From contig JAPETS010000008.1 in assembly GCA_026023565.1 (NCBI GenBank), forward strand, positions 496,001 to 560,000: a DNA stretch of 64,000 nt, written 5' to 3'. The notes below the pieces were generated by a model. That model was not told the origin of the DNA. It ran no database searches and worked only from the letters and a program-made list of their open reading frames with translations. This document shows, one piece after another, positions 1-64,000 of the stretch (position 1 is the first letter of the stretch; each line of letters begins with the position of its first letter). This DNA comes from Cirrosporium novae-zelandiae. Its lineage: Eukaryota. A program made the translations under genes and the position numbers.

Positions 1-1084
1 TGTCTGTTTCATTATCCTCAACTCCATCTTTTTTAAAAAAAAATCACCCCTTTGTCTTAAAACATCTTAACTCGTCTAGCAATTGCGGGTACTTGCCTTG
101 CATTGTGCCAAGTCCTCGGCTTTTCCTGCATTTCCTTACTCACACCTGGTTTATTTTTTGTTGTGAAGAAGACATAAAGGTAACAAGGGGGTTTAAACCG
201 TTTGATATCCTAGGAAAAGAGATGCCGGCAGTTCAGCCGTACATGTTTTATCGCATATATCATTTCCAATTCTCATGATGTCTCCGCATTCAACCCCGCA
301 GTTGAAAGTCGACCCTCGACGTTGTTATTCGACCATAGCAATTCTACATTCTTTTCCTCGGTGGAGATCGCATACACCGAGGCAAGACTCTATTTTTCTA
401 TCCTTGAAGTCGGTGATTCGGATAAAGATTTATGCATGACATCAGTAAATCTATACCCGTGGAGAACTGTCTGAACACTGACTATACTGCACTATGTTGT
501 TGATATTTGAACCCTCTTAATTAATTTTATTTGCTTATGTCTCTTTACGTTATCTAACTCGGACGTATTGCATACTAATCCCAAGGTCTAGAGCACCTAA
601 TTATGCAATTTAATCTTCTACTAGGGCGGTGTGCTACGAACGAGAGATAGCAGCAAGTGATAGGGAACCCTGTAGACACTATTGCGTTCTAGGATTCTTA
701 TTGAGTTACTCACGGTATCAAAACCTATGAAAATGCTACCTACTACCATGACTGTACCTACGATATAAGACTCATGCCCATTGGAAGTTGAAGACCGCGG
801 GATCACTCGGTTACCCTATTTTGCCAGTATCCAAACCTAGGGATTTATGTATTATACTGAGGCACTTGCGGGGTATTATAGATGGTGGGCTGTCTGAAAA
901 TTAAAAATTGTTTCAGTCTCCTTTCACCTTGGCCCTATTTAATGTGTATCATATTCCATTCTTTGACTTTCCCGGAACACATGGTTTCTGGAAATCGAAA
1001 CCTTTATACTTTTTCAACCCATTGCTTTTAATCTAGACACACCCACCTTACTTTTGAATTAGACACATATTTATCCTCGCGACC

Positions 1085-3694
1085 ATGGCCCCAGAAGTTG
1101 CTTCTTTAGATCTGGATGTTCCGACACCTGAAATAACAAATAGGACCGATGGCTCCCATGTTAATGGAGCACATATTAATGGAGAACATATCAATGAAGC
1201 TCATGCCAACGGCAATCCCATTTCAAACGGAAATTACTCCATCCCGGATTTGACATACTACGATACATCCAAAAAGCAAGTACGAGTCCTAACAATTGGG
1301 GCCGGTATATCCGGCATACAGATGGCATACTATCTTCAGAAGTATTCTGAGAACGTTGAGCACGTTATATATGAGAAAAATGAAGATATAGGTGGAACCT
1401 GGATTGAGAATAGGTTAGTCAGTGCAGTGAAATATATTACATATATTCTGTTATATTGACTACTTGATCCTAGATATCCTGGTTGTGCATGTGATATCCC
1501 GAGTCACGCATATACATACAATTTTGCTTTAAATGTTGGTTTCTCCTTTCATATTCGTATCCGCAATAACTCCACCCGAGCCATATCCTCGTCGATGCCT
1601 CTTGAAGAACCCCTCAGGGTACTATTCCTAGCCTTGTCAATCTCAGGAAGGAATTCAAGTCTACGTCGGTTGGCTCATTGCGGATACTTTTAGGTTTCGA
1701 AGAATTGATTTGCTAACAAAGTGCAGCCGGAATGGCCTAGGTTCTTTTCTTACGCCCCTGACATCTGGAAATATCTTGACCGAGTCTGTAATACTTTTGA
1801 CTTAAGAAAGTATATGACTTTTAATTCGGAAGTCATTGGCTGTTGGTGGATGGAAGATGAAGGGAAGTGGAAAGTGAAAATACGCCAGACAAAGTCTGGT
1901 CAATCGAGAGAATTCGAAGAGACTTGTGACCTGTTGTTGCACGGAACAGGTATATTAAATAATTTCAAATGGCCTGATATCAAAGGGTTCGAGAAGTTTA
2001 AGGGTAGGGTAGGTACCGTTGCTCCCTGGCCGAAAAATACATTGAGGAACTAATCTTGAGCCTCGTATAAAGATGGTTCATACCGCACGATGGCCGAAAG
2101 ACTATCAGAAAGAACAATGGAAATCGGACCGCGTTGCGGTCATCGGCTCCGGAGCCTCCTCTATCCAAACCGTTCCCGCCATGCAGTTATATGCAAAGCA
2201 TATTGATGTTTTCGTACGAACCGTAAGCAGCTCAAAATTCATACGATTGTTCTTATATTAAATAAGTATTAGGGAGTTTGGTTCGTTCAATTAGCGGGAA
2301 ATACGCAGCAGCAGGTAGAGTATACTACGGAGCAAAGGGAGGAATTCCGCCATAACAAGGAGTCACTGGTCAACCATGCAAAATCTATTGAGAACCAACT
2401 CAATGCGATGTGGAGCATGTTCTTCAAAGGGGGTAAAGACCAAATGGATTCGCAAGATACATATCGGAAACGAATGGCAGAGTTTATCAAGGATGAGCGA
2501 CTGCTTAAAGGTCAGGAACACCTATATCCTTTCGCAGTTTATTACATACATTGACATTCGCGAATCAGGATTCGCCCCCAAGTTTGGTGTCGGTTGTCGC
2601 CGAGTTACTCCGTAAGTCTCTCACTCTTTGGGGGTTTTAAAGACCAATGAAATATTGTTCCGATCCTAACCAGTAGCTAGCGGCGATCCTTATATGAAAG
2701 CCATCCAGGAGGACAACGTTGATGTTCACTTTACTCCTGTTGTCGAGATTACAGAAGACGGGGTTATAGGCGAAGACGGAACTGAACGAAAAGTCGATAC
2801 CATTGTATGCGCCACAGGGTTTGATGTCTCCTATCGCCCCCGTTTTCCTATCGTTGGCAAGAATGGTATAGATTTAAAAGATAAATGGAAGCTCACCCCG
2901 GAAGGTTACCTTGGTCTTGGTATACCAGAGTATGTATCTCCCTATCCTTTCATCTATTCATCATTCCTTGAATGCCGAGATCGACTTGCTAACATCAAAC
3001 CTCACACACAGTTTCCCCAATTTCATAACCTTCATAGGTCCCACCTGGTAAGCCCATCCAACCCCTGTTCATAAACCCCCACCTTTCTTTTCAACTGACA
3101 CATACAAAACACACATCCTTTAGGCCCATAGAAAATGGTAGCGTCATGGGGCCCTTAGGAACGGTAGCCGAATACGTTCTCCAGCTAATCCACAAAATGC
3201 AAGGCGAATTCATAAAATCCTTTGTTCCACGTCAACGAGTTACGGATATCTTCAACACACATTGCCAAGAACTTATCAACCTTACCATCTGGACCGACGA
3301 CTGTAGAGCCGTGAGTTTTTTTTTTCAAATCCCCAAAACTCAACAAGTAAACAAAACAAACATAGACCACCAGCGCTAATATAAAAATAATATATAGTGG
3401 TACAAAAACAACGAAACAGGCAGAGTCAACGCGATCTGGCCGGGATCCAGCCTTCACTACCAGGAGGTGATCAAGCACCCTCGATGGGAGGACTTTGATA
3501 TCGAATACGAGGATCCCAAGCACATGTGGAAGTTCTTGGGAAGAGGATTCGCAAAGGCGAATAAAGTTCCTGGGGAGGATATTAGTCCTTATTTAAGTGT
3601 GGATGCGATTGATCCGAAGTGGTGGGAGGCCGTGAGGTCTGATGAGGGAGAAGAGAAAGGAGAGGGGAGAAAGGGTGGATGTAGTGTGATGTAA
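1085..3694 (+). CDS. FAD/NADPH-dependent Baeyer-Villiger/FMO-type monooxygenase (multi-exon)
   Basis: GAGISG Rossmann motif, GGTWxxNxYPGxxCDIPSH across the first introns, FxGxxxHTARWP BVMO fingerprint, second GSGAS motif, ATGF; GT-AG introns with CTRAY branch sites (e.g. 1414-1473, 1535-1726, 2009-2072). Confidence 0.92.
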
Positions 3695-4487
3695 GTAGAT
3701 GTACTCGTGACTAGCGGATGACTTTCTTGGATATGTATTTCTTATTTTTTTAAATATGTATATGAGATTGTAATAGCCATAGCCAAAGAACTTAGTCACC
3801 ATCTCACTCCCTCAAAACAACAAAAAACCAATCTTAATAAATCCCCTTCCACTCCCCCTTTCCCATCCCTAAAACAATTTACCTCCAGACTTCTAGGAGG
3901 GAGGCCGTCTTTTTCCCTTGTCCCTAAAACGGCCATTTAATAAAATATCTGATTCAATAGAAAATGTTATTATTTTTAAAATCCTCATGATCTTCTTTCT
4001 TTATTTTTTTCATTCGTAATTATGTAGTATGCTATGCATTAATTATACGTAGACTATGTTCTAGGAAGTTCTTTAGGGAGATGGGGGCGGAGAATACCGC
4101 GTTATCTGTAATCGGAAACGGGGATGGGGGAATGATAGAGAGAGAGAAAGTTCCGATCCGATGAGAGATGAGGGGTGGAGGGGTCATTCACTCACCTCAC
4201 TTATTCAATCGTCATATTCATGCTTGCGTGCATCCATTATCAGAGCACTCATAGAATTCAATTGATTAATTAGTTAATTGCCTAGGTAATTAGATAGCCT
4301 AATAATCTATCCATCTAATTCTAACAAAATAAGACCCAGCCCCAATCTTTATATCTAATTCATTACTACCCCCAAGCTAGGTATTCCTTTTGGTTTGATC
4401 TTGGTCGTGATAAATTATTATTGAGTGAGGATATATCACTTGTACTTTTGGTTTATTTTTAATGGGATAGGAAGGAATTTAACAACC

Positions 4488-5933
4488 ATGTTAGATATCG
4501 TTTGTAGAGGGACGCCTTATGAGGTGAGTTAGTGGGTTAGTGAGTCGGGTTGAGTTCTCGGTGATGGAATAGAAGTTGATGGACATATCAACAAATGTCC
4601 ATACTCTTCCTCTTCCTCTCCTCCAACCATCCACACAGGTCCAACCAACCCAAAAAAAACCTACCCACTAACTCCAAATCCCCCTAGATCGGCTTCAAAC
4701 ATGGTACAGAAGCGCGACTTCAAATCAGCCGGAGTATCGTTTTCTACGCCGGCATGTTTCGCCAAACGAGCAAGGTCGAGTGGCCGCAGGTCAAGGAGAC
4801 GGCTGCTGGGATTGAGAGGGAGATGGTGAAGAGGTGGCCTAGATATTGGGAGGAGATGAGAGGTGAGCTGTTTTTCTTCTTTTACTTCTGATTCTTTTGA
4901 GGTTTGTGTTTGAGGTTCTGAGAGGATGGGTTTATCAGTGTTTTGGGGGATATTTTTTGCTAATGGCATCCATAAATAAGGAATTGCGGATGGAGCAAAA
5001 GTAGATCTTCTAGATATCGTCGCGCTCAACGTGCGGACAGAGATCGCATTTGGGATGTTTTCTGATGGGTGTACGAGTCTGTATTGGAAGACAGAGAAGC
5101 GGCCATTCCAGGCTCAGAATTGGGATGTATGTTCTCTCACTGACGTTTAACTTACCTACCGCACGATCATGATCATAATCATGACCATTGTCATTGTTGT
5201 TTTTAAACCAAACAAGCAACCAGCTAACCATTCCAACAAAAAATCACAGTGGAACGAAGCCCAAAAAGAAAACCTAATTCTCATAACGATCCACCAAGCC
5301 GACTTTCCCATAATCAAAATGGTAACCGAAGCTGGCATCATAGGAAAAATCGGCCTCAACTCCTGCGGAGTCGGCATCCTCTTCAACGCCATCCGGGCCA
5401 AAGGGATGAATCCGACCCACCTACCCGCCCACCTAGGCCTCCGCATGGCCCTCGAAAGCACATCAGCCATGGACGCCGTCACCAAGCTCGAAACCTGCGG
5501 CATGGCCAGCTCAGCCCACATCCTCATCGGTGACCCGCACGAGGCCATCGGCCTCGAATTCACATCCAGTACCTTCGCCAGAGTCCCCATGGACTCCCAC
5601 CGCCGCGTCATCCACACCAATCACCTCCTCCAAGACCACCCAGGCGTCGAGGAGTCGCATAATTGGATCCCAGATACATTCTTTCGGGTAAAGCGGATGC
5701 AGGAGCTTACAGATGAGTTTGTAGATAGGGGGCAGGAGCCGGGTTGGGAGGAGTTTAGTAGGTTTTTTGAGGATCGGGTTAATTGTCCGGCGTCCATTTG
5801 TCGGGATCAGGATGACGTGATGACGAAGAGCGCGACGTTGTTTAATATTGTTATGGATTTGGGGGAGAGGAGGGCGGTGGTGAGGTTGGGGAAACCGACG
5901 GCTGTGGAGGAGACGGTGATGTTTACCTTTTAA
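4488..5933 (+). CDS. Peptidase C45 / acyl-CoA:6-APA acyltransferase-like Ntn hydrolase
   Basis: MLDIVCRGTPYE|IGFKHG N-terminus, ALNVRTEI, autocleavage motif DGCT (~5064-5075), QNWD, TEAGIIGKIGLNS, HTNH. Confidence 0.88.
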
Positions 5934-6725
5934 GGGTGAGGGATTATATAATTCCAGTTTTTTGTTATGGGTGCATAGTAGAACCATAGTCAAACAATTA
6001 AGATTAAAGCTAAGGGAGGGGAATATCTATTTTGCCTGATACCATAATATATATATACTTTCGAAAGTATAGGTATACACACACTATTCCCCTCAGTAGC
6101 CAGAAATAGGAAGAAAGACAAAACAAAAAAACAACACCCGACGGGTGAGAGCTCCGGTAGTAAAAATAAAACCCTTAGAGAGGGGAGTCTCTCAAACAAA
6201 ACAAAGAATTCGCAAAATTTTTTTACTTAGAACCATAACCCAATTCCTACCTGCAAGCCCCGACCTACCACGTTTTTCTCGTTTTTCTAGAACCCAATTC
6301 CCGACATCTTGAACCTTGCTTGTGCATGTACAAGTACGTGTGCATAATTGCCACGCGCGATTCTAGTGATGATACTTTCTGTGGGCTTTTGGATTTGAGT
6401 TTGAGTTTGGGTTTGGGTTTCTGGGGGTTGAAGTTTATTAGGTGAGGGTGGAGAAAGAGTGTTGTGTTTTGAGATAGTGAAGGGATTCGAATAGGATAGT
6501 GTATGGCAAAGGATAAGAGGAGGGGTTGGATGTTTTGCTTCGTTGTTGTGGAAAATGGAAATCGGGAGGGAGGGGTCGTTGTGTTTGTGACATTAATGTC
6601 AACTGTGAATCCATCTGGGTGTGAAATAAGGACTTTTTTCTTCAAAAGTGATATCGAGAGCATAGTGTAGGATGTGAAGAAAGAAAGACAGATATAGCCA
6701 TACTCCCAGATCAATCACCACCACC

Positions 6726-7249
6726 TCACCAATGCTCCTCACTAATATCCACCGTATCAACATCCTCAACCTCATCCGTGAACCACCTCCCCCCCTCCCC
6801 AATCTCCACATTATTCCCGCTCATCTGCCTCTTCCTCATCCTGCCATCCCCATCAAACGTCCAATCCTCCAGCCCATAGCACCTCTTCCACTTCATCCCA
6901 TCGCTCGCATCCCGAAACTCATACCAGAACTGAACCGCGATCTTGTTGTCGTGGAAGCTAAACAACTCCTTTCTCAGCCGGTATGATTTCTCGCGCTCCC
7001 ATTTTTTGGTTAGGAAGGTGATGATGGCGTCGCGGCCGGTGAAGAATTGGTCTCGGTTGCGCCAGATGCTGGTTTCTGTGTAGGCGAGGGCTATTTTTTG
7101 GGGATTTCTTTTGATGGTGGGGGTTAGTGACGTGATTTGCTTTTTGGGGGTTGGAGGGGAATGCCGTACTGTGTGTTCCAGAGGGCTTGAGCTGCCTTGA
7201 CTTTCTTCAAGGCGGTTTCGGCCGTGAAAGGTGGCTTGATTCCTGACAT
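6726..7249 (-). CDS. DUF1348 (SnoaL/NTF2-like) protein
   Basis: MSGIKPPFTAETALKKVKAAQALWN, WRNRDQF, YRLRKELF, IAVQFWYE, RCYGLEDWTF, MRKRQMS; one intron near 7110-7170. Confidence 0.85.
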
Positions 7250-7990
7250 TTTTTTGCTATTGTGATGATGTTCTATCTATTCGCTCAAGGGGTCAATTGA
7301 TACCAAGATAATTCAAGCATTCTTAAAAGATTCGGATCTCATTATATCTCCAGCGTTGGAGGGGTTTTCATATCTCCTCGGGATGAGTAACAAACTCGAA
7401 AGGGAATGTGCAAACAGCATAGTGCCTTAGTCAGATCCTAATTAGCAACGTTAGGTTTACCAAACTAGGCTAATTGAAGAGGTCGTTGGCGACGCCCTCT
7501 CTGTCAGAGTCGAAGGATGATGCTAAACGGTTGTAAATATGTACTTTGGAAATCCCTTTGATGGTTTGTTGTTGTTGCAACAGGTGGTGCCTGGATTATT
7601 TGTGTTTCCCGGAGCCCGGATGCTTTTGGCCCCTCGGGTCTTTGGTAGCCGATTATTAATAGAAACATTATGACGATCTTTTGCAGCCAAAAAAGTAACC
7701 AAAAAGTCCCCATTGTTATTGTAAAAAATTTCATTAAAAGCTTCCGAAAACAACTACGTAGAGGCAAGTTAATCTGGAAGTGATTCCGAGGGAAGTAAAC
7801 CGGTATGATGCTCGATTTTTTCTAGACGGTTCTATAGATTGTACTCAAACAGCGGAGAGAGCCCCATCCAGTACGGGGATTCCTCTTTTCAGTGGGGCAT
7901 TACGTCTGAATTCTAGCCTTTTAGTATTACACGAGCCTTCAAGGTGTAGCTGCCGTGATGCCCCACCATTGATAAGATTCATAGGAACTT

Positions 7991-8038
7991 TTACTAAGTA
8001 ACAAGAATTCAGACTTCTAGCAAGTCAAAAGTTACTAA
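7991..8038 (+). promoter_or_regulatory. Two Yap1/AP-1-type response elements (TTACTAA) upstream of the peroxiredoxin
   Basis: Exact TTACTAA at 7991-7997 and 8032-8038, 200-250 nt before the ATG of an antioxidant gene; Yap1 consensus TTA(C/G)TAA is established. Confidence 0.6.
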
Positions 8039-8236
8039 TTCACTAATCTTCTGTGTCCCTTCTGACCAATCCTTAAAGGTCGAGAGCCCAGCCAGGAAGA
8101 ATAAAAAGCCCTTCCCTCTTTGCAAAAAAAAAAGGTCGGACTTCTCATTCACAAATAATCAATCGTCTTCCAACAACAACAATCTTCAGACTTTCCCAAT
8201 TTAATTATAACAACCACTCCTTATATCATAATCAAA

Positions 8237-8913
8237 ATGTCTGGACTCAAAGCCGGTGACAGCTTCCCAGCTGATGTTGTCTTTGAGTAAGTCTTTTATA
8301 TCCCTTCTCGCTCTTCATCTGGAGGTCCAAATACTGACTGCATCATTAGATATATTCCATACCTCGAGGAGAACGCTGATTTCCACGTTTGCGGTATCCC
8401 TCAGAAGTACAAGGCCAGTGAGGAGTTTGCCAACAAGAAAGTTGTGCTCTTCTCCCTCCCTGGTGCCTTCACTCCAACCTGCTCTGCCAACCACGTCCCT
8501 GGCTACATCAAGCACCTTGCTGAGATCAAGGCCAAGGGAGTTGATGTTGTTGGTGTCCTTGCATACAATGACCCTTATGTCATGGATGGCTGGGCCAAGG
8601 CCAACGGCGTGAAGAACAATGACATTGTATGTTGAGTCTCATCGAATGAAAATAGGGTTAAGCTGATTTCATCTTAGTACTTCTTCTCTGACCCTGAGGC
8701 CAAATTCTCCAAGAGCATTGGTTGGACCTTGGGCGAACGTACTGCTCGTTACGGTCTCATCATTGACCACGGCAAGGTCACTTATGCTGCTCTTGAGAAA
8801 GCTATGAACGCCCTCGAGGTAAATACCACTGTGCAAAACTTCAATTGACAATGCATTTTTCTAACAACCCACTTTAGGTTTCCGATGCCGAAACCATCCT
8901 CAAGCACCTTTAA
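8237..8913 (+). CDS. AHP1: Prx5-type peroxiredoxin (Ahp1/Pmp20/Asp f3-like)
   Basis: [20 protein letters not shown] active site, NDPYVM, C-terminal LKHL; three introns. Confidence 0.93.
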
Positions 8914-9548
8914 GCGTGTTGAAGAAATAGACTAGATGGAATATGATTGCTTAGTGAATGCTGCCTACCGCACCTCTAACAATTTCTTTCCCATTGGTCA
9001 TATTATATATATTTGCGAGTCGATGAAATACCCTATAGACTACTAGACTTAGCATAGATGACAATGAATTGATGAACAACTGGAATTATCGTCTGCCTGG
9101 TCCTACCTATTTGAAGCTTGTTCAAAATACTTGTAGTAATATCTTGGAGAATATACGTGTTTTTCTGAAGATAGATAGAATGGCAATATGTGTAAGGGTG
9201 GAAGCAAAAAGTGATAGTGGATTTATTCTTTGTATATAGTAAAAGTACGAGAGATGCTATATTAATTGCTTATTCTGCCAAGGGGCATCCCCAAAATATG
9301 AAGAGGAAAAATAGGATCTCGTTGAGGTTTGATTTGTACCAGAACCCGGTTTTGTTTTGAAAGCCTTGCAGGTGAACTGATTACTTTCTGTTGAAGGTCG
9401 GTATGATCGGGCTGTCAATGTACCGAGGTGTTCCTTTTTTTGACGTGAATTCTCAAATTACGCGATAAATCGCCTCTGATACTGTACACACTATACTTTC
9501 TTTACCGTGAACATCAATGCGTATCAGAGCTAGGAAATATCCAAAATA

Positions 9549-12166
9549 ATGTCTTCAAATGGCCCGAATAAAAGGAAGGCCACACCTGCTACTGGCTTCA
9601 CCTCACAGAACCGGAAACGTGCTAAGACACAGGATGCGCGAACTGTAGCTGTTCAAACGTCCGACCAAGCTCTCAAGAATGGCGAACTCGATGTATCGGC
9701 ATTTATTAAAGCAAGAGAATATGAGATACGAGCTCTGGAAAGTGGCATGGCCAAATCTAAGAAGGGATTGACCACAAGGGCCTTTCAAAACGTGCCTAGA
9801 GATTTACGAAGGAGAACGGCTAGTCACAATGTAAAAAGAGTTCCGAAACGGTTGAGGGCAAGGGCTGCTAGGGAGGTAAGTCTCTACCCCTATTCCTAAA
9901 TTGAAGAAATGCTGAGAGACTGATGGGCCTGGGGAAATATCAGATGAGAGAAGATAATACGCCCACAGTAACTGCTCGACGCCGCAAAAAGACCCCGCAC
10001 CAGAGATTACGATTGGAAACAGCCAAGCGCCTCCAAGCCATAGGAAAGCTCAAGAAGAATAAACTTACAGGCCTCACATCTAATCCGCCCTCACGGCCTC
10101 CCAAGATTAAGAAGAACAATCTCAACCAACCTCCAAAGCCTGAATCAAAATTCCGGAAAAGGCAGTTACATAAAACATGGCTTCCTACACATATATTTCA
10201 TACGAAGAGAGCGCACATAACGGAACCAAAAGAACCATTGTGGAGATTCGCGATTCCCCTGTCGCCTACGGCTAAGAGCTATAGACCTACGCATAGAGCA
10301 AGCACACAACGAGGGGCAATCGCATGGGACATGAGTTACATATCTACTATTGGGCTGGAAGGGCGTGAATTAGGCTTGCAATCTCTCCTAAAGGGCCTCA
10401 GTCTTGGGAATAACCCTGGAACCGAAGGGATTTGGGGAAAAAGTGGAACAAAGTGGAGAGAAGGCAAACGGAGCTGGAGTGGATGGCTCTACGAACGTGA
10501 TGGAGAGAAGAACGCAATTACTCCAACAACTATAATATGGCGCGCGGAGTATGGTGCTGTTGATGTTGATATGGAATCTTCTGCAAAATCAAACGATAAG
10601 CGTAGAATCATGGTTCGAGTCCATCCATCCGGATTCTTACACCTATGGAATGAACTCCTTAAGGTTGCTAAAATGCAACACCCTCCTGTAGCTGTTGAAG
10701 ATCTGAGGTTTGAGATAGGAAGCATTGATGTTATGGGTCCTGGATCTACTGAAGCCCTGATTGGGGCTTTGAAGCCTATACTCGGCACCGAAGAACAAGG
10801 ACATGAAGCTATTTGGCTGAAGCTGAAGTCTCTCACCGACCCAGGCGCTTTGCCCCCAAAGGCTCTACTTACGTTCAATGTTTCTGATCCGAGGTTACAT
10901 CACCCACCAAAATCTATATTTAACGGATCGTCAAGTCCACAAACCGAGTTAACAAGCATCCTTGCGACCTGGCCAGCAGATTCCTCTCGACCTTCTACGA
11001 GCTTTTTCGATCGGAAGTTGAGACTAGCCGCAGCCCATGCACTCCCGAGTCAGAAGGCTATCAATCGTCGAAGAAGTCAGTTATCTGCAGGTACTTATCC
11101 TGATCCTCTCCCACCTGACCCGCAAATACCGATTATCCTGCTTGCATCGCGCTGTGAAAATGGATCTGCGCAAGGCACCTGGACTGTAATGCTTCCGTGG
11201 AAATGCGTTCTTCCAGTATGGTCATCGCTGATGTACTACCCCTTATCTTCGGGAGGCAATCCATGTTTCGGAGGCCTCAAGGAAGTAAGGCAGACTGCTT
11301 TCGAGAATTCTGTCCCTTGGTTTCCTGGGGACTATCCTGGTACGAATGCTGGCTGGAAATGGGAACTAGCAGAACGAGAGAAGAGGTACAAGGAATGGAA
11401 AAGTAGGCCGAAAGGAAAGAGGATAGAATGGGAAAGTCTCAGTATCACCAAAGGAACTAAAGGTGAGGTCGGTAAGGGTTGGGCTTGCGATTGGGAACGA
11501 CTTGTTCAAGGACCTCCTACAAATGTTACCATAGAGAAAGAGGACGGCACCCTGGTTGAGCAATCTACGCAACTACCAACAGAAAAGAGAGGAGAAGAGG
11601 AGCATGATAATTTTCCAGGAGATGGCATACCTTGCAAGATTCATCAACTTTCTTCTTTGCTCGCAAAGGAGATACTATCGTTTCCTCAGGACAGCATCCC
11701 GTCGCAATACACCTCTTTTCTTCGTGATGGTAGCTTGGTCACGGTCAAGATTACACTCATTTCCCGTGGCACGCCAGTGGCCTGTGGACGGATATACCGT
11801 CTTCCTGCAGCTCCAGCTGATCTCCACTCGAAATGGCTCGCGCTTGTATCCAAACCTAAAAAAACAAAACGCAAGGAAATTCCATTACCCAAGGATGCTA
11901 ATCGGTATGAGCGAAGACAGAAACTTGCCGCCAGCTTGCTTGCGCCCCCCGAAGGCGAAAACACACATCTACCGGTACCCAACGAGGACGACCTTATCGG
12001 GTTCGTGACCACTGGCAACTTCAACCTTGGAGAGGGAAGGGGCACGGGCATCGGCAATGTTTTGATGAGAAAAATCATGGAATGCAAGGGGGAGGGTAAG
12101 CGGCTCTGCATCATCAGAGAAGCTGGTCAGAGTATTGGGCGGCTGGGCCGATGGGAAGTTGTTTGA
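9549..12166 (+). CDS. POP1: RNase P/MRP subunit Pop1
   Basis: FQxVPRDLRRRTASHNVKRVPKRLR, KFRKRQxHKTWLPTHIFHTKR, WDMSY, POPLD-like region, C-terminal IGFVTTGNFNL; intron ~9876-9943. Confidence 0.95.
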
Positions 12167-12803
12167 TGGTAGTTGGTGAAGCTTGTAGAACTAAAAAAAA
12201 TACCTCAAGAGGCCCTTAAGGTATAAGATCGAATTAATGGTTGTAACTTATAATTCAAAACGGATATTTATTTAGAGAAAAAAATTGACTTTTTGTTTTG
12301 AAGGGCTTCCCTTCTCTCCTTATTCCCCGAAGCGGTTCCACATATGGCTACCACTAACAAAGTCAGAAGAAAGAAATATCTGATCCAAAGATTATGAAGT
12401 TGTCAGTTTTAAATTCCATAATTGGATTTCTATAAATATAATTAAGCAAGATTTATACTGTTCATTAGCTATTGGATATCTAAGTTAGGGCTTTGTTAAT
12501 TAGTGGTAGCTATGTAGGAATCGCTTTAGGTGATAATTGTACTGTAAAGTCCAACTCCATACACTCCACACTTCACACTCTACACATGGAAAACAGAAAG
12601 GGAAAAAAAGAAAAAAAGAATAGCAAACATCAAGTGTATAGATATATATTCTATTCTCCCTTAACTACCTAGGTACCCTAAACTCTAACTACCTGCCAGC
12701 CTAATATATAACCCCACAACACAATCCCCATTGAAATGAAAAACAAAGTCATGTTTTCTGAAAAGCTTTCATGGGTTTGATTCATTTCGTTCGTTGGGAC
12801 GGC

Positions 12804-14238
12804 TTAACATTTCGATTCGGTAGCATTTCCAATATAGAACATAAGGGTTCCTTCACCTGTTTTTTTTTTCCCCAACTGTTAGCCTCTTTTTTTTTTATCG
12901 TTTGACTACTAGAAAAAGTAAAGTCTTGGACGAAAGAGAAAAAAAACATACCTAATTGATCATAACCTCCACTGGTGGTGCCATAATTCCCTCCGCCACC
13001 TTCTGCGCCGTCGCCATCCGAAACTACCAGATCGCGGTACTGCTTCGTCCAGGTGACGTTCTGTCCTTTGAGGACTCCGTAATGGTTGTATAAAAGTTCC
13101 CAGATGGGGCGAATGTCACCACGGGAGGAATTGGAGATGACGGGAAAATCTGTTTTATCGTTGCTATAGGCTGTATAAGGCACGTCATAGCCGAGATTAT
13201 ATTTAGCCGCATACTCCGCGCTAGTGATGGAGGTTACGATTAGCGACTGAACAACCACAACCACAACAACACAAAACAAAAACAGAACCAAAAAAAAACA
13301 GCTGGACCAGCGAAAAGAGAGAGAGAATAATGGGGAGGGGATCTATCTGTCTCTTACCCAGCTAGAATCTGACTGTCCTCAAGGGCGAAAAGGTCATCGC
13401 CTTGGTTATAAGCTGCGAGAGCCAATGGTCCCACCAATGCGAGATCCAGCATTGCATGACCTTGATCTCGACCAGCTTCTTGACCCTCTGCCAACCGCTG
13501 TCCATCCACGGTATAGTTCACCCAGAGGTAGTTGTTGAGTGCGCCCATGCCCGCTCCGGTTTTGAAGTAATCGATGGCTTCCTGGTACATGGTGGTGTTG
13601 TCGGACAGGATTCCAATCATCTCCATCGAGGCAATATTACAGAGATCCCAGTTCGCGAAATAATGAACTTCAACACAGCCGTTATGGTCTATTAAGAACC
13701 TGTGGTTCATGGGATAAAATACTTTAACCATCATAGAAACAAACGTGTCGAAGTCGTCGGTGGCCCAGCCATCATAGTCTCGCATGATTTCAGCGGCATT
13801 AGCAAATTCATAGCCATAAATCCCCGAAGCGAGGTACTTGTCCGAGCTCCCTGAGATTCCAGTCAATTCGGATCCCCAGGCATTGAGGACCGCGACGGCA
13901 GTGTCTGCATAGCTCGTATCTCCAGAAATCTTCCAGCGGAGTGCTAGTTGATATGCCGCTGCAATATCATTGTACAGATGCGGATAGTTCTGACTATTGG
14001 TGCCGTCGGAGCCCCGGTAGATCATAGCGGAAGGAGTGGCTGTATAGCTGGCAGAGGCATGGCCGCTAGCAGTTATTTTCTCCCATCCAGTAATCCACGG
14101 CTCCTCTTCTGCTTCGACCTTGGCGATAACGCGGGTAAAGTCGTCGGCCGTGTGGAGCATGCCCGGATGCACAAAGGCAGCATAGCTGGATGAAAACAAA
14201 CAAGAGAACCCAAGCAGGTTTTTGATGCACAGCAACAT
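12804..14238 (-). CDS. Secreted alginate-lyase-domain protein
   Basis: Signal peptide then FVHPGMLHT, D-x-AAAYQLALRW, LASGIYG, NWD, QEAGRDQGH, EYAAKYN, GGYDQLG; two introns. Confidence 0.8.
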
Positions 14239-15005
14239 TGTATGCAGTTGTATATAATTATAACAACCTGAACGGTTTTGATCTCATGGTCTAGGAAACA
14301 AACATAACCTTTCCATTTTACAACCTGCAGGTTAATATATCCACCCTAGAAGCCCCAGATTGCCTAGCTCTTCACTATGGAAATGAAATTACCTTCCTTC
14401 CGAGGAGAGACAACAACAGAGACACCATCGTGTCGCCGGCTAATGGCGTTGGCATCACTACCATAAAACATTCCGGATCGAAAGATGAACCGGATGCTTA
14501 TTAGACAGCGGAGGATCTTCAGGAGACAGGTGATAAAATTGACGGTAGCAACAACAGTGACAGTAACTGTGGGGCCTTTTTGTTTTAAAGGATACACTAA
14601 TGCGACAAGCATCTCAAACCCCCCCTTCCCTTCAAACAGGCCATTTCGGTTCGGTTTACGGATGAACCAAGTTAAATTGGGTTGAAATAAATTTTGATAA
14701 CGATTGTTTACGACCATTAGGATAAGGCACTGGATAGCTTAAATCTAAGGGTTATACTCTAACTGGGAGGTGAGAGCGAGAGTGAAGGACTTGATGGAGA
14801 CATTGGCGACGTGTGAAGACAGGGATGGAATCAGAAGGTAATTAGGTGCAGATATGATAACTTGAGGGTTAAAATCTAAGGTACAGTAGCTGCAGATATA
14901 TCTAACTATAACCAGGCACCTGGTCATGTGACTACATCGCATGACGTCGCGTGGATATTTGAGGTGTATGTGGCTCCAGTAATCCGTAACATATCTACCT
15001 CTCAT

Positions 15006-15123
15006 GACGGGTAGAAATGAAAGCGACCAGACCCAAAGATGAAACCAGAAATGTGATCCTGGGGAGGCCTTTAAACAAAATCAGCTTTCAACAACAATTC
15101 GTCTTGAAGGGTTCCCTAAAGTC
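15006..15123. mobile_element. MITE family copy (partial)
   Basis: GACGGGTAGAAATGAAAGCGAC end and GGGGAGGCCTTTAAAC core shared with 34881-35052 and 40924-41060. Confidence 0.75.
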
Positions 15124-15800
15124 TTAAAGACAAATTAATTATAATATATCTATTCCTCATACAAAATCTAAGATATCTTATCAAGACTTACTTATTACTG
15201 TATCAAGTCAATACACAAGATACTTTAGTCCTATCCTTTACTCTTTATTCAAAACTAAATAGCTTACTCCCTTAAATTTCAACTAGCTAATCAAAAGAAA
15301 AAAGAATGGAAACGGAAAAGAGGTAGAAACAAGGATATAAATTCATGATCATTCCCACAAAACGACGGCTTGCGAATACGCACGCACGATCGTCGCAGGG
15401 ATAATTAATAAAAAAGGGTAACTAAATTCCATTCTATGTGAGCTTCTTCTTTCTCGCCAGTCCAGTCAACAAAACCGGATATCTTACCAAGCGAGTACGA
15501 GAGCAGTTATTTTATATTTTTTCTGTTTATTAATTAGCAAAAGGGGACTGGGATGACTGACTACGCCTACGTACCCTCGATTCCCGACAACCTCCTATAG
15601 GTACTTAGGTACTTAGGTATCTAGGTAGTTACAGTTACTCCAGTTTACTGTAATTACCTAGTTACGAGTCCCCCAATCTTATTTTTATTTCCCCTTCCCT
15701 TTCTCCTCTCGTTTAATGTACCTTTTCGTCGTCTTCAGTCACCTTCCTTGTCTGTTGTCTATGCCTACGATGATAACGTAACTTTACACTTTTGATAAGT

Positions 15801-16023
15801 TGGAAATGAATGCGACCAACCCGAAAATAGAAAAGTAACCTTGGAGAGGCCTTCAAACGAAAAGCAATTTTTCGTTATATATATCCAAAACCTGATTTTA
15901 TTCGCTCTTTAGGTTTTGGGGGAGGCCTTTAAGCAAAAATCCGATTTGAAGGTCTCCCCAGGGTCACTTCTCTAATTCCGCATTTGGGTTCTGGTCGCTG
16001 TCATTCTGGACTAACCCGTCGGA
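15801..16023. mobile_element. MITE family copy
   Basis: GAAATGAATGCGACC...GAGGCCTTCAAAC and inverted GATTTGAAGGTCTCCCC...GGTCGC...ACCCGTC. Confidence 0.75.
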
Positions 16024-16603
16024 AGTGACTTAACCTAGAAGTTGATCCTTTACTGGGGGAGTTTGGTTTGGGTTTTCCCCAGACCCCAACCCAACACTTG
16101 AATGGAGAAAGATTTGATTTCTTGGTGAGGAGACCAAACCGGGAGTTTGGTTTGAGGAGGTTACGTTAAGCTACCTATTACCGTTACCACACCCGGCTAT
16201 TGAGAATCATGAGTCGTTGAAATGGTGGAGAGAGTATTTTTTCTTCTTCTTATACCGGTTGGTTATACCTTTTACGGTAACACACCACCATCATCTTAGT
16301 AGTTTAATATTGTTGTTGTTGTCTATATAGTTGCCTACTACATTTACATGTAGCTTAAGCGCCGTCTTTCACAATGAGGTGGGGGAGGGTGTGGTGGAAG
16401 TGATGGCCAAGGATAAAAAAATTATGGTCTTAGAAGGTAGGTAGTTCATTACTAAGAGGGTCGTTACAGGGATTTCGGTTCTGCAATATTATGCAGATGT
16501 TATGTAACCCCGGCGACTTCCTTGGTGTCATTCACACAAGCCCTATTTTTGCTCTCTCTACGATTGATCATGAATGCTTCTTTTTCTTTCGTGGCCAACA
16601 AAT

Positions 16604-17296
16604 CTAATTGATGACTTTGTCGACAAAACCCTTTTCTAACTTTGCGACCTCTGATTTGAAGCTGGCAACCTCCTTCCAGCAATCCAATGGCCGACGATCA
16701 TTAAGCCTCAGACAAGTCACCATGTCTTCTTTGGCCTTCTTGACGTTCTTGTCTAACTCTGCCACCTGTTTACGCCCTTCCAACTTTGATTTCAACAGTT
16801 CTATCTCCTTCCTGACGGTTGTGCGAGAGAGATCTTGACCATTGGATTTGGTGGCGGGCTCGGTGGATATCTTTTCAGATAGTTCCTGTAAATCCTTTGA
16901 TATCTGGCTTTGTAGGCGCTGTAGCTCCGACGAGACTCGCGATTGAATCTTCAATTCGAGGTCTTTGGCACGCGTGTTGTCGGTCTAGGTAGAAGGGAAA
17001 GATCTCAAGTTAGATGGATGCCGGCTGGAGCGGAAGAAGGTCCCTGTTATAGAAGGTGGTGCATTATGCGTACCTCCGGGTTGGCCTGCAGCTGATCAAG
17101 CAGGTCTTGCGAGAAGGAGACGGGCCCTTCGCTTTTGAGGACATTAGTGAAACGTTCAAAGGGAAAGGGCATCTTTCAATTGATTTATTTCGGGTACACG
17201 TGAGTATCAAGAAAAAAAAGGCACGAACTTGAGGGATTACCTTTGGAAGCGCAACTCGGTAGTCTGGCCGGCGGGTTTAGAGGCGCCTGCGCCCAT
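16604..17296 (-). CDS. MIC19: MICOS subunit Mic19 (DUF1690)
   Basis: MGAGASK N-myristoylation-type start at 17296, FSQDLLDQLQ, coiled coil, CLRLNDRRPLDCWKEV; two introns (the first appears to use an AAG acceptor). Confidence 0.88.
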
Positions 17297-17705
17297 TGTG
17301 ATAGATGGCTGGAATGTGGAGGGTAACAATGGGACAGTGTATGCAATGTCTGTGTGTGTGTGACGAATGTAACGAATGTTACGTTGTAGTTAGAACTGGA
17401 GGAGGAGGGTTGGGGGGATAATCCGAACTGAAGCCGAAAGAGTGGAGGGTTCAAGAGCTACAGTGACAAAAGTTTGGAGAGTTGACGGTAATGGTTTTAA
17501 TGGTTTGGGGCAATTCTGGCAATGTTCGGGGCGAATTCCGTGGGATTTGGACTTTTCTGGGTAGGACACTATGGCAGACTTTGGGGCGGCCATTAACGGA
17601 CTTGGCCCAGTGTGGATCTCCACGTGACAGATTTCACCAGAAGATAAGCGGAGGAAAACGGAGTCCCCAGGGTCCCCAAGGTCTCCAGTGTCTTGTCTCC
17701 AGTTG

Positions 17706-17745
17706 TTTCCCAGCTATTCCCAGCTATTCCCAGCTTTTCCCAGCA
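17706..17745. repeat. Short tandem repeat (TTCCCAGCTA)x~4
   Basis: ttcccagcta ttcccagcta ttcccagctt ttcccagcat seen directly. Confidence 0.8.
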
Positions 17746-19081
17746 TTAGAGTGTTAGGGTACATGATCTAACAATTTAATAATCGATTGAGGAATCCAGT
17801 GGAGCAAGCATGGGAATTTCCCTGGGCACGCCTAGTGAGGTATCGGAAGATGGAGATGGAGATGGAGTGGAAAAGGTGGGAAGGTTGAAAGGTGATATTG
17901 TGGGCTGGGGAACCAGAATGAAGATGATGACTGGTTTAAATCCTTCAAACTTTTAGAACATGACCCAAAATGTCCCCAAAGGTGACGACGGTGATCTGAT
18001 TTTATGTAAAGTGGTATCCAAACCATTCAAACCACCCCCCAAGTAGACTCCATCTTCATCTAAATGTCGTATCAGGAATGCTTAGGTATGTCGTATTATC
18101 TTGTTGTACAAAAGCTTCGTTATCACCCTTTGAACTCTTGAGAAATTATCTATTTGATTGATTTTTGATTTATTTATTTACAAGTTCCCTCTTCTTGTAT
18201 CTCTTGTATCCCCTCCATCCCCTGTTCCATAAGATCACCATCAAGGTCCAAGGAAGGACAAGCGAAAGAAATATAGAACCGATCCAACCAGACATTGTGT
18301 CTCGTACCAATTACCAACCTCAACACAAAACCCCCGGTTGCCCCGCTTAAACAATTTCAAGCCACAGACGTTTGGAGAGTAACAAAAGGCAATTTGACAG
18401 CCAGAAACTAATCCATTGATTGGCCTTATCTACCAGACCAACACCACCCACGACGCAGTACAAGTACACACGCCAAGGTAAATTCTGTCCGACTTCCCAT
18501 AATTAATTCCCCCATTGTTACCTTCAAAAGTAACTACCTGGTACCTCGTATCTCTTTTTTTAAATGCCCCTCTTCTGTTCACTCGTGTCGTGCGCCTCTT
18601 TGCTCGTCTCAGCTTTTCAGCTGTTCAGCTGTAGTAAATGCCACCCCCACCACCTAATTCCACGAACGCACAATCACCATCCTCCGCTCCTCCAACCCTG
18701 AAACAACGCCGTAGGCTGACATTGAAGAATATCTACAGTGGTTGTAAGAATCTGGCAACGTCAGCAATCCACCTACCACATCCTTTCGAGTCTTCCAATC
18801 CTCAGAAACCCCATTTCTCCTCCGATCCAGGGAACAGATTAATCTTCGGCAATCATCGCTCATCGAAGAAATTCAATCTACACCTACCTCTCTTAGCCTT
18901 CGTAGCCTTCCTCATTGCTCTTCACTTCCTACTTCCAGATCGCAATTCAATCCTCAGTTTTTCCTCGCCATTTTCTACAAATAATCGACCGTCATCTAAC
19001 ATACTCTCGCACCACTTGCAGTGTCCCGTTGAAGAATCATTCACATTTACAAACGAGCTACCAATATCTAAACCTCATAAA

Positions 19082-20674
19082 ATGGCATTACTAGATGCGG
19101 CCAAGAAAGTGGCCAAGGAGTTTGAGTACACAAAGGAGAATGTCAACCTAGGAGTGAAGGAATTCTTGAGGGAGATGGACGAGGGTCTGCAGGCCACAGG
19201 CACAGATCTCAGTCAGATACCCACATATGTCACCTCCGTACCAACCGGAACAGAAAAGGTCCGCCTTTTTTTTTTGAGTTCTACTTATTATAGGAAGAAA
19301 TTTGTGATTGACTGTCTTTAGGGTCTCTACCTCGCCGTTGATCTCGGCGGGACCAACTTCCGTGTCTGTTCTATCGAGCTCAACGGAGACTCAACATTCC
19401 ACTTAACTCAATCAAAGATTGCTGTACCTAAGGAACTCCAGAATGCAAAGACCGCCCCTGAGCTTTTCGCTTTTCTTGCCAAGCAAATAGAGGTATTCCT
19501 TCATAAGCATCATAGTGAGCGATTTCAGACGTCACTTCGGAGACGGAATACCATCAGCACCGACTCCGGCTTTAGAGACGAGGATGTTTTCCAGCTAGGT
19601 TTCACATTCAGTTTCCCCGTTGAACAAAATGGTATCAACAAAGGTAAATTGATCCGTTGGACCAAGGGGTTCAACATCGAAGACGCTATTGGTAAGGATG
19701 TCTGTGCCTTGCTCCAATTCGAGATTGATGCATTAAATCTTCCCGTCAAAGTCGCAGCCTTGGTCAATGACACGGTTGGTACCTTAATGGCGAGGTCATA
19801 CACTTCTCCTGGAAAAACAGGAACGCTCATTGGCGCTATCTTTGGAACAGGAACCAACGGCGCTTACGTTGAGAAGTTGCAGAAAGTTACCAAGCTTTTC
19901 AAGGCAGACGGTGAAGTTGTCTTTGACAAGACTGCGGAAAACATGGTTGTTAACAGCGAATGGGGCTCGTTTGACAATCATCTGCGAGTGCTTCCACAAA
20001 CCAAATATGACAAGGAATTAGATGATAAGAGCATCAACCCAGGAATCCAGATGTTTGAAAAACTAGTTTCAGGCATGTTTCTTGGAGAAATCCTACGTCT
20101 GGCATTGGTTGATCTGGTAAAGGATTCTAGTGTTGGTCTGTTCTCAGATGAAAATTCAGGCATGAACGACGTTCATTCCACTACTACAATTGATGAAGAC
20201 TCCGCCTTGTTCAAACAATGGGGTCTTGACACTAGCTTTATGAGTACTGTGGAGAATGATTCGACAGAGAGTCTCAAGGCCGTGAGACAAGCCCTTGCCA
20301 AAGACCTTGGCATCAACGCAGCCAGTCATGAAGATGCTGAAGCAGTCAAAATTTTGGTACATGCAATTGGAGAGCGCGCAGCCAGATTGAGTGCAGTTCC
20401 TCTCGGAGCAATGATTCACTCAACAGGTGCTCTGAAAGATGAGGTTGTAGATATTGGTGTTGACGGTAGTTTGGTTGAGTTCTATCCTAATTTTGAAGAG
20501 ATGATCCGAAGTGGCCTTCGAGATATCACAGAAATTGGCGCTAAAGGCGAGAAAAAGATTAGAATAGGTATTGCAAAAGATGGAAGCGGTGTTGGCGCAG
20601 CTTTGATAGCATTGGTTGCAGGGTCCATGCAAGGCGCCCCGAAAACAAACGGAATGAATGCTATATCGGAGTGA
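19082..20674 (+). CDS. GLK1: Glucokinase (hexokinase family)
   Basis: LAVDLGGTNFRV, LGFTFSFP, WTKGF, VNDTVGT, IFGTGTNGAY, NSEWGSFD, DGSGVGAAL; intron 19259-19321. Confidence 0.95.
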
Positions 20675-20759
20675 TTAAGCGTTTGATTAACTGAGAAGTT
20701 ATACTCACATGTACTTCTAATACCTCTAAATGTCACGATGTTCATGTTTCCCCTCAAGT

Positions 20760-21449
20760 TTAGCTTCTCATTTTCCTATCATCATTACTGCCATTCGCTA
20801 AACGGAGGTAGTCTCCGACGCCTATCCTCCTTCTCACGACTTTTGCACCATCCGGCTTTAGTTTTCTGTAGTATCCCTCCACAACCTGCTTATCGACTGT
20901 AAATCCACGGTTTTGATACCATTCTAATGCTTCATCATTTTCTTCCCAAACATGTGCATAAACCGATGTTGCAGAGTACCGTGTGATCGCAGACTCGATC
21001 AGGGATTGCAGGAGAGCGGCAGCAATCCCCAAACGTCGATAGGGCGAAAGTAAGCATAGCGTCTGAATGTAGATTTCCTTTTTTCCGTCCTCCTTTTTTT
21101 CTTCCAGACGGGCACGAATTCCACCAATCACCTGGCCTTCGGCTTGGGCGGAAGATGCAACATGCCAAACCGCAACTCTGGTTAACGAGGCGATTGTGGG
21201 GTCCGATGTAATCTCACCGAAGAATTTATCTGAGTAGCGAACCTGGAGAAGAGTTCCTATCACGCGTCGTAGAGAGGAGACATGACGACTTTCGCACGGG
21301 ACTATCGAGACATTCGGAGGAAGTGACGGAGAGGGAAAAACAGCGAACACCTTGTTTGTCTCGGTTGAAGGCTTGTCTTGCGGACCTGTGGCTGTGTTTC
21401 TGACATTGGGCGATTCAACATTCTCCAAGAAAGGATTTTTGGAAGGCAT
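20760..21449 (-). CDS. GNAT acetyltransferase (Naa50/Nat5-like)
   Basis: YIQTLCLLSPYRRLGIA acetyl-CoA motif, AHVWEENDEALEWYQNRGF, YYRKL; start may instead be 21527. Confidence 0.85.
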   Translation of the reverse strand: MPSKNPFLENVESPNVRNTATGPQDKPSTETNKVFAVFPSPSLPPNVSIVPCESRHVSSLRRVIGTLLQVRYSDKFFGEITSDPTIASLTRVAVWHVASSAQAEGQVIGGIRARLEEKKEDGKKEIYIQTLCLLSPYRRLGIAAALLQSLIESAITRYSATSVYAHVWEENDEALEWYQNRGFTVDKQVVEGYYRKLKPDGAKVVRRRIGVGDYLRLANGSNDDRKMRS

Positions 21450-21574
21450 TCTGCCGAGGGGAGTTAGGGCTTTAAATATCCAAAAGCCTAGGAAGAAAGT
21501 ATCAATTCCCGGAAGGATGTTCAGCATAAATACAACGGTTAAGTAAATATTGAGGCTAAATTAATTGTTATTCT

Positions 21575-22460
21575 GCCTTCACATGCGGTCGTGGTGAGAT
21601 GTTGAGTTGAGTTCAGGATTCAGGAACATCAACACGGGTAACCCGCTGAAGCTCACCTTGGTTGTCAACCGCCATTTAATTAAATGGCAAAATATGCTGA
21701 CGTGAGAAGCAGTATGGGTAGCATGTATTACTATTTTTTTTTCTTATTCGAGTGATTCCAATGTAAACAATGTAGCACAGTCGTCGGTTTAGGATGCGAA
21801 TCCCTGTCACTTCTGTTAAATAGATCTGCGGAGATTAGATAAGATCTAAGCCACATCTAGGTGCTGGGAGCTCGGTCCTGAACCTATTCGGAGAGAGATA
21901 CTCTTGGAACCTCGACTGGCCTTTTTTGTTGCGGTGGTTTTGTCGAAATCATCCTTTTTGTCTTTGTTGTTCTTGGGAGATGCCTCCCAGGGGATACGTT
22001 GCAAAAAAACTGTGGAGGTTAGAGGACTAGAAAGAATAATCCATCGCCCCTCCTTGATCGCTCCTTTGCCTTGAACCGGTAGTGCACGACAGCACAGAAA
22101 CCAGCCCTGAGGGCTTGACACGAACACGAACACTCTCGCCGGTGAAGCTGGATGGTGAAATATAAGTTTTGAGTTTGGAGAAATACAATATAATACCTAG
22201 ATGTGTTGAAGGAGGAGGTCATACACTGCAGACTGCATCCGTCGCGGTGCCTGAGTCTTAGAGATTGCTCGTGATATTGGCTCTATCAAAACCTCCGAAA
22301 AACTAGCTACGGTCTCTATACGGCGAGATAGAACATTTGGTAGATTAGGGTTATTGAGGACTCAACCGTGTATTGTTGGAGTACTGAGGTATTGACACTC
22401 TTCCCTCGGCCATGGCGAGATATCCCAACCCCCGCCAAACCTCATCTTGCCTTTTCATCT
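21575..22460 (-). ncRNA. Candidate telomerase RNA (TER); boundaries approximate
   Basis: Template 5'-TAACCCTAA-3' at 22353-22345 in an intergenic region with no credible CDS; adjacent 5' hairpin; nested long-range pairings with G-U pairs that favour the minus strand. Confidence 0.65.
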
Positions 22461-22605
22461 CGCTCTCCTTTTTCCTTCCCGATCAATATCTCTTTTCTTT
22501 TGAGAGGCAGCATTAGCTGTTATTGCATCTGCTTGCCGGATGACCTCTTGATTTCCCTTTTCAGTCATTAAACCTCACCTCTACTACCGTATTTGGATAT
22601 TCATC

Positions 22606-23945
22606 ATGTCTGACCTAGATCAATTTGATTCAGATACCGATTCGATTTCGAGCTTTGGTTCGGATTCAGAAGATATTGAGACGTACGAGAAGATTATGGG
22701 GCCCAATGGAAAGCCAGTGGACCAAGGAACCTTGGCTAGTTTGGTGAGTTGCGTTCAATGAACTCAAGCTGGGTTTGAAGTCTGCTGCTAACCTAGGCTT
22801 AGGCTGATGATATTTTCAACGACTGCCTGTATAATATCATTCATGATATCGTAACAGATGTTCATCGGGAGGAGAAAACCCTCCGAATGGAGTCTGCGGT
22901 GGTGATGGCCGAGAAGGCAGCTGAGGATGCGACGAAAGCCGAACAACTTCAGGAGTCTCCGAAAGGAAAGGATAGCAAGCCAGAGCCATTATCTGTAAAA
23001 GTTGATACTGAAGGTGCAGTGTACGACCATGGACAAGTCCGCTTGAAGGGAAATCCTCTTATGACGACCAAAGATATTTTCTGCATTGACTGCAAGAAGC
23101 CTCGTCTCTTACATCCAACTATAGGTATTGGCAGCGAAATACCGCCAAATACTATTTCATCATACTGTAACACACACCCCATCGTCTCCCAACCCGGCCT
23201 AGACGTCCATGGTCATCTGTTTGCATCTGACAAACTAAATAATAAGAAAAGAAAAGTCGGCCACGAGGCCGAAACACCGCAATCCTCCTCCACCGTCAGC
23301 TCGCCTCCAAATTCCCAATCCAACAACCTGAATTCTCTATCGGCTCTAGCACCTGTCACCTATCCGATGGTTCGTTGTCCTCATATCTGCGGCCGCTACT
23401 TCGAGGTTCGTCGACTGGCTCAACATCTCGATAAATGCTGGGGTGCAGGTGGCCGAAACGCGAGCCGCAATGCTATGAACAAGATGAGCAACACCCCTGG
23501 ACAAGGTAGTCGTGCAGGGACACCGAAGCCATCACAGACTACGACGGGTAAGAGAGCCAGAGAAGACGGAAATAGCGGGCCAGCCAAGACAAAGAAAGCA
23601 AAGCTCGCCAACGGATACTCCGAGGAAGGAACTCCAAGATCCTCGAGTCATAAAAACCACAAGCTCAAACCACCCACCAACATCGACGAGGACAGAATCA
23701 GGCACGAGAACGGAGTCAAAGATGACGACAAGAGCGGAGAAGACAGCATCAAAGTTCAGCATAAACGTGTACAGGAGATTAGTAATACCAACGGACGAAG
23801 CTCGAAGAGTCCATCTCCACATAACGGGACATCCAAGAAAGCATCATCACAGATAGCGAGGAAGAAACCTTCGACAAACAGCAAAGGCTCTACGGGGAAG
23901 AAACCTCCTACTGTCAAAATTCCTAACAGAGACAGCGCTACCTAG
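22606..23945 (+). CDS. SGF11: SAGA deubiquitination module subunit Sgf11
   Basis: DCLYNIIHDIV..HREEK N-terminal helix; zinc finger CPHICGRYFEVRRLAQHLDKC; intron 22744-22802. Confidence 0.82.
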
Positions 23946-24299
23946 GCTCTCTCTCCTCAGTCTCAGACAGCAGTACTACAAGCGGACACCACTAGAAGCT
24001 TCTTCCTTACCCTCCAGCGTGTGCAAGCAAGTGTGTAGAGCGGGAACAAATCGGTCAGGTCAGGTTAGGACAAGGGATATTCTATCTATTATTGGTCGGT
24101 GGGCGGGTTATACCCTAACTTTTTATTCTCGATTGAAAAGAGTAAAAATGGTGTTTTAGCATAGGCATATCGGCGTCTAAGGGGGATACATATTTTCATC
24201 TGTTTTTATAGTACAAAGGTGTTTGAAGGACACGGCGACGATGTAACCATCGATTCAACCACCCATCATTCCATCATTTCATGGAAAAGGGAAGGCATC

Positions 24300-24580
24300 C
24301 TAGGAACCTTTTTTTTTCTTCCCTTTTCTATTCCTTTTCCTTCACTTCAAGCTGTAGAGGGCGAGAAGGACAGAAAGGTCTTTTATGTATTTTACCCTTT
24401 TTTTTTTTTTACTTTCATCACATACATTCTTCCTTTACTTAAGTGTATAGCCAAATGAAACCCAAATATCGTTCAATAGAAAATTGGCTCTGACTCTTGT
24501 TTGTTATTGGTGTATACTCGATAGCCAAAGGGCTCCCCAGGTAAGGATCTGCCATTATCAATTCTATACCCAGCTCAGGC
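24300..24580 (+). repeat. Direct duplication, copy 1 (partner 27481-27680)
   Basis: TTCAAGCTGTAGAGGGCG...GTATACTCGATAGCYAAAGGGCTCCCYAGGTAAGGATCTG...ATTCTATACCCAGCT present in both. Confidence 0.85.
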
Positions 24581-25094
24581 GCACTACAGGCTCCATTGAT
24601 GGGTAGAATGTGCCTTGTATGAACTATAGAGTCGCAGTAAGTACAAGACTGAAAGCTAGTGTAGTAGAGCATATGCGGATGTCCGGTGTAGGGAATCAAT
24701 AAACAAATATAATTAGAGAAGGAGATAGTCGAGACGAAAGTAGATTTTTGGTTGGGATATTCCATTTATTGATTTTCTAAGCAAAGACCTAGCTATTGAT
24801 AAATGAAAAAAACCAGTATGGAAGATGATGACTCTCTCGAGCCAGGGGTAGCTACTGTATACTTATTAAATAGGGGTTCTTGAACCACGGGCCATGTAAC
24901 GATTGTACAGTACAGTGTTAGGGAGACGAGGGAAGATGGGTAAATCCTTTTCAAGTGGTGGTCTACTTTCTCGTCTTTGTGTCGAGCTCTCGCGCGCAAA
25001 CTGTCTTAAGCCAACATGAAAAGTTCATTCAATCTACCGACAATGAAGTCGTCGGAGTTGCATAATATCTGCAATTGCAGAGGCGAAGACCCTG

Positions 25095-25230
25095 TATATT
25101 TCCTAGTAAGAGTCCTAAGGGGATTCGAGAAGGTGGGATTAGCAGCGGGAGAAAGTAAAGAAATTACGTTACAGTTGACCAGAAAGGATCTGAATTATTG
25201 GAGTGTAAGTTATGGATTGGATTATGCCTC
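25095..25230 (+). pseudogene. Inverted fragment of the 3' end of the GH3 beta-glucosidase gene
   Basis: VRVLRGFEKVGLAAGESKEITLQLTRKDLNYWSV is near-identical to the C-terminus of the 31524-34585 gene; frameshifted, with no upstream coding sequence. Confidence 0.9.
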
Positions 25231-25749
25231 TTACTACGACATTCTAGGATCATAGATGTGGCATTCACTTAGTATTTCTACGGTGTTGCGGACATGTATG
25301 TGAAAATTTTGCTAATATTCACATTACATTCACTATTTTGCAATGATCTAGACCAAGTCCAGACCTCAGGCTGGCATTATTTAGGTATCCTATTCCCCCC
25401 TCTTTCCCAGAGTTTTTTCACTCAGACTTCTATCTCTACCTACTTACTATATGCTTACCTTTTTTTTTAGACCTTGGTCTTTCTTTTAGATACGCTTGAT
25501 TTGGTTTTAGTTTGGGTTCGTTTGAAGAAAAAGCGAACATATCACTTACTCGAGGAAAGATATTCAGTAAATCCTTCGCTTTCGTACTTTTTTGTTACGG
25601 AAGCTTTAGCTTAAAACATTCAAACGAAAATCGATTTAGTTAAAAGCCTTCCCAAAATCACTTTTACTTCTGTCAAAACTACATACATATAATTAATTAC
25701 CTTACCCATTGGCAACATTCCAACCTTATGTACCCACAATTCCTTAAGG

Positions 25750-26640
25750 TCGGAAGTGCGATATTTGTCTCGAGTAAGTATTTTCTTATCTTCTTGTCTT
25801 TCTCCTTTGCAATGTGTTAACATTTATTATAGTACTACTGGACATTCGCCCATGCTCGAGTGCAACGACTGTCGAGAACTATCGTGTAGGCCATGCCAGA
25901 AAACGTGTTGGCTGCCTGTAGGCACCAGACGCAGATGACAGAATTCAATGATAGGTGTGGATGGAATGTGAGAAGTGCAAGACGTAAGCTATCTTCTTGT
26001 CTTTCTCTCCTTTGCAGTGTATTAACGTTTACTACTATAGAGCGGGTCACAACGTCTTAGTGGAATGTCAAAATTGCAAGATGATTTTATGCCGCTACTG
26101 GCAGTCATCAAAGGACGTCTAGAAAGCATACACTAGAAAGAAGATATGGAAAAAAGTATAACCATCCAGGTTACATATGCCCGGACGTGAGCTTTCTTTC
26201 TTTTCTCACGTTGTTAGTAATTATAAGCTTACTTTTTTTTACAACCTCTAGCGGCCGAAAGAGTGAAAAAGGTGTTAGATTGGTACAAGGGGCGGGGAGG
26301 ACTTGAGGGATTTGTATCCAACACACATCACTTTCTCGAGGAAGTATATATCCTTAGCAAAATCCTTCACTTGTGATTTTTACTCAAATAATCATTACCA
26401 ATGGTGGAGCTTTCACGCGGCTTGATATTCATTTACAATGTCACACATATTATGTAGACAATGCCACAGGAAATCAGTGCCAATGCATATAAATGAACGC
26501 AGACACAATAAGAGATATGTTCACCCTGATTGCAAGCCCCCTGATATTATGTTTCTTACAGCCAGCGGAGACCAAACGACTAGAGGAGGTTCTGGAGTAT
26601 GTCAGATACAAACGAGGATACTAGGTAGATACATGGAAGG
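25750..26640 (+). pseudogene. Degenerate paralogues of the 40404-40819 Cys/His zinc-binding gene
   Basis: RKCDICL|..ECNDCRELSCRPC, CRHQ, ECQNCKMILCR, CRQCHRKSVPMHINERRHNKR; same intron positions; frameshifts and stops. Confidence 0.75.
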
Positions 26641-27480
26641 TTAGCTAGGTAGTGCTTACGAGTTGTCCTCGCCTGGGAGGCTAGAGCATCTTGAGAATAT
26701 CTGGCTCCATTGCTCCAATAACCACCACACGTAGTGAACTTAAATAATATCTAGAAAATCTAGGGGGAGGTATTTGTTTGCTTTGCCATTGTTCCAATCC
26801 TAGATGACGATAGGAAAAGAGTCCGAAAGACATGCCAAAAATGATAAGTATTGAACGAGTAAACATTTCTGTTCGAGTCGCTTTGTTTGTTAATTAAATC
26901 CGTCTGTCCTAGTATCTATTTTCTTCTTTATCTTTATCATCTCCTCCGACCCTAGTGGCCCCAAAAGCGTGAGTGCTTACGGAGGTCGAGTTTAGCACTG
27001 TAGAAATGTTCACACACACCAGCTTCTCGTCTTCGTTCTTTGCCCAAATCTAGTGCCTGCAAGCACCGGACAAAGCCTTTTCTTCCCCCCCCCCCCCCAA
27101 AGTTTTTGAGGACAAATTAAATTATAATAAATAGATAGGCTATATAAAAATTGTTTTTTTGTTTGAAGAAGGCCTCCTTAGAATCGCATAATTATCACAT
27201 TTCCAGTTCCTATCATCTTTTGGGGAGGGAGGGGGGTCTGTCTGGTACGCTTTCATTTCTTCTACCTACCTACCTACATGTCAAAAAAGTATGATACGAT
27301 ATGATATGATAATATAAATATATATAACTCTATAGGAATCTATCCATCTATAGTAAACACAAGACTAAAAAAAGCTAACCCTTTGCTTCCCCTCCTATCT
27401 TCCTATCCTCCCATCTTCCTTATTTCCTATATCCAAAGAGGACTGACCCCTGACCCTCTTCCTCTAGTTATAAAAGGCAA

Positions 27481-27680
27481 TCTAGGAACTTTTTTTGCTT
27501 TATTTCAAGCTGTAGAGGGCGGGAAGGAGAAGAGGTTTTTTATTTAAATATATAGCCACACAAACCCAAATATTATCTAACGGAAGATTGGTTCTCTTGT
27601 TTATTATTGGCGTATACTCGATAGCTAAAGGGCTCCCTAGGTAAGGATCTGTCATTCTTAATTCTATACCCAGCTTAGGT
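27481..27680 (+). repeat. Direct duplication, copy 2 (partner 24300-24580)
   Basis: Same block with several CA>TA and TG>TA changes. Confidence 0.85.
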
Positions 27681-28197
27681 GATGATAATGTATGAAATTG
27701 TATGAAATTGTATCAAGTTATGTGAAGAGAAGTAGTCACTAAGTAAGAGTGGAGAGCGTGAGATTATTTACAGAAGAGAGTTTGGAAAAGCAAAATATTT
27801 ATAGTTACAGTGTTGTGTTGACAACAAGCTAAACACCTAACAACAACACTAATATCGCCACTCTCAACTACGCGCTACGCATGGTCAACGCAACCACATC
27901 GACACGAGGTGAGATTAATCGGTAAAGTAGGTGAAGAAAACCGAGGAAAAAATAGATATAGGATCTGTTATCGTCGATTCTATGTTAGAATCAGCTATGA
28001 TTTAAAGTATGAATAAATGTTTTTGATTAGGAATTCATTATATTTCAAAACAAAGTTCATTGAAAGATTGAAATTGGGATCGAAGTAATGAATGTTCAGA
28101 ACGTGAAGACTACTCTCCCCGCTATACACCTCCCCTGTTGGATAACGGCCATTCACACAACTAAAATCACAATGCAAATAGTACAATTTTTCCTCTT

Positions 28198-29440
28198 TTA
28201 TAAACAGCGAATCGAAAGTGGTTGTCTAGCCGCATGCTTAGCTTCATACCTGACTCGACGTTGAAGAAGCCTCCTTAGCTTAGCTGGATCCGATTTTGCA
28301 AACTCAGCATCTTTCTTGGCTAGTATCTCTTGCCGTCTTTCAGCAGCTTTGACGAGTTCTGGGAAGCCTTGGGCCCTTCGTGTTTCAACACCTTTGGCCA
28401 CGAGAAACCCCAACAACTAGGAAACTATAGTATTAGATGAACTAATATCAATATCGATATTGTGACTCTGTATAAAGTGTGAGACTTTTTTTTAGGAGTT
28501 TCTCGATAGAGAACTAAGCGCACCTAAGAGTATCCCCTTCTTTATACTCCTTTTCAAGCTTTCTCATGTATATGAGCATGGAGAGAACCGTCCCCTCGAA
28601 TCGCTCCCAAAACACTTCATCGAATACTATTGGCATCACAGCGCCTTTATAGCGACGAGGTCGGTAAACGAAGTAAGTGCTGTTGGCATGGAAATGATGT
28701 CCTAAAGCTGATGCGATATTCCAAACCCGATCGATCAATTCTGACTTTGCTGGGTGTATTGTATAAAAGTGGGCTTCAGGATGGTAGACGGCAAACACCA
28801 CCCGGGAAATTGAACCATTAGGATCGCGCTCAATGAAGACTGTAAATGGACTATTTTCCTTCATTATTACCGGTACAGCCCTTTCGAGCGAATCCGAAAG
28901 AAGATAGGCCTGTTGAACCCTTCGACCGAGCAGCAGACCTGCTTTTGCAGTTGATGCATTCCATACCTCGACATGAAACTCTTTGTGCAAGTTTAATAGG
29001 TGTGCTGAAATTTACATAAGGTTGAGTCTTACGGTTCCTCACAGGCTCTAGACGTCTGCAAATCAACTCCAACATCAAAATATTCCCCTTTGATAGCTCC
29101 CAGTTGAGCTTGGTGAACACCACCCTCACGCCGGCCTGCTCGAATTCATCGATGATCTTTCTCCCTACTGCAATTGTTGCCTGATGACTTGACACAGTAA
29201 CCAAGATCTTGGGGGGTCTGGTTTTTGTGCTAGCCAGGCCTTATGTCCAGGTAAAGAGAACAATCTCTGTACGAAATTTGACCAGATCTTGTCAATGTCT
29301 TTATCCTTGGAGGACCATCTTGACAGAAGGTCTCCTCGAATGATGCATCGAGAATGAAGTCAGTACGATGTTTCGATCAGGACTAAAGCAAACTTACCAG
29401 AAAGGTTCGAGAGATCATCGTCGTCGTCGAATATAGACAT
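28198..29440 (-). pseudogene. Frameshifted or interrupted gene of unknown family
   Basis: MSIFDDDDDLSNLS followed by a GTAAGT donor, then protein-like ORFs 29204-28851, 28990-28514 and 28416-28198 on one strand, with an in-frame stop and frameshifts. Confidence 0.5.
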
Positions 29441-29819
29441 CTCCAATAGGGTTGTGTCATCTTGACTGAAGGTCTCCTCGAATGACGCATCGAAAATGAA
29501 ATTCTATACTGATCATAAAAAGAAGGACATAACGACGACAATGAGATGTGACAAGTTGAATTAGTAAAGGATGCTGGTTTCTAACGGCAAACGAAGTACT
29601 CATATACCCTACTAGGGGTCCGTGCGCTTAAAGCTACAGTAACTACCAAGTAAAACAGGCAAGCACACTTAACGGAGGAACAGCGTAAGTTAGCATCGAA
29701 ACATCACTTACTGTCGGGTGTAAAGATCATTAGCAATCAAAGGCCCTGATCCAAATATGTCTCCGATTGACTTAGGATTGAACGTTGTAGCCTCTGGGGA
29801 CGGCTCTCGAGGCGCTGTG

Positions 29820-30600
29820 ATTCTGTAAAAAAAAAGAGAATAAGAAACATAAACTATAATTATAATAATATAGGAAAAGAAACATGGATCTGGGGCCTGG
29901 TAGCCTTGATGGTTGTGTCTCTTATGATGTCTACGCCCATTACCGTGAACTGGGGCTGACCGCCTGTGATATTGCTTATATAACATGACACTGCAGCGGT
30001 TGCACTTTAGTAGCGGATATCGATCGCTTTTATAGTAAGTGTTAATATTCGATAAACAAAGAAAGATAAGAACATGTATGTACTCTCGACAGAAGTAAAA
30101 GTGATATTAGGGAGGCCTTCAAATCGATTTTTTATTGCTTTGTAGAAACAGATTTTTGTTTGAATATCTTAAGCTAAAGCTTTCGTAACAAGAAGAGTGC
30201 CTCCTAGTCACTTGATGCCATTTCCTTCAAAGCTATTTGGCTATAGCTAGCTAGGAACAACAAATGCCCTTTGAGTTTCTCGACCTTATAACAAAAAGAT
30301 ATATATACGAGAAAAATATTAGTGTGTTAAATATATCCAACACCTTAACAACTGGGAAACTAGGGATGGTTAATCTGATGAACCAATATCAACATCTTAA
30401 ACATTGATAATTCTCACCTCCGAGGAAGAAGAGTAAAACTCATTAACGAAAAGAAAAGAAAAATGTAAGTTTATAATTACTAACAACAACATGGAAAAAG
30501 AAAGAAAGCTCACGTCCGAGTACATGTATCCTTGGTGATCATGTCTCTTTCCATGTTGTCTTTCATTTGTGTACATTGGGACAGCACACAACCCCGCGAA
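29820..30600 (-). pseudogene. Two further degenerate copies of the Cys/His zinc-binding gene, with a MITE fragment (30080-30170) between them
   Basis: KQYHRRSAPVHGNGRRHHKRHNHQGYQAPD and CAVPMYTNERQHGKRHDHQGY match exon 2 of 40404-40819. Confidence 0.75.
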
Positions 30601-31523
30601 CTTTCCACCATTAGTAATAGTTATTTGAATAAAAAACTACAAAGTGAAAGGATTTACTAAGTACCTAGGTATCTATGTTTCTTCGAGTAAGTGATGTGTG
30701 TTCGCTTGTTCTTAACGAACCAAACCAAGTTAGGCGTGCCTGAAGCTAAGGAATAAAAAGTATTTGTATAATTAAGAATAATTATTAACTAAGTAGTATT
30801 TCTTGAGAGATGATGGGATGTAGGAGAGAAACACTAAGGTCTGGAAAAAAAAGATATCGTCGAAGACAACTTGTGTCTAGTATTGATATTCCGATCTCCC
30901 CCCATCGTTCGTCCGCTTCACAGTCAACCATCCATTATCGATGATCGTAACCAAAAAGGATATCACATGATAAAGCTTCTACTTGTTTAACTCGATCATT
31001 GTAAACCATGTAAAGAAATATGATTAATTGCTATTACGAAAAACAAAAGGTAAGAAATGTAGTATATAAGTAGAGATTGGTATTATGGAAATATATATAA
31101 CATGTGAAGAAGTCAAGGATATACGAAAGTGAAAAAAAAAAGGCGAGGAAGAGAAAGGTAACTGGGGAGGTGCATACAAGTCTGAGAGAAAGAACTTTGG
31201 GAAAGGGGGGGGGAAGTAGGATACCTAAATAATGTCAACCTGGGGTCTAGACCAAGTCGAGACCATTGCAAAATGGTGAATGTAATGTGAATATTCGCCT
31301 TGCTTGCGCATTAACAAAATTTTCACATTCATGTCCGATGCGCAAGGTAGTGGCATATGCAGCAACAAAAGTGAATTGACCTATGTACAGTACATCGAAA
31401 CGCACAAACACCGCAACACCGCAGCAACACTAAGTGAATGCCAAGTCTATTATCCATACAACGTGTGAGGTAGTCATGTCTATTGAATATCTCCATCCTC
31501 ATCGAGGTCGAGTCTAGAGCTCT

Positions 31524-34500
31524 CTAGAATGTCGTGGTAAGTGGCAAGTCCCTCGAGCTCCTACCGACAGAAAGGCTGAACTCTCCGAGAGGCATAATCC
31601 AATTTCCATAACCTACACTCCAATAACTCAGATCCTTCCTGGTTAACTGTAACGTAACTTCTTTGCTTTCTCCCGCTGCCAACTCCACCTTTTCGAATCC
31701 CCTTAGAACCCTTACTGGGAAATCGATAGTCTCACCTGTGGAGTCATCAATAACGCCTTCGGGAAATGAGACGTAACATTGAACAACCTCCTTCCCACTC
31801 CGCGCGCCGATATTTGTTAATGTGACAGACACGTTGGCAAACGTTTCAAATAGGGACGGGTTTCCACCTGGCCCCCCTCCGGCGGGAGAGGGTTGACGTG
31901 TGATGGTATATCCCGGTGGAAACGATGCTCTGCCGGAGGGCTTGGCTTCTTCCGCCGACGAGAGATACGGATAGATGTATTTCTTCAACTTGCGGAAATT
32001 AGGGGGGAATACTGCCGATGAAGGGTTTGGGAGAACGGTAGGGTAGCTAGGCGGTATAAGTGGCGATGGTCTAGGGGATGGAAAGGGTGACTTTGTTTTT
32101 GTTGCAGTGAGTCTTAAATTAGAAAACTCGAAAGTAGTATAGGATAGCCCAAATCCAAAATCAAATCTAGGTGTTAAGTTAAACTTGTCGAAGTAGCGGT
32201 AATCAATATAGAGGCCCTCCTCAAAGTCCTGCTGTGGGACCACGGCATTGGGATAGTATAGAATGTTTGCCCCAGGGCCATAGTCCTCTAATCGTTTTCC
32301 GATAGTATAAGGCAATCTTCCGCTAGCATCGACCTTTCCGAATATGACATCAACAAGGGCATGGCCAGATTCTTGTCCGGGGATATTTGCCAGGACAATG
32401 GCATCAACACCAGGGAGGTCGGCCCATTCTTCCATCAAAACTGGCCCTACAGCATGAATAATGACAACTGTTCTACCATGCCCATCGCCGCATCGATTTG
32501 CTACAGTTGAGATAAGGGCGTCACCACCTTTCTGAAGGTAAAGATTATTACGATCCCCACGAATTGTTTCCGTGCCATCATAAACTGAAATATATCCCTC
32601 ACCGCTATCAGAGTTGGCAAAAACTAAGCAGAGGTCTCGGTCCTTGAGGGTCTTCAGCATCTCTTTATCCGTAATGTCGTTCGTGAGGGAAGCCTCAAGT
32701 TGAACCCGATTCGTGTTGAAGGTATCATTCAAAGCTTTGAGAGGAGTGATTAAATATGGAAATTCTGAGGTTCCACTCCCCCATCCTTGTGCCAAGGTTC
32801 CTTCGTTGCACCCTCTATCTGGGCACTTATTTCTTCCATCTTTTCCAGGACCTGCATCTTCTCCATATATTCCGACCCGGTATTTCTCATCTCTTGGCAT
32901 ATTCTGGCTTAGTGAGGGGCCGTCGGTGCTGAGAGGTAGGATGTTGTTCTCGTTTTTCAATAGAACAGTTCCTTCCGCAGCAACTTTTCTTGCTATCAAG
33001 CTATGAGATTCATTTCCGTGCCCCTGAACATCAACATATTTGTTTACGATCCCTCTTGTTTTGTCTCCAGGGACTCCAGGGTGAAGCAAGCCGATGTGGC
33101 TGTTGGTCCAGGAGGAGAAATTGGGGCCTTCCTCCCAGGAATCCTGTCCAACTTGAAACCATGAAGCAATAATTCGTGTGACCATGTCATTAAGCCGTTC
33201 CAGAGGCACCGATGAATTCAAAAGGGCTCTGGTAAGATGAGGACCCCACAGCGCATTTCCATCCATCCATCTGAGGCCATCACCTGGCATTGACATATCA
33301 AGCCCCGCTAGGGCACTGGCTACTCCACTTCTTTGAGCTAGCCAATCCGATTGGACGAATCCTTGAAACCCAAGTTCATCCTTAAGAATTCCATTAAGGA
33401 GTTTAGAATTCTGGCAGGCATAGGAATTATTAACCATTTGATACGAACACATTATCGATGCAACTCCGCCGATCCGGATACTTTCGGCGAAGGGAGGGAG
33501 ATAAATTTCATGTAGTGCTCTATCCCCAATGTTGGACGACATTGCATTTGGCAAACCCCATTCATAAGATTGACGAAAATGTTCCTGTTCATTCAAAATA
33601 AAATGTTTCGCTGTCGCCATGACTCCCTCTTCCTGGATCCCGAGGATTGTATTCGCGCCGAGGCCTTGTAAAACAGGATCAGCGCCAAATGATTCCCAAT
33701 TTCTACCTCCGGCTGGCATCCTGCCGAGAGGCCCTATTGACGGGCCAAGTAGAACGTTTATTCCCTTCAATCGAAACTCCCGACCAAGAGCACGCCCTCT
33801 TTCATATGAAAGCTGCCGGCTCCATGTCGATCCTACAGTAATCCCGGCAGGAAAAGCTGTGGAATGATCCGCGAAACGGATTCCGAGAGGACCATCTTGA
33901 AGACATAGGGAAGGAAATCCGGATATCGTGGCAGGTCCTGAAAATCCAGGCTCATTAGTATAATAGTTAAAGTGGATGTTGGAGTATGAATTATATGCTA
34001 ACCCGAGTTTCCCATGCACTGACCCATCTGGAAGCCTACTCCGGTTGTGATATTAACCTTTTCGATTAGGCTGAGCTTCTTAACCATGACTTCTGCTCTT
34101 CCGTAGCTCGTTCTCCAAGACTGAAGTGATCCACCTTTTGGGGTGGGGTACCAAGGAGGTGATTGACCATCCTTTGGCTTGACCTTGTACACCCAGAGCC
34201 CTACGCCAACTCCTAGGATTACCATGACCAACAGCAGTGTCCCAGTATACATCAGACATGTCCTAGTTAGCCTCCACCGACTTCCTTGGAACATTCCTGG
34301 CTCCCACCATCTTCTTTGGAGCAAGTCTAGTCCCCAAAATTTTCTTTGTATTCGTAGTCCATTGAATTTTGCCTTCTCGAGCAATGTGCTTTGGTGATAA
34401 CGATCTGACTCGCTCAAGGAGCTATCTCTTCTATTTCCATTGAGTGGGGTTTGTTCGGGGGGGTAGTTGGCATCGGTAAAGAGATGCTGGAACTCGTCAA

Positions 34501-34585
34501 TGTCAAGGTCATCTTCGCTCGACGATTTGTATGCTTCCTCCAAGGAAGGGCGGAGGGAAGATTCTTTTCGTGCGTCCGAAACCAT
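31524..34585 (-). CDS. GH3 beta-glucosidase with N-terminal transmembrane anchor (BglE-like)
   Basis: TM segment LLLVMVILGVGVGLWVY, QDGPLGIR, GGRNWE, AKHFILNEQE, GFVQSDW nucleophile motif, C-terminal FnIII-like domain; intron 33938-34002. Confidence 0.93.
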
Positions 34586-34880
34586 CGTGAAGATGATATG
34601 TAGGGATCATTGGTCCATTCACCTCCCATATTTGAAAGAGATGAAGTTATGTTAGAGTTAGATGGCGCAATCAATGTTGGAATTGATGTTTGAGAGCAAA
34701 CAGCTATCGGGTCGGGAGATAACGTTGTGAGTCTGGGTTTCCCCTAGTACCTTCGTGGAAAGTTTCAGGGATACATTTTTGACAGATACCAGAGGAATGA
34801 AAGCGACTAGACGTAGATTTTCAAAAAAGTGACAAGTCTATGGTATGAAAATGCTAGGTCGTTTTCTAATTTTATAAGCA

Positions 34881-35052
34881 TGTACTTTCGACGGGTAGAA
34901 TGAAAGCGACTAATTAATTAGACCTAATTAAAAGTAACCTTAAGGAGGCCTTCAAGTCGATTTCATAGAAAACTGATTTTAACTGATTTTCTTTGAAGAC
35001 CTCCCCAGGATCATCTGTCTAGTCGCTTCCATTTCTACCCGTCGAGAGTACA
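34881..35052. mobile_element. Best-preserved palindromic MITE (~170 bp)
   Basis: TGTACTTTCGACGGGTAGAATGAAAGCGACTA ... TAGTCGCTTCCATTTCTACCCGTCGAGAGTACA terminal inverted repeats, with internal inverted GGAGGCCTTCAA/TTGAAGACCTCC. Confidence 0.82.
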
Positions 35053-35192
35053 GTAGTCTACTGTGGTAGTAATTGAATGAACCTGCAGGGGTATAGTTAT
35101 TTAGCCGCCTAACTTCATTTGGTTAAAATGGCCTAAGGTATAAAAAACGCCAATCCATAAACTAAAGAATATGTCTATAGAATCTATATATA

Positions 35193-37144
35193 TCAAGCAA
35201 AGCCATTAACCTTCGCCTTCGCTCCATTCGTCATGTTTTCACGCTTGAATCCCGTTAGAGCAGCAAGACTCCGTGGAATGTCGAATTTGTCCATCACGAC
35301 TTCGAGAACCTGGACATCATTAATTTTTCTGAATCGGCAATAGGGTTCTTGATTTAAATGTACCTGCAGAGATTGTGGTTCTAGGAGGTCAGGATCTTGA
35401 ACTGCTTTGAGAAATTCCACCTTGGATGTTGCTGTGCGGAATGATGTCTTAGGGTTTGGGTCACCAAAGAAATTGAGCATCTCCTCAAAGCGGTATGATG
35501 GGACATCATTGTATTCTTGGAAGAATAAGTTAGCCTTCGCCACCAAATATTTACAAACGTAGAACGTACCTTCTTCAGGTCCATGAATGGCTCGTTCAAT
35601 GGTGTACCCATGGTTGTTAACTACGATAATGATAGCGTTTGATTTGTTTTTAATCATCGAACCTATTTCTCCAGATGTCATCGCAATTGAGCCATCACCT
35701 GTTACCAGAACCGTTCTACCCTTGCCATTCTCACGCTGAGCCTGTTCCGCACCAAGGCAAGCTGCGCTAGCATATCCGATACTTCCCCAGTACATTTGGC
35801 AAATGTACTTGATATTATCTGGTATTGGTACATCTGGGAGTCCAAATTGGGCCGTTCCAGTCTCCACTATAATCGCGTCTGAATCACGCAGGAATTTTCC
35901 GATTTGGGGCCAGATCCAAGATTGAGTTATGTGTTCGGCATTGATGTCTGAGGGAATTATAACAGGAGGCGAGATGGGGTTTGCTACTTGGGGGATAGCC
36001 GTTTTGTCGATTGAGATTAATTTTTTTAATAAGGACTTGAGATGGACCCCTTTGAAATCCTTTCCTTGAACCTAGGTGCCGTTGAGTATTTAACTACAAG
36101 GAAGCTGTATATAGCAGCTGAGATGAAATGTGCTTACAATGGCATGATCTTCTTGGATCATAATAACCCTTCCTAATTCCTCTTCGAAGCCCATGGTCCA
36201 CTTTCCGGTGTTGGCGTCACCGCTGAAATATCCAAGAGCCAGGATCAAATCACTAGTTGCAAAACACTCCTTCATCCCCGGACGGCTGAGGTTTCCAGAG
36301 ACAGTTCCAACAAAACGTGGATTGCTCTCGTGGACTATTGACTTTCCCATACTCGTAGTGTATATTGGAAATTGGAGGGCATCTGCTAGTTCATTCACTT
36401 CTTTTCTTGCATCAAATCTATCGGTTAGGCAATCAACAAGTAGCGATGGGCTTTTGGAGGAATGTATGGCCGAAGTAATGGCCTTCAGTGCCTTCTCCTC
36501 CTGAGCTTGGTCGGTCGGTATGGAGAGGTCAAGGGGTATTTTGAGATTCGAAGAGGACACCTGCTCGTCAACAATATCCATGGGGACGAAAATGTATACA
36601 GGGGAAGATTTAAGAAAGCATTCACGGATTGCTCGGTCAATTTCTTGTGGAGCTGTTTCAGCATCCACCAAATTTGCTTGCGCTACACACGCCGGTTCAC
36701 ACATTTGCATATATATATCATGATTAGGGTTAGTACCGAGGCAGTGGTGCAAAGACAGTCTCCTTTCTTTTGCAAATCGGGGGGTTGTGCCAACAATGTG
36801 AATGAGCTTCACCTTCTCGGAAAATGCTCCAGCAACTGCATTGAGAGCACTGAGTTCTCCAACACCATAGGTTGTCACAAGAACCCCTGGAAGATGTTTC
36901 ACACGAGCGTACCCATCCGCGGCATAAGCTGCATTGAGCTCATTTGCCGCGCCAATCCATTTCAGGTTTGCCTTCTTGATTCCATCTAGAAGAGTAAGAT
37001 TGAAGTCCCCAGGTACTCCGAAGACACTCCGGATTCCTTGGTCGTAGATCCTGGTTATGGATTAGCAAGTAGCGTTCACAAGAATTTCTTAATTAGGTAT
37101 AGCTACCTGGTCCATAAATAATGGGAAAGAGATACTGTCGCCAT
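35193..37144 (-). CDS. ThDP-dependent 2-oxo acid (pyruvate/phenylpyruvate) decarboxylase
   Basis: VFGVPGDFNL, NELNAAYAADGYARV, TTYGVGELSA, ETGT, WGSIGY, GDGS...NNHGYTIER; several introns. Confidence 0.92.
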
Positions 37145-39031
37145 CGTTGGAAGATTTCATTTAAGAGTGACTTTTAATATTGAATGTTGAATTGGACAAA
37201 GTCCCATATATATATATACCTCCAGTGGATACATTTTGCTGATAGTAGATCCATATCATGACCTCGACGTAGAGTAGTATATCCTATATCGGAAGAGATT
37301 GAGATAGATCTATTTCAAGGACACCTAGCTTATGGTAACAAAATGCTATGAACTAATGAGAGAAGTCGTACATCACTCCAATATTCGCTTCAAGTATGTA
37401 ACGTATATGGAGTAGTCTTTATCGGTGGGAAGGAACCGGATGAGCGGTTATTGACGGTTAGGGAAGCATTTGCAATCAACTTTTGATTTTTGGGGAGCTT
37501 CAGCTCACCAATTCGCCGCTAACAGTGATGAGTATTCATGGACATAGTACTGAACAAAAAATCCGTCATACCATCTTGCCCGCCTTTCCCGTCTCCGAAA
37601 AGCGGCCTCTGGTTCGATTCTACCAATCCTCATTAATACTGTAGAAATTTTGATATCCTGTGTCATCGGGACTCCCATTGTTGCCTCGAACAATAGAAAT
37701 CTTAGCGCAATGCCGCTAATAGCCGTCTAATAGTGGAACCGAAAAATAACGGTGCAACTGTTTCCTATGTAATTAGTATGGGCCCTTTAAGTCAATTAGA
37801 GGCTTATTTTATCTGGATACCTCCCTAAGGTCTTAAATGAAAAGGTCGGTGTCATGCCCTTGAGAAAGGCATTTCAATCAACATCTTCCTAGTGTAAGTG
37901 GGTAACCGTGGTTCGTCAACTGTTCCGTGAACTGTTCCGTCCACTATACCGTCACTTTCCGGTTCCAACCTTGGCCATCGGAAGCTGGTGGGGATTTTCA
38001 CTCGAGTGTTTTGGAACATGTCCGCATCGTACCATTTTTCAAATATTAATGATGGCCTAAATCTACATTGCAATCTTAATGGGCTTTTGCGATAAAATTC
38101 TCTCACCATCGGTAAACATGCTGGAGAGAATGAAAGGCATGTGCAGACTATAAAAGTGGCACGAAGAGCTGTTTAGATTTATATTAACAGTGCTGTCGAT
38201 AGCCATTAAACTATCCACTGGGGATCTTGACTTACCATAGTACTGGTTTTTTTTTTCAATTTCTATGCCTACCTTAGCTAAACCCAATGCTACCCAGTGC
38301 CATGAACCCACGGACGTATATTCGTTGATGAGCTACCACAACGACTATATCTTCTATACTCTTGCTCATCGAGACTTTCGATAGGAATGACATTTTGCGA
38401 AGGCCTTCCCTGGGTTGTTGTCACATCAAGGTTCTGAGAGAAAATCTGTGACTGATGTTGTAGTCTAGTCAATCTATTTTGGTTTATATGAATTAGATCG
38501 GAGGCAAAAGAAGTGTCTGCTTATGTCAGGTGTGGGGAACGATAATCAACAAAATTTATTAATTCGCTTCTCGGAAGGCCTTTAAAGAAAATCCGTTTCT
38601 GATGAAGATTGATTTTCGTTTTTGGAAATGCTAGGGAGGTCCTCAGGTAAAATGCCATTTTATAGTTCCGCCCTTGGGCGTCACATACCCAAATTCAAGC
38701 AAACCCTACACAAAAGAAATGAAAACTCATTGGATTTTACTAAAGTTGTCTAATGTTCTTACAGCGTCCATCCCTTATATGGCTATCTTAGTCAAGTTCA
38801 ATATATTCCTTGAAGTAACGTTGCAGGTCTCGCATTTGATAGCCGTTTCCAGCCCCACTTCCATCATTTAGATAAGTAGTAACCCACAGCGGATTGGTGT
38901 ATCTAAACGGACTTTCTTGTTAAATCCATCGGAGTTAGGAGCTAGATAATAGGAGAACATGGCTATACAATAAGGCAATTCTGCAAGATGAGGGATTCCC
39001 ATAAACACCATAAAACTATCAAACCACCGCA

Positions 39032-39877
39032 ATGGCCCCACGCGTGTTCTTCATCACTGGAACTTCAACAGGTTTTGGCAGCGAGCTTGTCAAACTCGTT
39101 CTTGCAAAGGGTGATATTGCTGTTGCTACAGCAAGAGCACCCGAAAAATTATCATTCCCAGGTGCTGAACCCTCAAATTTTTTGGCACTTTTCCTGGATG
39201 TGACCGATCCCTCTTCTATCCAATCCGCTTTCAAAAATACGATAGACAAATTCTCCCGTGTGGATGTGGTGGTAAATAATGCAGGATACGGGTTGTGTGG
39301 CTTGTTCGAATCACTTAGTGACAGGCAAATTCGACAGCAGATGGAGGTTAATTTCTTTGGGCTTATTAACGTAACCCGGAAAGCCATGGAGGTGATGCGA
39401 GATCTTAAGACTGGGGGGGTCATCCAACAAGTGACTTCAATTGGTGGACAGAGAGGGGTTCCAACATTCTCACTCTACTGTGCTTCAAAATGGGCTGTGG
39501 AGGGATTCACGGAGGCTATATCAAAAGAAGTTAAGCCAGAATGGGGAATCAAATTCACATGCGTTGAACCGGGCGGCTTTCGCACGGATTGGTCTGGAAG
39601 AAGTATGGAGTTTGGAGACAAGTTTGGAGAAGGAAATCACCCTGCTTACGATCATATCGATCCCAGAGAAAATCAGAAGAATCGGCATATGAAGCAAGCT
39701 GGAGACCCCCCCAAGGCGGCTCAGGCCATGTATGAGCTGGCAGTTATGGAAGACCCTCCGCTAAGGTGCATCGTTGGGACGGATGCCTACAAGGGAATAC
39801 TTGAAAAGTTGGATACTTATGCCCAGAATGTTAAGAGATTTGAGAAGCTATCAAATAGCACGGATGTGGATGCATAA
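39032..39877 (+). CDS. Classical short-chain dehydrogenase/reductase
   Basis: TGTSTGFG, NNAG, YCASK. Confidence 0.93.
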   Translation: MAPRVFFITGTSTGFGSELVKLVLAKGDIAVATARAPEKLSFPGAEPSNFLALFLDVTDPSSIQSAFKNTIDKFSRVDVVVNNAGYGLCGLFESLSDRQIRQQMEVNFFGLINVTRKAMEVMRDLKTGGVIQQVTSIGGQRGVPTFSLYCASKWAVEGFTEAISKEVKPEWGIKFTCVEPGGFRTDWSGRSMEFGDKFGEGNHPAYDHIDPRENQKNRHMKQAGDPPKAAQAMYELAVMEDPPLRCIVGTDAYKGILEKLDTYAQNVKRFEKLSNSTDVDA

Positions 39878-40403
39878 ATTGAGAGCGTGAAGATCTATTC
39901 TATCGTTGTACGTTCATAGGTAAATAAAAATTGATTTCGTTTGAAGGCCTCCCCAAGGTCCCTTTTCTGGTCTGTTTCCTTCTCTAGACGATAGGGAAGG
40001 AGATGCCCAAAACGACAGGTGCACCTTCTTGAACGAGTACCTTCAGGTAAAATATTTCTGTTCGAGTGACAGGAGTGAATCTGGTCACTTTGCTTGTTTG
40101 TTACGTTTGTCTGTCCGAGATCTATTTATCTTCTTTCAAAATTTCTCTTCCTCTTCCTCCTTTTACTTTTCCCATCTTCACCTCCATCTTCACCTCCATC
40201 TTCACCCTCTTCATCTCTTCTTCACCTTCTTCTTCAACCACGAAGTAAGTTATCTTCATCAACCTCAACTTCATCATCTTGAATATCCTTTCTACATAAG
40301 TGAAACTTTGATCACTTGAGCTCTTGATATTCCAATATTGTCTTGATGTAACGACTAACTACTGTGATACCCTCAGTGATTCTACTACTCTAGTACTAGA
40401 GAG

Positions 40404-40819
40404 ATGTCTACATCAGGTCGTATCCCGGATACGTCTGAGCCTCGTGCCTGCAGGCACCGGGCCAAAATGGATGCGTTTCAAGGAAATGGTCGGAAGTGTG
40501 ATGATTGTCTCGAGTAAGCATTTTCTTATCTCTCTTTTCTGTAGAGTATTAACATTTACTATAGGGCAAATTACACAATCCTCCTGAAGTGTACTCGTTG
40601 TGGGATAGTTATGTGTCGGAAATGTCATCGGAAAGCTGCCCCAATCCACACCAATGAACGCCGACATGGTAAGAGGCATAATAACCCAGACTACCAACCC
40701 CCAGAGGTATGTTTCTTTTCCTATGTTGTTATAATTATAGCTTACGTTTCTTACAGCCGCCAAAGACCAAGCAACTGGAGAATGTATTACGATATGTGAA
40801 GTACAAAAAGGGAGATTAG
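40404..40819 (+). CDS. Small 104-aa Cys/His-rich putative zinc-binding protein (3 exons)
   Basis: Exons 40404-40513, 40565-40706 and 40757-40819 joined by GTAAGC..TAG and GTATGT..CAG introns give an open frame with C-x-H-x13-C-x2-C-x10-C-x2-C-x4-C-x2-C. Confidence 0.72.
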
Positions 40820-40923
40820 AGAGGTAGTTGGGCCGAGGGAGCTATAGTCTAGCTTAATACTTTGAAATGAGATGAAGTGATCGAATAACTATTCTTCTGT
40901 AGATTCCTTTGATTAGTATTTTG

Positions 40924-41060
40924 GACGGGTAGAAATAAAAGTGACTAGACCCAGAAAAATGACCTTGGGGAGGCCTTTAAACAAAAATCAGTTTCTACAA
41001 AGCAATAAAAAATCGATTTGAAGGTCTCTCCAAGATCACTTTTGCTTCTGTCGAAAGTAC
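40924..41060. mobile_element. MITE family copy
   Basis: GACGGGTAGAAATAAAAGTGACTAGAC...GGGGAGGCCTTTAAAC...GATTTGAAGGTCTC...TCGAAAGTAC. Confidence 0.78.
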
Positions 41061-41388
41061 ATACATGTAATTAACCCTCATTGGCAACACTCCAATCATG
41101 TGCGTCACAATTCCGCATGGTGTTCCGCCCCCCGCATTCCTCCATCCCTCAAGTCCCCATACTAAAATACCAAAATGCGGGGAACCAACCTGGAATAATG
41201 AGAAAGGCCAAGGGTGGAACCAAGAAGCAACTCTACAGTATGTAAGTATATACACCTTAAGGTGTCCTTCAGGTGCTTCATGTTACATACATTGTCAATT
41301 ATTATCATCCTGGAGGAACATTAACAGCTTTTTATAAGCCTCCAACTAATACCTTAACGAAATCCAAACTCATCATAAGAAAACAAAA

Positions 41389-43296
41389 ATGCTCCACACC
41401 ATCCTCTCAAGTACCAATTGGGAACCAGCCTTTATCCTCCTCACCATCCCCGCCTCCCTCCTCGTCTACCTAATCATAAACGAATTCATCCGCCACTTGG
41501 CCCGAATCCCCAACTTCCCGGGCCCCAGAGGCCTCCCCGTCATCGGCAACATCCACCAGATCCGCGCCAATGCCGCCGAGCGGTACCGAATGTGGGCGGG
41601 GACGTATGGAGACGTATTCCAGATTCAGCTAGGAAACGTTCCAGTGATCGTGGTGAACAGTGCAGCGGCGGCAAAGGTGATTTTTGGGCAGAATTCGAGC
41701 TCGTTGAGTTCTAGGCCCGTGTTTTATACGTTTCATAAGGTGAGTGCGCAGATGGAATTATGCTTTCCCCCCCTCCTTCACAGCGGCCTAGTATATAACT
41801 AGGGCATTCATCTCCAAAAAGGAGAAGAATCACGGAGGCCTTCATACTCTTGTGTTCATAACCCCACCCCCCCCAAAAATGCCCATCCCCACTAACTCCC
41901 CTCACCCTCTCTAGGTCCTCTCCAACACAGCCGGCACCACAATCGGCACCTCCCCCTACACCCCATCTCTAAAACGACGCCGCAAGGGCGCCGCATCAGC
42001 CCTCAACAAGCCCTCAATCCAAACCTACATCCCGCACCTCGACCTCGAAACCCGGTCCTTCATATCCGAATGCCTCACTAAGAAGAAGGGAGGAAGCATC
42101 GACCCAATGCCTCTAATTCAGCGATTAAGTCTCAGTCTAGCCCTCACCCTAAACTGGGGCACGCGCATGGCCACACAAGCAAACCCCCTCTTTCACGAAA
42201 TCACGGCCGTCGAGGAGGAAATCAGCAGATTCCGATCCACGACAGGAAACTTGCAGGATTATATTCTGGTGCTGCGGATTTTGGGATGGTTTGGGTTGGG
42301 GTCCGGGTCGAAAAGGGCACGGGAGATGAGGGGGCGGAGGGATGTGTATCTAGGGCTGCTGAATCGGGATTTGGAGGTTAGGATGGAGAAAGGGGTTCAG
42401 AAGCCCTGCATCCAAGCCAATGTTATGCTAGATGAAGAGGCAAAGTTAAATCGCGAGGAGCTGACTAGTATTAGTTTAACCATGCTTTCTGGCGGGTTGG
42501 ATACGATAACTACCTTACTTCAATGGAGTATTGCACTACTAGCGAAGCGTCCGGATATCCAAGAGAAAGCGGTTGAGGAGTTGAGGAAGGTGTATGGGCC
42601 GGACCAATTGCTGTGTGATGCCGAGGATGATCAGAGCTGTGAATATATAGTCGCACTTGTGAAAGAATGCCTCCGGTAAGCAAAAGGCAGATGGAGCTTC
42701 TGAACCGCGTATGTTGCGTAATTAACCCCTTCACCCACCTTCAAAATAGCTTCTTCACCCCCCTCCGCCTATCTCTCCCTCGCGCATCCATCCGCGACAT
42801 AACCTACAAGGGAAAAACAATCCCCTCAGGAACAACCGTATTCCTCAACGCCTGGGCCTGCAACATGGGTACGTCCCCCCCCCCTTCCAAAAACCCCAAA
42901 CCCCCTAACCCCCTTCCCCACACAGACCCAACACACCACTCCCCCCCCTCCCCACCCCCTTCGATATTCACCCCAGAACGCCACCTCCCCCCCTACTCCG
43001 CCTCCCCTTCCGCCTCTCCCCAACTCTACACCTACGGCCTCGGCTACCGCATGTGCGCCGGCTCTCTGCTCGCAAATCGAGAACTCTATCTCGTGTTTGC
43101 GCGCATGCTTTCGTGTTTTGAGATTCGTTTGGATGGAGAGGTTGATACGGATCCGGTGAGGGGGTGTAGGGATCCGACGGGGTTGGTTAGTACGCCGGGA
43201 GGGTATCGGGTGTTTTTTGTGCCGAGGGGGGATTTGGGGGAGATGGTAGGGGGGTGTAGTGGTGGGGATAGGGATGGGGGTAGGGGGGATATGTGA
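41389..43296 (+). CDS. Cytochrome P450, phenylacetate/hydroxyphenylacetate hydroxylase-like (CYP504-like)
   Basis: N-terminal TM, PGPRGLPVIGN, SRPVFYTFHK, TIGTSP, SGGLDT, KECLR, heme motif YGLGYRMCAG; three introns. Confidence 0.85.
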
Positions 43297-43767
43297 TATG
43301 TGAGTGAGTGATAATAGTCGTTGAGGATTTTTGTCTAGCGGGCCCCCTCGATATCCCAAAAGAAAAAAAGAAGAAAATTGATTCCAAATCAGAAACTGGG
43401 TTTTGGATGAAATCCTTATCTTGCTTCCTTCAAAAAAAAATCTCGAGAGAAAAAAATGGAACTAAATAAATCACGCTAACACAATATACAGGAGTCCAAA
43501 AAAAAAAGGTCATAGAACCCACTAATGACTAATTGACGGTGACGCCTCTTTCGGATATTTATAAGGGCTGTTGATAATATACCAAATATATCAATAAGCA
43601 GGTGAAGCATTCAATATTCACATTAAGAGTGGGCGTATAGGTAAGTAAAATAGCCAAAAAAAAACGCGCCTATTAACACTCAAGAATCATCTAATATCCA
43701 ATCCATATTCACAAACAAGAAAAGAAAAAAACCGCTACCCAAAATCCCTATCATGAATCATTCTAAT

Positions 43768-44768
43768 TTAGAATCCCTTCTCAGCTAGTTCTTTCTCAGA
43801 CCAGTCCCACAGTTTCTCAGCTAGCTTCTCATCCCTGGCATAGGAGTTTCCTCCATTCTTCTTTCCAACAGGCACATAATATGAACCGCTCTCCAATTCT
43901 TCTTTGGCGACTGTCGAAGCCCACAGTTGGTTCTTGGTGCCATCGTGGACATTAAATCCGGGATACAAAATCCTGCCCACGGGCATCATGACCTTCCAGA
44001 ATAGTCCGGCATTGTTGATGGAGTTGTATAGATCGGTATAGATGACACCTGGATGGACTGCCACTGAGGTGATCTCGGGGTGGTGCTTGGCAAGACCCTT
44101 GGCAAAGAGGATGTTGGCAAGCTTGGATTGTCCATATCGAGTCCATTCGGCGCATGTGTTAAGGTGTTCTTGGTCGAAAATAATTCCTCCAGATGGGCAC
44201 ATCTGATGGCCTATGGATGCGAGGCTAATGATACGAACATCTGCGTTTGGCTCTTTGGCGGTGGAAAGAAGGGTTGGCATGAGGAGCTTTGTGAGGAGGA
44301 AATGGCCCATGTGGTTGGTGCCGAATTGGATTTCATAGTGTTCCTTGGTGAAGCCTGGGGGCACTGCCATAATACCAGCATTGTTCATTAGGACATCAAG
44401 GCGAGGAGATTGTGACTTGAAGGATTCAACGGCGGCTTTGATGGAGTCAAAGGAGGTAAGATCGCATTGAATAAAGGTGACGGGTGCATTTGGAACGGCC
44501 TTCTTGATATCCTCAATGGCAGTTTCAGCTTTCGAAGGAGTACGTGCGGCCATATAAATTTGCTTCGGGCTATGTCTGGACAATTGGATGATTGCTTCTT
44601 TCCCCAAGCCAGTATTTCCTACATCATTGCCATTAGCATGTGATTGACCTTTTCGAGAGAATTTCTGGAATGATAAAGGTACATACCTCCTGTTACCAGG
44701 ATGACCTTCCCAGAGAGATCTGGAATGTCAGTCTCCGGCTCCCAAGTTTTGCCTCCAAAGCCAAACAT
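43768..44768 (-). CDS. Retinol dehydrogenase/WWOX-like SDR
   Basis: DLSGKVILVTGGNTGLG across an intron, NNAG, QFGTNHMGH, YGQSK, HPGVI. Confidence 0.92.
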
Positions 44769-46046
44769 TGTGATTGTTCTTGTGATAAGTAGTACTGGGA
44801 AAGCAGTTGTAGGTAGATATGGGGTGATATGGAATATGAGATATGGGAATTATGGATGATGAAGTAGGCAATTTATTTGAATATGTGGTTCCCTGATGTA
44901 TTAGTTTTTGAGAAGCTATAGCGAAAGGAAAGGCATGAACTGAGCAGCTGCAGGGCATATTTATATAGAAATAATTGCCTGACGGTGATCTGGCCGTTTT
45001 GGTTGTACTTTGTCTGATAGTTGGGTGATCGGCCGGATATTTGGATTTGTCCGGGTCTGGTTGGTGTCTGGTTGGCGCTGTCGTACTGTACCTGTAAACT
45101 TAGATTAGGTGACATGGACTTAGCAATCATATCTTCGACATCTATCCGAAGACCAAAGTACAATGTGTAGAGTAAGTACGTATATGATATTATCGTTATA
45201 TTTAATTATTGGAGTGTTTAAAAAGATAAAGATATTATAACCGTTACGACCGTAAGCCCTAAGGATTTGTTGATGAACCGAAGGATACATGACAGGTGCT
45301 ACATAGGTTACAAATCTTTCGGGGAACAGTTTATCCTCCTTCCGCCCATCACCTACCTTAGGCACGTAGGTACACCCTACAACTGATGAACCGAGGTACT
45401 CGTGCCACTCAAATTTCCATAAGCAAAGCCTTTCGCACTTTTTTTTGATTTTTCTCTCTTTATCATAATTAAATCACTCATCATAAGTACAGTACATGAT
45501 TTATCGAGAAGTAAATTCAGGGAAACCATTAGGGGCCAGATACCATACGAGAGTGATAGTAAATATAATAGATACCCAAGTAGTCTACAAATCAATGGAT
45601 AGAATAATCACTTGTTTTTTTTTTGGTATCTTTATTTCCACCAGTAACATGCATACGTGTAGCAAATGAGATATCTATATCTATACATGTATCTATCTAT
45701 GCTTGCTATGCTTGATGACTACAAGCAACTAATTAGAGGGTTCAAAGTTCGTCTCTCTTGGGTGCCTGAGGCGCTAACCTAAAAAAAACCCCGCTCAACT
45801 TGAACCAGACGGCAATAACCGAACAATATCGCACTTTGAAAGAATTCCTAGAAATCCATTTGAAGGCGAAAGTTCAAATCAGCTCCTTCCTCAGTCTCAC
45901 CCTTTGTAAGCAATTCATCTCATTTACCTCATCCTCAACGTTTCCCATCAACAAATTATATCACTAATTTCGTCCTAGACGTCTTTACTCCTACTCATCT
46001 TCCTTCCTGGACCCGGAATCGGTGGAAGAAGGGAAGATTTACTATC

Positions 46047-46807
46047 ATGGATCCCGCAAAGTTCGCTAGACTGCAGCAGTCGGTGCGAATTGGTATGTAT
46101 TCTTTATAGGAAAATGTTTGAATTTTTTTTGAATATAATTGGACAATAACTAATATATGGCCTTGTAGGGTAAGCTTAGTTTTCTTTCCCATTCTCGCCA
46201 GATGCATATTCTCAGCCTCATCGCTTCAAGACGCAATTCCTAGATTCAACTCCATGCTTTGGGAAAGAGATATAGACTAATAGAAAAATGCGACGCTAGG
46301 GGGAAGGGTACGCCAAGAAGAAAGATGAAGAAGGTCCACAAGAACACCGGCACAGACGACAAAAAGCTTCAAACTTCTTTAAAGAAGCTCAATGTCCAAC
46401 CTATCCAGGCCATTGAGGAGGTCAACATGTTCAAGGAGGATGGCAATGTCATTCATTTTGCTGCTCCCAAAGGTATGGCACCGCTTTCTGATGAGATCCG
46501 GCAGTTCCCTATTCTATTTAGTCCCATATTGAATCTAGCTAACATGATCTCTTTAGTCCATGCTTCCGTACCATCCAACACATTTGCGATCTACGGTAAT
46601 GGCGAGGACAAGGAGCTCACTGAACTTGTTCCTGGAATCCTCAACCAGCTTGGTCCAGACTCTCTGGCCTCGCTCCGAAAATTGGCTGAAAGCTACCAGT
46701 CAATGCAGAAGAAGGAAGGCGAGGAGGGAGAAAAGAAAGATGATGAGGACGATGATGATATACCCGATCTGGTAGAAGGCGACAACTTCGAAAGCAAAGT
46801 CGAATAA
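46047..46807 (+). CDS. EGD1: Nascent polypeptide-associated complex beta subunit (BTF3)
   Basis: [41 protein letters not shown]; exons 46047-46092, 46169 (1 nt), then from 46300, plus one further intron. Confidence 0.95.
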
Positions 46808-47558
46808 GAAGACAACGGATTCACTTAGTCCAGCGGGGTTGCTTGTACATTGAAAAGTGGTTTTACAGGCAGACATGGTTTCCATGGAACAGTCGAATAA
46901 GGGTCAATCGATCAAGGATTGAAAACAACTCAAATCCAGAATATTTATCCTTTGCGTCCCCCGAAAGCCCTGACTTTTATTAACGCCAATGTGTTGTTTT
47001 AACAGTCTTTGAGGCTGATATGAGATATTTGCATACAAGAAGATTCGAGGTAGCGGTAACGAAATGCCATGAAGAAAATAGTGACCTCCATTTGATTGAA
47101 CAATATTGCTATAATTATCCATATCATGCTCTGATTCTAGTTTGAAGTTGTAGTTCGTTATACCCCTCCCTGACTGATAGACTAGATGTTGTAGATTGTA
47201 GATTGTAGATTATAATCTTTAGTGAGGGGTTACGGCGCAAGTACGACCATTAAGGCCGGGATAATTTAGATGATTCAAGAAAGGCAGAAATGTGAAATTC
47301 GCATGGACTTGCCAATATATGACTATTAGCCTGGGTACCTACAGTAGGTGACGACAAGTCTTTGGTAAAATCCAGCGATGTTGTTGTTGATGTTGCACTT
47401 CCATAGTCTACGGTATCTACCTTAGTTAACTAATCTAATCCACATAACCATCTCCTATTCGATCAACCACTTCACTTTCAACACTTTTACCACTCGCAGC
47501 GTTTTTTATTAACATTCCCTAATCCTTATAGAAAAACTTACAGGCTTTATTTGCTACA

Positions 47559-48705
47559 ATGGCTAGCTCTGCCGCGGCACTTGTAGTGCCTGCTTTAAAG
47601 AAGCACACTGGTACAGTTATCATGGCCCATGGCTTAGGTGATAGGTGAGTAATTGTGGAGAGCGATTAACGTATTTTCAATCTCAATAGAATTCTCAATC
47701 GGAATTAAATTGTTATTAACTTGAATGACTTCCATATATATAAAATGGAAATAGCTAATCTGTTACTAGTGGTGCTGGATGGTAGGACTTCAAACATAAA
47801 TTGTTTCCAATGGACCTGCTAAAGTCAACGTGCAGGATTTCATTGGCAGAAAACTGGCGTAAAAGAGGGAAGTTTGAAGAAATCTCATTCATATTTCCAA
47901 ATGCGCCCTCCATCCCGATCACAGTGGTAGTCGCCCCATAGTCTCATTGAATTGAATCTCAACTAATGTCACTACCTAGAACTGGGGAATGAGAATGCCC
48001 GGTTGGTATGATATTGTAAGACTTTCTCGTTTGGTTGAAGACGAAAATGAAGTTGTTCCTATTATATCGGAAAGCTCTATTCACCTCCAACAAGCAAATC
48101 CAAATAAATATCCGCTAGCAGCTAGAAGCTTACGAGTTTTGTATAGAAAAACTTCGGCGCCTTGGTGTCAGATGACCAGGATGAGCCAGGAATTCTTCGT
48201 ACTCGGGACTATTTTAACTCCCTCATCAAAACCGAAATCGACAAAGGCATACCTTCGTATCGCATCATTCTCGGAGGATTCTCTCAAGGAGGAGCTATGT
48301 CTCTTCTGACTGGGGTCACGTCCGAAGTAAAGCTCGGAGGGATATTCGGACTCTCCTCTTATCTCCTACTTCATGATAAACTTCAGAGTATGGTTCCCAA
48401 TGAGAATCCAAATAAGGATACCCCCATCTTCATGGGACATGGTGATTCAGATCCAATGGTCAAGTATCAGTGGGCGAAGATGACAGCAGAGAAGCTCACT
48501 GAATGGGGATATAAGGTGGACTTCCATACTTACAAGTTAGCATAAGCCCCTGAAACCTCACGATAGTTCATCCTGCATTACCTTTTTACTAACTACTTTA
48601 AGGGATCTTGTACATTCCGTTGATCCCACCGAGATTGATGATCTTGAGAAATACATCATGGAGAAGCTACCTGTCATGGATCAAGGTTCTCAATCTGGTT
48701 TATGA
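47559..48705 (+). CDS. APT1: Acyl-protein thioesterase 1 / lysophospholipase
   Basis: HGLGDSGAGW (12-nt microexon 47770-47781), FPNAP, MPGWYDI, GFSQGG, HGDSDP, catalytic HS; five introns. Confidence 0.92.
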
Positions 48706-49192
48706 CTGGACCAAACGGAGCAAGGCTACAAGGCTACGGTACCACTCTGGGGTCAATTGTTGCTTAGTATCTTGATGCTATTGCTTTTATGGCATTGTTG
48801 TATTCGGAAATCTGGATCTCACACTCGGCTTCACTAGATTTCCTTTGGACTCTTCTCTGCTAGCTTAGATTAAAATTAACGACATGGATTGGCAATATTA
48901 GATAATTCGTAAAATGCATCTCCTTTCATGAGGGTAGTAGTACGAAGCCCTTGATATCCGTATTTAAATGGCCAGGGTAAGTTGCATAAGAACTTGTTCT
49001 TCATGGATAGTAAAGCTGCCTTTAAATGTAAGTGAATAGCGTCGTTAAATTTCTATACCCGGCTATAACAAAACACCGGGCCGATAATAATCCGATATTC
49101 CACTGACGTAACTCAGTAGCTACCTTCAAAGAATTCATTTATTGAATAACATCTCAGCATACTTCCAACTCACCACCTAAAATACCTTCAAC

Positions 49193-49791
49193 ATGTTCCG
49201 ATTTGTTGGTTGCAGAAGCTCCCCTAGATCTCCAGACGGGTCGGCTGACGTGATAATATTATAGCACAAAACCCTCGATGTTGTTACGCTTTTCCACAAG
49301 CCCACCCTTCCGACCTCGACTAGAGTCCTTACTTTGTTGAAGCAAGCTTCAGCGCAAGCCAGTGACTATGCTACCGAAGACCAAGCCTCGGACCATTCTC
49401 ATCACAACAAAGTCCAACGGGCTGGCTTCGAATTAAACGTCACCGAGGATGCACCAACTAGCGACCAGCTCCGAACTATCTTGCAATACGTTGGGGCAGG
49501 TAGAGTCGGTGAATTAGTTAAAGGTGCACGTAATGAACCAGATGCTCTGAGGAAGTTGAAAGAAAGTGGAGAAAACTTCCAACGGCCCGTGGTTTGCTCC
49601 CTCTGAACATGCGTATCGAGTAACAAACTGACATGGCCTATAGACTGTCGACTGGAACAATGGCAAAGCAGGTAAACACCCCCCTAGATCTTCTAGACAT
49701 TATTGAAGTTCACCATGTTGTAGTTGTTGGAGCAAAGGAGTCAGAGATTCTCAAGATGCTCAATAGCCTCCCAGGCGAGGACAACTCCTAA
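49193..49791 (+). CDS. FMP46: Mitochondrial thioredoxin-fold protein Fmp46 (DUF1687)
   Basis: MFRF|HKTLDVVTLFHKP, FELNVTEDAPTSDQLRTILQY, RPV|TVDWNNGKA. Confidence 0.8.
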
Positions 49792-51521
49792 GAAGCAGTG
49801 TCCGAAGCGCGCTTTGATAGCTTTCAATTACTAATAATGTTGCCGAGCCTAACACAAAGATGCTGCAGTTCTTGAAACTAGCAGGATTATATCTTTTTTA
49901 TTTTCAAGAGAAATCCCCCTAGAGAATCCATTAGCATTGGATTTGTACATTCAAAAGATCTTATGCGTGACCCATGTCATTTCGGACCTTGCACGCCTAG
50001 CATGACGTTCGAGATACTCATACTAGAGTATTTTATATACTCCCCTCCTTTTCTTTTTATACAATTTCCTTCCTATCAGTAGTCTGATATATATTTTTCA
50101 ATTCTTTTCAAACCGATGATTATATTCTTCCCATAGTAGTATATATTGCAGCTATTATTGCTACCCCGGATGCAAAATGCTTGGGCCCACCAGAGTCTGA
50201 TTAACTTACTCCGGTTAGTCTAATCTTCTTATAATTCTTTAAAGAAAAATATATATATATATACGGACCTAGGATATGCACTGTTTAAGGCCTTCCTCAA
50301 TTCATACTTATGGAGTATTCCCTCTTCCCGGAGTCAGGGAACCCTTATGTAATGAATGCCTAAGCAAATGCTATCTTCAGTCTGGAAAGTGCATCTATAC
50401 CAGGCTTGATTTGGCTTGAGTTGGACCCATTCACTCCCATTTCTTCGCTTCTTACCTTTAAGCCTCCATAGGCTTGCATCTATGTTGACTTCCACATTCA
50501 AGCGCCAATTTGGATGGTCTGATTCTGTCTTATTATATGGATTTCAAAGGATTCCCCATTTGAATAGCGACACGGGAGGGTATTTGGAAGCTTTTGACCT
50601 AAGTCGTTAGCCCCAAATATTTGCAATCTGAAGAAGTCGACAGTCTTTCGGGTTGGGATCCTAGAAATCGTGAGACAACTAGATTTATACCATCTGAGTA
50701 CTAACAATTCAATAGATATTTCATTTATCGCAATGGAAATAGTCGGCAACAATCGCAAGGTTCGAGGTCTCTTCAAGGATGATGCCCGTGATACTATCGG
50801 CCCTAAGATGGTCGAAAATAGCTTTCTGAGACTCGAACAGCACCCGTTTGAGAAAATCTCGTACACTATTTTCTGTGCTTCATGTGGTGCCAAAGGGAAG
50901 CTATAGTTGCTTACCTAAGAAGTGACCTCGTACCCTGAATACTTGGTTCGCTTATTATTGTGAGTTGGGAGGTGTTTTCAGGACTCGACCTTGCCATTCA
51001 CTGCTGCGGGGGCATACCCTCAGATATGGCAAAAGCATATAAGGTAGTGAATGAGCAGTATGCCCCTGCAGATTCTATAATGTGTTGGGTAATCCATCAG
51101 CAGGATTTTGCCTGTCTCTGCTATATTAAAAGCACAACGTACCTCATACGCCTAGGTAAGAGGGAGCCTAGGTAATAGAAGCCTCTAGACTTAGAGATGA
51201 AAGAGCATGGAGAACACACGTGCCTGAGGGTAGGAACGTCCGAGAGCCTTATTTTTGGTGACAAGATATCATTCTTGGTCAGCCTAGATCCTCAACTGTG
51301 AAACAACCAAAATCACAACAACAAAGATCTCATGCATTCACTGTGACTCAACTGAGTGGTTCCCTCAAGTTGTTTCGTGCAAATACGAATTCCTCGACGT
51401 CGAGCTGCCGTGATTTTGTTGGGTACCCCGACACAAACTGCTATCCCTCAATCCAACTATTAGCCACTGACAGGAAGTCTATTGAATTCTTTTTCATATC
51501 AGAAAATTTCTGTTGCTCACG

Positions 51522-51730
51522 CTCATTCTTTCTCACACGCATCAAAACATTTCAACGATTACACAGACACTTTTGGTACTAAGAGATTTCTGCAGCTAAG
51601 ACTTCTTTCCATCTCGACCTTCTTAACACTAGAAGACTTTTAGTACTCAAGCTCATTCTTTCTCATGTATCAAGAAACCTCAACCATTACACAGGCACTT
51701 TAGGCACCAAGATATTTCTGTCACTGAGGT
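51522..51730 (+). repeat. Diverged ~130-bp tandem duplication
   Basis: CTCATTCTTTCTCA...ATTACACAGRCACTTT.GGYACYAAGA.ATTTCTG occurs at ~51522 and ~51652. Confidence 0.75.
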
Positions 51731-51933
51731 TCTTTCAAAGTCACCTATCAAATACTTCAAAAAAATTCATTATCAAGCAAGTTTTGAGCACAACCATCAA
51801 AAACTACTTAAGAAACACCCATCGCTAGGAGCCTTAGAAGCCTTTTTTCCTCAAATATCAGACATTCTTCCTCAACTACTTTCTCACATAACCTTCACAT
51901 ACAAGCTTTCGTGTCCAAACGCTGTTTACAAAA

Positions 51934-52772
51934 ATGGACTCTTACACATTATACTACAATAACAAGAATGAGTATATAATGGAGTACCTGCGACGTAAGT
52001 ATTCATATCCATGATAAAATGTCTCCTATGCATATACTCATTGATTATATAGGTTTGGATTGGAATCCGTCTAAACGTACGCAGGATGACATGGCAGTAG
52101 AGACTCTGGAGATGAGGGATGGTAAGCTACTTCTACCATTTTCGAAATATGAGTTGAGTGCATTGCTAACGAGTATTCTGATTTACAGGCTGCGTGGTCC
52201 AAGGACCACCCAAGAAGAGAGGAGCCAGCACGGAGCAGGCGATCGACCAGATAGTCGACGCCATGATGGCGTCGATCGAGTACTCACCCGGGTACTTCAA
52301 ACCGGTCGCCTGCTCCCCTCTCTCCCTCGAAGAGCCAACCCCCCCAAAGCCCGAATGGATCATCTCCGAGAAGCTGTCCTTCGCTCCTACCGCCCCTCCT
52401 GCTGCCCCTCCTGCCGCTTCTCCCACTCAGTCCTCCTCCGAGGTCATAGCAGACCTAATATTCAGCCACTACTACGGCCGAATAATCCAGTGCCCCCAGC
52501 TCCGCGAGACCAAAGCCTGGAAGGTGAGGAAATTCTTCTCCTCCTCCCCCTCCTCCTCCTCCCCCACCGCCGGTCTGTTCCCCCACCTCCCCCCCGACGG
52601 GGAAGAACCTGTGGTCCCGGTGTTTGATAAAGAGGCCCAGCGGGAGGCCGATGCCAGGCTCGCGGCGGAGCTGGCGGAGGATGTTGTTGTTGGTGGTGCT
52701 AGTGAGCCTTCGGGCCCTAAAAGGAAGAAGAAGAATAAGGGGGGGAAGAAAGGAAAGAAGGGGAAGATGTAG
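51934..52772 (+). CDS. Hypothetical Pro/Ser-rich protein with Lys-rich C-terminus (3 exons)
   Basis: ATG 51934; canonical introns ~51995-52052 and ~52122-52188 keep frame into ORF 52194-52772; NLS-like PKRKKKNK tail. Confidence 0.6.
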
Positions 52773-54027
52773 GGTGTGGGGGGGGTGTGCTTTGTCGTGT
52801 TGTCGTGTGGTATCGTGTGGTGGTGCCGTGTGGTGGTGCCGTGTGGTGTGCCTTTGGTGGTTTCGTTTCGTGCTGGCCTGGTCTTTTTGTTCTGTGCCGG
52901 GGCTCCTGCCTGTCTGTGCCTGTGCCTGTTTGTTGCCCAATGTGGCTGGGCTCTTTTGTGCCCTTTTCTTTTTTTTTCTTTCTACAATAGAATAAAAAAA
53001 ATTCCGTTACAGAAGCCCTTCTTGTCCGTAATCTGTAATCTATAATCTATGCCGTGCCTTTTTTCCTAGTTAGTTGAGAACTATTACTACTAGCTACTGG
53101 TAGATGAGTATGTTGTTGATGATAGGATAGGATAGGAATTGCCGATTCTTCCTCTCCATTCTGGTCAGTTCCAGGATGTCCGCCATAACCTAAAGGCAAC
53201 ATGCAGACAATAAAATAAATCATCATCATCATCATCATCATCTAGTCAGTTCCAGATACAATATGCCTATAATCTTTACCTTACAAGAGTTTCACACACA
53301 CACACACAAAAAGGTAGCTCGGGATGCACACTAAAAAAAAAGGTTTAATATAAAACCTTTTTATTTGTTTATCTGTTTGCTTTGTTTGTAATGCTTAATT
53401 CCTATGCAACCAGTGCAATAGTCGTGGTAGTGGTTATGGTAATAGCAGCTCAAAAGTAAAAGTAAAAAAAGAAGAGAAAAAAATATAAAAAAGTGAAAGA
53501 GGGAAGAAGAGGATAAAGGTAGAAAAAAAAACCCCCATTTGGGGTCATCTATTTTTCTGATCCTTTTTTGCTAATAATTGATTAGTTCGATCAATCAATC
53601 AATCAATCAATCCTCATTGCATTCTCCCTAGACGAAAAAAAAAAAGAGAGAGAGAGAGAGAAAAGAAACCACGCATGAATTTCCTTCCCTTCCTTCCTTT
53701 CCTTTCCATACTTGACGCCGTGTTTTTTTCATATTGCTTGGTCCCACAAAAAGAATTTGAATAAAGTTTGCATTTGCATTGCATTGCATCAGACCCCAAT
53801 CCGTTTCTGGAAATCTGCCATTAGCTCCAACCCAGACACGATCGACCCTTAGCCGCCCCTTTGCTCTCTGATGGTGAAAATAAGAAAAAAGACTTGTTGC
53901 TCAAAAAATTGCTAGGCTCATTATGACAAGGGATACAGGTGAGGTAAAAAAGGTCATGTAAGTGAGTAATCCTAAAAGACTATGGCTTGCTTTGGTCGTG
54001 GGGTAATAGAATCTCATGTTCACCTTC

Positions 54028-56162
54028 TTAGAAGATAGTACCGAATGTATCATCAAACGGCAAAGGCTTCCTTGGAGTGCTTCTCCCTTCGTTATCTACA
54101 ACAGGCTTCCGATGTCTAATGACAAAATTAGTATGAACGGTTGTACTCTCAAAACTCGGAAACATACCTGAAGGTAAACCCAACAAAGAGACTCTTCTTC
54201 ATCTTGTCATCCCGCTCAGCCATATCCTCAAGGGCCTTCTGTTTATCATGTACCTCCTTGTACTTAGCCATATCAGCTTCATTGCTAAAGTCATCGAAAT
54301 AACCTGCATCGGTTTCACTATCGAGGTCGGGGACGAAAGGTGCTCGTTGCTTCCGTAAACTGTTCCAATCAACCTCAGCAAAGTACATGTGGTGTTTGAT
54401 TTCGTTGATCCCGTGGAAACGAGACTCCTTGGAAGCTACTAAGCGACATATAAGATCCCAAGTGCGCCTAGAAAGGAAGTAGTTCGGGTCCTCCCATTTA
54501 GGTTTTTGGAACACCTTTTCCCATTCCTTAAGATTCTGCCAGGTCTCATCAACAGTAGCACCAGCAAATGGAGGATAACCAGCCAATGCTTCAAAGAGCA
54601 TACATCCAAGACTCCAGTAATCGACCGTAAAATCATATTTATCCCCTTTGAGAACTTCTGGTGCCATATAATCCGGTGAACCAACAATGGACTTGGCATA
54701 ATTGGTTTCACGGCCACGCAAAGAGCGGTAACCTTCACGACGCTCTGCGGCACTCCGCTCCTCCATCGGGCGTCCGAACGGTACTGGCATTCTTCCAACT
54801 TCCTCAAGTTTAATCCGCATAGACTCAATCTTGACAGGGCTTAGCATTCCAGCTGCAAGACCGAAATCCGTGAGTTTGACGTGGCCAATGCTGTCAATCA
54901 GAAAGTTTTCTGGCTTCAAATCTCGATGAATATAACCAAGTTGATGGAGAGCATCAACACACATGAACATTTCTGCAATATAAAAACGAGCATGACGGTT
55001 ATGGAGAACACCGGTATTATTCAAAAGTGTACGGAAATCGCCTCCTGGTACGTATTCCATGGCTAGATAAATACTCTGCTCGTCCTGGAAAGCATAGAGA
55101 AGCTTGACAAGCCAGTCACTCTTGGCAGCTGTGAGAATATCTCTTTCTGTTAGGATATGTCGAATTTCGTCTAATTTGAAAAGGAGTTTCTTGCTCATGA
55201 CTTTCAATGCGCAAACTTCTTTAGTGTCTCTCTTTTGAGCCAAGAAAACCTGTCCATATCCGCCCTGGCCAACTTGTGTGAGTATCTGAAAGTCTCCTTG
55301 ACGGAGCCTAGTACGTCTCTTACGGAGATTTGCTCGTTCTCGGCCTAAGTACTTGTGTCTAGCAGCTTCATACTCTGCATCAGGAGTTGCGGGAGGTGGG
55401 GGATAGGCAGCATCGAATTGAGCTAAGCGCTTTTGACGGCTGTGCACGTATGACAGAAGGTCAAAATAGTGATCGAGGAAGTCTATATGATATTAGTATG
55501 TAATATAAATGCCATTAGAGCTTAGGCCGTGGCTTACAAATTTGAGTAACGTTGGCAAGGCGTTTGACTCTGGGTAGTTGAAGTTTTTCCAATTCTTCCG
55601 GAGTTAATCCCGAGTTTTGTTGCGAAGAGTAAGTCTTCCGGCCAGCGGACATGCCATGATTTTTTAGATTATGTTGATCATGTCTTGACAGAATGGAAGT
55701 GTTTGGTGAGCCAAAGTCCTTGCTTAGCCCGAAGGTAGGTGGTGTGTTCTCTTTATTCCCCTTACGAGTTGGACTCCCTGGAGAAGCATTGTGATCCATT
55801 CGTGGACCATTCTCGTCGAATGTACCAAATTCATCCTCCGCAATAGCAATGCCACTTCTGGTGGGAGAATGACGGCCCCTTGTGGGAGAGCCTGGTGGTG
55901 GTTGTTCAAGATGTGGAGAATTGGGGTATAACCTCATAGCATGATCGAAAGCATTAGGTAGATCATTTGCCCCTGGGGGGTGTTTGTTTTTGCTCGGACT
56001 TCCTTGTGGAGTTGCGACGGGCGATGTAAACCCAATTGTTGAGGTTGGAGTGTGGGGTCGATCAAACTGGTCATTGCCCGGGCGGGTATGAAGAAGTGGA
56101 GGAGGCATTGGGAGTTTAAGGTCAAGTCTCCCATTAGGAGACAGAGGATTATTGAGAGCCAT
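54028..56162 (-). CDS. DBF2: NDR-family kinase Dbf2/Sid2
   Basis: RLANVTQ, GQGGYGQV, HRDLKPEN, DFGL, VGSPDYMAPE, hydrophobic motif FVGFTFR; two introns. Confidence 0.95.
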
Positions 56163-56760
56163 GATGAAGAAAAGTGCCGAGGATGGGAGGATGAGGGTTT
56201 GTTGTTATTATGTTTTATGTTTTGTATGGGTTGCTGATGAGGTGGGGGCGGGCAGTATGACAATCGAATGCCCTATGCCGGGCAATGTATCTTCCCTTTC
56301 CCTGCGACAAACAGAGAAAAAGAAGTAGCAGAATGGAAGCAGAAATGAATATAAAAGGCAGCCTTGTAGAAGCTGTGTGGAGAGTATGTCAAGAAAGGGT
56401 TTAGTTGTTGGCGTACTTTAGTTTAAGGCAAGCAGATCGGTTGTTACCGGGGAAACTGGTAGTTTGTCAGATTGGTGCCAGTGTGGTGCCAAAACTTTAG
56501 TAAGGTGCTAACCTTTCTGTTTCTTAAAGTACTAAAGTAGTGTCGTTGGAGAACGTCATCTTTTGTATTACGTAGTAAATGTCTTGTCTTTGCTAACATG
56601 TGACCGTGTAGAGAAAATAAAAAGAAAAAGGAAAAATAAACACCTTATCAGCATATAACACTACAATCGCTCACCGACGTCTACATGCCTCAAAGTCTCC
56701 ATATAGCACTTTATTAATACCTCATACCCATACCCGTATTTGAAACCCAGAGAAATTTGT

Positions 56761-58011
56761 TTATGCCTTCTTATAATCGTCTCCACATACCGCACCTTCC
56801 ATTTTCTCCAACATAAACGTCCTTGATTTAATCATCCATACCATAAAGCTTGGAACGCTATACCCAAAGACGGCACCCACACCTCCCTTCGGTCCAATGG
56901 GAACGATCTGCATTGCAGCTGTCATTTGCTTGTACGGCTTTTGTTGAGGTTCCTCGTTTGGAGATGACATGAAGGGAAGCCAAGAAAGAAGGCCCTTGGA
57001 GGGTTTAGGGCTCTCGGAGGTGGTTGGTTTAGCAAGTGCATAGAGATCGGAGTGGATACTCGAGGCAAGAGGTTTAATCGCAAACATCACGTCAGGAACA
57101 CCCCCACCAGCGTAACTTGCAACATCGCCAATTGAGTAAACGCCCCAGTCAGCTTTGGTGGATCTCAATGTAGTCGGATTAACCTCAACACGACCCTTAT
57201 CATTGATCCATGAAGGAGGCAGAAATGAAGAATTTGCATGGGCCCCTATGGCGTCGATGTAAAGATCAGTCTCAAGCTTTTCACCATTGCTGAGCGTAAC
57301 CTCTATCTTGCCATCAGCAGTTTCGGTGGTGTTTTCGATTTTGATGTTGTGCTTGACTTTCACACCAAGCTGGGACAGCTTCGTTTCTGCAGTTTTTGCA
57401 ATTGACGCTCTGAGGACAGGAAGAAGTTTCTCGGCACCTGAGAAAAGTGTAATCTCTTTCGTTCCTCCATAGTTGAAACCCAACTCTCCAGCTGTTTCCA
57501 CACCAACGGCCCCCCCACCAGCGACGATTATGGATTGGGCGTCTGTGACTTTTTTGCGTTGTTCCTCAGCTGCAGCACGAGACTTAAGATGGTCTCCCTG
57601 AAGCTTCCAGACAGGGCTATTTGTGGATGATCCGGTGGCAATAATTAAAGTATCATAAGAAGTTGATGTCTCGCTAGAATCGGTCTTAATGGCAACTTGG
57701 TGAGCTTCGTGATCGACATTGGTGATGTTCCCTATCACTAAGGTGAATTCATCTGTAGAATATTCTTTAAAACCTTCTGCAATTGGTGCAAAGCTCTTCT
57801 CTAGCATATCTGCAGCTGGGCTTGTGGAGGAGCGAGGGGAGCCAAAATGCCAATAGTAATGTGTTGAGCTGGAAACCAGGGTGAGTTTGTAGGATTGTGT
57901 AGGAAACGAGGCCCTAAGTGCAGGGAGAACATGTCGAAGGAGGTAATGGGACAGTCCAATCCCAGCCGGACCAGCTCCCAGGACAACAACATTGTGTGGG
58001 TCAGAAGCCAT
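56761..58011 (-). CDS. AIF/AMID-like FAD-dependent NAD(P)H oxidoreductase
   Basis: GAGPAG, IIATGS, GGGAVGVETAGE, YSIGD, PIGPKGG. Confidence 0.88.
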   Translation of the reverse strand: MASDPHNVVVLGAGPAGIGLSHYLLRHVLPALRASFPTQSYKLTLVSSSTHYYWHFGSPRSSTSPAADMLEKSFAPIAEGFKEYSTDEFTLVIGNITNVDHEAHQVAIKTDSSETSTSYDTLIIATGSSTNSPVWKLQGDHLKSRAAAEEQRKKVTDAQSIIVAGGGAVGVETAGELGFNYGGTKEITLFSGAEKLLPVLRASIAKTAETKLSQLGVKVKHNIKIENTTETADGKIEVTLSNGEKLETDLYIDAIGAHANSSFLPPSWINDKGRVEVNPTTLRSTKADWGVYSIGDVASYAGGGVPDVMFAIKPLASSIHSDLYALAKPTTSESPKPSKGLLSWLPFMSSPNEEPQQKPYKQMTAAMQIVPIGPKGGVGAVFGYSVPSFMVWMIKSRTFMLEKMEGAVCGDDYKKA

Positions 58012-59169
58012 TATCACAAAGGAGTGGAGATTTGTTTGAAGTGGATATCAAGATATCGAATTGATGTTCAGGGTCAGGGTCAGGGCCAGGGTCTTGTTCA
58101 TTCGTGACAGTTAAGACCGAGTGAGAAAAGGTACGGGTTTTGAAGTGAAGGTAGAAGTAGACACTGAACAGAAAAGCTTAGATTACATATACTGTTGCGT
58201 GGAATATTTATCCTGGAGCCTGCAGTATGCAAGTGTGTAACTACCAATCGTATGTTGAGCCCCCAATCTCAAGTTACCTTACCTACCACGCCTACTTCTT
58301 GATTCCTCGAGGGATAAAAGTAAGCAAGCAACTCTAAACACAAGGACACACAAGGACGACGAAGAGCGAAGGAAGAGCGAAGGACCGATGGGCATTAGTC
58401 AACAAAATAATTTTCATAAGCATTGTCAATCATTACCTAAACAAACGGAAAGAATTTAAAGGAGTAAAATAACGTTAAAAAGCATTGATCTGCTTCCGTC
58501 TGGGGGGGGGCTACTCAGTCTCAGTCTAGCTTTTCAAGAATACCAAGACAGCATTAGATTACATGTAATTACACCACATATAAATTACAATATTACTTCT
58601 ATCACTTCATGCTATCATTAATTACTATTGATAGCCCAACAACCCCAAAACGGCATCCTCGATTGACTGCATTTGCCATCTCCATACATAGCTATACTTG
58701 ATATTAGTTATCATGCTTTCTTTACCTTACTACCCTAGGAATATCATCACCTGAAATGGTCTCAGTCTCATTTTAATTTAGTTTCACTTCTTCGGATCCC
58801 GGTAGCATTGAGCATCCGCGCCATCCTTTTGCCCTCGGTGTTTTTTCAAGTAACGTAACACAGGTCTTAACGACGATTATTATTAAAAAATGACAATGGA
58901 GATTTGATTACATCTACATCTTCTATGTGCAATTGATAGAAAATATGTTTGAGATAAGCACTATAGTAATCTTCACCATCCTCCTCACCATTTTCTCCAA
59001 ATAATCTCTCTCTTGTTACCTACCCGTCGTCCGCACCATCTTGCAAATTCATCATCTCCAACGTAAGCCCCCAGCCGAGGAATCCTCCCGAAAGTTGCGA
59101 CAGATCTGCAAGATTCCACTTGAACTGCACAAGACTCCCCGGCACTCGGCGACACAAGAAATAAACCAT

Positions 59170-60290
59170 TTAGCCGCAGCAACCTGTGACTTCGGTTGCA
59201 CCTCTAAACAATAAAATGTCAGCCCTACCGTTTGCTTAATCGGGAATGGCACCCCTGTCTCACTGTACAAAACAGTGGACAAATAAGTCAAGGTAACCAG
59301 TCCAGCCGTGACAAGTTCTCCTTTACAGCATTAGACCATTAGTATTTAGTCCCCTAAACAAGTATGCCTGCCCTAGGTGCATATGCATGTGTGAAAGAAC
59401 TAAATACTAATGGCCTAGTCCTACCCTTTTTGTAGAATCAAATAGACAATGGATATAAACACTTACCCCTCACTCGAACCCGCACTCAAAGTGTCCCATG
59501 AAAAAAGCATAAAGCCCAGAAAAGCACCAATAAATATGCAGATAAGGATGTATCCATTATAATACATTGCGAGAAGCATGATGAAATATGCCACTGATTT
59601 CCGCTTAGTATCATTGCTGTATATGAGGTTGTCTCCGATGTTTCTGAAAACACTCACCAGCAAATTGAAGCATGTGGACCAGAGCTCGAACTGCTTGCTG
59701 CAGTAAAGTCGGACGAAATGGAGTTAGCTTTGGACACCGTTTTGCCCTTACCTCCAAGTGAGGCGAAGGGCTCACTTTCGTTGGACCTTGGGAGCATGGG
59801 CACTCGGGGGCTTCACTCCTAACACCACCAGAATCCGAGTCACCATTAAGATGAGCCTCATCACTCACAACCCGATCCTCGAATCGGTGTTTAGCTTGAA
59901 ATCTCCGAACGATGAAACGATCATGCTCTCGCTGGACACGACGCAGGAACTCAAGACAGAGAACTAGACATATAACTCCGATGCAAGAGCCTGCAAACAT
60001 GCCCTTGGAGGTAATATGCCACGACTTAGAGAGAAAGCAAGCATCAATTGTGTTCCAATTCCACAACATCTATATATATCTCGTCATGAATGCCCTTCTA
60101 AATTTATGGAGGAGATACACACCGAGATTACACAACTCCCACCCATGTCCATAGAACTTGCGGTGGATGACGCGCTGGCAGCCATGCCTGTCATGCTAGC
60201 CATTGTCGTGCTCGTGCTCATGTCCATGCTCATACTCATACTCGTGGCCGATGCGATGCTAGTCGCCATATCCATAGAACTGCTGGACAT
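59170..60290 (-). CDS. High-affinity copper transporter (Ctr3-type)
   Basis: Met-rich ectodomain, [19 protein letters not shown] (MxxxM), GAFLG, C-terminal EVTGCCG; exons 60290-60123, 60069-59658, 59593-59467, 59203-59170. Confidence 0.92.
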
Positions 60291-60639
60291 CTTGATCCAA
60301 GTTGAGGGTCGAAAATTGAGGAGTGGAGAGGCTTTTAATTTAATCAAGGACAGACAGCGAACATGCAAATATGTCACACACGTTTAGTGAAAGAATTGTA
60401 CTTGTAAAACACAAGTTTACGACGGAGTTTGACAACAGGGGTTGAATTTCTGTGCTGATGTGCAAGACAGATAAAAGGAGCGTACACTTGGTCTGGATGA
60501 TGTTGTTCATATATCTTCTCACTCCCACGACAACACTAAAGATATTTTCCATGGCCCTTCGCATTTGCAAAGGTCCAGTCTCCCAGAAAGAGCTTTTGAT
60601 AGTCTTGGCTGGTCAAAATCCTTGCCGCCATACCTAGTG

Positions 60640-60793
60640 TGAGCAAATTAACTGTGATATGATTGGTCAAAATAGACCTTAAGAGCGGATCCCACGTTAT
60701 CAATGAACTTCACAGGTGTTCCCCTTGAATGCTCATGATTATTCTTGCGGCCTGAGGAAGCTGGCGTCTTCAGGATTTTCGTAAACTTGCTCA
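60640..60793. promoter_or_regulatory. Mac1-type copper-responsive elements (CuRE)
   Basis: TGAGCAAA (=TTTGCTCA) at 60640-60647, TGCTCA at 60730-60735, TTGCTCA at 60787-60793, all upstream of the CTR ATG. Confidence 0.65.
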
Positions 60794-62602
60794 ATTTCAA
60801 TTTAGATGAGAACTCGCAGCTCTTTTCTGTTTACCGTATTCTTGCCAAGCTCGGCGCAAAACCGTCGCGGTGATTATATAAAGTTTGGTGGATCTCGAAT
60901 CTTGAACCCGTATGCCCCAGAGAAGAAGCATCATAATTACCTCGCCTGCATGGATGGTGTGTTTTTCCCAAGTCTGAGGCATGAACCGTCGGACGGAACC
61001 ATTTTGATGCTTGGTATTGAGTAAATTTATTCCCTTGTGAGAAGGCCTAAATGGGGTAGTATGTCGATACCGGGATTTAGGATATTTATACCACGGAGAG
61101 ACGGACCCTTCCTGGAGCCTCATGTAGAAAGTGTTACTCAACTTTGATGAATGAGGAGGTTCGGTATATGAAAGGTCGTGAAAAATTATATATGCTCGTT
61201 TGAACCATTAGCCGCATCCAATTATTTCGGTAAATACGAGCCCATTATATTTGCGAGAACCTCGATTAGTCTTGTGGGACCATGGAAGACAGCGTCGTAG
61301 AAAATGTACGACGACTGTTCCCATATCAGCATTCCGTGGATACTGCAAAATTTGCTCTTGATATGTTCATGTCATGAATTCAACGTTAATAGATGTTGGG
61401 GTATTTTTGTAGATTAATGTCTCAATTCTTGAGTGAATTCAAAAAAAATCATAATAATAGTAATAATCTGAAGCAATAGATCTAGAGGTTGGAGGCGCGG
61501 GATCAAAAAAGGGTTAGAGAAATAAAAAGAATGCCTCAGGCAGTAAACAAAAAGATCAGATGCTCAACAACAACCTCTCACATGCACTGAAATAAGAACT
61601 TAAATCCATCAGCTCTTCAACCACTGACGGAGCATTTAGGAAGCATTTAGGATCATCGTATTGGAAGTGAAGCGCCCCCCCCGAGAACACAGTGCTACGA
61701 ATAACGAAGCCCTCGTACAAGAAACCCTTAGGTTCTTCCCTGCAGTCACTTTCCAAATGACTTCTTTCTATCCATCCCATCCTAGGCTTTGACGATATCT
61801 AGAGAATCTCCTAATCGAACAAAGATACAAAGACACAACAATATGTATGCAATACGACCTTTCCAACAAAAACTGCCTTCCGCTCCATCCGCCTCACTTA
61901 CACATCGAGCCGCTTGGGAAGCCAACCCAGAACTCTGGTACTTTGAAAATTGCACCATGCGATGTTCAAACTACAACCTTACTGAACATGGTCCACTCGT
62001 TCCCCTCTTTTCACCATATAAACTCCAACGATACTCCAAAGTTGCCCCACGTTTATCTTCTTGTAATGTACCACGCTCGTACTTTAAACATCCCAAAGCG
62101 CCCTCGTGCACCCACCCTTTTTTCTTCCTCCACCATTAGCATATACAACAGCGCATAATACGCCTCTACCCCCCTCTACGTGGCAGCCCCTTGGCGACAC
62201 AGATAACTCTGTAGAAGCACCTCTGACAGGAAAGATATTCCGGTTCATGGATCTACAGTATACAACCCCCCCTCCTTGTTCGCCATTAGGGATCTCAAAC
62301 CCTACATGGCCCGAACGCAATTATCGGAACCATCCCTGTGTATAGTTGCCATTTATCGTACTAGGCCGGTCTGAAAGACAAGGACGGTGTGATGGCTCGC
62401 TGGATAAGGGATAAGGTCGAAGAACCGAGAGATATAAGAACGTCTCTTCTTCCTCACTCTATCCCTTTTTTTCTTTCCTTTCTCAATCCAGTCTTCTCCA
62501 CAATCTTCAGCTCATCCATCTCAATAAAGATCACTCTTCCACAACAATAAAACCTCCATTTTCAAACCAACCTACCCCTCCAATCAATCCAAATTCGCAA
62601 AA

Positions 62603-62855
62603 ATGGGTCCCTGTGGTCTGTTCCACCCCATCCCTTTCTTCTCACTCTTTTTCTAGAGAAAGAGAAAGAAACCTCACTAACACTCCATCTCCATGATACA
62701 GGCTGCAACTGCGTGTCTTGCAAAGGTGTCTGCAGCGGTGCCGACTGCTCCTCCTGCGGCTGCCACGTATGTTTTCCTCTTTCTATCTCTGCCCTCTGCT
62801 TTCTTTGCTGGGAATAGCAATATGTTAATTTCGTTTCCGTGGGATTTAGAAATAA
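62603..62855 (+). CDS. 27-aa metallothionein MGPCGCNCVSCKGVCSGADCSSCGCHK
   Basis: Exons 62603-62615, 62702-62766 and 62850-62855; introns GTCTGT..CTAAC..CAG and GTATGT..GTTAAT..TAG; 8 Cys in CxC/CxxC pattern; TATA-like GATATAAG at ~62431. Confidence 0.85.
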
Positions 62856-63361
62856 GCGGCTCGCTCGCTCGTCGGTCACTACGCTGACTTTGACCTGAAA
62901 TGAGAGATGAGGTATGGGTGATGACAACGGTGATGATGGCAAGGGGTGATTTCATTTGTTGGGATTGGCAGCTACATTCCATTCTTTAACCATGCCACTA
63001 TGGCCATGTTGCTGATATTTCGGGCGAGAGTATCGTATGTAGTTGTCTCAATGAGAAGCATATTGAAGTCGTAAACCCTGTATTAAATTATGATCAATGC
63101 TGATTCAATGTCTCAAGTCAATGTCTCTAATATAATATATCAATTGAATTATTATCATTGTAGCACTTCCTTGTCTACTCCTAAAAATTTCCTACCGATT
63201 CAGTTCCGTGTCTTCGAAGCTTACATATACATAGTCCTTTCCTTCCTTTCCCTTCCATCATCCCTCATCACCAACCCAATCACCGTCGCAACAGTGTTGT
63301 AGAAACAAAGGTAATGGTAATCATAAAAAGTCAGCCTAGGTATATCAATAGTAGCAGCTAG

Positions 63362-64000
63362 CTATCGCGAGAACCCGGCCCACACTCCATAAGCATCAGA
63401 TAATCTCTCCTTGAAAGGTCGTATCCCAGCTTCCTCACAACAGCATGCGCGCTTTCGGCCCATACTTTTCGGGAAGGGTAATTTTGGAGGACTAACGCGA
63501 GAGCTTGGATACTGAATCTCCTTCGGTGGTTCAACTGTCGACGGTGTTAATAAAAACGAGTCAGCAAGCCTGTTGTCCGACAGGACAGTGCCATCCTCCT
63601 CGTTTTTCTCGGCCAAAAGATCACGTACGGTTTGATGGATTGAGATGTCGGTGGAAATTTGGCGACCACGTTTGAGACAACGAAGTGGTAGGGTAGACTG
63701 GTTATAAGTTGGAAGCTGCATCCTTTGTTGTTCGGATTGAACGGCCTCGGCCCCAAGAACCGAATCCCGATTCCAGGAAGCCTGCTGAGCCAATGGACAC
63801 GAAGTCATATTGGCTCCTCTCCCCAGGGAGCCGGAATAATATTCCGGAGAAGATGATAGCTCATGGCAATACATTTCCTCACTCGATGACATCCGAGCGA
63901 TGGTTTTCGAAGGATCCTTCTGACCTGCCATCTGCAGCGTCGCGAATCGACGAGCGGCCTGCACAGCCAACCGAGGGGCGCAGGGTGCACAGCTCGACGA
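63362..64000 (-). CDS. 3' part of a hypothetical Ser-rich protein running off the window
   Basis: Open frame over 200 codons; no recognisable motif. Confidence 0.45.
   Translation of the reverse strand, partial: SSSCAPCAPRLAVQAARRFATLQMAGQKDPSKTIARMSSSEEMYCHELSSSPEYYSGSLGRGANMTSCPLAQQASWNRDSVLGAEAVQSEQQRMQLPTYNQSTLPLRCLKRGRQISTDISIHQTVRDLLAEKNEEDGTVLSDNRLADSFLLTPSTVEPPKEIQYPSSRVSPPKLPFPKSMGRKRACCCEEAGIRPFKERLSDAYGVWAGFSR

Follow-up and report, generated by a model that had tools for sequence, protein, structure and literature searches.

One-nucleotide exons have been described in both fungi and plants. In Fusarium, the one-nucleotide exon of CYP621A was confirmed by 18 reads (Nelson and Syed, 2026, PMC12940212). 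In plants, an exon one nucleotide long in APC11 of Arabidopsis, whose base is an A, was tested by substitution (Guo and Liu, 2015, PMC4674806), and 1-nt microexons have been reported in plant APC11 and VPS55, along with the observation that the flanking introns leave consecutively and that 49 of 69 Arabidopsis microexons show both excision orders, mostly with the downstream intron removed first (Yu et al., 2022, PMC8831610). Long reads revealed 13 1-nt exons in 13 genes of Coprinopsis cinerea; in the passages of that paper that were available and in five of its supplements the genes are not named, and no mention of NAC or BTF3 was found (PMC12230235). Two related arrangements are also relevant: the stwintrons, in which an internal intron interrupts a splice signal of an external intron (Fekete et al., 2017, PMC5587772), and the microexon of Xlr2 in Trichoderma virens (PMC11121469).

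The EGD1 gene considered here resembles CYP621A in its AGGGT core, in a G that forms the middle of a glycine codon within a conserved motif, in its phase 1 and phase 2 flanks and in having been missed by annotation. CYP621A, however, is a rarely expressed P450 gene with the exon in one genus, whereas EGD1 is a housekeeping gene whose layout recurs in 38 lineage clusters and is read here from sequence alone. With plant APC11 and VPS55 it shares a constitutive-looking one-base coding exon near the N-terminus that is long conserved and widely misannotated, and the donors of VPS55 have also moved to A at +3, as has donor 2 of EGD1 (PMC8831610). APC11 differs in being a plant gene, in having A rather than G as its base and in having been experimentally substituted. 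C. cinerea shares the occurrence of 1-nt exons in a fungus but is a basidiomycete, unlike the host of EGD1. As in the [D1,2]/[A2,3] stwintrons, which also belong to Pezizomycotina, two U2 reactions would follow each other in EGD1 by intron definition at almost the same point; stwintrons, however, have an interrupted splice signal and share a G that is part of the intron, whereas EGD1 has all its signals whole and its G belongs to the coding sequence (PMC5587772). The Xlr2 microexon is likewise a fungal microexon near the N-terminus missed by gene models, but it is 20 nt long, glucose-regulated and switch-like, in contrast to the constitutive-looking single base of EGD1 (PMC11121469). Surprise is limited by the earlier descriptions of the class in plants and fungi; at the level of sequence EGD1 has what characterises the CYP621A and APC11 exons, and it would work as they do. 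No paper on a one-base exon in EGD1 or NAC-beta was found in the literature searched, outside which subscription papers mostly fall.

Anatomy and reading frame of EGD1

On the + strand of the 64-kb stretch of DNA analysed (the window), a NAC-beta (EGD1/BTF3) gene runs from a start ATG at 46047 to a TAA at 46807, and is laid out as follows.

45906..45978, + strand: probable 5'UTR intron, 73 nt, GTAAGC..ACTAAT..TAG, its end 68 nt before the ATG
46047..46092, + strand: coding exon 1, 46 nt, ending in phase 1 (15 codons, then base 1 of the Gly16 codon)
46093..46168, + strand: intron 1, 76 nt, with a GTATGT donor, ACTAAT at 46149-46154 and TAG
46169, + strand: putative one-nucleotide exon G, the middle base of the first Gly codon in RIGGKG
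46170..46299, + strand: intron 2, 130 nt, with a GTAAGC donor, ACTAAT at 46276-46281 and TAG
46181-46191 with 46260-46270, + strand: predicted 11-bp stem in intron 2, which would draw donor 2 towards its branch point
46300..46472, + strand: exon 3, encoding GKGTPRRK and the beginning of the NAC domain
46473..46556, + strand: intron 3, 84 nt, in frame and stop-free
46557..46807, + strand: last coding exon, ending at the TAA

By sequence comparison, the N-terminus of the encoded protein resembles those of relatives and of human BTF3. A search of the organism's own genome with exon 3 returned EGD1 as the single match, so that one NAC-beta copy was found; a second NAC-domain match in the genome lies in a protein with a C-terminal UBA-like end, which we take to be NAC-alpha. 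Exon 3 by itself matches the NAC domain PF01849 (E 3.5e-15, a profile match above the cut-off), and the combination of this domain with a basic N-terminal ribosome anchor after RxGGKG marks the protein as NAC-beta, the basic RRKKK motif of NAC being described as the ribosome anchor in PMC13186951.

Exon 3, at 46300, must open with the third base of a codon, and a 207-nt stretch separates it from exon 1. Keeping G46169 yields a 156-aa protein containing RIGGKG; skipping it shifts the frame to a TGA at 46326-46328 after 24 aa, and retention of intron 1 or intron 2 gives 20 aa or 16 aa, respectively. A single base thus stands between a complete acceptor and a complete donor, and the frame depends on it. 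The original prediction, made from the same DNA, had held that RIGGKG needs the single G46169 between two introns, that the junction reads six Gs with the exon and five without it, and that skipping leads to an early stop; its coordinates are exact, and the frame, the count and the stop were all confirmed. It had also named the finding that would speak against it, other splice sites that restore the frame without this base, but our sequence search found no single intron that yields RIGGKG: none of the 52 in-frame single GT/GC-AG introns listed for EGD1 does so, nor does any AT-AC solution.

The requirement for this motif is not peculiar to the window. Human BTF3 chains in the PDB read VRIGGKGTARRKKK, with two glycines before KG. 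Among 150 distant cluster representatives, the KG[ST]xR motif is present in 109 (41 are without it), and RxGG-KG in 90 of the 109; of the other 19, 12 are close relatives (74-90% identity to the query) whose junctions are aberrant, while two glycines persist in 3. Because two glycines before KG are general, both in these representatives and in human BTF3, the NAC-beta protein would be expected to need both. Chance is a poor source for the signals involved: a branch point followed by HAG-G-GTR appears in 0.3% of dinucleotide shuffles of the 207-nt stretch (2.3% if no branch point is required), and on both strands of the 64 kb a strict form of the motif turns up a single time, at the G46169 site. 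We regard G46169 as almost certainly a real one-nucleotide exon.

The skip-frame TGA overlaps an in-frame ATG (ATGA, 46325-46328), at which re-initiation would give NAC-beta minus its first 23 residues. The position of this ATG (46325) is Val or Thr in most relatives, and the re-initiation layout is not general.

Relatives and their spliced-looking sequences

A metagenome scan gave 411 confirmed relatives, and the best 80 of the 411 were analysed, a choice that skews the sample to close relatives. Seventy-six of these 80 loci are genomic and share the window's boundaries for exons 1 and 3. All 76 contain an internal HAG-G-GT at the same codon, with the base always G, and in all 76 intron 1 occupies the same position. 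Removal of 16 exact duplicates reduced 77 sequences to 61 distinct ones (window included), which fall into 38 clusters. The AG-G-GT core is present in 38 of 38 clusters (shuffles, 3.9% per locus) and is accompanied by a fitting CTRAY branch point in 35 (shuffles, 0.3%). The introns themselves vary, intron 1 from 59 to 487 nt and intron 2 from 58 to 190 nt across clusters, with variable interiors. Intron 3 is found in the same position in 37 of 38 clusters; its retention would insert 28 aa within the NAC domain, an in-frame, stop-free state seen in 4 of 37 clusters only. Upstream of EGD1, 13 of 36 clusters show a pattern like that of the 5'UTR intron, where shuffles would lead one to expect 3.6; two of the 38 clusters were dropped from this test.

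Among named NAC-beta proteins, those in which the junction is faulty belong to Lasallia, Blastomyces, Aspergillus, Botrytis, Pyrenophora, Exophiala, Rhizina and Dactylellina, genera placed in classes of Pezizomycotina, and this suggests that the one-base exon ranges across that subdivision. A search of genome contigs for further lineages confirmed none. On a viral contig, L084, positions 1201-1290 give a weak NAC-like match (43% over 30 aa).

Four contigs of 1.0-1.6 kb (L020, L022, L030 and L043) are without all three introns, and all four read RIG-GKG; they could also be intronless genes. Since the first Gly codon ends in T or A in these contigs (A in L030 and L043), no G-run ambiguity attaches to the extra base. 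A similar picture emerges from 42 non-NCBI proteins, taken as direct ORF calls on contigs: 19 are without intron 3, and RxGGKG is found in 18 of these 19 and in none of the other 23. One spliced-looking protein of this non-NCBI set, P0044, shares 98% identity with what genomic locus L081 is predicted to encode. Among the loci compared there is no same-species pair of transcript and genome, the best transcript-to-genome match being 92.5% in exon 3. P0110, from a 1003-nt contig, has 36 unrelated, intron-2-like residues before GKG and no intron 3, which is compatible with either a partly spliced transcript that retains intron 2 or a gene that has lost intron 3. By inspection, the skipped form, with its shifted exon-1 frame, was seen in none of the four contigs and 19 proteins; because assembly loses rare isoforms and NMD removes skipped RNA, this argues only weakly for constitutive use.

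Order of splicing and the question of regulation

Based on these signals, we propose that EGD1 carries a pair of ordinary U2 introns that would be excised one after the other by intron definition, each with a donor, branch point and acceptor of its own. The acceptor AG of intron 1 also forms the -3/-2 exon flank of donor 2, and simultaneous assembly of two spliceosomes on the shared AG-G-GT bases is unlikely. Because the acceptor of intron 1 and the U1-binding region of donor 2 overlap on these bases, removal should be consecutive. The first excision would join G46169 to one of its neighbours, so that the second step meets a normal exon. By analogy with plants, removal of the downstream intron first may be slightly likelier, and the stem in intron 2 may help here. 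Skipped or intron-retaining by-products would stop early and be cleared by NMD as noise. Of the ordered excision in the original prediction, consecutive removal is thus retained on the strength of the overlapping signals, whereas an obligatory order is not. That G46169 is constitutively included and the two introns are removed consecutively appears likely to us. The anatomy, the dependence of the frame on the base, its conservation and its inclusion in spliced-looking sequences of relatives are shown, and from them we infer its inclusion in this organism, the consecutive order, constitutive use and NMD of by-products.

The splice signals that flank G46169 are consensus sequences, at or above the average of the gene. 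The +3 base of donor 2 is A in 38 of 38 clusters, compared with 17 of 38 for donor 1 and 29 of 37 for donor 3, one cluster having been dropped from the last count (Fisher p 2e-8 against donor 1 and 0.002 against donor 3, with kinship among clusters ignored). Such an invariant A fits selection for reliable use. Intron self-pairing as an inclusion device is an idea from yeast work, and the 11-bp stem in the window's intron 2 has a duplex energy of -16.1 kcal/mol (z -4.1 against arm shuffles), but folding of the complete intron does not surpass that of shuffled sequence (z +1.1). No conserved donor-to-branch pairing was detected in relatives (own -7.46 versus swapped -7.49 kcal/mol, p 0.53, n=36); over the three arm lengths tried, own versus swapped gave p 0.26, 0.53 and 0.48, each test leaving out 2-12 clusters that lack a branch point or sufficient length. 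We reject self-pairing as a family trait, the stem being without counterpart in relatives; in this species, the predicted stem could favour inclusion.

Two introns that meet at almost one point, with a single G between them, are the hallmark of [D1,2]/[A2,3] stwintrons in the account of PMC5587772, but the internal introns there overlap by one G and leave a product one base shorter than skipping, whereas EGD1 needs one base longer. In a stwintron or nested intron, the G would lie within an interrupted splice signal and the order of excision would be obligatory. In contrast, both EGD1 introns carry a complete donor, branch point and acceptor in the unspliced RNA, and no signal of either is interrupted. 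An obligatory inside-out order is not expected either, as whichever step came first would leave a valid second intron and lead to the same mRNA. With its signals intact and G46169 exonic, the locus does not bear out the "stwintron-like" label of the original prediction, and we find a stwintron scarcely credible here. Recursive splicing through a zero-length exon, in which AG and GT are juxtaposed and no base is left in the mRNA, was also rejected; one required base lies between acceptor and donor. It is more conceivable, and yet very unlikely, that a single long intron is removed and the frame is restored by another acceptor, by polymerase slippage or ribosomal frameshifting on the G run, or that an assembly error dropped a G. 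The window's exon 3 does begin with four Gs, and exon 3 begins with AG in 17 of 38 clusters, where an acceptor two bases downstream would be in frame and one Gly short, as in many public models. That acceptor is absent from the window, however, where no single intron gives RIGGKG; the phase mismatch and the internal AG-G-GT recur in 76 of 76 loci, and of the 38 clusters just 3 have an exon 3 that starts GG, while in 18 it starts with T or C; both glycines are also present in L030 and L043, in which A closes the Gly codon; and the Swiss-Prot entry of Parastagonospora nodorum, Q0ULD0, has RIGGKG where an NCBI model has RIGKG.

The original prediction saw in the exon a possible built-in unproductive-splicing switch. 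If G46169 were regulated, skipping or retention coupled to NMD would tune NAC-beta to ribosome supply or stress. Such an exon might be an old control point in filamentous ascomycetes, at which slow, mutually exclusive assembly diverts EGD1 pre-mRNA to NMD, possibly with feedback from NAC; if real, the switch would mean that a core translation factor has a one-base exon under regulation. The skipped and both retained outcomes do stop early in the window (24, 20 and 16 aa), but an early stop on skipping follows from any exon length that is not a multiple of three and is therefore trivial; moreover, the skip-frame stop lies anywhere from 9 to 50 codons past the junction and is missing from exon 3 in 2 of 38 clusters. 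All 38 clusters preserve the layout, but the ordinary intron 3 is kept nearly as well (37 of 38), so that conservation by itself implies no regulation. A UPF1 gene is present in the genome, the length of intron 2 is concentrated at 110-157 nt in 33 of 38 clusters, P0110 is possibly an intron-2-retaining transcript and a regulated fungal microexon of 20 nt, that of Xlr2, is on record (PMC11121469). Against these points, the skipped form is absent from the four contigs and 19 proteins, the splice signals are strong, no 6-mer of intron 2 is shared by more than 8 of the 38 clusters (shuffled maximum 9), and donor-to-branch pairing is not conserved (p 0.53, n=36). There was no Rfam match in the EGD1 introns, and two weak matches in the last exon (E 0.18 and 0.83) are taken as chance; 6-mers, pairing and Rfam together revealed no conserved intronic control element beyond the splice signals. 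The switch is possible but found no support, and we consider regulation of the exon improbable; the same improbability attaches to an old control point in these fungi.

Public NAC-beta models and the neighbourhood of EGD1

Gene prediction frequently goes wrong at the one-base exon. In the first search, the conserved junction was present in 4 of 78 NCBI-sourced proteins, and 62 further NCBI members of six clusters comprise 9 with the conserved junction, 17 with RxGKG (one Gly short), 24 with other junctions and 12 without the motif. These samples are biased to odd models, as the query held intron-derived residues and correct models pool in few clusters, and the counts are not genome-wide rates. 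In the 17 of 38 clusters whose exon 3 opens with AG, predictors have an in-frame acceptor available two bases further downstream, which would explain models that are one Gly short. RIGKG models are probably mis-calls of this acceptor, and we take the 17 RxGKG members to be gene-model errors, although a real lineage change may yet be reflected in RIGKG. Models from Aspergillus, Penicillium, Blastomyces and Histoplasma (P0117, P0177-P0188 and others) consistently read RIGKG.

The one-base exon would explain a systematic fault, namely that many public fungal NAC-beta sequences have an incorrect N-terminus beside the ribosome anchor. EGD1 is conserved and presumably highly expressed, with orthologues in tractable moulds, and should be a good substrate for studying what the spliceosome does with a pair of introns separated by a single base. 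The questions it suits include the order of excision, the rate of skipping and the role of the invariant GTA donor.

EGD1 is surrounded in the window by other recognisable genes, the limits of which are approximate.

43768-44849, - strand: short-chain dehydrogenase (PF00106)
47559-48700, + strand: phospholipase/carboxylesterase (PF02230)
49177-49790, + strand: DUF1687 gene

An ORF at 42643-43296 on the + strand carries what we take to be a P450-like heme motif.
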